63,438 bases of DNA, filler included, from Welwitschia mirabilis (GCA_051453625.1; 4 parts of one record of this genome joined end to end with filler, not necessarily neighbours in it), one strand, 5' to 3'; counted from the whole stretch's first letter, positions 1 through 63,438 are shown. Notes: generated from the sequence alone by a model not told the origin. Made by a program: numbers and translations.

Positions 1-3000
1 TTCAATCCCACTTATACAAAATAGTTGTTGTCCTGATTGTTATAAGGACAACACTAGGAATGATGCCCTATAATAACAAATAAATAATCCACTTTTGGCT
101 CCATAATTAGCTCCAAAGTTGTCTATAAATGTGTTGTCATCTCTCGTGTTATGAAAATAATAGTGGGAATAACACCTCCTTAGAAAAGGGACTTTATTAA
201 CTCTATGCTTCAATCCACATTACTATTGAAATGTGCTAATATAATGCTATTGTCTCATCTATTATGAAAACAATAGAGGGGATGACACCCTTCCAAATCT
301 CTCTAGGTAAAAGTAAATTATCATTCTTCATCATTAATCTTTCTTTATATACTAAGTATCAAAACATGCCTAAAATACCTTCAAATATGCTAAGAATTAC
401 TTATTTACGTGATCATCCCATTGACTCTTCATAACCATTAGAATTGCATCCAAACTTATATAAATGTCTATGAAAGTACTCTAAATACATCAAATTCCCA
501 CAAATTGGCATCACAATATAGCCCCCTACTTAGCTTTGTCAGTCCCTGACAAAGTAAGTGATCAACTCTATTTCAAGCCAATTTGACTAAGATAATTAAT
601 GACTAGAAAAAAAGAATTTAAGTTTAATTTTATTATTTAGGAATTAAAATTAAAAATCCATTAACTGACATAACCACTAATGTATTCATACTCATCCTAC
701 TTAAACATATCACCATAAAATAAATGAATGTCATATACATACAAAAATAACAAAATGTAACAATGATAGCTTAGAAATAATAATGTGTATGCATAATATA
801 AGACATAATATAAAACTTAATTAGTAATAATCTCAAATAATGATGCATGAAAATTTCATTAATGTGTTCTACAAGGAGCAAGTACATGATTAAATATATC
901 ATTTATTCTTTAGGTGATCTAAAACATAGCTGCAAGAAAACTCTATAAGTGTGATACTGTGCTCTTGCTAAATAAGTTCATGAAATTTATTCAAGTAATA
1001 TGAAATAATATTCCAAAAAATCATATGAAAAATTATTCTTTCAAATTTAAATTTACTCTTAATATCTCACAAAAAAAGCTCAGAGAGATATCCTGCCCTC
1101 CCATAGGCAAAGTAAGACATCCTATATTACATAGAGTAAAAATAATAACTATCATCCTATTTTTTAGAGGGACAATAGACATGGAACAACAATGGTTAAA
1201 TGAGATGTTTGGATAGACTAGGAAAAATTCAAAAAAGTTTTAAAGCAATCAAGTAGTCAAAAAACAACAAAAAAATGAAAGGAAGGTAAAAAGTGGAGAA
1301 TTGTCCTGAAAAACCTAACCATGGGAAAAGAGACTTATGAGACCATAATAATACATTAAGTAATACTCAGAAGAACTTCTAAAATGTTTTTCAAATGCAA
1401 TGAGTAGCTAAGATTTTTATAAGTGGATTTATACAAAAGTAAAAGCAAAAGAAATGAAAAACATTAGCTTAAAACAAAAGAAACATAGTAATCAAAATGA
1501 AAGAAATGCATCAATTAAAACAACCATGAAAACTATGAGTAAAAATAAAAAGACAACTAAAAAACCACCAATGATCAAGTCCTAATTCTTACGTGGAAAA
1601 ATATATAGAAATGAATTTGAAAATTTCAAATAGAACAACTAAGAAAAACATAATAAAAATGAACAACTAGGAATATTAAGAATATTGTTGACCTATCCAA
1701 TTTTTGCCCTAGCAAAGTCCCTTGAGAGAAATCATAAAATCACCTAATAATGATGTGTCACATAATGTAAAAATTCATAAAGTTCCAATCAAATTTGTAA
1801 TGATTATTATAATGTCAAGTATGTCTAATGTTATCAAACAATGAATGATAAGATAAGAATCTATTAAATAGGAACTTACAAGTTATCATCTTAAAACAAC
1901 ACTAGATTCCATAAATGTAAAGTGATCATGTGAAAGTACTATAAACAAGTAAATAAAATGATTTTAGAAAATTAGAAATGCCTTTGATAATAGCAAGAAC
2001 ATCACTGATCTCATAGCCTCTAAGTACAAATTTATTCTACCATGATGAGGGGAGTGCAACCACTATTAGAGGAGTAAGGATCCATATAGCATGGCCAATT
2101 GACTTCTTAGTAAGATTTCCATAGCTACCATATCATACTACCAAAGGCTCTCTTAAGAATATTTGCCTAGTGCTCTTATGATGGGACATCATAGGGGCCA
2201 TGTTATTAGATATAATCATGAAAGAGCATGACCTATATTTTGTTTCTTGATTTTTTTTTATACATAAATTCCACATGACTAAATACTCATAAGGATAAAA
2301 GTGAAGTGACAAGATAAATAATAAGGAAGAACATGCTAAAACAACTAATTATCCACACCATTGAAAGAAAATAAAATAATTAAGACATCTTCCTTTAAAA
2401 TGAAGTTCATAGACATATGAATGTCTAAAGATTGAATGAAGTCAATCTTATCATTTGAAGTACTCAAGTAAAATATTTACTAATTATGGTAACTTCATAA
2501 AGTAAAACATTAGTGAAGTTAAAGATGTTTAGGTGATAGCATGACATTTACCAAAAGAATCCACTAAAGAATAATTTAAATAATGATAAGAAAAAAAAAA
2601 TATAAAGACAAGTGCTCTTATCATTTAAGGTTAATCAATAAATATTTTAATGATTATTAACCTTTTATTCATTAACTTCTGAATTCCCTAAGTGTTTAAG
2701 TTGGACATTCCAATAGAGTCATTTAAAATGTACTACATTCTAATAGAGTCATTTAAAATGTACTTTGTCTAAAAGATAAGAATCTAATCATTAAGAAGTT
2801 TAACTAATTGTATAAAAAATGCAGTCAGGTAGTGTATTTTTTTAAAAAATAAGGGATAAACTAAATAAAAATCAATTGATAAAACATAAAATTTATGCAA
2901 TCATTTTGAAGTAAAATCAATTAGAGATAAAAAAACTAAAATAATAAAACATTGATAGCACAATTTTAAAAGTTGAAATAAGAGATAAAGAAGTGATAAA

Positions 3001-3449
3001 TTTCATTGCCAAATAATCTCTTATGAAGATAGTTAAAGCATGAGTATTATTATATAATTCATTCAATATACAACTCAAAGAATAGATCCAAAAAATATTT
3101 AAAGGCCTTTGAGAATGTTTAATGAGATTGAGAATCTCTTGAAGATTTAACTTTAAGCATGGATTATTATCAAGAAGATAAGACTTACCACAATGTAAAA
3201 TTCCAATATATTCCAAGTCAAACTTTTGAAAAGAATAACCATTAAAAGCATAAGGTATAGTAGATTCCGTAGAAAAGGAATGAATGTTACTTTGAGAATC
3301 ACATGAAGGTTTAAAAGGAAGAAATTAAGAGATAAGAAAAATAGAATCTTTAAAGTTATGGATGTTATAAGAGTCACAGAAAAGAACATGTCCTTGAAAT
3401 TTGCATAAAGGTGTAATTAGAAGAGATAGAAAAATATTATCATTATCAA

Positions 3450-4570
3450 GATTATGAGGTAATGTGAAGGTGGAAATAGAAATGAAAAGAGGAGAGATAA
3501 GGATGTAATTTGAAATTGTACATGAAGGAATATATGGGGACAATGTAGAGATATGGATAAAATAAACAAGTTTATTCTCTATGAAGTTTGAATAAATCTC
3601 TATGGGTCCCTCATTAATTTCAATTTATTCAATAGTATTCATATCATTATGTGGTTGGATTGTTTCTATACTTTCCTCATCATTGTTTGTGACTATATCT
3701 TCCTTCTATTTTTGAATATTACTTTCATTCACTAAATCATTGAATTCATCAAAAAGATTCTCAAAAGAAATAAGAGCATTGTCTTTATCATTGATTGAAA
3801 GGTTTTTAGTTTTTTCATCATTGGATTCCTCATCTTGACATCTAACATTAAATGAATGAAAAATATATAATCTAATATCTTAATATCATAATTTTATGAG
3901 TGGTTATTTTCATTTCAATTATTTAAATATTGAGTTGTATTATTATCATCTCCCTTTGACTTATTCCTGATGAGTAGGATGTTGAAGTTTGATTCATAAT
4001 TGAATCTTTAAGTTGAAAGAAAGAATCATCATCATTAGTGGTTTCTAAGTTTTCTTCATTTTCCTAAAGATAGGATGAAGTAGAATATTTATGAGGATGT
4101 TGTGTTGTAAAAGATTCTTAAATATGTAATAGTAATTATTGCAAGTTTTTAAGTAATTTTTCCAAGTTTTTATTGATGTTTTCTTGGTTTTTCTTCATTT
4201 CATCAATCATTCCTCTTAATGGATCTTCTTCTTCCTCATAGTAGTTGATGGAAGATTGTTCTTCTTGATAATAATGCATGGAAGATGATTGGGATTGATA
4301 AAAATGATTGTAAAAAGTTTGTCTAAATGAGGTGGAATCCCTAAAATATGGAGAATCTTCATTATCATGTGTATAAGTAGGTTGAAAAGAAGAAGGGGCT
4401 TAATTCCTATACTCAACATGATTTTGTGATGGTCTCGCTATTTTGGCAAAGATTTCTCAAAGTGTTTTCTTACCATTATTCTCATTATTTTGCAAGTTTC
4501 TTATCCTTTTAGAAAGAAGTTCTGTAACAGTCCTTCTATTACTATTCATTAAAGAAAATGAGAAGAATGA
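3450..4570 (-). pseudogene. Decayed gag-like ORF of family A (boundaries approximate)
   Basis: Stop- and frameshift-ridden frame downstream of the PBS/leader, homologous to 21820-22940. The listed ORFs 4216-4419, 22184-22420, 22567-22908 and 22646-22828 are fragments or alternative frames of it. The gag identity is inferred from position only. Confidence 0.45.
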
Positions 4571-5340
4571 AACAAGAAAATTTTAATTCAAGATGGTAAG
4601 GAAAATAAGTAGAATGAAGATCAAGTTTCCATCTCTTTGAAGTTTTATTATTTGAAATTTCTATTTATTAACACTCAAAAGATGTGAAATCATTTATTGC
4701 AAATTAACTATAAAGAGAAAAGAAAATATAATTCTAAAATAGAAAAATAAAATCCCAAAATTTAAGTACTTATGTTCTGTGTACCTAAATTTTTGTTTTG
4801 AAGTTAAATAATTCTTTTTCTAATATTTCTGTTAATTAAGTTTCTCACCAGGTGATATTTTATCTTTTAATCAGAATTCTTTGTATTCTTACATGAATAA
4901 ATGGTAAATAAAAATCAGAATTAAATACAATAGACCATTATTCACTTGGTTATGATGACAATAAGGGGGAACAACGATCATGAAAAAATTAAACTCTAAA
5001 AACTTTAGAAAGAAAAGATTACTAGAACTAGGATTATCATCCAGCCTATCATGTGAATAAAAGATAGGATCACAGTACATTTATTATTAAACTATGAGTA
5101 GAAGAAAAATTGCAGAAATAGAAAACCAATTTAAAATTATAAATCTATCATGCCTTATATCATTGGGACGATAAAGAGAATGATAGTCTCCCTTAAAAAT
5201 TATGGAAAATAAAATTTTATAGTAACAAATCCACCTTAAAATACAGTATAAATATAGCATTAATTCAAATAAATAACATGAACAAAAAGATTCAAGGTAC
5301 TTATCAGGTTAATGACAATCCTCCTAACGCCTTACATCCA

Positions 5341-5358
5341 TCCCCAACAATAGTGTCA
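5341..5358 (-). promoter_or_regulatory. Primer binding site, tRNA-Asp type (decayed TGGCGCCGTTGCCGGGGA)
   Basis: The minus strand reads TGACACTATTGTTGGGGA, 3 nt from the LTR end. All 6 mismatches to the Athila-type PBS are C>T or G>A. Confidence 0.85.
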
Positions 5359-7107
5359 AAATGTTATGGTATGAAATTAAGCAATTTTGAAGTCCTTTAG
5401 ATAAACCTATAAATCATATAACATATAGAAACACATGCTAATATAGATGGGAGTTCATCCAAATGCTATAATCCATCAAAGACACTAAGCTTAGAGTTAG
5501 AGAATTGATTTTCTAAAAGTATTTTTAGTCTTTTATCTTATAAAAAAAGAAGGAAATAAATGAGTAAATATAATGTAGGATGAATGAATATAAAATGTAA
5601 TGAATGGAAATGAAATGCATTCTGCTTAGATCCTAGTTATTTTCTGATAGGGACTACCTTCTCTATAACTTATATCAATTAAAAAGAGTATCTACTAGTT
5701 CTTAATCAACATAGACTATGAGATCAATCTAAGTAATATAAGAAATTCAATATGAAATAAAATGGAAATGCAATGCAAATTTAATATTAATCAAGGTCAA
5801 CCTTAACAAAGGTTGCCCTTATGATCTAAATAAATGACAGATTGTTACTTAACTATGATCAACTTAAATCATATGCAACATTCATAGCATTATAATTAAA
5901 AGAAGGAATTGTATTAACTTCAAAGAGTATCCAAGAATATTACATCCACTTACAATTATAATAACAACACCTCAATGGAAAAGACTCAGCGTAATACCAA
6001 GAAGACTTATTTTTGAAGTGTTAGATGGAGCTCTTGTCCTTCAATCCTCTATCATAAATATCAGGTATAAAAGATGATTTAGAAGTAAAGTAGAAAAGGG
6101 TATTTATAGTTTTAAATTAAAAGTTCTATAATTATAGTTCTAAACATTGGTGAAGAAAGCCCTAGCAACCCACATGGATTGCTTGATCCCATTTATAAAA
6201 ATATTTATTTTAGAACATGCAAAAATAGTTATCATCCAACTTGTCATCCGAATGACATAGGAGATGACGTCAACTATTTCCATGTGTTCCATGTGCTGCT
6301 GTCAGCCCCGTAGCTTTTGTCCATATGAGGGTCATTGTCCTGCATATCATGAGGACAACATAGGGGATGACACCCTATGCCATTTTGATTCATCATATGC
6401 TGCATATGCTATGCTGCATGTGCTGCATCTTGATAAGGAGGAGTGTTGTCGTCCTGACTATCATGGAAATCATATTAGGGACAACACCTTTCCCAAGCTT
6501 CTCAAGAAGAGTAAATCAGCCTTCTTTGCCATTAGTCTTCCTTCAATATGCTAAGTATTAGATCATGCCAAAAATACCCCAAATATGCCAAGAATTATGT
6601 GCTTCTATTATCATCCTACTGTCTCTTCATAATTAGTAGAATCACACTTAAACCTATACAAATATCCTGCAAAAGTACTCTGAATGCACCATCATTTTTT
6701 TATAAGTTGACACCGCAATACATATAAAGGTTATTGCTATATTTTCTAAATTTTAATAATAGATAAAAAATTTAGTAATTTTATTTCTTTAAAAAACTAA
6801 ACCTAATAAGTCATTTTGTGTTGCTTTTAGATGTGCCTAAACTCATAAAAGATAAAATATATAGGTATGAATTCATCAAAGATGGACTTCTTTAATAAAA
6901 TTTTATAATCTAATACTTTAAAACAAGGGATAAATTGATCTTTAATAGATTAAAGTACATCAAAATTTATGTTTAATTAAAAAAAAAACCCTAACCATAG
7001 TTTAAGGACAAAAAATTTCTAACTAAGATTAGTTTAAATCTTGTTAGATCTTAGCATACTATTCATCATCCTCTTTTTTATTTTAAATTTTTTAATGCAT
7101 AACTCAC

Positions 7108-10100
7108 TAATGAGGATAAATTTTAATGTAAATCTCACTTATTAATAATGTGTTTTCATTATCTTTTTTTTTTTTTACAAATGAAAGTTAGAGGAATTTC
7201 ATTATTGAAGTATTAAAGTATAGACTCAAACAAAATACATAAGAAGTAAAATTACAAGGCTAAAAATAAACACTGATTACAGGGCTCTAGAGGCTAAAAC
7301 TTGCCAATTCAAGCTCAAAGATGCTAGTTAATCTAAACCAACATAAGTCTAACTAAAAAGCAACTCGAAAAATTAATTGAAAGCTCTTTAAGAGAAGCCA
7401 AAGGAGGCTCATTCCTCCATAGAACTACAAATCTATGAAAAGTCTTCACATAAAACATTCAGATAGAATTAATAGGTGGTAGGCATCGCATGGAGAAAGC
7501 TTAGTCTTTTATTAATGAAGATCCCACTTAAAAAAGAGATATGATGTGCTTATTTTATGGAACTTAGAGGGCTAGGAAACTAACTTTTAGACACTAAGTA
7601 AATAATAATAGGAGCTGGAAAACCAGCAAGCTAATAACTCCACATCCAAATTTCACAACATATAGAAAATCTAGATAAAACTATAGCTAAAAAAAATAGA
7701 AGATAAAGAACACTATAATTGTTGTAGAAGACTGCCCTCACTGTAAGCACTGATCAAAATTAAAAAAAGGGACATAGTCTGGGGGAGACTACCCAGAATC
7801 ATCACCATAGAGAGAAAAATTATTGATAAGGGATTCTGCTCAATAAATAAGATAACATACCCACTATTTGCTACTAAGCTCTTTTTTTCTAAGAATATTT
7901 TAGCTGTTGAATTAATATCAATTTGATAGATAGTTAAAACTTAATATCTTTGATAATCTAGGTAGTTTGAAAATCTTTTTGTTTGAAAATTTTATCATTT
8001 ATTGGTTTCCACACATGATAAATACAAGATGAGATAAGAAATTTTGTGATACCATGCAAGGTGGCCCTTGACCCAAATTTCTAATTTATCTAAATAAGAA
8101 CATCCTTCTAAGAGTATGCTAGAGGATGAAGATTTATCAAGTTTAAAGCTATTCTAAGAAGGAGAGCATAGGGAAGGAACTCAAAAAAAAGGTAATTTCT
8201 AGATTCATTAGCCGATCCATAGAGAGCACATAATGAGTCAGCTTGGATCCCTATCTTAAGGATTCTATCTTTAGTAAATAGTCTATTATTACATGCTAGC
8301 CATACAATAAAAGAATATTTTTGAAGGGTAAAGCACTTTCATACTAAATCATGCTAGTCTACCTTTGGATCTTGACTGCTTAAGTGGTAATAGATTGAGG
8401 CTATAGAAAAATGGGTTTCTAAAGCTTTTAAAACTAGTGAGTCAGCAGAAATCAGCAAAAATCCTCCTAGAAGGGGTTTGAGTTTTAGAATATTTTTGAT
8501 GATTTAAGAGGTATCATGTTTAATCTAATACTGCCAAATATTTAAATCTTTAAAAAAGTATTCTTTACACAATTTAACCTAAAGTGTGTTTTTCTCGAGC
8601 GCTAAATCCTACAGCTGAGTNNNNNNNNNNNNNNNNNTCACCAGGATGAAATTAGTTAGACCTAAATCCCCTATATTTTTCAGTTTTATCAAACTTTGCC
8701 AAGTAATAGGAGATTTTTTGGAATGATGTGAATTCCCTATCCACAGAAATCTTTTACATAGAGAGTTAATTTCATGTAGAGTTTTGTTTGGGAGAATAAA
8801 GACCCTACACCAGAAGGAGGATAGAGAGTGTAGCACAACTTTAATCAAAACACATCTGCCTGCATATGATAAGAATTTTATAGTCTAAGATTTAATTTCC
8901 CCCTTACCCTAAGGATATGATTTTCATTATCTTAATTATGAATTTTAAATAATAATAGATGTTTTCTTTATTAATATACTTACTAATTAATAGGTTAGTT
9001 GGTTAGTATGTTAGTAGGTTAGTATATGTATTTTATTATTATGTTTTAGGTACAAGATGTCATTTGGCATGGAGATAAAAGAGAAGGTTTATGTAATAGG
9101 AAAGTATTAATACCCCAAGCATATACCTATTCCTAAGCAGCAAAGAAGGAAAACAAAAAAATAAATAGGAATATAAGATTTAAACAATACCAAAGGTGGG
9201 GATCTTTCTAGCAAAATGTTCTAAGAATAGACTAAGCAAGAAGGTCAGAAAAGTAAGCTTTAGCTATTTTGAAAAGNNNNNNNNNNNNNNNNNNNNNNNN
9301 NNNNNNNNNNNNNNNNNNNNNNNNNNNNNNNNNNNNNNNNNNNNNNNNNNNNNNNNNNNNNNNNNNNNNNNNNNNNTCAGATTAATGGCAAGAAAGCTTC
9401 ACGCAAAAGTTTCAAGGCAAACTCCAACAATTAGTAATAGAGCTTATAGAAAAGGGACTATGGTATCAAAAAGAAAAATATCAAAGAGATCTTTTAGTAA
9501 AAAGGTTAGTCAGAACAATGAGTTTGATGTCCTTTATCACTCTCATCAAACCCTTTTTTTTTTTTGAAAAAAGTAACTATACTTGTTATGGCACTCTTAG
9601 GAGTCTATAGAAGAAATAATCTGAGCTAAGTTTGAAGTAAAAAGATTGTGTTAAAGAGCTAAATAGAGTATCTGAGGACATGGATCTCTACTCTAGTCAA
9701 ATGCAAATGAAACTTTCTAGGAAGCAGATTAATAAAGAGTTGAAGGGAGTTTTTGGTAGGAGAAAATCTCCTAAGAAATGAAGAGATAAAAGAAATCAAA
9801 GTAAATGGGTTAGATTTTCAGAAGGAATCTACTCAATGAGGAGTTCTTGTACAGAAATTCATGAACTTTGTGCAAGAAATTCATGGTCTATAGAATATAA
9901 AGTGATCAATGTAAGTAAGGAGAACCATGTTCTCATTTATGTAATTGTGGGATATAAAGTGCTGATTTTTAGTTTAAAAAGCAAGGACAGTTGCAAAGCA
10001 CTAAAATTGCAACATAATAATCTGCAACTCCTACTTTACTAAGCTTTTTATACTATGAATGTGCTAAGTGTGATTTATCCTTTAAGAATTCGATGTTTTA

Positions 10101-10600
10101 AGCATCTATAACCTAATTCTCTATTTCTATTTTTTGTATATATCTATTTATTAATAAACTAGAAAAACCTTAAGCTTGGAGGAATTGACGAGGATAAATT
10201 TTAATGTAAATTGTGCTTGTTAATGAAGTGTTTTCATTATCTTAATTATGCATTTTTAATAACAATAAATGTTTTCCTTTATCAATATACTTATTAATCC
10301 ATAGGTTAGTTAATTAGTATGTTAGTAGGTTAGTGTATATATTTTATTATTGCATTTTAGGTATAAGATGTCATGTGGCATGAAGATGAAAGAGAAGATT
10401 AAGATGACAAAGAAGTAATAACAAACCCTGACCATATACCTATTCCTAAGGAGTAAAGTATGAAAATAAAAAAAACAAACAAGGGTATAAGAATAGGATT
10501 ACCACCAATGGTGGGGATCTTTTTACAAAATCTTCTAGAAATAGACAAAGCAAGAAGGTTAAAAAAGGGAGCTCCAGCTTTTCTACAAAGGGCATAGCAG
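7108..10600 (+). mobile_element. Decayed Athila-like LTR element, family B (LTR from 7108 interrupted by a LINE; 100-N gap; 3' internal remnant; PPT; second LTR from 10186, end approximate)
   Basis: 7108-7165 plus 8934-9260 aligns with 10186-~10570. TAAGCTTGGAGGAAT (PPT) directly precedes TGACGAGG at 10186. 9700-9900 has weak integrase-like residues. Confidence 0.7.
7166..8920 (-). mobile_element. 5'-truncated L1-clade LINE with poly(A) tail and 13-bp TSD
   Basis: The minus strand gives the ORF2 C-terminus (GRCVLIKVVLHSLSSFWCRVFILP...CKRFLW...ITWQSL...GDLGL) and a zf-RVT region (FIVWLACNNRLFTKDRI...SLCALY...ESRNYLFF). T-run at 7164-7176. TSD TTTTCATTATCTT at 7153-7165 and 8921-8933. The empty site is visible in the sister LTR at ~10241. 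Confidence 0.92.
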
Positions 10601-11559
10601 CATTTTTCATACTCCAAAGTGTTACTTGCAAAGGAGAACATAAGCTTTAGTGCATCTTTATGTAACAATTGGTATTTTAATATAAAGTTGAAAAGCATAT
10701 TTAATTATTACTATGTGCATATTCTATAACTTAAAAAGATAATATTATTTCTATTTGCTCCTATTTGTTTAGCTAAACATAAATTAGGATAATTAATAGT
10801 ACCTAGAAATAAGTATTATCTAGTAACTCATTGAAATTTTATCATGCTTTATTACTTTCTCCATTTCCATCTAGTATAATGTATGTACATAGTCACTTAG
10901 TAGTAATAAACCAACCTCATAAGACTACCATGATGATGCATTTTGAATTAAATGGTTGAATCTTAACTATTTCTTTAGTAAGCCTTTAGTTATTTTTATT
11001 TAATGGTGTGAGCATTTTTTAGGTTAATAGTAGTATATTTTCTACATTTTTCTAGTATTATTTTATATTTTTTAATATTATTTTCTTATAGTTCTATACT
11101 TATTTCACCATATAAGCACCCATCATTTTTGCACTAAAAGAAGGGTCGTTGTAAAGTCAACTAATGAAGATGATGAAAACTATGATCCAATAAGATAGTC
11201 AATAAAATGATAGGATAAAAAAGGCAAGTATATTAGAGACCTGCATAAATATGATCTAGATGAGCAAACTTAAAATAATGTTAAAATAGAGGCAAAAGAA
11301 GAAGATTTTGTAGAGGATGAATTCACTCTTACAAAGTGGTAAAGAAATAGATCTTTCTAGAATTGATGAATGAATTTAAGCAATGATTATTTAACATTAT
11401 TACATCAGCTCATTCATAAGTAGAATATTCTCAAATGGTTCAAATAAAAAGGCTTAAAAAGAAAGTTGTAACAGGATGCTATCAGTAAGATGATGGAGAT
11501 TCAAGATCATTAAATCATGATACCCATTGATTATAAGATTTAAGTACTATTAATTCTAT

Positions 11560-12150
11560 AACCTTATAAAAAAATAGATAAAGTAAAAAATATAAATACT
11601 ATCATGATACCAACTTTTAAAGGTAAAAAATCAAAAGAACCCCTATTACATATGAGCTTCTTTCATGACTTTTGTAAAGCCAACTATCTTGACTTAGAAT
11701 CAGAGTTTCATAGATATTTTCCTTTTTTTCTAAAAGGAGACACTTAACTATGGTATTATAAAAATCCTAATGGTTCTTTTAGTTTATGAAGAACTCTTAA
11801 AATTTCTTTCCTAGCTAAATTTTAATCCACATAGATGGTTGAAGATCTGAGAAAACAAATCTTAAACATTAAACAAATACATAATAAAAGATTTAATGAG
11901 TACATGAACAAGTATAAAATATTATTAGCTAAAAGTTCTAATCATGGAATCACATTTAGAGTATGTATTAGAGCCTTAATTAAAGGACTATAAAGTCAAA
12001 CGTTCAAAGAATTATATTGTTATGGAGAGGAAGCATTAAGACAAAGAATGTCCAAGAAGTAAGAAAAGCCATTACTTAGTTTTATAAAATGAGTTAAGGA
12101 TAGGGACAGAAAAATAAAAAGAAGAATAAGGTAAATAAATTATGTATTCT
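11560..12150 (+). pseudogene. Decayed Ty3/gypsy (Athila-like) retrotransposon gag domain
   Basis: Translation IPTFKGKKSKEPLLHMSFFHDFC...YFPFFLKGDT*LWY...SFLAKF...LRKQILNIKQ...FNEYMNKYKILL...NHG follows the Retrotrans_gag pattern, with many stops. Confidence 0.75.
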
Positions 12151-12582
12151 ATAAGTATATGGTGGTGTGTATAACTTAAAACATACTAGTCTTATGCAAA
12201 AAGTAGCTAAAAAAGGAACTAATGGTATGGTAGAAAACTTTTATCTGTTAGTAATATAACACTTTAAGCAGGAAGAAGGACCTACATATTAACACTTTGA
12301 AGAAGATAATCATGATGGAATAGAATGTCTTTAGACTCAAGAATCTATTGACTAGATATAAATAGATTAGATTTAAATTCCAAAAATAAATCTCAAACTA
12401 AGAAAAAACAATATCCTTACCAAAGTAAAAAATGGAAAGGTAAATTAAAAAGGCCTTTACAAATGTATGTAAATTCAAAAAGGTAAGAACAATATGATTA
12501 CTATAGAAATTAGAAAAATAAATATTTAAAGATCTAAAGAGAAAAATTAGAAATAGAGGGAAATAAACAAAAAATATTAGCT

Positions 12583-13555
12583 TATTACAATGTGTATTTG
12601 TGTAAATGTTTATACTTAAAATGATCCTATCATTCATAATAAAATAGATATATTACACAAAACAACATACTAATATAGTTGGGAGTGAACTTGAATGTGA
12701 TATCTTATTAAAGACTTATGAGAGAATAATAAGGATTGATTTTCAATAAAGTAAACTAACCAAAATTAAAGAATAATGTAATAAATAAAATATGTAATGC
12801 AAAGGTAAACTGCAACTAACTAAATGTAATGCAAAATGAAAGTAAACTAATTTCTTTTAGTCTTAACAAAGGATACTCTTAAGATCTATATCACTAATGA
12901 AATTATCACTAGATTAAAGATAATATAAATCATAAGTTAATCTAACAAATATAAATGCAATAATGAAAATATATTTTTTATTAAAAGAAATCAAAAATTT
13001 AGATTACAAAATAGCTAGACATCAATGGAAAATGCAGATCCTTTACTAAGGAAACATCTTTCTATGACTCTTGAGATGAATCTTCCACCAAGAAGAAAAC
13101 AAGAATTCATATAGAAAAAGGACCAATAAGGAAGAAAGAAAGAATAGAATCATACCCATATCAGATCATGATATTTGAGTACTTCAAAGATATTCCAAGT
13201 TTCCAAAGCTCCTAGGCCTCCTAAGCTCAAATATTAAAAGGAAAATCTTTTTGAAAATTAAGCTATACTTGAGGGGGGAATAACTCTATTTATAATGAAA
13301 AAACATAGGTAAGATGAAAGCACTCAAGGATACAAAAGACCATATCATAAGCCAATGGTAAAGATGGAGGTTTCATAACATCTTATAAATGCTTGCCTGA
13401 CCATTTGATACTTTAATAATATAAAAAGAATGCTTTCTATACTATTATATTTAATCATAATAAAGATTAAAAATAAATAATAATTCTTCATAATTAACAT
13501 ATAATAATTCATGATTTCTAAGAAAAGCAAAAATAATAAGTGAATGAAATCATCA
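12583..13555 (-). mobile_element. Isolated (solo-like) LTR related to family C LTRs; boundaries approximate
   Basis: 12583-12700 is the reverse complement of the LTR 3' end at ~33361-33479. Ends ...AATCATCA at 13555. No matching TSD found. Confidence 0.6.
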
Positions 13556-13649
13556 CCACTACAAAAACATTTTTCAATATTTGTAAGAAGTATTTTAAGT
13601 AAGACAAAAGGAACTTAAAATATGACTTAATATAACAGCATCTCAGGAA

Positions 13650-15477
13650 CATAATATATTAGTTGGAGATTTTAAAATAATTAAATATTTTTAAAAAATT
13701 CATTAAACTTAATCTTTACATCTCTTTTTTTAAAAGAAGCAAAAAATGAACATGACATTTCTCACCTCCTTATTAAGTTTTGTCCTTAAAAGGTATTAAA
13801 AGATTAGGTTTCCATTGATTAATATTTGCTTTTATCTCTAAAGTTACTATTTTTATAGATTAGTTGTATCATATTAGTCTTGAAAATATTCTTCACATTA
13901 TGTATTAAAAGTGGCCTTTATAGACATATAGATCTTTACAATCTTCTTAAGATTAATTTTGTAATTTAAACTATATTTCATATCTTCATATATAACATGA
14001 ATCATGTCATCTTATCAAGCACTTCATAGAAAAATATAAATCCATATTCCTCATTCTTCATTTTGACAAACTTAGTACAAAGTGCATTTTGATAGTTTTT
14101 TGTTAGGTGACTTTGAATTGGAAGTAGTTGGTATAATATAGCCTTTAGTTTCACACTAATCTACTTCAATAAACAATTTCACNNNNNNNNNNNNNNNNNN
14201 NNNNNNNNNNNNNNNNNNNNNNNNNNNNNNNNNNNNNNNNNNNNNNNNNNNNNNNNNNNNNNNNNNNNNNNNNNNNNNNNNNNNNNNNNNNNNNNNNNNN
14301 NNNNNNNNNNNNNNNNNNNNNNNNNNNNNNNNNNNNNNNNNNNNNNNNNNNNNNNNNNNNNNNNNNNNNNNNNNNNNNNNNNNNNNNNNNNNNNNNNNNN
14401 NNNNNNNNNNNNNNNNNNNNNNNNNNNNNNNNNNNNNNNNNNNNNNNNNNNNNNNNNNNNNNNNNNNNNNNNNNNNNNNNNNNNNNNNNNNNNNNNNNNN
14501 NNNNNNNNNNNNNNNNNNNNNNNNNNNNNNNNNNNNNNNNNNNNNNNNNNNNNNNNNNNNNNNNNNNNNNNNNNNNNNNNNNNNNNNNNNNNNNNNNNNN
14601 NNNNNNNNNNNNNNNNNNNNNNNNNNNNNNNNNNNNNNNNNNNNNNNNNNNNNNNNNNNNNNNNNNNNNNNNNNNNNNNNNNNNNNNNNNNNNNNNNNNN
14701 NNNNNNNNNAATTTCACACAGCTTATTCTAGACCATTGATATCATCAATCTAAAGATTCATACAAATTATTCTTATATTAAGTGATATGCTAAATCATCC
14801 TTATTACAATCTAACTTCATGGTATACTAAATTCAAAATTTATAGATAATCTTTTATTGATCATGACTTTTTGACCTTTTTCATTTTCTAAGGTTGTAAT
14901 GATTATTTAATTAGGGTAAAGGTTATGAACTAGTATATTTTTCATGTAAAGAATTTCTATAAAATTAATTGAATACACTTATAAATAAGTTAAATCATTT
15001 AATTTCATAAGTCAAAATATCTCAATGACCTCCTTACCTGAACCAAAGAAATATGTACTTAAACCATTAAGTCCAAAACTATAACTCAAATATGGCAACA
15101 AAACAATCTCTTCCTCCAAATTGTGATATACAATTTTAAAGTTATCACATAGAAATTCCTTAAGCCTAAGATAAAAAATTATAGATCTCTTCCACATTAC
15201 ACCCCTTTGTTGTGTACTTTTTTGAATGCCTTTTTGACACTTCTCCATGTATAATCTATTTGAATAACTTATATGAATAATTAAGGCCAATGCTTATTTT
15301 AAAGATTTATTGATAATAGTATTTAGGCTAACCAAATAAGACAAGGAGTTAATCCATTAATGCCTCTTCACTATTCAATAACATATCATTATAATATAAA
15401 GGAAATATTTTATATGTTAATGGAAGACATCTTCAACTATATCTACCTTAGGTGCTAAAAGTTTTCATTTGGTAAAG
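13650..15477 (-). pseudogene. Decayed Ty3/gypsy pol (protease, RT, gap, integrase) of an old host element
   Basis: Integrase-like ILYQLLPIQ...IKMHFVLSL...GFIF...LDKM at ~14000-14150, RT-like YHEVRL...LYE at ~14750-14850, protease-like IVLLPYLSYSFGLNGL at ~15060-15110. The order PR-RT-IN on the minus strand indicates gypsy. Confidence 0.65.
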
Positions 15478-18400
15478 TGTTGTGATATGAATTTATGCAA
15501 TCCNNNNNNNNNNNTAGGTAAACATGTAAATCAAATAACATGTAAAAAAACACACTTAAGTATAGATGGGTGTTTACTTGAATGTCGTAATCCAACAAAG
15601 GCACTAGGATTAGAGTTAGAGAATTGATTTCCCAAAGTATTTTTAGTCTTTTGTCTTATAAAATTGGAAGGAAATGAATAAGTAAATATAATGCAAGATG
15701 AATGAATATGAAATATAGTAAACGAAAAAGGAAATGGAATTCTACTTAGATCCTAGTCCTTCTATTACAAAGACTACTTTCTCTATAACTTATATCAATT
15801 AAGAATATCATTTAACAAGTTATTAACTAACATAAACTATGATATTTATCTAAGCAAGAGTATGCAATATGCAATATGAAATGAAATAAAAATGCAATAC
15901 AAATCTACTACTAACCAATATCAACCTTAACAAAGGTTACCCTAATGATCTAAACAAATCACAGATCTGTCACTTAACTATGACCAACTTAAACCATAAT
16001 AGACATTCACAGAATTAGAATGAAAAGGAGAAATTATATTAGCTCAAAGAGTATTTAGAACATACATACACTTAAAATCAGAACAATAGCATCACAATGG
16101 AAGAGACTTAACCTAACACTAAGAAGACTACTTTCTGTAGCATTGAATAGAACTCTTTTCCTTCAATCCTCTATCACAAGTATCAAATATAAAATATGGT
16201 TTGGAAGTGAAGGATAAAAGAGTATTTATTATTTTACATTAAAAGTTATAGAACTGTAACACTAAATGTTGGTAAAGAAAACCCTAGCAGCACACATCAG
16301 TTGCTTAACCCCATTTACAAAGGTATTTATTTCAGAACATGCAAAAATATTTTTCCTTTCACTTGTCATCCAAATGATACAAGGAATGATACCACTTATC
16401 TCCATGTACTATATGTGCTGCTATCAGCTTCACAACCTTTACCCATGTAAGTGTCATCATCCTGCATGTCATGGAAATAACATAGTAAATGAGACCATGT
16501 GTCATTCCGGTCCATCATATGTTGCATGTGCTACATCTTGGTAAGTCGGAGTGCTATCGTCCTGACTATCATGGGGATGACACCTCTCCCAAGCTTCTCA
16601 AGTAGAATAAATTAGCCTTCTTTGCCATTAGTCTTTCTTGAATATGCTAAGTATCAAATCATGTATGATATACCCTAAATATATCAAGAATTACATGCTT
16701 TTATGATTATCCTATCGTCTATCTATAATTAGTAGAATTACACTTAAACCTGTATAAATATCCTATAAATATACTACAAATACACCATCAAATTCTTACA
16801 AATTAGCATCGTAACATAGCCCTCTACTTAGCCTTATCAGTCCCTAATAAAGTAGGCAATCAACTATATTGTGAGTCAATTTGACTAAGATAAATATCAA
16901 CTAAATAAATGGCATCTAAGTTCTATTTATCATATAGGAATAGATGACAAAATTCATTGATACAATTACTACTGTAGTCATAAGTCCCTTACTTAAACAC
17001 ATTATAATAGACCAAATAAATATCATACACCTAAATAAATTATAGAATGTAACAATGATAATATAGAAAAATGATAATGTGTATGCATAAGTTGAGAAAG
17101 TAATGTTGAAATCAATGTGTAATATTTAACTAGTAATAATCTCATAGAACAAGTCATGAAAAGTTCATTAATGTTTTCTATAAGGGTAAATTATAGGAGT
17201 AATCATAACATTATTTTTCCTTTAAATGATTTAAAACATAGCTACTGAAAAATTAGTGAGTGCTACTGTGCTCCTATTAAATGAATTCCATGAAATGTAT
17301 TCAAGTAACATGAAATTATATCCAAATAACTCATCATAAATATGTACCATAAAAGCTTAAATTAAGTCTTTAAAATTTAAATATGATACATTTCTACTTA
17401 ATATCTTAGAAGAAATCTCAAAGAGCTATCTTGTCCGCCCTCCACCCCCTCAAACAGGAAAAGTAAAATGTCCTAGATTGCATAAAGTGAAAAGAATGAT
17501 TATCGTTTCCTTTATCATGGGGATGACATATGTGAGATGATAGTGCTTAAAATAAGTTATTTGAATAAATTAGAAAAAATCCAAAAGTATTTGATAGTAA
17601 GCAAGTAATGGAAAAATAACAAAAAAATTAGAAATATGAGAAAAAGTAAAGAAATGTCTAGAAAATCATGACCATGGTGAAAGAAGCTTATGAGACATAA
17701 GAACGTATGAAGTAGAAAAAAGTAATGCTTCAAAGGATTCCTCTAATGTGTCTTAGAATCCATGAGTTTTTAAAATCTATAAGTGGATGTATATAAAACC
17801 ACAAAACCACATAGAAAAAACATTAGTATAAACAAAAAGATTACATCAATCAAACTGAAAGAAATGTATCAATTGAAAGTGCTAAAAAGAAAGACAACCT
17901 TTTAAAGAAAACCTCTGAGTGAAAATAAAAAGAAAACTAGAGGATTACCAAATGAACAGGTCCTAATGATATTGTGGAAAAAGATACTTTAATAACTTTA
18001 AAAATCCCAAATAAAATAATGAAAGAAAAAGATAATGAAAATAAACAACTAGGAGCATGAATAAAATTTTCTTACCTATCCAAAATTAATCCTTAGAAAA
18101 GTCCCTTAGAAGAAATCATAAAATCACTTGATAAGGATGCATGACATAATGTATGAATTCATAGAGTTCCACTCAAATGGACAATGATTATGATTATGTC
18201 ACATATGTCTAATATTATCAAATAATGAATGAAAAGATAAAAAGATGTTAAAACAGACAAAACAACACTATAATCTAGAAAAGTAAAGTAATCATGTAAA
18301 AGGACTACAAACAAATAAAAATGAATCTAGAAAACAAGCAATATCTTTGATAACACCAAGGACACCACTTATCTCATAGACTAACTATAATTTTATTCTT

Positions 18401-21400
18401 ACCATAATGAGGGAAGTGTAACCACTATCAGAGGAGTAAAAAGCCCCTAATGAAGTTTCCACAGCTATCATATTATACTGCTAAAGGCCCCTCTCAGGAC
18501 TATTTTCCTAGTACACTTGTGATAGGACATCATGAGGGTCATGTTTTAAGATGTAATATGAAAGAGCATGACCTTTATTATTATTATTATTATTATTATT
18601 TCTTTCTTTCTTTTCTTTTTTCCTTTTCTTTCTTTTTCTTTTGATACATAAATTCCACATGACCAAATACTTATAAAGATAAAAGTGAAATGAGAAGATA
18701 AATAACAAGGAAGAACATGGTAAAATAAATAATTACTCACACCATTGAAAGAAAATAAACTAAACAAGACATCTTCCTTTAAAATAAAGTTCATAGACAT
18801 ATGAATGTCTAAAGATTAGACAAAGCTAATCTTATCATTGAAAATGCGTAAGTAAAATATTTACTAATCATGGTAACTTCATAAAGTAAAACATTAAGCA
18901 AGTTAAAAATGTTCAAGTGATACAATGGCATTTACCAAAAAAATAAACTAAAGAAGAATTTAGATAATGGCAGGGAAAGAATTCCAACACAACTGATTCT
19001 ATAATGTTTAAGGCTAAGCAATAAATATCTCATATGATTCATAACCTTCTATCCATTAACTTCTAAGTTTCCCAAGTGTTTAAGAAGTTTTAACAAATCC
19101 ATTTAAAATGTACTTTTCTGAAAGATAAGAACCTAATCATTAAGAAGTTCAAATAGTTGTGTAAAAAGTGTACTCGAGTATGGTATTTTTTAGAAAAATA
19201 AGGGCCAAATCAAATAGAATTAAATTGATGAAACATAAAGGAAATGCAATAATTTTAAAGTAAAATCAATTAGAGATAGAGAAAGTAAAATGATAAAAAT
19301 TTGATGGCATAATTTTCAAAATTGAAATAAGAGATAAAGAAGTGATTTATTTCATTAGCAAAGAACATCTTATGACAACAATGTAAAGCATGAGTATCAT
19401 TATATAACTCATTCAAGGTACTACTCATAGAATGGATTCAAGAAATATTTAAAGGCTTGTGATAATGTGTAATAATATTAAGAAGATCCTTAAGATTTAA
19501 TTGAAAGCATAGATTATCATCAAGAAGATAAGGCTTTCCCCAATGTAAAATTCCAAGATATTCCAAGTCAAATTTTTGAAAAGAATAACTAATTAAAGCA
19601 CAAGGTATAGTGGACTTGGTAGAAAAAACATGAATCTTACTTTGAGGATCACATTAATGTTTAAAAGAAAGAGATTAAGAGATAGGAGACAAAGTGATGG
19701 GTGTTATAAGAATCAAGGAAAGGAACCTGGCCTTGAGAATTATACGAAGGTGTAATTGGAAGAGATGGAAAAAGCTTATTATTATTAATGGTATGGAGTA
19801 ATNNNNNNNNNNNNNNNNNNNNNNNNNNNNNNNNNNNNNNNNNNNNNNNNNNNNNNNNNNNNNNNNNNNNNNNNNNNNNNNNNNNNNNNNNNNNNNNNNN
19901 NNTCTGAGTGAAAATAAAAAAAAAACTAGAGGATTACCATATGATCAAGTCCAAATTATATTATGGAAAAATATAGTATAATGACTTTGAAAATCCCAAA
20001 CAAAACAACTAAAGAAAAACATAATGAAAATGAACAACTAAGGACATGAAGAAGATTTGCTTATCTATCCAAAATTAAGCCTTATCAAAGTCCCTTGTAA
20101 GAAATCATAAAATCATCTGATAATAATGCATGATATAATTTAGAAATTTATAAAGTTCCACTCGAATGAGCAATGAATATAGTGATGTCAAGTATGTTTA
20201 ATGTTATTAAATAATAAATGATAAGATAAAAGGCTGATAAAATAGGAACTTACAAGCTATCATCTCAAAGCAATACTAGAATCCAAAAAAGTAAACTAAT
20301 CATGTGGAAGTACTATAAATAAATACAACATGAGTCTAGAAAATAAGCAATGCCTCTGATGATACTAGGGATACCCTTGATGTCATAGCCTCTAACTGAA
20401 TTTTTATTCTTACTATAATAAGGGGAGTATAATCACTATTAAAAAAGTAAGAACCCATATAACATGGCCAATTAACCCCCCCAGTGGAGTTTTAACAACT
20501 ATCATATTGCACTACCAAAGGCCCCTCTCAGGAATATTTACCCATTGTGCTTATGGTAGGACATTATGAGGGCCATGTTATAAGATAAAACATGAAAGAG
20601 GATAACCTGTATTTGGTTTTTTTATTTCCTTTTTTCTTTCTTTCTTTCTTTTTCTTTTAATATATAAATTCCACATGATTAAATACTGAGAAGGATAAAA
20701 GTGAAGTGAGGAGATAAATAAAAATAAATATCATGCTAAAATAATTAATTACTCATACCATTAAAAGAAAATAAAAGAACCAAAACATCTTCCTTCAAAA
20801 TGAAGTTCATAGACATATGAATGTCTAAAAATTAAATGAAGTTAATCTTATCATTTAAAATACTCAAGTAAAATATTTACTAATCATGGTAACTTCATAA
20901 AGTAAAACATTAGTCAAGTTAAAGACGTTTAAGTAATATAATGATGTTTATCAAAAGAATCCACTAAAGAAGAATTTAGATAATGGTAAGGAAAAATTTC
21001 CAACACAAGTGATTCTGTTATGTTCAAGGTTAATTGATAGATACTTCAATGATTCTTAACCTTTTATCCATTAACTTCTAAATTTCCCAAGTGTTTAAGT
21101 TGGAATTTTTAATAAAATCATTTAAAATGTTCTTTTTCTGAAAAATAAGAACCTAATCATTAAAGTTCAACTAGTTATGTAAAAAGTGCACTTAGGTATT
21201 GTATTTTTTAGAAAAATTATGGCTAAACCAAATAGAAATCAATTGATGAAACATCAAGGGTATGTAATTATTTTAGAGTAAAATGAATTGAAGATAAAGA
21301 AAGTAAAATGATAAAACCTTAATAGCATAATTTTAAAAATTGAAATAAGACGTAAAGAAGTGATGAATTTCATTGTCAAATAATATTTTATAAAAATAGT

Positions 21401-24400
21401 GTAAAGCATGAGTATCATTATATAATTCATTCAAGGCACTACTTAAAGAATGGATCTAAGAAATGCTTAAGGTTTTTTGAGAATGTTTAATAAGATTGAG
21501 AAGCTCCTTAATATTTAAATTTAAGCATGAATTATCATCAAGAAGATACAAATTACTCCAACGTAAACTTCCAAGACATTTCAAGTTAAATTTTTAAAAA
21601 GAATAACCATTAAAGGCACAAGGTACAGTGGACTTGGTAGAAAAAAAATGAGTGTTACTTTGAATATCACATGAAGGTTTAAAAAGAAGATATTGAAAGA
21701 TAGGAAAAATAGACAACTTGAATTGTTATATGTTATAAGAGTCAACAAAAGAAACATGGCCTTGAGAATTATATGAAGGTGTAATTGGAAGAGATGAAGA
21801 AAGGTTATTATTATCAAGATTATGAGGTAATGTGAAGGTGGAAGTAGAAGTGAAAGGAGGAGTAAAGGAAAGGATATGATTTGAAATTGTACATGAATTC
21901 ATAGATGAGAAGAATGTATAAATATGGGTAGGATAAACAAGTCTATTCTTTATGAAGTTTGAATGAATCTCTATGGGTCCTTCATTGATTTTAATTTCTT
22001 TACTATGTGGTTGAATTATACTTTTATCATCATTATTTGTGACTATACTTCCTTCTCTTGTTGAAAATTACTTTCATTCTCTAAATGATTAGATTCATCA
22101 AAAAGATTATTAATAGATATAAGGTCATCATCTTCATTATTGATTAAAATATTTTTAGTTTTCTTATGATTGAATTTCTCATCTCAATTGTATAATAGTA
22201 AATGAATGGTAGGAATATAATCTAATGTCTCAATATCATCAACTAATGAGTGGTTATCTTTATCCCAATTGTTAAAATATTGAGTTGTATTATTATCATC
22301 TCCCTTTGGCTTATCTCCTAATGAGTAGGATGTTGAAGTTTGATTCATAATTTGATCTTTAAATTGAAAGCAAGAATCATCGTCATCGGTGGTTTCTAAG
22401 TTTTGTTTATTTCCCTTCAAGTAGGATGAAGTGTAATAGTTGTAAGGATGTTTTATTGTAAAAGATCCTTGAATATGTAATAGTGATTGTTACAAGTTTT
22501 CAACTAATTTTTCTGAGCTCTTATTGGTGTTTTCTTGGTTATTCTTCATTTTGTCAATCATTTCTCTTAATGCACCATTTTCTTACTTATAATAGTTGAT
22601 GAATCATGATTCTTATTGATAGTAATGCATGTAAGATGATTGGGATTAATAAAAATAATTATAAGAGGTTTGTCTAAATGAGGTGAAATCCCTAAAATAT
22701 GGAGAATCCTCATCATCATTTCTATATGAGGTTTGAAAAGAAGAGGGTAAAGAATAAGTAGGTTGAAAAGAAGAAGTGGAGAAATTCCTATTATCAACAT
22801 TATTTTGTGATGGTCTCCCTCTTTCCAAAAAAATCTCTTAAAGTGTTCTCTTACTAATTTCCTCATTATTTTGTAAGTTTCTTCTCCTTTTAGAAAGAAG
22901 TTTCGCAACAGTCCTTCTATTACTATTCATTGAAGCAAATGAGAAGAGTGAAACAAGAAAAGTTTAATTCAAGATGGTAAGGAAAATATGTATAATAAAG
23001 ATAAAGTTTCCCTCTATTGGATGTGTCATCATTTGAAATTGCTATTTATTAATACTCAAAATATGTGGGATCATTTATTGCAAATTAATTACAAAGAGAA
23101 AAGAAAATCAAATTCTAAAATTAAAAAAATAAATTCCAAAATTTGCATACCTTTGTCATGTGTACTTGAATTTTTATTTTAAATTTAAGTAATTATTTTC
23201 TAATGTTTCTATTAATTCAGTTTCTTACTAGCTGATATTTCATCTTTTCACTAGAATTCTTTGTATTCTTGCATGCATAGACAGTAAACAAAAACTAGAT
23301 TCAAATGTAGGGACTGTCATCCACCTAATCATGGGATGACATGAGGAATGATGATCATAGGAAAACGGAACTCTAAAAACTTTAAAAAAGAAATATTACT
23401 AAAAGCTAGACTATCCTCTATCTTTTCCTATAGATGACAGATAGGACGACAGGACTTGCATTACTAAAATATAAGCATAAGAAAAATTGCAAAACTAGAA
23501 AATAATTTCAAATTTTTAGAACTATCATGTCCTATGTCATTAGGACAATAGAGAGAATAATAGGGTGAAAAAATTATGGAAAATAAAATTTTGTAGTAAC
23601 AAATCTATCTTAAACTACACTAAAAATATAACATTAATTTAAATAAATAACTTAAATAAAAAGATTCAAGATACTTATCTAATTAATGACAATCCTACTA
23701 GCTTCTTGCAGCCTTCTCTAATAATGATGCCAAAATGCTGTGGTGTGAATTTATGCAATCCTGAAACTTCTTTAGGTAAACATGTAAATCAAATAACTTG
23801 TAAAAAAAGAGACTTAAGTATAGATAGGATTTCACCTGAATATCATAATCCAACAAAGGCACTAGGCTTAGAATTAGAGAATGGATTTTTCAAAGTATTT
23901 TTAGTCTTTTATCTTATAAAAACTGAAAGAGAATAAATAAGTAAATGCAAAGCAACATGAATGAATATAAAATGTAGTGAATGGAAATGGAAGTGGATTT
24001 ATAATTAGATCCTAGTCCTTCTATCACAAAGACTACTTTCTCTATAAATTATATCAACTAAAAAGAGCATCCAACTAGTTCTTAACCAACATAAACTATG
24101 AGATTTATTTAATTAAGAATATACAATATGCAATATGGAATAAAATGGAAATGCAATACAAATCTGCTACTAACCAAGATCAACCTTAATAAAGGTTTCC
24201 CTTATGATCTAAATAAATTATAGATCTATCACTTAAATATGACCAACTTAAACCATAAAAGACATTCATAGAATTAGAATGACAAGGAGAAATTATATTA
24301 ACTCAAAGAGTGTTCAAAACATACATCCACTTATAATTAGAACAACAGCACCCCAATGGAAGAAAATCAGTCTAACACCAAGGAGAATCCTTTCTATAGC

Positions 24401-25081
24401 ATTAGATGAGCCTTTTTTCTTTCAATCCTCTATCACATGTATTAGGTATAAAAGATGGTTTGAAAGTGAAGGAGGGAAGGGTATTTATAGTTTTATATTG
24501 AAAGTTCTAGAACCATAACCCTAGACATATGTAAAAAAAAAAAAAAACCCTAGTAGGCCACATGGATTACTTAACCCCATTTATAAAGATATTTATTTCA
24601 TAACATGCAAAAATAGTTATCATCCTGCTTGTCATATAGACAACATAAGGGATGATGCCACTTGTCTCCATGTGCTCCCAGTGCTACTGTCAATCCTGCA
24701 TCTTTCGCTCATGTGAGGGCCATTATCCTACATGTCATTTAAATGGCATAAGAGACAATATAATGTACCATTCTAGTCCATCATGTGCTGCATGTATTAC
24801 ATCTTTATAAGTAGTAGTGTTGTCATCCTGATTGTCATGGGGAAAACACCTCTCCTGAGTTTCTTAAGTAGAGTAAATCAGCCTTCTTTGTCATTAGTCT
24901 TTGTTCAATATGATAAGTATCATATCATGTCTAAAATACCCCAAATATGATAAGAATTACGTGCTTCTATGAACATCCTATCATCTGTTTATAATTAGCA
25001 GAATTAAACTTAAACCTATATAAATATCAATAGAAGTACTCCAAATACATCATTAGATTCCTACAAATTATTATTACAACA
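15478..25081 (-). mobile_element. Family A Athila-like insertion: LTR 15478-16816, two diverged internal segments separated by a 100-N gap, PBS 23715-23732, LTR 23736-25081
   Basis: LTRs read TGTTGTGAT...CATCGTAACA and TGCTGTGGT...TATTACAACA. PPT motif at ~16819-16844. Flanks TAAAG (15473-15477) and TAGAG (25082-25086) form a 5-bp TSD with one transition. ~17914-19802 is repeated at 19903-~21830. Confidence 0.88.
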
Positions 25082-25086
25082 TAGAG

Positions 25087-26440
25087 GTAACTAATTAATT
25101 TCTTGTATTGGCTTTTTATTCCTACTTCATTAATAGAATTACTTTATACATCATTTAGATTACTTTTATTTTCTTATTTGATAAAATTTAATTCTTCTTT
25201 GTTTGTTTTTGCAATATCATTGATGTTACATTTAACCATAGTTAAACCATATTCTATCTTCATAGACTTAGTACTAACGTGACTTTGTCTCTTCTTAAAT
25301 TCATTGCCATCATCAGAAGTAATAAAGCTTCCATGTAAACTGTAATAGAAATGGAAGGAAAGTTGGCTTCAATAGAAACAACCTCTAGATGTGACTAGAT
25401 GACATATTTTATAAACTTATTGTAGGTTCTTCTTATTTCTTCCTTTCAAAACAATTTATAATATAGTGAGGTCTCTAATATATAAAATATCCCATGATCT
25501 TAAAATCATTAGTTGAGTTTAAAATACTAATCATTTCTTGGTAGTCCCACAAATCTATCTCTTTCTTGAGTTAGATAAGCTTACTTTCTTTCTTAAAGTT
25601 TATGTATTACTTTACTATTAACTCTAGCCACATTTACTCTACCTCTTCCCTTAATCATACCTATACTCTAAGTGGGAGATTCATTCATGATTGCATTCTC
25701 TTATATCTTAAGGCATTCTTATTTTTGCTCTAATATTTTTAGTCATAACACATAATTCTCCACTAATTCTAACCTTCTTTGAGGCTCCTGCAATAGTATT
25801 CAATTGGAATAATTTAACTTTATCTTAACTTACTAGATGTATGCTAGTTATAAATCTTATAACTTCTACTTCTTCATATCTCCTTCTAAGATTATAGAGA
25901 TTGTTGGTCTTCACATTTATGAAAAATTCTGTGATGTATCTACCTCTACATGTTCTTTTTAATCCTTTCCATTTCATAAGTGTTGAAAATAATGTTTAAA
26001 GCATTTTTTCATTTCATCATATTTTTACATTCCACCATAAAGTTTCTCTTTTAATAAGTTGATAAGTATACAAATAAATCATGCTTATATATTTGTCATG
26101 TTGTTGACATCTTCAAAAGTTGGAGGATTTGTTTTCTTAACTTACTCCATCATTTCTTGATAGAGTTACCATCTTCCCAAACATTACTTACTCATAAAGC
26201 TCATCCACTAAGTTGTTAAATATATTTACTAATGTTGTAACTTTATATAATTAGTTAACTACCATTTTTTATTCCATGCTAAGCACATGGAAAATAAACT
26301 ACACTTATTACAAACCCAAATTTTCATGTTAAAGCTTACAACCTAAATAGAATTAATCTAAGAGAAATTGTAGCCTACATTTTAATAATAGTTATGGTTG
26401 ATGAATTAATCAACCTACACTCTGATGTTGAAATTACTCC
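25087..26440 (-). pseudogene. Decayed Ty3/gypsy gag (continuation of the host element split by the family A insertion)
   Basis: Minus strand KKTNPPTFE at ~26115-26140, RFITSIH...DKVKLFQLNTIAGA at ~25780-25860, decayed zinc knuckle (..PHYIINC) at ~25450-25490. Possible decayed Met-PBS (ACTCTGAT) near 26419. Confidence 0.6.
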
Positions 26441-26448
26441 ATAATAAT

Positions 26449-26548
26449 NNNNNNNNNNNNNNNNNNNNNNNNNNNNNNNNNNNNNNNNNNNNTTAATTAA
26501 TTAANNNNNNNNNNNNNNNNNNNNNNNNNNNNNNNNNNNNNNNNNNNN
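26449..26548. other. Artificial scaffold-joining spacer (44 N + TTAATTAATTAA + 44 N)
   Basis: Exactly 100 bp. The 12-mer has stop codons in all six frames. Identical spacers at 57680-57779 and 61407-61506. Confidence 0.97.
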
Positions 26549-27589
26549 AAATCAACTCTTTATTATCCATACCATTGGCCTTCGATGGAATTACGACATT
26601 CAGATCACTCCGTCTATACTAGCGTGTTGTATTTTGTATCTTATTATAATTAACACGATTGAAATTGAAACGTGAACTATTGCACAAATACACACCGCAA
26701 CAGATAGATTTTCTTATAAAGGCTTTTTAACATAATTTTTATCATTTTCATGATAAATTATAAACATTAAAACCTAACATAAATTTTAAAATACATATTA
26801 TTTAATAAGATACTTAAATAAGGTTAATTATTTATTTGACTAAAAGCTTAATATATTTATCATTTAACTAAATAAGTATTACAAGATATGTAATATGAAA
26901 AATTTAGATAATGGAGATACAATGACTACTATTAATATTAGAGTCATCTACTACTACTCTAAAAGTTCATGCAAGCCCTATTATTTATGGAATCCATTCA
27001 TATAATTTATTCACATACTCAAAGATGTGCATCTACTTTTTGGGTCATCAATATTTTAGCTACAAGTTGATTTCTCTTCCTTGATAATGCATTTCACTAT
27101 TTTGATAACTAGATGTCATTAAGTAATATTTAAGAAGGACATCAGATGCAATTTCATCCTCTTCAAGCCAATCCATAATTGTTCCATACATATGCCTAGT
27201 AAGCCTTGTTCTTAAGAGCTCCTCATGATAATTGCATGAAACCAATGTAATAGAAGAAGAAAGACAACTTCTCATAGAGTTTAAAATTGTATTTTAATTT
27301 GTTAAGAGAGTGTATTATTTAATTGAGATTGTAATATTTATAGGAAAAACATGTTATAGACCGTTATCTCATATTATTTGCTTATGATTCAATTTTTTTT
27401 TTTTTTATTTTTTTTTTTTTTTTTTTGCATTCTAGATGGACCAATTTTCAATGTAATAAATTCAAACATTAGCCATCTCATCGCCTTTAACATTTCATGC
27501 AAGATCCAAAATATACAAATGTATAAATATGGATGCAAATTAATCCTAAAATAAGTAGTTTAAAGAGTTTTTTTTTTAAATTAATGTTA

Positions 27590-27945
27590 GTTTTTAGGGC
27601 ATTTTTGAATAAATGTACTAAAAGCCTCATTTTATGACCTTTTTAGGGAATTTTTACAAATTTCTTAAAAATAAACTTTTAGAGAATTTTTTTAGAAGCA
27701 CCCTCAAAAGAACATTTTATGGAGTTTTTATAAATGCCCTAGTAGAGAGATTTTAAGGCATTTTTGTATAGTTTCTTAGCATGATCTTAAAAACATTGTA
27801 AAATCTTTTGAGAAATTATGGTAAAGATTTAAAGGATGTTTGTTTTAAAAACACCCTGAAAGTCCTATAAAGCATTTAAGCTATGGTTCAAGGCCTTTTA
27901 AGGCATTATGTAAACATCTTAATAGCTTGAATTTCTAGTAGCAAG
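27590..27945. mobile_element. Possible CACTA-type transposon end (sub-terminal repeat cluster)
   Basis: Direct and inverted copies of TTT(T)AGGGCATTTT / AAATGCCCTA-like motifs, ending in TTTCTAGTAGC. The terminus is not a perfect TAGTG and no partner end was found. Confidence 0.4.
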
Positions 27946-28149
27946 AGTAGCAATACTAGTACTTTATGCTAAATAACATAACATTAATAGGGAATCATAA
28001 AAGAGAGATTAAGAGATTTAGGGATTCCCTTAGTTAAAATTTTAAAATATTATGATTTAAAGCTCTTAAGTACTTTTTAAAAGATTATAAATATAAAAAA
28101 TTAATAAATCACAAAAACAAAATTAACAAAAATATGTTAATGAAATACT

Positions 28150-28750
28150 TCAGTAACAAAACACTTTCATGGAGCAAGTAATGAAGATAAAGCCTTCTAA
28201 AATAGTAGAAAAAATTCATCCCATGAATATCACAAGGTAATAAGTAAGCTAATATATCTAATGAATACAAGGTAAGATACGACATTTATTGATAAGAAAC
28301 TCACTAAAGTCATGTATTATTTAAATAAAGCATACATGAACTTGATGATTAACATATTAAAGTAGTTAGACAAAAAAAAAACACATCATAAGTATTAGAA
28401 AATGTAAATAAATTTTATGTGGTTATAAAAAATTCAATTGATTTGGTGCTAAATATGGTGGATCAATCATATATTATGTCATTCAACTCAATGAAAATAC
28501 TATTTCATGGTTAAACTAAAAATAGAAGACAATTGTACTCTCTTCCAATAAAGCATAATATATTATAATATAAACTCTATGTTGTAAATTAAGATAAATT
28601 TATAAAATTTTAGGTAATATTAATAAATAAGTATGAACTTCTATTTTCATTCACTATGATAACCAAAGTATAATCAAACTAGTGAAGAATCATATATTTC
28701 ATGAGATGATGAAGCATATTAAAGTTAAGTTCCACTACATCAAATGATCT
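28150..28750 (+). pseudogene. Decayed Ty1/copia RT-RNaseH fragment
   Basis: EYHKVISKLIYLMNTR*DTTF; ISWLN*K*KTIVLSSNKA*Y; YDNQSIIKLVKNHIFHEMMKHIKVKFHYIK (copia SW-SKKQ-VALS-EAEY and DN-SAI-L-NP-FH-RTKHI motifs). Confidence 0.85.
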
Positions 28751-28759
28751 ACATAGTCC

Positions 28760-31450
28760 CTTAATTTCTTTATTGCCTCTATACAGTGGACAATCCTTCA
28801 CCAAAGGTAACTAAGCAAGATCATCTATTAGTAGGATAGACCTTCCATCAAACCTCATGTGCTGGTGAGCTGAAAATATCTCTTTAAGCCTTTTGTCAAG
28901 ATTAACTAACATCTTACTAGCTATGAAACTTATCTTATCAAAAATGATGTACTTAACATTTTTTTATCCATTCTTAAAGTTTTAGCAATTGTCTTGATGA
29001 AGTAAACTCATAGTCATTGATCTTAATATCCAACAATGAATGTATTGTTATCCCATTGATGTTGTAAGCTATGACTCTGACTAGTGCTAGAACCATAATA
29101 ATACCTCTATTATTTTAACACATCTTTTCAATTTCATTACCTAAATCATGAATGAAAAAATATTTTTTTGGTTCTACTGTTCTTTGAATTATCATTTGTA
29201 AAGATTGAATGTCTTTTTGCTCAAATTCATATAACACCAAATGAGATATGACTATGTTAAAGTATTTATTTTATTTTAAATCAAGGCTAGATAGGTCAAT
29301 AATTTGATTTATTTCATCTTAGACAAATAAATTATGTGATTTCCTATTATAATAAATAAAGGAAATAACATATTTTACAAAATCTTTTCCTTCATAGTTT
29401 GTAGATCAATTATATTGTCTATCAACATCACACTAGCCAAGCATGTCATGTTCACTTCTCTGAAGTAGGCCTTCATTTAGTATATGTCTTATTAATATGT
29501 GATAATCATTTTCATAATGTCTCATATGAAATGGTTCCACATCTTCATGTTGATTCTTCCCAGTAATGGTACATTCAAAATTGTAATCATGTTATGGACT
29601 ACACTACTTATACATATGTGCAAAAAACATCTAATTAGCTTGTATTTCTTCATTTATGTTTTCCAAATCACTTTTGACATCTCTAAATTTATAATGAAGA
29701 GGTATCTAAGCCTAATGATAAGCCATCCATTTACATCTAGGTTGAATTGCCCCTAAAATCTAGGAATAACTCTAATAATTGTATGTTCCTTTTTAGGATG
29801 CTACACATCATATCCTCTTTTCCTTGGATCTAATACATAATATGTTTACATAATTGGATAATGACATGCCTTCCATATGCAGTGGTCTATTTTAGTATTG
29901 ATCTACTAATGTGGTATACACAAATTCTTCATTTATAACATGGCTTTGTCTCACTTTTATATAGACCTTCTTAGATACATTAAGTGGTATAAATACCCTA
30001 CTACTTTCAATTAAAGGAATTCACTATAAAATGTGGTACATTTATAGAGCTTTACTATCATAATATGCTATATTATCCATTATTAGACTCTTATAAACTA
30101 AAATGGTAGGCTCACTAGAATCTCTATTTTGTGATAGCTTCATTAATGTGTTAAAATATTACTTTAATTTCTTTTCTAGCTTTAAAACATACTTTACAAT
30201 ATACTATGTAATAAAATATTTATTGAGGATCTATTAGAATTCTGTATTTGCTTAACATATCTACAAAATCATATCATTATGAAAATTTAACCTATAATCA
30301 TTTCTCCTTGGTTCATACTTCTTCTCATTATTTACATCTATATACAACCTAGAATCATAATGTTGTAAATCTCATGGAATATTATATCTACATTAATTAA
30401 TAAGCATTACTATTTATAGGTTGAAGATATTTATTATGCTAAAACTATAGTAGTATGTGGGTACATGTACATTTATCATCCAGTTCATTTTTTCAAACAT
30501 GCTCTAGCCTTACAAACAATATATCTCTAAACACTATTTAATAAGGTGGTGTAATCTTGATCTACTTGCATATGAAGTTCTCTTTTTGTAATTGACATGA
30601 AATTCTTATTTCTCTAATTTGCAATGTAATATTTTCTTTTGTAAAGAGCTTTTTAAAAACTTTAAATTGTAGAAATAAGAGGATGCCATTTAAGATGCAT
30701 ATGATTAAGTAACCTTATAATCATCTCTCCTACATTTCTATACCTTAATTATTCTTTATTTCTATTTTTGTATGTCTAGACTTTTATAAGTGCAGTCGAT
30801 GGTTTCATATCCAACATATCTATGAAGAAAAAATGGTGGATAATGATTTTAGCTTAGATTACTCTCTCCTTTTCCACTCTATTTTCTTAATTATATTTAA
30901 TTGTATTTGCATGAAAAGAAAGAGAAATGAAAGAAAAAGAGTTATGTGATTGCATAGTTGTTCTTCTATTTCTTTCTTGTTTTATTTCAAAATACTATAA
31001 CTTTAATTATTTTGGTACTTTTATAGACAAAGATGGAAAGAAAAACTAAATACACAAAGATACTAAAAAAGCTTCATTTGGATGTAAAGGATAAATAAAT
31101 ATTGGAAGAATTAAGTTACATGGTTATATGTTTATTCCTTTTTCTTATTTTGTCATCAACGGATGGAACTTCTTCTTTCTTGTCATTTTGTAGAGAAAGA
31201 AAGAGAAATGAATGATTATATAATTATTTTCTATTTCAAGAAGAGAGAGATAAATAAATGAATAAATAAGCTATGTAATTACATATTTTCTCTTCTTTCT
31301 TTCTTTCTTATTTTGTCTTGAACTACCTACAATGTTTTTTTAATTACTTTTTTTATCCTTTTATAAAGAAAGAGAAATGAAGAGATAAATAAGTTACATA
31401 ATCATATATTTGCTACCATTTTTTCATTAATTAGCTTTCCCTTTTTTCCA
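28760..31450 (-). mobile_element. Helitron-like element copy 1: decayed RepHel (HUH Rep + PIF1 helicase); boundaries approximate
   Basis: Rep: CRYNIP...YEPRRNDYRLNFHN...ANTEF...YIVKYVLKLEK...IPLIESSRVFIPLNV (~29980-30390). Linker: TLVDQY*NRP...IIRVIPRF. PIF1: SLQMIIQRT...VLALVRVIAYNINGITIHSLL...VKYIIFDKISF...LDKRLKEIF...FDGRSILLIDDLA*LPLVKDCPLY (~28780-29215). Confidence 0.85.
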
Positions 31451-31499
31451 TTGCTTCACTATTTTCTTCTAACAATAAGATATTCTTTGCATTAATAGT

Positions 31500-34400
31500 T
31501 GGTTTCTTTTGGTAAATGGTAAAAATATATTGAAGTCATTTGTTATATAAATCATAAAGCAAATAGCTATGTTTATAATGATGACTAAACTCTAAAATCA
31601 ACATTTAAGAAAGATGATAAATACAAAGAAATATTTAAAACTTATCATACCTAAATATCACATGCTTAAAGAATCTTCATCCATCATTGAGTTTTACACT
31701 ATTCTTCAAATCTATTTCTTGTTATTTAGAGTGATTTATTTAAAGAGTGCTAATCACTTTTTGATTAAGCAATTTCTTCAGAGTATTTTGATTGTGTTTT
31801 GATTGTGTGCATTTGTCTAGGCATTTTTATAGGGTGAATATGGCCTATCATGCGTAAAGATTAGATGTCTTTTTTTTGAAATTCTTATAGCATCAAATGA
31901 GATATGAGTATGTTGAAGTATTTCTTTTATGTTAAACCAAGGCTAGATAGGCTAGTAATTTAATTCATTTCATTTTGAACTAATAAATTATGTGATGTTT
32001 CATTATATTGAATAAATCAAATGTCATATTTTACAAATTTTTCCCCTTTATAGTTTGTAGACTAATTACATTATCTATCAAAATCATCTGATTCTAGTAT
32101 GTCATGTTTACTTCTTTGAAGTAGGCCTGCATTTAGTAGATGTCTCATTAATACTTAATAATCATCATCATGTCATGGACCACACTACTCATACTTATGT
32201 ATAATAGACATTCATTTAGCTTGTATTTTTTCATCTTTATTGTCAAATCATGTTTGATATCTCTAAATGAGTAATGAATAAGTAGTTAAGCCTAACAAAT
32301 TAAATTATCCAAAAATAAATCTAAGAATAGCTTTAACAACTACATGTTTCTTTTTAGGATATCATGCATCATCTCCTATTTTCCTTGGATTAAATACATA
32401 ATATTTTATAGCATGGAATAATGAAATTGATGCACTAGAAAATTGTGTATATTCAATAGGGTTTTATAAGATGTTTTATAGGACATTTACATAAATTTAG
32501 ATGCAATTCTGAGGAGTATAGAGAATTAATATAAGATCTCAAAATATGCAATTCTTGTCATAACTAGAGGCATTTAAGGAATATTCTGATGCATATGGTT
32601 TTGGAGGAAAATCAATGATGTAAAAAAAGGCTTCTCTCTAGTGAAAAAGACAAAAAGAACTATTGTACCCTTTGTCATCCCCACAATAGCCAAAACAATA
32701 AAACTGTAGATGCCACATAAGAATGCTGATGTGGATTTGAGCCAAAACTATTGAGTCATCCTTTCTTAAGAGTTGCCATTCACTCATGTCATCCAAACAA
32801 TATCCAAGATGACAGTTGTAATTATCAACTAACCTTTATTCGTTTCATCCATTTCTTTCTTATAATTAAGTTTATTTTGCGTCACCTTTTATATGTCAGT
32901 GTTATTTCTTAACCCTATAAATAAGACTCCTTTGATCTCCTCTTTATATTCAATGCACAAGAAATTCTTATGATAGGAGATTAAAGGATGGGAGATTCAT
33001 CTTGAGAGTTGTAAAAAGATGTTTCTTTGGTAAAGATATATGCATCCTCCATTAAGGATTTGATGTTTTGTAATCTAGATTCTAGTTCCATTTAATATAA
33101 AACTCTATTTTCATTTATGTATTTAGATCTGTTATATGTCTCTTATGATTTATGCTGCTCTTGATCCAGTGATAGTTTCATTCGTGATATGGGTCTTAAT
33201 GGTATCCTTTGTTTAGGCTGAAAGAAAGTAGTTTAGATTCACTTTTCATTGCATTTGCATTTGCATTGCGTCTTTATTTTTTGCATTATTCTTAAAATTT
33301 AATTATAATTTTTTTTAGAAATTAATTCTAATTCTTCTCGCATAAGTATTCAATGAATTATAACATTCAAATTAACTTCCATCTATATTAGTATTCTGTA
33401 TTATGTAGATATCTATTTTTAGTTGTAAATGACAAGATATTCATGAGTGTAATCATTTTCATAAATATGCATCAAAACATCTTGGTGCTATTACCAAGGA
33501 AGGCAACTAATTAGTATGAGGATTGTTGTCATTTGGGTGAGTAAATTGGATTCCTATTTGATTATTTATCTGTAGTGACACTATATTTTTAATTAGGAAT
33601 TTTTTATTTTCAATTTTCATTTTTTTAGTTTTTGATTTTTCATAGTCTGAAATAATAGTTATCATTTTCCTTGTCATTTCCACAACAAGATGGATGATCA
33701 CTCATTTGTTATTTTTTCATTTTATTTTTAAATTTTAGATTTTTTTATTAGCATAATAATAATTTTTCCATTTTCTATGTTGTTCGCATAACCGGAAGGA
33801 CAACAGTGTGTGTATTTTTTGCTTATAGCTTTCTGCTTTATTGAATTTCTGTTTCTTATTTTCTATGTTTATAATACTTTATGTCATCCCCATGATAGTT
33901 ATGACAACTATTTGTTTTTTTAGATTTCATTTTCTATTGTTTTCTATTTTTAGGATGTTGTGACATGATCAGCCTAAGAAAGAAATATTAGAGAGAAAGG
34001 TGGTTAATTGAAGAGAACATTAGAGAAGGACTAGTAAACTTTAGAATCAAATTGAGAAAACAATCTCTAGGTGTATATAATCTTCTTTTTAAATTTTTTT
34101 TAAATCCAATTCCATTCAAGAAAATTTTGGAGAATATAGTAATTTTTCAATGTCGAGCACTGCATAAAAGTAAAAACAAGTTGTAGGATCTTCAACTCCT
34201 AGTCCTAATATGAACTTTTTCATTAGGGAATTACTAGTAAATAGGAAACAAGAAATTCAAAACCCTTTCGATTTACCACTAGGAGATGATGTTAAGTTCA
34301 AGAATCTAAATTCCTATCCAATCTTTTATGATGAGTATAATGAGGATCTCCTCCAACACATTATAGATATAGAACTATTAATTATTACCTCCAAAAATAG

Positions 34401-37400
34401 AAAGAAGAGGATTTTGATAGAACCTATATGGTAGTCTTTTCCATGACATTAAAGGAACGAGAAAGACTTTAACTAAAAAATATATCCCATAAAATTTGAA
34501 AATCTTGAGATCAAGTCAAAGAAACCTTCATTAAAAGATTCATGAGTGAAGCAACCATTATAAAAAAGAAAAAAAGTGATAAATTTTAGACAATAATTAA
34601 ATGAAAATTATGCTTCCACATATGAATGATTCTTTATAACAGACAATTCTAATTTAGTAGATGCTTTTACATGAGAAGAACTAATTACTTTTATAGTGGG
34701 CTAAATTATAAAATAAAATAACTTATAGACTTCTCTTGTGATGAAAACCTTATGAACCTTACATTAGATAATTCCTAAAAAATATTAGAAGAACTTGTGA
34801 AGGTAAGCCAAACTTGGCTAACATCATAAGATAACTACACTATAGGAGAAATTCTCAAAGATTTAAAAAGAAAAGGAGGTGAAATATAATCCATAAAACT
34901 AATTAAAGATTTAACAACAACTCTAGAAAAGTATACTAAAATATTTTTAGATGTACAATTAGCAACTAAGAAGAATATTATGCCAACATGTGACTTATGC
35001 AAGGACAATTATCACATTATCAAGGATTGTCCACTATTGCCAATATACAAAAAGAAAATACACAAAGAAGTTTGCCCTTTCAATCAAACATTTTCAAACT
35101 CAAAAATCAAAATTAGACATAACCTAGGTTGAATACACATTTTCAAAATAACTTTTAACCTTTTAAAAATTGATTTAAAAATTTAAACTTTCAACAAAGT
35201 ACATTAAATTTTCAACATCAAGATGGTTCTCTTTAAAACTCTATTATTAACCTTGTCAAATTACAAGAAAAACAAAATGCCAATATTAAAAACTTAGTAA
35301 ACATCCTTCAACAAACCATGTTGGCAAATCAAAGACCACAAGAATCATTGGCAATACAACCTCTTCCAAATTCCAATAAAGTAAGAAGAGACTGTAAGGT
35401 TATAATAAAACATGAACATGAATTAAATACTTCTCCTTTTAAAGCATCAACCTCCCAAAATGACACTCAAGATGATAAAGAGGAAGAAGACATTAAAATA
35501 TTAGAAGATTATAACTTCCCTTCTCTTGGTAAAAACAAAACAAAAAATTCTCCATAAAAGCAACTAGCTACCTATTGGCTTGATAGGCTTAATAATAATT
35601 TAACTTTCAATGAATATCTCAAAGCCTTGAAGTTTTTGCAACAAAATATAGGGTACTTAAAGCTATGAAAAGACTTAACAAGAAGAAAATAAAAATGAGT
35701 TATTTCTAATAGAGGCTTTTTAGATCAATCCCTCATGAATTTAGTGTTTCAAAAATCTTCAAAATTTGACGATCCAGGGGCAGTAATGATGAATGTTATA
35801 TTAGAGGGAAATAAAAAGATCAAGAGATCTTTAATTGAAATTGGAACAAGTGTTAACATCATGCCATTAAATATTTGCAAAAGACATGGTTTATAAGGTA
35901 GAACAAAGCCTACTCTAATTCTTTTAGAGTTATCGAATACTTTGGTTAAGAAATACTTAATGGTTATTAAAGATTTAGTGATCCAAATTGAAGAGGCCTC
36001 ATACTCGATAGATGAGATTTTCATAGACGTTAAACATAATGGAGGATACCCATTACTTCTAGGATGAGCCTTATGTGTAATAGTATACTACATTATTGGA
36101 ATAAGAACTAAGATGATGGACTATCATCTAAAAAACAAAAAGTGCATAATTAGAGTTTTTAATGCAGCCAAGAAAGATCTAGGTGATGAAATGAATAGAA
36201 AAAGTAAAATCAAATTAACTTTATTCTTTCAACATCATTCCCTTCAAGAAAAAGACTAATATTACATGAGCCTACATTTTATGATAATCCAATTGAGATT
36301 AAGAATGTATAAGCCTTTGATACATCCAAATTTGGGCATGAATTTTTAGATTAAAATGAAAAATAAATAAAAACCTTATATTGCAAGGAACCCCAATTGT
36401 TAAATAAAAACTCAGACCTTAAGGGAGATTGTCTACTACATGAGCCAAAGACTAAAAAATTTAGTTTGAAACTAAAACATATTCTTGGTGGATTAAAATA
36501 TACTTTTCTTTGTAATGATTAAAACAAAACTCTCATAATAAATGAAAATATTTTTTTTAAAACAAGAGTCAGTATTAATATTCCTTTTCACTTTCAAAAT
36601 TCATGTGTTTGTATGGTCTCATAGAGATTTACCTACTATTCCTTTCTTCCTTCAATTAGTTCTAATGATACTTTTATGTTTTATTAATTAGTGAATATTT
36701 GATTTAGGCCTTATTTATCTAAAAGAATGCAATGTTATGAGATCATTAAAAAAAAAATCTTTCCTTTTTTCTTCATTTCAATAAAGTATTGAATAGATTT
36801 TAGGATTTAACTAAACTTTATTTTTAGTTTGCCTTGGTGTTTTCTTTTTTTTCTTATGCATTTATGATTATGACTTTGATTTTTAAGCAATAAATTAATT
36901 TGTGGTTAGATTATTACCTTTTTAAAAAAATTTATCATAATGGCTCTATTGAGATTTCTGATTTAATCACTAAATAAATTCATAAATTTAATGGGCAAAG
37001 GTTGGAAATATATGAGAAACCTTCTAAATTTTCTCTTAGGATTTTCCTTTGGAGGCCATTATGACATTACTTAATTATTTTTCAAACATGACTTATGTAT
37101 TTATTTCCATGACTAGTCTTTTTGACTTGGGCATTTTACAGTGGAAAGATTGGATTTACCCAAATTTAAAACATTCACACATCTATGAACTTTAGATTAA
37201 AAGGGAATGGTTTATTTTTTATGTTTTTTCTCAATGATGAAAAAGGTATTAGATTGTTTAAGGATGTTTTTTTATGTCTTTATCTTATGAATTCATCTTT
37301 TTTTTTTTTTGGAGTGTTCGGTCATGTAGAATTTTCAACTATGCAAAAGAAAAAAAATGTGAAATAATGCCATGATGTTTTATATTTGAGATACATGAAA

Positions 37401-39535
37401 AACATGGTCACCATAATGTCCTACTATAAGTAAACTGGTGAAAATTTTCCTAAAAGGAATCTTTGGCAATGTAATATAGTACTATGAGAACTTTTAGTTG
37501 GCCATGCTTCATAGGTCCTTACTTCTATAACTGTAGTTACACTCCCCTCATCATGCATAGATAGATAATAAAATAATAAAAATGTAGAGGCTACAAGATT
37601 AGTGATGTTCCTGGTGTTATCAAAATCATGTTTGTTTTCTAGACTCTTCTTCTTCTATATAATCATTTCATTTCTTAAGATTCAGGTGTTTGCTTAGAGA
37701 TGTAAGTAGGTAAGTTTATTTTTAAGTAACTCTTTTACCTTATCATTCATTGTTTAAAGAATTTTACTTTTAGTGATATTATAACCACTTCCTCATCAAG
37801 GGAATTATTTTATACATCAAGTCATGCATTTTTCAATTAAGTAATGTTATGATTTCTTTCATAAGAGTCTACTAGGCTAAAATTTTGGGTAGATAGACTA
37901 TCTTATTTATGTTTCTTTATTTCCAATCCTTTTTTTTTCTTTTGTTGTTTGATTAGTTATTTCAAAGTCATTTCCGTAATTAACTAAACATGTAATAAAG
38001 AATATAAAACTTTTACTTACAGCATTAAGTCTATCACACTCATCAAATCTATCATTTCATGCATTCAAGTTTTATAAAGATCCTTACATTATACATGTGT
38101 TATTTATTACTAGAGCAATATATGAAGAAAAGAAAAATGGATTTCTTATAAGGGTAGCTTTAAAGTTGGAAATTAACCATTTAGAAAAAGCATAGGAAGC
38201 TTTCACATTCCAAACTTGAAAATTTGGTTTGGAATTCTTATTTTTCTAATTTGCAATGTTATCTTTTCTTTTGGAAATAATGTTTTGAAAATTTTAAATT
38301 GTAGAACTAAGAGGATTTTATTTAAGATGCATATGATTGAGTAACCTTATAGTCATCTCTCTTACATTTCTCTACCTTCATTCTTTCCAATTTCTATTTT
38401 TGTGTATCTAANNNNNNNNNNNNNNNNNNNNNNNNNNNNNNNNNNNNNNNNNNNNNNNNNNNNNNNNNNNNNNNNNNNNNNNNNNNNNNNNNNNNNNNNN
38501 NNNNNNNNNNNNNNNNNNNNNNNNNNNNNNNNNNNNNNNNNNNNNNNNNNNNNNNNNNNNNNNNNNNNNNNNNNNNNNNNNNNNNNNNNNNNNNNNNNNN
38601 NNNNNNNNNNNNNNNNNNNNNNNNNNNNNNNNNNNNNNNNNNNNNNNNNNNNNNNNNNNNNNNNNNNNNNNNNNNNNNNNNNNNNNNNNNNNNNNNNNNN
38701 NNNNNNNNNNNNNNNNNNNNNNNNNNNNNNNNNNNNNNNNNNNNNNNNNNNNNNNNNNNNNNNNNNNNNNNNNNNNNNNNNNNNNNNNNNNNNNNNNNNN
38801 NNNNNNNNNNNNNNNNNNNNNNNNNNNNNNNNNNNNNNNNNNNNNNNNNNNNNNNNNNNNNNNNNNNNNNNNNNNNNNNNNNNNNNNNNNNNNNNNNNNN
38901 NNNNNNNNNNNNNNNNNNNNNNNNNNNNNNNNNNNNNNNNNNNNNNNNNNNNNNNTGTATCTAAACTTTTATAAGTGCAATCGATGGTTTCATATCCTAC
39001 CTATCTATGGAGAAACAATGGTGGATAATGATTTTAACTTCAATTGCTTTCTCCTTTTCCACTTTATTTGCTCAGTTGTTATGCAATTTTTATTTGATTC
39101 GGTTGGCATGTAAAGAAAGAGAAATAAAAGAAGAAATAAGTTATGTGATTGCATAGTTACTTTTTAATACCTTTCTTATTTTAGTTCAAAATATTTCTAC
39201 TTTGATTTTTTTGGTATTTTTATAGATAAAGATGGAAAGAGAAACCAAATAAGTAAAAACACTAGAAATGCTTCATTTGGATGTAGAGAAGGGAAGAGAA
39301 ATTTAGGAATAAGTAAGTTACATGGTTATATATTTGTTCTCTTTTCTTATTTTGTTATCAACGCATGGAACTTGTCCTTTCTTATTATTTAGGAAGAAGT
39401 AAGTTACACAGTTAGTTGCTTTTTTAAATGAAAATAAAATATTAAGGTTAAAAACTATATTTAAAAATAATTTTAAAAAAGGAGCAATGTTTCCTCAGAC
39501 ATATCTGTCCTTGGGAGTTGGGCTCTTAGCCCAAA
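31500..39535 (-). mobile_element. Helitron-like element copy 2, internally deleted and interrupted by a family C LTR element; 5' terminus at 39535, 3' end not resolved
   Basis: 31845-32427 aligns with 29190-29865; 38230-39390 aligns with 30600-31190. LPMLFLNG (FPTLFP-G-like) at ~38180-38200. The minus strand starts A|TTTGGGCTAAGAGCCCAA (hairpin) at 39535. Confidence 0.75.
32428..37980 (+). mobile_element. Athila-like family C element: 5' LTR 32428-33479, PBS 33483-33500, gag ~34150-35700, aspartic protease ~35750-36170, no RT/RH/IN, 3' non-coding region; 3' LTR missing
   Basis: TGATGCAC...AAAACA followed by TGGTGCTATTACCAAGGA. gag QNPFDLP...NLNSYPIFY...EDLLQHI. Protease KFDDPGAV...LIEIGTSVNIMPL...YPLLLG. 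37400-37950 is homologous to the family A 3' non-coding region (reverse complement of ~1650-2220). Confidence 0.85.
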
Positions 39536-39539
39536 TTAT

Positions 39540-39730
39540 GTTTTTATTTAATTAAAAACTATTATGTAATAAATACACTTTTCTTTTATTAGAAAACTAT
39601 TATGTAGTAGATGTGCTTTTCTTTTATTAGAAAACCGTTATGTAGTAAATATGCTTTTCGTTTATTAGAAAATCGTTATGTAATCATTGTATTTTTTAAT
39701 TATAAAATCATTCTATAATAATTATGCTTT
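39540..39730. repeat. 38-bp minisatellite (left arm of the inverted duplication)
   Basis: Repeats of TTTTCTTTTATTAGAAAACCGTTATGTAGTAAATATGC-like units; reverse complement of 44570-44770. Confidence 0.85.
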
Positions 39731-40274
39731 TGAAAAATCATTTTACTAATCAAAATTTTAGTTCTTAAGAGGCACTTTTACACAAATCAAAAATTTTTTT
39801 AATGAGGAACTCTTCCACTAATTACAATGTTAGTTTTCGAGAACATTATCTTATTACTTTTTCAACATTTAAAAATGAGATAATCTTTTATATGTTTTAG
39901 TCAATCTAAAAGGAATGAACCATCTTTAGAACATCACATGCTTCAGAAGATCACTTTAATCATAAAATTACCATCAAAGTTTTCCCATATATCAAAATTT
40001 ATAATACAATACTTTATAAAAATACATACATTTCCAATCAACCATCAAAACATAAGCATCGACATGGCTAAGATATTCACCTCAAGGGATAAAATATATT
40101 ATAATTAGTTTTAGTAAAGCACATAAGCATAAGTCTTATNNNNNNNNNNNNNNNNNNNNATAGTGTAAGAAGAATGCATCGTAACATACCCTTAATTATC
40201 TCACAAAACACATTCTCTAAACTTAACCAATATGCATAACTTAACTGAAACATTATTATATTATGAAAACCTTA

Positions 40275-40631
40275 TTTGGCTGAGAGGCCATCGCCAGTCT
40301 GTGATTTGTCTGGAACAATATTACACCTATTTTTTAAAAATTTTATTTTTTGCTTAAAAAACTTATAAAACATCAAACTTAATTAATTTGGAAATGGTAG
40401 AGGTAATAAATGTTGAAACAACAATTATAATAAATTTTGAAACGGAAAACATTAATTTCTTTTAAAGCATTTAACCTCATAATTTTTGAAAAGGTAAACT
40501 TATGACCCCATTTTCACCCTTTAAAAAGGGCCAAACAAATGCACATAAACAAAGCATGAATAAAAGGTGGAAAACATTGATACATCTCAGCCAACTTATA
40601 GATACATATTTATGATATATATCTAAGCTAG
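40275..40631 (+). mobile_element. ~360-bp non-autonomous Helitron-like element, copy X1
   Basis: A|TTTGGCTGAGAGGCCA...TCTCAGCCAA...CTAG|T with no TSD. The empty site CCTTA|TCATAC is present in the paralogous arm (reverse complement of ~43573-43583). Confidence 0.85.
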
Positions 40632-40939
40632 TCATACATCATTTCAAAAAATCAAAACAAAAACAAATATTTAAAGCTTTATATGCAATGTTATAATAGC
40701 TTAGCTACTGTAAGGTGTTATGTTTTATGTCCAAGATTGCCTTTTTGAAAAGAAGAAAATGTTTACAATTCTTGAATTTGATCAAATACAACTGAAAGAT
40801 TCTCATAGGCAGGATTGGAGGTTTCTAAAGCTTCCAATCTACATAAACGAAAAAAAACTAGATTTTTGCTTAAAATTCCATTTTCCTCTTCAATGTTTCC
40901 CTTCCACAACATAATTGAGAGTTGCTCACTATGATATTA

Positions 40940-41353
40940 ATGACTTGTATGATGGAAATACTAAATGACAGTTGTAATCTCCATATCCTTGCCAAAATAG
41001 TGCTTCACAAATGTAGGGCTTTTCCTGTGCATGGCGAAAGGAAGTTTAAATGTGTGAGCTACAGACACACATTTGGATCTTGGCAAGCTCTAGGCAATGG
41101 TTGCTTTAAGAAATAGCAACAATAGGTGAGGCTGTGTAGGAGCCAATGTAAACATTTTGCATCGCTACTGATCTACTTGTGCATGCTCAAGGGTTATATT
41201 TCCTCTGCAACTGAAGCAGCAGCTGAAACTAAGATAATCCAGCTTAAACAATCATCGTCTTCTTCTTCATCTCCATCCATGCATGCCCAAAGGTCATTCA
41301 AGTGTTTGAAATGCGATCACAGATTCCCTTCAAGTTGGGCTCTTAGCGGATAA
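40940..41353 (+). pseudogene. C2H2 (QALGGH-type) zinc-finger pseudogene, inverted paralog of 43020-43412
   Basis: MTCMMEILNDSCNLHILAKIVL...KFKCVSYRHTFGSWQALGNGCFKK* then ...HAQRSFKCLKCDHRFPSSWALSG*. Premature stops, deletions and lost zinc ligands. Confidence 0.9.
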
Positions 41354-41481
41354 ATTTTGAGTGAACTCTAGATGCGTTTTTTGAATTCCTCCATTAGAGT
41401 AATCCGAGCAAGCACCTTTAGCATTACTTGTGTTAAGTAGGAAGAAAATTTTCCAATGGATAATGTTTTTTAAGGAGATAA

Positions 41482-41801
41482 TTTGGCCAAGAGGTCATCT
41501 CGAGTCAGTGATTTGTCTAGGATAGTGTTATGCCTATTTTTAAAAAAAAATATTTTGAGTTAAAAAACTTATAAAACATCAAACTTAATTTGGAAATAGT
41601 AGAGGTAAAAAAATGTTGAAACAGTAATTCTAATAGATTTTGAAATGGGAAACCTTAATTTCTTTTGAAACATTTAACCTTATAATTTTGAAATAGTAAA
41701 CCCAATTTATCCTTAATTTCTTTTGAAATAGTAAATATCAAACAAATGCATACAATCAAAACATGATTAAAAGTTGGAAAACATTGATAAATCTTGGCTA
41801 G
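41482..41801 (+). mobile_element. Non-autonomous Helitron-like element, copy X2 (3'-shortened)
   Basis: A|TTTGGCCAAGAGGTCA..., homologous to X1. Similarity ends at TCTTGGCTAG|T, within the sub-terminal repeat. Confidence 0.8.
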
Positions 41802-43019
41802 TTTAGCAAACATCTATCTTTGTATTTTCAATCGAAACATTATGATTATATTATTATGTGAACAAAATTATAAATAACATATAATTTGAAGGATAATTAA
41901 AGTATTTCAGCATTTCATAAAACTTTTCCCCTTGCTTCTGATTTAATGATTTCGATAAGTAAATAATGCTTGTCATTCTGTTCTCCTAATACTAAACACT
42001 TCAAATTAATACTCGAAGATAAATATATGATTTCAGGTATAGCTATTTCAAAGATTCGGTAAGAAGGCTTGGTACTTTGCTTTCTCCATAGTTTAACAAT
42101 CTTAATTTTATTTTTAGGATTACAGTTTAGTTTTCATTTAAAAATATCAGTTTATTTTAGGTGTAGAAATGCAGCTAATAAAGAAGTGAGAATGTAATTT
42201 AGATAGGTCTCATAATATTGGGATTTTTGTAAGGTTTAGGTTAAGGTTAAGGTTTAATTTACATTTAAAAATGTCAATTTGAGCTTTAGACAATAATTTA
42301 ATAAGGAGAGAATGGTGCTAGACATTTTAGATTTCCCACCAGTGTAAAGACAGGAGATTTGCCTAGAAGCAGCCACCCTTGCAAGACTGCGTAATAGCTT
42401 ACTGATCGAGCGCTCTTGCAGTCCTGGGGTTCTCATAGTGTTAAGACCTTTATAGATTCCTAAAGCGAGATTCCTAACACAATCTATGTGAAATTTGAAA
42501 ATTTTTAAGGCTAAAATGTACTTATATCCATCATAACCCATAACCCAAGATTAACTTGAAAACAAATCTTAAGTAATTTCAGAGTGTGTATTATTTCAAT
42601 AAGTGTTATTGTTATAGAAAAGATTCAATTTAGTGGTCCATCTAATCCAAAGTTAAGTTTTGTAGCAAAGATTAATTAATTTTCCAATTGCTCTTGTTAC
42701 ATTAAAATTCAATTTAAAGAAATATTGAAAGGAACTTACAGCACATTGCAGTATAAAGTAATATTGAAAAATTCATTTGGATTGGAAAAACATAAATGAA
42801 AATACATTCTCCCTAAAAAATCTTAAAAGACGCTTATGAAGCAGCAAGACACTCAACCACAGCATTATAATTCTTCATCCATCTGGAATATGTGCATACT
42901 TCAACCTTCATTTGTTCATATTAAATTATCTTCATCTTTATCTAGCGGGAGCGGCCAATTCAAATCTAGAGAGACAAAACTTCGACAGACAAAACTTCAA
43001 GGGAACCTGTGACCGCACT

Positions 43020-43412
43020 TCAAACACTTGAATGACCTTTGGGCGTGCGCGGACGGAGCACTAGCAGTGCAGACTGTTTACGGTGACTTCTACGCAGCCT
43101 CACCTGTTGTTGCTGTTTCTTCAAGCAGCCACTGCGAGAGCGATGTCCGCCCAGACCCTGCCAAGATCCGAATGTCTGTCCGCAGGTCACACATTTAAAC
43201 TTCGTTTCCCCATGCGGAGGTGAAGAAGGACACGATGATTTTTTGCACTGGAGCGTCTCAGCTTCAGCTGACGCTTCGGTTGCAAAGGAAACAGCCGAAG
43301 GCTGGAAGCCAGAAGGCCTTTCAGACAGGAGAAGACCTGCATCTGCGAGGGCCGTTTCTGCGAGGAGATGGAGATCACGGCTTTCATTCAGCGTCTCCGC
43401 CATACGAGTCAT
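43020..43412 (-). CDS. Plant QALGGH-family zinc-finger protein, 130 aa, single finger (possibly a young pseudogene)
   Basis: GC- and CpG-rich intronless ORF. Finger FKCVTCGQTFGSWQGLGGHRSRSGC. N-terminal Leu-rich DLHLLAE motif. A second finger (FKCLKCGHRFP*) is out of frame at ~42997-43032. Confidence 0.8.
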   Translation of the reverse strand: MTRMAETLNESRDLHLLAETALADAGLLLSERPSGFQPSAVSFATEASAEAETLQCKKSSCPSSPPHGETKFKCVTCGQTFGSWQGLGGHRSRSGCLKKQQQQVRLRRSHRKQSALLVLRPRTPKGHSSV

Positions 43413-43559
43413 TACTATCGCAGTGAGAGAACTCTAGATTATGTTGTCAAGATAAAAAAAAAAAAATGTTAACACCCTACGGTAGCTTAGCCGTTACGAC
43501 GTTGCATATAAAAGTTTACATTAAACACAAATTCGTTTGCGGTTTTTTTTTTTTTTCCT

Positions 43560-43697
43560 GGGTTGTTATTATGTATGATAAGGTTTTCATAATGTAATAA
43601 CGTTTAAGTTTTGCATATTGATTATATTTTTTTGGGTTGTTATTATGTATGACAAGGTTTTCATAATGTAATAACGTTTAAGTTATGCATATTGATT
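43560..43697. repeat. 74-bp-period tandem duplication upstream of the zinc-finger gene
   Basis: GGGTTGTTATTATGTATGA...TGCATATTGATT starts at 43560 and again at 43634. The inverted arm has a single copy. Confidence 0.9.
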
Positions 43698-44056
43698 ATT
43701 GTATAATTTCAGAGAATGTGTTATGTGAGATAACCAGCAGTATGTCACGATACATTCTCTTTACATGATGGTACATATCTTGCATAGTGATAAAGCTTAT
43801 GTGTGTATGCTTTACTAAAACTAACCATAATATGCTTTATCTCTTGAGGTGAAAATTTTAGTCATAGGATGTTTATGTTTTAATGATTGATTGAGAATGT
43901 GTGTGTTTTTTCTAAAGTAATGTATTATATATTTTTGATATGTGTGCAAACTTTGATGGTAATTTTATGATTAAAGTGATTGTGCAGTATGTGATGTTCT
44001 AAAGGTTATTCATTCCCTTTAATGTTGATTAAAACATGTTAAAGATTGTCTCATAA

Positions 44057-44418
44057 CTAGCTTAGGTATATATTATAAGTATATAACTATAAGTTGGCTG
44101 AGATGTATCAATGGTTTCTGCCTTTTGGCCACGTTTTGATTGTGCACATTTGTTTGGCCCTTTTTAAAGTGTGAAAATGGCTCCATAAAATTAGGTTTAC
44201 CATTTCAAAAATTATGAGGTTAAATGTTTCAAAAGAAGTTAAGGTTTTTCGTTTCAAAATTTATTAGAATTGTTGTTTCAACATTTTTTACATCTACCAT
44301 TTCTAAATTAAGTAAGTTTGATGTTATATAAGTTTTTTTAAACTAAAAATAATTTTTAAAAAATAGGCATAACACTATCCCGAACAAATCATCGACTGGG
44401 GATGGCCTCTCGGCCAAA
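44057..44418 (-). mobile_element. Non-autonomous Helitron-like element, copy X3
   Basis: The minus strand reads A|TTTGGCCGAGAGGCCA...TCTCAGCCAA...CTAG|T. The element is absent at the corresponding position (~39872) of the other arm. Confidence 0.85.
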
Positions 44419-44569
44419 TTAAATGTTGAAAAGTGGTAAGATAATGCTCTTGAAAACTAAAATTGTAATTAGTGGAAGAGTCCCTCTTAAAAATGAAAAT
44501 TTTGATTAGTGTAAGAGTGCCTCTTAAGAACTAAAATTTTGATGAGAAAAATGGTTTTCCAATTTTAGA

Positions 44570-44890
44570 AAAGCATAATTATTATAGAATGATTCTCTAA
44601 TTAAAGAAAAACATAGTTATTACAAAACGGTTTTCTAATAAAAGAAAAGCATATTTATTACATAACGGCTTTCTAATAAAAGAAAAGTGTATTTATGACA
44701 TAACGGTTTTCTAATAAAAGAAAAGTGCATTTATTACATAATAGTTATCTAATTAAAGAAAAACAAAATTATCAGATAATGTTTTTCTAAACAAATAAGC
44801 ATAACTATTATATAACCATTTTTATAATTAAAGAAAAGTGTAATTATTACATAATGGTTGTCTAGAAAAATATAATTATTGCATAATAGT
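44570..44890. repeat. 38-bp minisatellite (right arm), degenerating distally
   Basis: TTTTCTAATAAAAGAAAAG units at 44631, 44669 and 44707 (period 38), followed by diverged units. Confidence 0.85.
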
Positions 44891-45034
44891 TTTTACTACT
44901 AAAAAGGATCTAAGATAACAGTTGAAAATTTCTTCATAAAGTATAAAAACTATAGTATAAACCTATCAAAGTAGTTAAAAAAAAAAGTTACTCCTCTAAT
45001 CGTTGTATTTCATAAATGGATGACATGATGGTTA

Positions 45035-45394
45035 TTTGGCTGAGAGGCCATTACTGGTGATTTGTCCGAGATAGTGTTATGCCTATTTTTTACAATTTTT
45101 ATTTTTAGTTTAAAAAAAACTTATAAAACATCAAACTTACTTAATTTGGAAACGGTAGAGTAATAAATGTTGAAACAGCAATTCTAATAAATTTTGAAAT
45201 GGGAAACCTTAATTTATTTTGAAACATTTAACCTCATAATTTTTGAAATGTTAAACCTAATTTTATGGGGCCTTTTTCACTATTTGAAAAGGGTCAAACA
45301 AAAGTAGACAATTAAAATGCGATCAAAACATAGAAAACATTGATAAATCTTGACCAACTTACAGATACATACTTATAATATATATCTAAGCTAG
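45035..45394 (+). mobile_element. Non-autonomous Helitron-like element, copy X4
   Basis: A|TTTGGCTGAGAGGCCA...TCTTGACCAA...AGATACATA-N7-TATATATCT-AAGCTAG|T. Confidence 0.85.
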
Positions 45395-45396
45395 TA

Positions 45397-45562
45397 AATA
45401 ACCCTTATGGTAGATTAACCTCATACACAATGGCTATCATAATAACCTCTGTGTTAGATTAGCCTCTTACATGTCAGTTATGTAAATAAGCCTTATGTTA
45501 TATCATCCTTTCACATGGCAGTTCTGTGAGTAACCTCTAAGCTAGATCAACCTCTTACACAA
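45397..45562. repeat. ~44-bp degenerate tandem repeat, about 4 units
   Basis: AATAACCYYTRTG.TAGAT.A.CCTCTTACA-like units at ~45397, 45441, 45485 and 45529. Confidence 0.75.
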
Positions 45563-45699
45563 AGGATAATGTAAGCATTTTTCACTTTAAGAATGTAGAA
45601 ATTATTATCTAACTTTATAGAGGTTACCTAATCATGTGTCAATAACCTTTATTTAAGATCCCTCAATTAGCTGTAGTGTAACAGATTTGATTAATAAGT

Positions 45700-48600
45700 T
45701 GATATGCTTAAATAAGAAACATGGATGAAACACAATCTCAAGGTCTATGTGCTTTAAAAGCCTAATTATACAAGCAATAGTTTCCTGCATCTATTCTATT
45801 CTAAAATATAACCCAATGTAAATCTATAGCCCACACCAATCTAGCTTAAAGCCTTATCTAACACCTTCATCCAAGCTCAATAAATTCTCCTAAGGGATAA
45901 ATAAATGCAAATGATACAATGGCTGTATGTAATAAAATAGTTCTATAGTATGATACATTTCCTAAGTGTAATCTTGTAGATATGCAAAGTGACATATGGA
46001 ATAGGAGGTCAGACTTATATAGCATTTGCCAACTATACAAATCTAAGCATAAGTCCAGAAGTCAAAGATTAATATAGCATGTAAGATACATAAAATTATT
46101 TATGTACACATAAACATTATCTTATTTAAAGAAAATTTTCTACAAAGTCCTACTACCACTAATGTCCCTAACTAATACAATATTCTCTAGAACACGAGTT
46201 GTCACAATTGTCCACTTAGGAAAATAACATCACTACTTATTAACTATAAATTCTAATTCTAGACAATCTTAGAGCCACTATGTAAGGGAATCAACCATCC
46301 TTTGAAGTATGCATGAATGTTATGTAAACATAAATCTAGCAAAGGAAATAGTTTACAGGACTATATGTCGCTATCTGAATTCTTAGTTATAAAGATCTAA
46401 AAGTTCATAGATCCATACATTAATCATAGATTCAATCTAAAATAAGATTTGCAAAATGAATAGGAAAAGAAATGTCATAGTTATTCTTCTTAAGATAATG
46501 CAACACCCCTAAAAGAAAATGCAAGAAAATATGGAATAACTAAAGAAGTAGCCCATTGATACTAGCACAATGATTTGAAGGTCTTTAAACTATAAGGCAT
46601 TGAGGGTAAATCACTACCTATCCTCCATTGTAGCTATTTTCCAAATCAAAAAACGAAGCAAATAATCCTTTAATATAGAATAATCCAAAAGGTGGTGAAA
46701 ATTTTAAGAAACCTTCCAATCATAATCTAGGATAATAAATATTGATAAGAGAATACTTTTAGAGTATGACACCTCTAAACACTTGGTTGAAAGGATCCTC
46801 TTTTCTACTAAGACCAAATAAGACTCTAAAGAACTTCTTCATTGCATGTACCAAGTCAAAGGTTTAGTATCGTCCAAGAGTTGTTTAGGTGAGATAGCTA
46901 TCATATGTCTAAGCAGAAATAGAAGTAATCATTGATGCTTCCACATCAAACTAATAAAAGCATAAATTTGAGTACCGCACATAATAGGTTTGACCAACAT
47001 GAAAGAAGGGTATAGGAGAATGATCTATCTAGTTGCTTCAACCAAGGATGTCATCACAAGTACAACCTATAGCATGGAAAACACTTCTTGTGAATGTTTA
47101 AAGAATTATAAGATTGATGTCCTTCTTAGCTCGAGTTAATATAAAAGCATGCAATAGTATAAATACAGGATTGAAGTAGAAGTTAGAATAAGGGAGAAAA
47201 AGGGATAAATATAGGATTTAAATGGAATATAATTAAATTAAAATAAACCATCTTATCAACATTCTAGGTCTTTTTTTTTCCCATTCCTTTAAATTAAAGC
47301 TCCATGTCTTAATAGTAATAGATTTCAATATTGCTTACAATTTAAATTACCAAATGCAAAAAAAATCACTAAATAAATAAGTTAGAAAAGAAGATATATA
47401 TAAAAATAAAAAAAATAAAATTATCAAAATGGTAGCTACTTTAGCCAAAATTTTTAATCGATACACATATATATAGATTAGAGAATAGGATCTTATACAA
47501 GGTATCTGATTTCCTTCAACTAGTATTCTAAATTATTTGACCTCAAATAATCTACCTATTAGAAATTTTGATGCTAATGTATAAATGATCTCTAAGAGGC
47601 TACAACCATTGTGACTCATAAAGATGCAAACTACATTAGAAAAGGTGTATTCAGATAGTTTAAATATTATGCATTATGCTTTAACATGATTATGTAACTC
47701 GTGTTTAACATTTGGCCCTTACTTCCTAAGTACATGAAACTCGTATGCTTTTTTATAGTAGAAAATTGAATTGTAACATCTTACGATTTTAATAATCCTA
47801 TTTAAAACACCAAAGGAAGAGAATAAACCACATTTATATAATGAAAATCTAACATTTTAATCATAAAAATGTCAACATATTATTCATCTTTTTTGTGTTT
47901 CTTATACATCTTCTAAAAAAATACACTATGTCAATAATCTTGTTCTTTTTCTTCAACATTTCTATGTATTGGAAATTTGCAAACATGGATTTTATAACAA
48001 TTTTCACATTCCATTTAGAAACATGATTGGTCACCTCGAGGGGATGCATCAACTTAGGATCAAAATGAGGTTAATGTATTTTTAAAGTGATGGATATAGA
48101 ATACTTTAGACAAAAAACAAAAAACAATCATATGCAGAGACTGATATCTGATATAAGCATTAAGAATATTAGGAAAAAAGATAGACAATTTAGATGAAAG
48201 AGCATCCATAATTATAAGAAACATTATGAGCTCTTAAAAATCCTTATAATAAGGGGAATAAAAAAAACAAACTAGTGAATTTACACAATGTTCAATTACA
48301 TCACATTTAAATTCTCTGATAAGTTAGCACATGTTTTCAACATAGGGAAGCAAACAATGTTAAACTTTTTTAGTTCTTTTATAATGTAAAGGATGTTTAT
48401 CATATGATGGTAAATTCATTTAAAATGGAAAGACAATAAGCCAACTCTCTTAATTCTCATGATAATAGCTAAAAAATAAAAATAAAGCATTACTAAATGT
48501 AATATTGCATTACATGGATTAAAATGTAGTAATAAGATTCTTCCAAATCTATTAATGTTTTTGAATTCAAAGCTTTGGAAAAAGGTAAATGTTCTTCATA

Positions 48601-50111
48601 AAGAGTTGTATCTTTTTCTTTAAGTTTCCTCTCATCTTTAGATTTACTCTTTGTTAATCCTTCGTTAATTTTTATGCCACTTCTAAGTTGAATTTTTTTA
48701 GTTTATTCTAAGTGACTTGAGCCTTCTTTTAGAAATTCAACTCACTTAGGATTTGGTTGAATACTTATCAAGAGTTTTTCTATTTCCTATTGGTTTATTA
48801 ATGAAAGGATATGGGTAGTGTTTGTTAGAGTCAGTATGTACTCTATTTAAGACTTTGATTTAGTTGTGCTTATGATTCTATGAAATTTTTGAAGGTTTAT
48901 TCCAAGGGGTTAGATGGTAATAATTTTGGGTATTTGGTTTTGAAATGGATGGAAGAAGGATGAAGGATATGGATTTCTTTGTTCATTAATTTGATTGTCT
49001 TACTTGTAATAAAAATTAGAGTGATTCCTCCATCTAAGATTATATGTGTTCAAGTATGGATCATTTTTTGTATTTTTCCACTTTCATTTTATCACCTTAA
49101 CTTTGGAATAAGGATATGGAAGGATATTTAATTATTTCATAAATATCAATGTGGCAAATCCAACACTCAGGATTAGTTAGGAATGAAGGTGAGGTAACTA
49201 AGGAGTTTAGTTTTCTTAGTAATTCATCTATTTTGTTATTCACATCAAAATTTTTAGGTNNNNNNNNNNCCTTTAAAACACTAATTGATCTAACTAGATG
49301 ATTGAGGGTTTGATAGGCTTTTCCAAAGATTTTAGCTATATTTCTAAGTACTCCCAAGCCTCGTCTAAAGGCATGCTAAGAAAATTACCCTTGCCTATCA
49401 TCTTGACTAATTGGTGGTTATTAGTGGAGAACCTATCATAGAAGAAACTTATTTCTCTATTCAACTTAAAACTATGTTGACAAATTTTAATAAAAGGTAT
49501 TTAAATCATTATAAGATCTAGGAAAAATCTTTGTGATTGTTCTATTGGAAATTTATAATTTCTTTCCTATGGGCATTTGTTTTATAATTGGAAAATAATT
49601 TTGAGATGAAGGCTTTAATAAAGTCTGATCAATTTGTAATGGAGAAGGGTTTTAAGGTGTATAACTAGGATTACACCTTTTCTTTTAATGGAAATGGAAA
49701 TACAGTAAGCTTAAGTGCATCATGAGTATTAGGATACTAAGAAATGGTTGATAGAAGATACTTGAATTCTTTGAGATGAAGTTATGAGTCTTCAGATTCT
49801 AAGCCATGAAAGTAAGACAAGAGTTGGATAGTAAAGGGTTTGAATTATAGCCTCTAATTAATGGATGAAGGTACTATGAAATAGGGTGTTCTTAGGCTTT
49901 ATGATTGGAGGTAATCATGAAGGACTTTTATATATTGGTTAGCAATAGTAGTGGGAATAGATTTTGACCACGTCTTGGGTAAAATAGTAGGTTGTTAATA
50001 TATTGAGCATCTCTTGGTCAGATAAGTCTCCATTGAATGGATCTTAAAGGTTGAGTGGATCATTTCGATTTTGGTGTGATTGTTGTAATGAGGTAGTTTA
50101 TTGATTAGTTT
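45700..50111 (-). mobile_element. Athila-like family D internal region, copy 1 (decayed gag, deleted pol, 3' non-coding); left boundary approximate
   Basis: gag FKPFTIQLLSYFHGLESEDS*LHLKEF...LKLTVFPFPLKEK...LYTLKPFSI (~49630-49845) and integrase-like FRRCIRN (~47900-47920). Colinear with 50212-54775. Confidence 0.8.
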
Positions 50112-50211
50112 NNNNNNNNNNNNNNNNNNNNNNNNNNNNNNNNNNNNNNNNNNNNNNNNNNNNNNNNNNNNNNNNNNNNNNNNNNNNNNNNNNNNNNNNN
50201 NNNNNNNNNNN

Positions 50212-53200
50212 CATCCAAGATTAATAAATTCTCCTAAGGAATAAATAAATGAAAATGATATAATTTCTTTATGTAATAAAATACTTCTACATATGATACA
50301 TTTCCTAATAGTAATCTTGTAATTGTGCAAAGTGACTTAGGGAATAGGAGGAAAGACTTATATAGCATTTTCCAACTATACAAATATAAGCATAAGTCTA
50401 GAAATCAAAGATTAATATAGCATGTAAGACACATAAAATTATTTACATACACATAAACATTATTTTTGTCTAAAGAAAATTGTCCACAAAGGCCTACAAA
50501 CACTAATCTCCCTAACTAATACAATATTCTCTGGAACACATAGGTTGTCATAATTATCCACTTAAGAAAATAACATCACTACTTATTCACTAGAAATTAA
50601 CTTTAGACAATTTCAGAGCCACTATGCAAGGGAATCAACCTTCCTCTAAAGTATGCATGTGTCTTATGTAAGTATAAAGCTAGCAAAGGGAATGTTTTAT
50701 AGGACTATATGTCGCTATTTAAATTCTTAGTTGTAAAGCCCTAAAAGTTCATACATTCATATATTAATAATAGATTCAATTTAAAAGAAAATTTGCAAAA
50801 TGCATCTTCTTAAGATAATGCAACACCCATAAAAGAAAATGTAAGAAGATATGGGAATGACTAAAGAAGTAGCACATTGATACCACCACAATCATCCAAA
50901 GGTCTTTAAACTATAAGGCACTAAGGGGAAATCATTGCTTATTCTCCATCGTAGCTATTTTCTAAATCAAGGAAGGAAGAAAATCGTCCTTGAACATAAA
51001 AGAATTCAAAAGGTGATAAACATCTGAAGAAAACTTCCCCTCATGATCTAGGATAATAAATATTGATAAGAAAACACTTTTAGGGTATGATACCTCTAAA
51101 CACTTGGTTGAAAGAATCCTCTTTTATACTAAGAGCAAATAAGACTCTAAAGAACTTCTTCATTGCATGCATCAAGAAGTCAAAGGTTTAGTATCATCCA
51201 ATAGTTGTTAAGGCGGATAGTGATCATATGTCTAGGCATAAATAGAAGTAATCATTAGTGCTTTCACATCAAACTAATAAAAGCATAAATCTAAGTATCC
51301 CACATAGTAAGTTTGACCAACATGAAAGAAAAAAGAAGAATGGTCTATCTAGTTTCTTCAAGCAAGGTTGTAATTACAAGTGTAATCTATAACATGAAAA
51401 ACACTTCTTGTGAATGTTTGGAGAATTATAAGACCAGTGTTCTTCTGAGCTCGAGTTAATATGAAAGCATGTAATAGTATAAATACAAGATTAAAGTAGA
51501 AGCTAGGATAATAGGGAAAGGCAAGAAATATAAGATTTAAATGGCATATAATTAAATCAAGAGAAACAATCTTATCAAAAATCTCTTTGTTTTTTTTTTT
51601 TTTAAGCATTCCTTTAAATTGAAGCTCCATGTCTTAATAGTAATAGATTTCAATCTTACTTACAATTTAATCATCAAATGAAAAAAAAATCACTAAATAA
51701 ATAAGATAGAAAAGAAGATAACTATAAAAATACAAAAATTAACTTATCGAACTGATTAGAGAATAGGATCTCACACTAGGTATCTGATTTTCTTTATCTA
51801 GTATTGTATATTATTTGATCTCAATAATCTACCTATTACAAAATTTGGTGGTAATGTATGAATAATCCCCAAGATAGGCATTGTGACTCATACAGATGCA
51901 AACTACATTAGCAAAGGTGTATTCAGATAGTCTAAATATTATGCACTATGCTTTAATAGGATTATGTGGCTCATGTTCAACAACTAGCCCTTAGTTCCTA
52001 AGTACAAGAAACTTGTATGCTTTTTTGTAGTAGAAACTTGAATTACAACATCTTAACATTTTAATAATCTCATTTCAAACATGAAAGGAAGAGAATAAAC
52101 CACATTTATATAATAAAAAGCCAACATTTTAATCATGAAAATGTTAACATGTTATTCATCCTTTTTGTATTTCTTATACATCTTCTGAAAAACATCCTAT
52201 GTCAACAATCTTGTTCCTTTCCTTCAACATTTATATGCATTGAAAACTTGCAAACATGAGTTCTATATCAATTTTCACATTCTATTCAAAGACATGATTA
52301 GTCACATTAGGAAGATGCATTATCTTAGGATCAAAATGAGAACTAATTTAATGTATTTTTAGAGTGGTTGATATAGAATACCTTAGAGAAATAACGAAAA
52401 AGAATCATGTGCATAGAATAATATCTAATATAAGCATTAATAAGATCAGAAAAAAAAGATAGACAATTTGGATGGAAGAGCATTCATAATTGTAAGAAAC
52501 ATTGTGAGATCTTAAAAATATTTATAACAAGGGGGATGAAAAAAAATAAACTAGCAAATTTACACAATGTTCAATTATATCACATCTTTGAATTTCTCTT
52601 ATAAGTTAGCACATGTTTTTAACATAGGAAAACAAACAATGTTAAACTTTTCTAGTTCTTTTATAGTGTAAAAGATTTTTCAAACTATAACTTTTGGTTC
52701 ACTCTAGGAACTCTAGACGCTACTTATTACCTATTTTTTACCAATGTTTAAGACCCAACCAGTTTCTTAAAACTGGTGGTTATAGCATAAATGCTTTATG
52801 AAAAACTAATACATTTTATTCTATTAATTTTCTTGGAACTCAAGAAAGGTATTACCATAAATATACTATTAATTAAAGAAAAAAGATAACCAAATGTTTT
52901 TAGGCATAGTATTTGCAATATAACAATTACACAATTACTAGAAAATAAAGATCATGTAGCCATTAATTTACTAATCTTACATTCTTCTTGTCATCAGAAG
53001 TTAGAAGAATGATTTTGGTTTAAAGAGGGATCCATTTGAAGAGTAGCATATGATGGTAAATTCATCTAAAATGAAAAGACAACAATCCAACTCTCTTAAA
53101 TATCATGATAATAGCTAAAAAATAAATATAAAGGAATATTAAATGTTATATTATGTTACATCAATTAAAATATAGTAACAAGATTCTTCCAAGTCGATTA

Positions 53201-56200
53201 ACTTTTTTTAATTCAAAGCTTTAGGGAAAGGTGAAATTTCCTCATAAGTAATTTTTTTTTTTTTTTAACTTTCCTCTCATATTTAGATTTACTTTATGGT
53301 AACCCTTGCTTAATTTCTATGCCACCTCTAAGTTAAATTGCTTTAGTTTATTCTAAACATTTTGACCCTTCTTTTAGAAATCTAACTCTCTTAGGATTTG
53401 ATTGAACACTCATCAGGAGTTTTTCTATTTTCCATTAGTTTATTAATGAAAGGATATGGGTGGTCGTTTGTTAAAGTTGGTATGTACTCTATTTAATACT
53501 TTGATTTATTTGTGCTTATGATTCTATGAACGTTTTGGAGATTTCTTCTAAGAGGTTAGATGGTAATGGTTTTGGGTAGTTGGTTTTGAAATGGATTGGA
53601 GGAGGATGAAGAATATAGATTTCTTGGTTGATTAATTTGATTGTCTTACTTCTAAGAAAAATTAGGTTGATTCCTCCACCTAAGGTTATATGTGTTCGAG
53701 TATGGAGCATTTTTTGTATTTTTCCCTTATTGTTTTATCACCTTAACTTACTTATTAACAGTATTTTGGAACAAGGAGATGGAAAGATATTTAGTTGTTT
53801 CATGAATATCAATGTGGCAAATCCAACATTTAGGCTTAGGGAGAAAAGAAGGTAAAATGACTAAGGATTATAGTTTCCTCGATAATTCATCTATTTTGTT
53901 ATTCACCTTGACAATTTTAGGGACCTTAAAAAATTGTTGATTTAACTAAATGATATGATCTTGAGGATTTAATAGGTTTTTCCCAATTTTTTGAGCTTTT
54001 AGCTATATTTCTAAGTATTCCTAAACCTCATCTGAAGGCATGCTAAGAAAATTACCCTAGCTCATCATCTCAACTAATTAGTGATTATTAGTGGATAACC
54101 CACCATAGAAGAAATTTATTTCCCTACTCAACCCAAAACTATGTTGAGACATTTGAATAAAAAGTATTTAAATCATTGATCTTGGAAAAAGATTCATGGT
54201 CCTTCTATTGGAAATTCATAATTTCTTTCCTCTGGGCATTTTTTTAATGGTTGAAAAATAATTTAAAGATGAAAGCTTTACTTAAGTCTAAACAATTTGT
54301 AATGGAGAATGGTTTTAAGGTGTATNNNNNNNNNNGATTACATCTTTTCTTTCAAGGGAATGGAAATAGGTTAAACCTGAGTGCATCATGATTGTTAGGC
54401 TATTGAGGGATGATTGATAGGGCACACTTGAATTCTTTGAGATGGAGGTATGAGTCTTCAGATTCTAAGCCATGAAAGTGAGGTAAGAGTTGCATAGTAA
54501 AGGGTTTGAATTAGAGCCTCTAATTAATGGGTGAAGACTTATGCAAGGTTGTGTTCTTATGCTTAATGGTTGGAGGTAATCATAAAGGATTTTCATATTA
54601 ATTAGCAACAGTAGTAAGGGTAGCTTTTGACTACATCTTAGGAAAAATAGTAGGCTTTCAATATATTGAGCATCTCCTAGTCAAACCAATCTCCATTGAA
54701 TGCATCTTGAAGTTTGAGTGAGTCATTTGGGTTTTGGTGTGATTGTTGTAATGAGTTAGTTTGTAGATTAGTTTAGTTGTTTTGGGAGGTTAAGGTTTAG
54801 TCCCTTTGAGAATCATAGTGAGCTTGATTACTAATCTCTTACATTATTTTGTGATTAGTAAAGGAGTTCATGTTATTTTGAATTAGTATTCTAGTTTCAT
54901 CACGGGTCTAATTCATGCAAGAACAAGTCTAAAATGTTGCAAGAAGAGTTTAGCTTGTCTTTAAGTTGGATTTCACTGGGCTTGCAAGTTGCTTGGGCTT
55001 TAAGGATTGCATAGAAAATTATATCAAAAACTAAAAATGTTCTAGGCAAAAGAATGGAGGCACTAATGAGGAAAGGTAGTAGTGCTAGTTAAGCTATCAG
55101 TTATAAATTTATTTTTCATCCATAGGTTTGTTGATCTCATGTAGAACTATTACAGTAACAAGATCACAAGGAATCAAAATCAAAACAAAAAATTTGAATA
55201 AAATTGAATCCAATAATATCAAAATTATGAAAAAAATTTTAAATAATTTTAATGTTTTACACACAAAGCAATAACACAGAAACAAAAATTTAAAAAAAAA
55301 AACAAAAAGAACTTAGCAAGAAAGAAACGCATGTAATATAATATAAATTTTGATTAAAAGTTTTTAAGGTTTTAAGTTTTTTAAACTCTAAAAGCAACCT
55401 TTTAAAAAACATTAAACCTTCACAAAAAAAGTTAGAGAATAATCAAAAACAAACTTTAAAATAAGCCAGACCAATTCAGATAATCTTAGAAGGACTAGTA
55501 CTAACTACGGAAAAGAAAACTAAACACACAAAACAAAAGAAGATGGACTAGTTCCAATATCATTGAAAAAGGACACAGTATCCACCATTGGANNNNNNNN
55601 NNATAAATACAAAGTATGTATAAAACTTGCAAAAAAGAAAACTAGTACTCCTCTAAGCTACTACTATGTCGTTATCCCTAAGAATGGTGCCAAAATCTAA
55701 TTAGTGTATTACATTGAAATAGATTTAAACCTAAGTTTATATTTAGTTAATCATTTTTCCTCAAGGATAACATGGATTTAAGTTCAGAAATTTACTAACT
55801 AAACTTTAATGCAAGTTACAAATTTTAAATTAAAAAAAGGAAAAGAGATGATCTTTAGATTTGGGTTTAAACTTCGTCTTAAGAAAGAAGGGAAGAAACT
55901 AGCTCTAAGATTTTATCATTTATCCTTAGCAATCCTATACCCTAATGTTGTCCAATTACCTTCCTACAAAATATTTAAAACCATCAAGTGCTTTTGGTTC
56001 AAGTCATAAGCCATAATTACATCCATCATGTGATAAAGGGTGAATTCAATTAACACTTTAGACTTAAAATAAAAGAGTGCAATAAAATATTCTGTTATAA
56101 TTTCAATCTCATAAATCTATCATAGAAATATTTTGTTTAAGGGGAGGTCGTGAAGAATGTAATTTGATTTGAAATATGAAATTTATATTTAGGTATATTA

Positions 56201-57240
56201 TTTACACTATTTTCAATGAATTCTTGTAGAAATTAATGCTTCTACAAGAATTGTTAGGAACAACCCTTAGAAAAATCATATACTCTATTAATTTATATAG
56301 TTAACCATGTATATAAAATACAATATGAGAGAGTTACGTAACATGAAAAAAGTAACAAAATAATTCTAGACAATACATATTTCAAAGCACTGTTATATCC
56401 TAAATACCTACCCAGCAATAGACATAGGAGTAAGAGAGAAGAAAATCTTACTTTGTTAAGTAATATAATAGTTCATAATTCTTCTCGACATGTAAACAAA
56501 GTATAATAGCATTTTGAAAGATAACTTCTCAATTCTGCAATGTGTAACAAATGCTGGAATAAAATAAAAAATGTAATGCTTGTACTAAGATAAATAAACT
56601 AATTACAAATAATGTTTTCTTTGTAAGTCACAACTGAAATTAAGAAGAGTGCTCCAATGATGAACCTAGACTTGCTACCATCTCTAGATGTTATGCAAAG
56701 AGTGGAAAAATATCGTCTAATTATAGTTATAGGTTGTATTTATACAAGCTCTAAGGTAGTTAGAGGGAGGACACTTGACAAGGATGAGTATTAGTCCCTC
56801 CTATATTAAGGTATTACATTGTCACATGTTATGCATGAATTTAGTAGAGTTTAAATAGATTTTTCCTAAATTTTAGATTTTTCTACATTTAGCATGTGGC
56901 ATTTGCATGTAATGGATTCATTTTTCTTTTTGGCCTATTAACCTCCATTAATAGTCACTTGTCATCATGCTCCAAGTGTACATAACATAAACTTGCAAAA
57001 GGATGACTTATTTTCATTAGTTACTAAAGTTATGTACTATAATCAAGCTGACAACCTAAATTATAATTCCAACATAATGCCTATTTAAAAAAGATAATTA
57101 GTAGTAGTTATGTAAACTAAATATTAATTTCCATGTTTATAACCTATACTTATGTATGAAAATATATTATTTTAAATGCAACTTGTGTTCATCATTTGCC
57201 CCACATTCAAGCTTTTTCTAGTCCCTAGCAATTAATAAAA
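50212..57240 (-). mobile_element. Athila-like family D copy 2 with PBS (55675-55692), LTR (~55698-57194) and a further PPT/3' tip (57195-57240)
   Basis: Homologous to copy 1. PBS TGGCACCATTCTTAGGGA. On the far side of the LTR the minus strand reads GCTAGGGACTAGAAAAAGCTTGAATGTGGGGCAAA-TGATGAAC (Athila PPT + LTR start). Confidence 0.8.
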
Positions 57241-57679
57241 TTCTTCAAGAATTTACTTAGAATTTCATTTGATTTAATATGCCTAGTTAGAATCTAACCT
57301 GCACCATTAGCTAAGTTTTGGGCGGCTTACTTGCTTGCGAGCCACATGATCCAAAGGCCCTCTGCATATGAGCCTTTTAATGACCTCTTGGCGTGTTTTT
57401 TAATGGAAAGTTTTAAGAAGAGCTTGAAAATCTAGATGCAATCAATCTGTTGTGAATTTGAGGAATTTCTGTGAAAAACAAATAATTTGTGTGAGAAAGG
57501 TGAAGAAAATGAGCGTCGTTGCGCGGTGAGAGCCTTTTGTTTCTCCCATAATACCCGAAAGCAAAGAAAAATGCATCATTCTTAGACTTTTCTTTTATTA
57601 TTGGGGTAAAAGAGGAAGAGCGGTAAGGAGAGAAAGAAGAAGAGGCTCTTCCGATTTATTTCAAGACTCGGATTCTGCT

Positions 57680-57779
57680 NNNNNNNNNNNNNNNNNNNNN
57701 NNNNNNNNNNNNNNNNNNNNNNNTTAATTAATTAANNNNNNNNNNNNNNNNNNNNNNNNNNNNNNNNNNNNNNNNNNNN
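57680..57779. other. Artificial scaffold-joining spacer
   Basis: 44 N + TTAATTAATTAA + 44 N. Confidence 0.97.
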
Positions 57780-60700
57780 GAAGATGTGAAAAAATGATAT
57801 TTTTGGATGATAATTCTTGCAAATAGTAAAGCAACTAGACTAACTGAAGATTCACTAAAGACTATCATCTACCTCATCATCTAAATGTCAGTAGGGATGA
57901 CCACATAACTAGTTGATAATAAGTCTCATAGGCAGTTAGACTATAAACAAACATGTAATTTAACTATCAATTAACATCATCTCCTCTATCGTCTGGATGA
58001 CCAGACAGACAACACCATTTTCTTATACTTTCAANNNNNNNNNNNNNNNNNNNNNNNNNNNNNNNNNNNNNNNNNNNNNNNNNNNNNNNNNNNNNNNNNN
58101 NNNNNNNNNNNNNNNNNNNNNNNNNNNNNNNNNNAATGTTCACCTAAGCTATCGCCACTTAATTGTAATTTTTCTTTGCATGATAATTAGGGTTTTCCCT
58201 ATGCTTTTTTATCAGTTTTCTTTCTTATTTTGATTCTATAAATAAAGGTCTACTCCTTGATTCCCAATCATCTTCGATAGTATCTGACATACTTGTGATA
58301 GGAGATTGAAGGACTAGAGAACCATTTTGTAATTTCAGAGACATGTTTCCTTAGTATTGGATTGCATCTCCTCCATTGAGGAATGGCTACTTTCTAATAC
58401 AGATGTGATAGTATTTTTAATAATAAAATATTTTCTTTTGTATTAAAATGTATGAATGATTTTCTCCCTCATAGTTTATGTTATTTGAGATTCAGTGACA
58501 AGCTTCTTTTGTGATATACATTATGAGGATAACTTTTTTTAAGGTTTTGCTTGGTTAGTTTAGGTGCATTGCTATTTTCTTTCCTAGATTAGACTTGCAT
58601 AAGTGTGTTTAATTTCATTTCCATGCATTGAAAATTATTTTTGTAGGTTAAGATTACCATATTTTTATCTTGAAAGCAACTCTTTTATTTTCATACTTTG
58701 ACCTTTAATGGATTATGACATTTGAGTCACTCTCATCTATATTAGTGTGTTGTGCTTATGCATATTATTTGTGATTAACAAGATTTAGATTAGAAGGTAA
58801 AAATTACATAAGTACATGCTAGAACATCTTAACATTATTATTGAGGAAGACTACTTAGAGTTAGAGAGTTCTTGTTGCTTTGGTGAATATTCTGGATGTT
58901 TGTTATAGTAGTGATATGACAGTACCTACTATAAGTTTTTTTTGTTTTAGTTTTTTCTTTTGCTAACGTCCCCTTCTATTGTCCAGATTTCACAGTGGAT
59001 GACATTCCCATTTTCTACTTTTCCTCTTTCTTTTAGTTTCTGTGTTTCTGTTGTCTAGGTTATTATTTGGATAACTTACAAGATGGCACTTTGATAGATC
59101 CAAGATAGAGTATGAATGATTAAGATTGTGAAAAAGTAAAAACACCAAAGAAAGTAACTATTAATTTCTAAAAACATTAGAGAAAGTTTGATAAATTTTA
59201 AAATAGAAAAAAATTAAAACAGCAAAGTTATGTAAGATTTTGAAGTTCCTACAATTTCCACTTTTTCTATAGATTCTGATTTTGCTACCATGTCAACCTC
59301 TACTCAAAGACTTAAATAACTTGTCTCTCTAAATCCACCTCTTGTTATTGGAACCCTTACTTCTACTCCTTTTTAACCCAATACTCATGCTATTTTAAGA
59401 GATCTTATAGCAAACAAAAAACATGAAATCCAAAATCCTTTTGACTTACCTCTCGGTGATGATGTAGAACTTTGAAATTTGAATGCTTATCCTACCTTTA
59501 GTAAAGAGTCTAATAAAGATCCTTTGTAACACATTGCCGAAATTGAGCAACTTATTCTCACTTTGGGAAATATTAAAAAATGAATAAGTAATAGAACCTA
59601 TATGGTTATTTTTCGCATTACCTTAACATATAAAGTAAAACTTTGGCTTAGAATGATTCCCCATAGGAGCCTTAAATCTTATAATCAAGTTTAAGAAGCC
59701 TTTATAAAGAGATTCATGAGTGAAACCACCATCTAAAAGCATAATAAAGAAGTCACAAACCTCCAACAACTACCTAATAAGGACTATACCTCCTCTTATG
59801 AATGATTCTTTGTTGCTTTGCATTCAAATACTATAGATGCCTTCTCATAGGTAGAATTAATTGACTATTTTTATAGTGGATTAAATAATCATATCAAGAA
59901 ACTCATAGATTTTCCTTGGAAAGGCAACTTATTAAAATAATTTAGGATATTCTTAGAAGGTATTGAAAGATTTAGTAGAAGTAAGTCAAACTTGTCCTAA
60001 ACCCTTATTTTAAGAAAACTGAATAGTAGGCTAAATTATTAAGGACCTAAAAGAAGTAAAACATAATAAGAATGAAATCAAAATATAAAATAAACCAATT
60101 AGCATCATTAAGGATTTTACTTCTATCTTAGAGAAATACACCTAAATGATCTTTGATGCTAAAGTGGTAATCAAGAAGAGTGAAGTTGTTGTTCCAACAT
60201 GCAATTTGTGTAAAGATAGTTATCATGTCATAAAAGATTACCCTTTACTTCCTACTTACAAATAGAGAATCTATGATTAAGTTTGTGCCTTTAACCAAAG
60301 ACCTTCTAACTATATACAAAACCCTAACTAAAGATAAGTCCAAAATTACAACTTTCAAAATAGGATGAGTGAGCAACCAAATTCTAAAAATTTTCGAACA
60401 CATCATCCTAACTTCCAGTCTTTCAGAAATAGATTTGGACATCCAAACTTTTAATCCAATCATCTAAATAACTTGGCAAGCCCTTTTAACTCCCAAAATC
60501 ATAGTGATCCTTTTAGGATTCCATTGACAAGTTAAGAGAAAACAAATGGAAATATAAAAAATCTTGTAAGTATTTTACAATAAACCATGCTTGCCAATTA
60601 AAACCATAAGGGATCCTTACGACTCAACCTTTACTAAACCCTAATAAAGTAAGAAAGAATTATAAGGTAGCAACAAGAAGTGGAAATGACATAATCCATG

Positions 60701-61406
60701 AGGTTTCAACTTCCAAAAATGACAAAAATGATGAGTAAGAGAACATATAAATTCTAGAAAACCATTCCTTCCCTTCTTCACTTAGCAACAAAAAGAAGGA
60801 TCCTTCACAAAAGAAACCTACTACCCCATGGCTTCATAGGCTTAACACAAATTCCATCTTTGATGATTATTTAAAAGCTTTAATGCAAAACATGAACATC
60901 AACTTATATTTTTGGAAACTTTTACAAGAGAATTCCAAATACTCTAATTTATGAAAAGACCTAATAAGAAAGAAATAAAAATAAACAATTATTACTAAAG
61001 TCTTCCTAGCTTGATCTATTAATAACTTGATTTATAATAAGTGTCTAAAGTTTAAAGATCTAGGGGCAGCAATCATTAGTTTCACTTTATAAGGAAACTG
61101 TAAAATTAAAAAAGCCTTGATAGACATAGGAGATTATGTCAATATTATTCCCTTTCATATGTGTAAACATCTTAGGTTGAAAGAAAGAGTAGATCCTACA
61201 TGCATTATCTTAGAGTTAGTCAATACATCTATGAAGAGACCTTTAAGTATGATCAAGGACTTGGTCATTCAAATAGAGAAAGCTTTCTATCTAATTGATA
61301 TAGTTGTTTTAAAAGCTAAGAATCATGGTGGATATCCCCTACTTCTAAGTAGAGCTTTCTATGTAATAGTCCATTACATACTAGAGATAAGAACCGAATT
61401 GATGAA
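57780..61406 (+). mobile_element. Athila-like family C relative: partial LTR to 58826, PBS 58830-58847, decayed gag and protease
   Basis: Colinear with 32700-36120 (KHEIQNPFDLPLGDDVEL; LIDIGDYVNIIPF...GGYPLLLSRAF). ORF 61117-61406 is the aspartic protease remnant. Confidence 0.85.
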
Positions 61407-61506
61407 NNNNNNNNNNNNNNNNNNNNNNNNNNNNNNNNNNNNNNNNNNNNTTAATTAATTAANNNNNNNNNNNNNNNNNNNNNNNNNNNNNNNNNNNNNN
61501 NNNNNN
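61407..61506. other. Artificial scaffold-joining spacer
   Basis: 44 N + TTAATTAATTAA + 44 N. Confidence 0.97.
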
Positions 61507-62193
61507 AGTAACCCTTTCAAGGGGTTTCTAAATGACTTATATAGACATCACAATGAATATAGCTGTTGGATCTTTTTTATGGGGTCCCTAACCGTTGGTC
61601 TGCTGTTATAAACATTTGAACATCATCCCAAAGAGGTTCTAACCGTTGGTTCTAACGTTCTTGCTTGAAAACCGTGTCGTTCTGGCATCTGCAACATTCA
61701 TATTCTTTTGGGTCCGACGTCCCACTTTTTTGTATTGGACATCTCGGTTATAACGTTAAGTTTCTGAGTTAGATCTAGACATCCCAGTTTCAGATCCGGA
61801 CGTCCCCATATATCTTTACTGCATACAGGTCTGGACGTCCTGTTTTGCAGGTCGGACGTCCCAATACATTTGGACTGTGTTGTAATCCAGACGTCCCAGA
61901 TAGCAGGCCGGACGTCCCAATATATTTGGATCGCGTTCAATGCCGGACGTCCCATATAGCAGGCCGGACGTCCCTATACATTTGGACTGCGTTTAGTGTC
62001 GGACGTCCCATATAGCAGGGAGGACATCCCTATACATTTGGACCGCGTTCAGTGTTGGACGTCCCAGTTTGAGAGGCAGACGTCCTAGTTTGAGAGGCAG
62101 ACGTCCCGTTTGGCACAACTTCTAATTTTCCACATGAAACAGTGTGCTATTGCCAGCCCTTGCTCATCATTGAAACCAATTATTTCTACAACA
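61507..62193 (-). mobile_element. CpG-rich, probably young LTR (U3 part) inserted into a copia RT
   Basis: The minus strand starts TGTTGTAG at 62193. TATA-like CTATATAAG at ~61535-61543. It abuts copia RT sequence mid-domain (KKFDDFI). Confidence 0.65.
61847..62107. repeat. 56-bp tandem repeat x4 plus 20-bp repeat x2, rich in GGACGTCC palindromes
   Basis: GCAGG unit starts at 61847, 61903, 61959 and 62015, followed by GTTTGAGAGGCAGACGTCC twice. Confidence 0.92.
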
Positions 62194-63438
62194 AGAAGTT
62201 TGATGATTTTATACAGAAATAGGGATACTCCAAATGTGATTATGATCATTGTGTGTACCTTCACATGAATGCTTGAAGTACGATTGTCATTCTTATGTTG
62301 TATGCTGATGATATGTTAGTTGCTAGAAATAACATGAAAGAAATCAAAAAATTGAAGCATGAAATGTCCAAGACTTTTGCCACTAAAGATCTTCAACCAA
62401 CAAAACAAATCCTTGGAATGAGGATTGTTAGAGACAGATCACGTCGCAGGTTATGGTTAAGTCAACTTGAATATATTGGCAAGGTTTTGAAACATTTTAA
62501 TATGGTAGATTGTGAACCTGTTTGTACTCCTCTTACTACACATTTCCAATTAACTCTTCGAGGTTGTCCTAATTCAGAGAAGAAGAAGACAAAAATCACA
62601 TGTGTGCCTTATGGGTCAGCTGTATGAAGTTTAATATATGCTATGGTCTGTACGAGAACAGACATTGCTCAAGCAGTGGGAGTTGTTTCACATCTCATTA
62701 GTAATCCTAGGAAAGAGCATTGAGAAGCTATAAAATGGGTTCTTCATTACTTGAAGGGAACCCAACATATGAGTTTGTGCTTTGGCAATACTAATTTGCA
62801 TATTACAGGGTATGTGAATGCTGATTATGCTAGTTGCAGGGCTACCAGAAGGTCTACTATAGGGTACATGTTTGCTTTTGGTGGTGGAGCTGTTAGCTGG
62901 ATGTGCTGTCTATAATCTGATGGTGCTATTTCCACTACGGAAGCTGAGTATGTCACCTTGACAGAAGCTGCTAAGGGGACGTTATGGCTGCATGGTTTTG
63001 TTGGCTGGTTGGGTTTTCGTCAAGCCAAGTTTGTCTTGCACTGTGAAAGTCAGCGTGCTATACATCTAGCGAAGAATCTTGTTTATCATGCTAGAACTAA
63101 GCACATTGATGTTAAATATCATTTCATCATGCACAAGATCAAGAAATGCCTATTAGGTGTTTGGAAAATTCACATGCATGCAAATTATGCTGATTTTCTG
63201 ACAAACGCTGTTGATGGCACAAAACAAGAGGCATGTTGTAATGGAACTGGATTGGGGACGTGATCTAAAAGTATGGAAGTAGGCATTTCTTGTAGCTTCA
63301 AAAGAAGTTGTTCTTGAAGACTCGCCAAATTTGTCTTGAAGTGGGAGAATGTTGGAAAAGTGAAGCCAAATTTGTCTTGTTTATATTGTAATGTTACGTT
63401 TTAACATTGAACCCCCATTTTTTGTAATATTGTAAAAC
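62194..63438 (+). mobile_element. Ty1/copia (Tnt1/Tork-like) RT-RNaseH pseudogene, PPT 63338-63349, 3' LTR from 63350
   Basis: LYADDML, KQILGMRIVRDR, VPYGSAV*SLIYAMVCTRTDIAQAVGVVS, STTEAEY, AIHLAKNLVYHARTKHIDVKYHFI, with several stops. GAAGTGGGAGAA directly precedes TGTTGG. Confidence 0.93.

Follow-up and report, generated by a model that had tools for sequence, protein, structure and literature searches.

Four short repeats clustered in the window, the 63,438-nucleotide stretch of DNA analysed here, are best read, with a probability of roughly 0.6, as what is left of a non-autonomous DNA transposon of the Helitron-like kind, with ends built in the manner of Helitron2 (HLE2). That these copies (X1-X4; Table 1) represent a non-coding, mobile family of the rolling-circle type is supported, because they are discrete insertions without target-site duplication, have defined and common ends, and hold neither an open reading frame nor a RepHel. 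The original prediction had gone further in proposing a hybrid of two Helitron groups: its Helitron-like, non-coding part stands, but the end architecture is not really hybrid and agrees, feature for feature, with Helitron2 as defined in the literature, if the weak predicted 3' stem-loop is counted. The copies thus probably represent a modest new family of a known subtype, and not a new kind of element, where the known systems are compared by description.

Queried with X1 and X4, blastn recovered from the window all four originally noted copies, at the intervals given in Table 1 (X2 only as far as 41794), together with a single additional 49-nt fragment at 31795-31843 and no further copies. 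They are 76.7-85.7% identical in pairwise comparison and appear to be old, decayed and immobile relics, with boundaries that are sharp and common to the copies and flanks that are unrelated when compared among themselves. The clustering noted earlier is likewise borne out: all four lie within a span of 5.1 kb, and the chance of four random starts falling inside 4760 bp is P=0.0016. The family is known here from these four copies, with an intact 3' end in three of them (X1, X3 and X4).

Table 1. Positions of the four copies, of the terminal features of X1 and of the paralogous empty sites, counted from the first letter of the window.
Feature	Position	Strand	Basis or remark
Copy X1, full-length, 357 bp	40275..40631	+	blastn and alignment
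Copy X2, without the 37-nt 3' tail	41482..41801	+	blastn, downstream comparison
Copy X3, full-length, 362 bp	44057..44418	-	blastn and alignment
Copy X4, full-length, 360 bp, beyond the inverted duplication's right arm	45035..45394	+	blastn and alignment
Asymmetric inverted repeat at the X1 5' end (40276-40285); the terminal hairpin, with stem 40277-40281 / 40286-40290, overlaps it	40276..40290	+	fold prediction
X1 degenerate tandem array in the center, with three 47-49-bp units	40356..40499	+	repeat search; the most conserved segment of the family
X1 3' subterminal inverted repeat, TCTCAGCCAA	40585..40594	+	37 nt from the 3' end, pairs with 40276-40285
AT-rich stem-loop at the X1 3' end, with 6 nt (AGCTAG) after it	40599..40625	+	predicted, -3.2 kcal/mol; 67/200 shuffles fold as well
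Empty site paralogous to X1, right arm	43645..43657, junction 43653|43652	-	reads CCTTG|TCATACAT
Empty site paralogous to X3, left arm	39866..39881, junction 39872|39873	+	reads CATTTAA|AAATGAGAT

An inverted segmental duplication holds X1 in one arm and X3 in the other, and the counterpart arm is empty each time; because the other arm lacks each of them, the two can be recognized as discrete insertions of 357 and 362 bp. At both paralogous empty sites the flanks abut without duplicated bases, which upholds the earlier claim that no target-site duplication is present, and the inserted segment takes in the whole 357 or 362 bp, including the 3' tail. Insertion between A and T, as also claimed, follows from the simplest phase, in which the 5' flank is A in all four copies and the 3' flank T at all three intact ends, but two other phases tie with it: in excision scans of the two empty sites, TTTGG..CTAG placed in A|T costs three mismatches, as do TTGG..CTAGT in T|N and ATTTGG..GCTA in T|G. 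The junction phase is therefore uncertain by 1-2 nt, and A|T is only one of three equally parsimonious parsings; one phase gives A|T at 4/4 insertion sites, another T|C, T|T, T|T and T|A. The present-day empty sites themselves read G|T and A|A, neither of them AT, and their junction bases differ from those of the filled sites. The 5' flanks of all four copies conform to T-W-A.

At the 5' end, all four copies open with TTTGG and no phase gives a TC start, while the 17-nt motif TTTGGCYRAGAGGYCAT occurs four times, each time at a copy, against an expectation of 0.02. The predicted 5' hairpin, ..(((((....))))), is identical in the four copies, so that both the common start and the hairpin are present as originally described; its energies are weak, however, and it folds better than shuffled sequence in X3 and X4 only (0/200 and 10/200 shuffles fold as well, vs. 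49/200 for X1 and 68/200 for X2). A 10-nt inverted repeat begins at nucleotide 2, or at nucleotide 1 under the alternative phase, and its partner is subterminal, making the pair asymmetric, with distances to the two ends of 1 nt and 37 nt. In X1 the two arms are complementary at 10/10 positions, a level matched by 1/500 shuffles, and the homologous arms pair at 9/10 in X3 (0/500); the repeat that had been predicted about 37 nt before the 3' end is weaker in X2 (8/10, 57/500) and in X4, at 7/10, does not rise above chance. The calculated DNA duplex between the end and the subterminal repeat is stronger than the 5' hairpin alone in all four copies (-13.4, -9.6, -9.1 and -4.6 vs. -3.3, -1.8, -5.3 and -3.3 kcal/mol, the first of each series being X1). 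The compensatory changes between the arms for which the original prediction had proposed a test have an equally good explanation in CpG decay of an ancestral CCGAGA/TCTCGG pair, two copies matching, one being half-decayed and one mismatched, where chance gives a match half the time.

At the 3' end, a homologous ...CTAAGCTAG terminus is common to X1, X3 and X4 only, and the last nine alignment columns of the tail are 100% identical in these three full copies. The second stem-loop that had been placed after the 3' inverted repeat is found in that position as a predicted AT-rich fold of about 9 bp with a mismatch, beginning 4 nt past the repeat and lying 6 nt from the end, but it is weak and no better than shuffles (-1.0 to -3.2 kcal/mol in the intact copies, folds matched by 67, 173 and 97 of 200 shuffles). 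In X2 the similarity stops at 41794-41801, within the 3' inverted repeat or where that repeat ends, and the sequence past 41801 is not similar to the 37-nt tails (scores matched by 321, 926 and 747 of 1000 shuffles). The CTAG of this copy is a mutated 3' inverted repeat (TCTTGGCTAG), not homologous to the CTAG of the others; as a homologous end, the CTAG stated for all four copies thus applies to the three intact ends and not to X2, where the tail is absent. Since CTAG and A|T depend on a phase that the two empty sites leave unfixed, and since the CTAG of X2 is non-homologous, the canonical-Helitron half of the proposed hybrid is the weaker one. Conservation is highest in the central part, where alignment columns 91-240 are 87-95% identical vs. 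77-85% at the ends and where TRF reports a period of 49 in X4.

None of the four copies contains an open reading frame, leaving them without coding capacity, and no Rep or helicase family match was found among the 63 open reading frames of at least 70 aa in the window, from which we take the copies to be non-autonomous; nor was an autonomous partner or RepHel seen in the window. We considered and rejected a SINE: neither a tRNA nor an Rfam match at E<=1 was found, so that nothing points to such an origin, and a target-site duplication is absent. What had been called the only gene in the neighborhood proved to be an orphan 137-codon open reading frame, with one C2H2 finger at 24.1 bits, below the Pfam cut-off of 25, and no protein relatives found. 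The region of the copies also holds, besides the inverted segmental duplication, several tandem arrays.

From these features a transposition scheme can be proposed, in which a RepHel transposase, encoded at another place in the genome, would nick the 5' end, a terminus that starts with T and could fold into the short hairpin. The putative enzyme would then unwind one strand and halt on reaching the 3' signals, presumably the asymmetric inverted repeat, then the short stem-loop, then the conserved ...CTAAGCTAG end, each in its presumed role; the precise phase of cleavage and the choice between HLE2 and HLE1 as lineage are likewise inferred. As in Bao and Jurka's Helitron2 proposal, the 3' inverted repeat may pair with the 5' terminal bases and thereby open the 5' hairpin, and a single-stranded or circular intermediate would integrate into AT-rich DNA without duplicating its target.

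It is possible, though in our view rather doubtful, that the copies belong instead to a non-autonomous family of the canonical Helitron1 (HLE1) group whose 5' end is atypical (TT for TC), the inverted repeat and 5' hairpin being family-specific extras as in the lepidopteran Hel-2. Such a family would account for ...CTAAGCTAG at all three intact 3' ends with a stem-loop just upstream, for the A and T flanks of the simplest phase (the AT dinucleotide frequency of the window is 0.12) and for the lack of a target-site duplication; the mixed look has a described precedent (PMC4344730), and Table S10 of the 2024 HELIANO survey (PMC11417382) lists HLE1 as the dominant group in flowering plants and HLE2 in just 3/62 sampled flowering-plant genomes, so that the prior favors HLE1 if the host is an angiosperm. 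Set against this are the TT start in 4/4 copies, where 5'-TC is described as the HLE1 hallmark (PMC11417382, PMC5148889) and no phase yields it; the 5' hairpin and asymmetric inverted repeats, both absent from Helitron1 in the account given in PMC3627910; a 3' stem-loop that is AT-rich, imperfect and 6 nt from the end, vs. a described palindrome of 16-20 bp at a distance of 10-15 bp; and empty sites neither of which reads AT. The Helitron2 reading has counterpoints of its own: the 10-nt inverted repeat is shorter than the 11-18 nt range of HELIANO's HLE2 search and in X4 does not exceed chance, the 3' stem-loop does not surpass shuffles, the CTAG 3' end and A...T flanks are the canonical Helitron1 signature, and the T|T insertion described for HLE2 (PMC11417382) is read at only 2/4 sites under the alternative phase, the simplest giving A...T. 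A flowering-plant lineage in which Helitron2 ends go together with cleavage and integration of the Helitron1 type (CTAG|, A|T), whether as an HLE1-HLE2 intermediate or a convergent form, with X2 a premature termination at a newly created CTAG, strikes us as improbable; if true, it would mean that the CTAG tetranucleotide itself is read by the transposase.

Two further readings would dispense with rolling-circle transposition. A cut-and-paste MITE, derived from a terminal-inverted-repeat transposon and carrying an extra 3' tail, would explain the 10-nt inverted repeat close to both ends and why X2 stops at the inner repeat, and DINE-1-like elements are described as formerly misannotated as MITEs (PMC4067079), but it is already largely refuted and very unlikely, given the two empty sites without target-site duplication and with the entire 357/362 bp inserted, tail included, the asymmetry of the repeat (1 nt vs. 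37 nt from the ends), and a tail retained, with its nine invariant columns, in every full copy. Multiplication of a non-mobile sequence by local segmental or tandem duplication is suggested by the confinement of all copies to 5.1 kb in a region with an inverted segmental duplication and tandem arrays; we find it scarcely credible, as the corresponding position of the opposite arm lacks X1 and X3 in each case, the four copies have unrelated flanks, and their boundaries are sharp and shared.

To our knowledge, Helitron2/Helentron-type elements were long believed to be missing from land plants, and standard plant Helitron finders, which seek TC...CTRR ends, miss these types. A family with Helitron2 architecture in an AT-rich plant genome would lengthen the short list of flowering-plant cases, and should the CTAG and A|T reading hold genome-wide, it could shed light on the relationship of the two Helitron groups and on which terminal signals the transposase reads. 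For annotation, such elements are easily overlooked or mislabelled as MITEs or canonical Helitrons. The significance is modest, because the evidence consists of four decayed copies.

Compared with canonical plant Helitron1 elements (5'-TC...hairpin...CTRR-3', A|T), the copies share the lack of a target-site duplication, a CTAG that under one phase ends the element after a predicted stem-loop, and possible A and T flanks, but differ in their TT start, 5' hairpin, end-to-subend inverted repeat and weak AT-rich stem-loop 6 nt from the end. Lepidopteran Hel-2, described with TC...CTAG ends, A/T flanks, and 5' and subterminal inverted repeats (PMC4344730), resembles them by description in its CTAG end, flanks, 3' stem-loop, both inverted repeats and internal repeat, and departs from them in its TC start, its (CTGT)n microsatellite and its nature as an insect and viral element. 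FoHeli1 and FoHeli2 of Fusarium oxysporum, in which the 5' hairpin bases are described as recurring 38-51 bp from the 3' end with insertion after TNAT (PMC5148889), likewise repeat the 5' hairpin in inverted form near the 3' end and have a one-T ambiguity at the 5' boundary; counting the first T as host, the 5' flanks here become TTAT, TAAT, TAAT and TTAT. The FoHeli elements are, however, autonomous and 5-6 kb long, start TCAG, end ATTTT, have a 3' repeat that is itself part of a hairpin, and have no sequence similarity to X1-X4.

HINEs, the DINE-1-like non-autonomous Helentrons, are described as having tandem repeats, a 3' palindrome and T strings at the boundaries, while their subterminal repeats, themselves palindromic, lie 2-4 nt in from the 5' end and 38-60 bp in from the 3' end (PMC4067079). 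The likeness extends to the subterminal palindromic inverted repeats, the short 3' palindrome (here a weak predicted fold), the central tandem repeats and the boundary Ts, and to the description of HINEs as far outnumbering their autonomous partner; the HINEs of that account have 12-15-bp repeats and a TT target and are known from animals, whereas X1-X4 have a 10-nt repeat and a CTAG end, and T|T can be read at only 2/4 sites. As for Helitron2 itself, the 3' repeat lies about 20-30 nt from the end, vs. 37 nt here, the named Chlamydomonas families insert after TTTT, vs. T-W-A 5' flanks here, and the copies end in CTAG, in a host that resembles a flowering plant, with no RepHel partner seen in the window; HELIANO describes DUF6570 as a marker of the RepHel of the HLE2 clade (PMC11417382). 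Helitron2 as described by Bao and Jurka (2013, PMC3627910) begins with T and lacks a target-site duplication; its asymmetric inverted repeats measure 8-15 bp, that of the 5' side lying 0-2 bp from the terminus and folding into a 5' hairpin, that of the 3' side being subterminal and just upstream of a 3' hairpin. It is this arrangement that the copies, short and non-coding, resemble in their initial T, 5' repeat and hairpin, subterminal 3' repeat before a weak predicted hairpin, and insertion without target-site duplication.

Searching the window with X1 and X4 as blastn queries recovers exactly four copies of the ~360-bp non-coding element, 76.7-85.7% identical to one another in pairwise comparison, and a 17-nt 5′ motif likewise occurs four times in the window, solely at these copies, where 0.02 occurrences would be expected. 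The original prediction, which placed four rolling-circle copies with hybrid Helitron1/Helitron2 ends near the only gene, was largely right in what it observed: all four copies lie where it put them, the match to X2 stopping at 41794, and their clustering is real, since four random positions share a span of 4760 bp with P=0.0016 (200,000 trials).

Copies of the element recovered in the window
Copy	Position	Strand	Source
X1	40275-40631	+	blastn of X1 and X4 vs window
X2	41482-41794 (extent of match)	+	blastn of X1 and X4 vs window
X3	44057-44418	-	blastn of X1 and X4 vs window
X4	45035-45394	+	blastn of X1 and X4 vs window

Two further loci were left out of this count: 31795-31843, a 49-nt blastn fragment of 81.6% identity with no recognisable ends, and 15838-15858, which differs from the 3′ motif at 3 positions, ends in CAAG and is dissimilar upstream. 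A metagenome scan for the element's two-block pattern returned 0 loci, and the 2 metagenome loci found with a 20-nt pattern are chance matches that have nothing beyond the 20-mer in common with X1 or X4.

Each of the four copies starts with TTTGG and is predicted to form, in the same place, the 5-bp hairpin expected at the outset (nt 3-7 with nt 12-16; -1.8 to -5.3 kcal/mol), a fold that outperforms shuffled sequences in X3 and X4 only. Nucleotides 2-11 are repeated in inverted orientation at a homologous place in X1-X4, the second arm stopping 37 nt short of the 3′ end; this asymmetric repeat, also part of the original prediction, matches at 10/10 nt in X1 (equalled by 1/500 shuffles), 9/10 in X3 (0/500) and 8/10 in X2 (57/500), and at 7/10 in X4, not above chance. 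In each of the four copies, the 5′ and 3′ repeats are computed to form a DNA duplex of greater stability than the 5′ hairpin; in the most likely mechanism, such pairing would open the hairpin and set the end point of rolling-circle replication, as proposed for Helitron2 in the portion of PMC3627910 on its termini. Starting four nucleotides past the 3′ repeat is a predicted imperfect, AT-rich stem-loop followed by AGCTAG, the second fold originally described, with an energy no better than that of shuffles. The CTAG end stands in three copies, where the final nine alignment columns, CTAAGCTAG, are 100% alike, but not in X2, which is without the 37-nt 3′ tail and whose “CTAG” arose by mutation of the 3′ repeat to TCTTGGCTAG; since the sequence downstream of X2 is unrelated to the tail, the reading of X2 as a complete copy whose tail has decayed is rejected. 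The most conserved region of the family (87-95%) is a central, degenerate tandem repeat of three 47-49-bp units. No ORF, tRNA or Rfam family match lies within the copies, leaving a SINE, tRNA-derived or known-RNA reading unsupported, and the 63 window ORFs of at least 70 aa include 0 matches to Rep or helicase families.

The copies lie in and around an inverted segmental duplication (~39534-41336 vs. 44770-42993; blocks 74-88% identical). X1 sits in its left arm and X3 in its right, with the counterpart site in the opposite arm empty in both cases, while X2 occupies the spacer between the arms and X4 lies beyond the right one; the flanking sequences of the four copies bear no relation to one another. 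Together, the empty opposite arms and unrelated flanks make these four separate insertions, not duplicated DNA. Excising X1 or X3 in silico leaves a length equal to that of its empty site, and therefore neither insertion produced a target-site duplication, just as the original prediction had it. The two insertions appear about as old as the duplication itself (X1-X3 identity 85.7% vs. 77-85% between the arms).

Discrete insertion, the missing target-site duplication, defined asymmetric ends and the lack of coding capacity point to a non-autonomous Helitron-like (rolling-circle) element, a reading well supported for so small a sample. Which type of Helitron it represents depends in part on the phase, that is, the exact placement of the element/host boundary. 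Excision of X3 gives 2 junction mismatches at each of the offsets 0, +1 and +2, and excision of X1 gives a perfect empty site at offset -1 and one mismatch at the other offsets from -4 to +1, mismatches that are unsurprising because the arms are 15-23% diverged. With the two sites taken together, the cost is 3 mismatches for each of three parsings: TTTGG..CTAG inserted into A|T, TTGG..CTAGT into T|N and ATTTGG..GCTA into T|G. The A|T insertion originally claimed is thus plausible as one of three equal-cost parsings, but the other two tie with it and the empty sites now carry G|T and A|A. The 5′ flank is T-W-A at all four copies, a pattern recognised post hoc from four sites. A canonical Helitron1, defined by 5′-TC, CTRR-3′ and A|T insertion, would account for the CTAG end and for a possible A|T site; against it, 5′-TC is missing from 4/4 copies, the family has a 5′ hairpin and inverted repeats, and the 3′ palindrome, which is short and AT-rich, lies too near the end. 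Moreover, the canonical traits of X1-X4 depend on the phase and rest on three ends. As analyzed here, the end architecture instead fits Helitron2, rather than a new hybrid.

Compensatory change in the inverted repeat, which the original prediction had raised as a check, was looked for and is ruled out as evidence. Variable positions in both arms are CG, TG or CA (TG, CA, CG and TG in alignment column 7), states that trace to one ancestral CpG per arm and are accounted for by its decay; the arms match in X1 and X2, are half-decayed in X3 and mismatched in X4. An ancestral CCGAGA/TCTCGG pair decaying through cytosine deamination would leave the arms matching half of the time, and the repeat changes in X1-X4 are no evidence for selection on pairing.

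Satellite-like arrays flank the element cluster: 38-bp arrays mirrored across the arms (39537-39731, 5.2 units; 44553-44864, 8.2 units) and a 37-bp array at 44447-44543 (2.6 units). A 74-bp tandem unit in the right arm (43559-43699; 1.9 copies, 97% matches) adjoins the X1 empty site and is missing from the left arm, and a 44-bp repeat (45441-45559; 2.7 units, 74% matches) begins 47 bp past the 3′ end of X4. The right arm also holds a 137-codon ORF (43023-43433, minus strand), a degraded inverted version of which lies in the left arm at ~41019-41336. The ORF encodes one plant-type C2H2 finger (zf-C2H2_6, 24.1 vs. the Pfam cut-off of 25 bits) and lies in a region far richer in GC than the DNA around it (42900-43440; bin 42001-44000 at 0.349 vs. 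~0.18-0.30 in neighbouring bins). With none of 78 candidate protein relatives scoring, the ORF may represent a fragment of a gene or a gene specific to its lineage. Within the spacer, 42346-42409(+) matches positions 1089-1152 of bacterial-type large-subunit rRNA (RF02541) over 64 nt, at 34.3 bits, under the gathering score of 50 (E=3.1e-09, 201-nt search), and is probably an organelle-derived insert.

More widely, the window is AT-rich (18-35% GC per 2-kb bin) with numerous N-runs; those at 26449-26548, 57680-57779 and 61407-61506 form three pairs of 44 nt, with 12 bases between the members of each pair, a regularity more suggestive of masking, or of padding added at assembly, than of ordinary gaps. 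Retroelement remnants at 8111-8338(-), 62277-62624(+) and 62916-63263(+) comprise a fragment of zf-RVT (E=3.5e-10), a piece of a Ty1/copia reverse transcriptase (RVT_2, E=3.7e-17) and, next to the latter, a stretch about 50% identical to copia polyproteins of flowering plants. Among named proteins, the closest to the copia fragment come from flowering plants, at about 45-56% identity. With these fragments, their flowering-plant relatives and the plant-type finger ORF, the DNA looks plant-like.

As defined in the relevant part of PMC3627910, Helitron2 has two hairpins and asymmetric inverted repeats of 8-15 bp, with T as its first base; the 5′ repeat lies 0-2 bp from the end and makes the 5′ hairpin, and the 3′ repeat is subterminal, directly upstream of the 3′ hairpin. 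X1-X4 share their layout, and a one-T ambiguity at the 5′ boundary, with FoHeli1/2, in which the bases of the 5′ hairpin reappear 38-51 bp before the 3′ end and which insert after TNAT, according to the section of PMC5148889 describing them. The same layout is seen in mite and insect HINEs, whose subterminal repeats, as passages of PMC4067079 describe them, are palindromic and lie 2-4 nt inside the 5′ terminus and 38-60 bp inside the 3′ terminus; these elements also have a 3′ palindrome and tandem repeats, and Ts mark their boundaries. Even the mixed Helitron1/Helitron2 look, originally put forward as possibly undescribed, has precedent in animals: the lepidopteran Hel-2 annotation excerpted from PMC4344730 combines 5′-TC, 3′-CTAG, flanking A/T and a stem-loop on the 3′ side with inverted repeats, one at the 5′ end and others subterminal, and with a microsatellite inside the element. 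X1-X4 probably represent a new Helitron2-type family of known architecture, as compared with described families through the literature rather than by sequence. HELIANO reports the type (HLE2) in land plants (PMC11417382, in part), and its Table S10, counted from supplement part 13 with all Magnoliopsida rows, has HLE2 rows in 3/62 flowering-plant genomes (442, 11 and 3 elements), so that in a flowering-plant host, as far as this portion of the supplement extends, such a family is uncommon yet not unprecedented.
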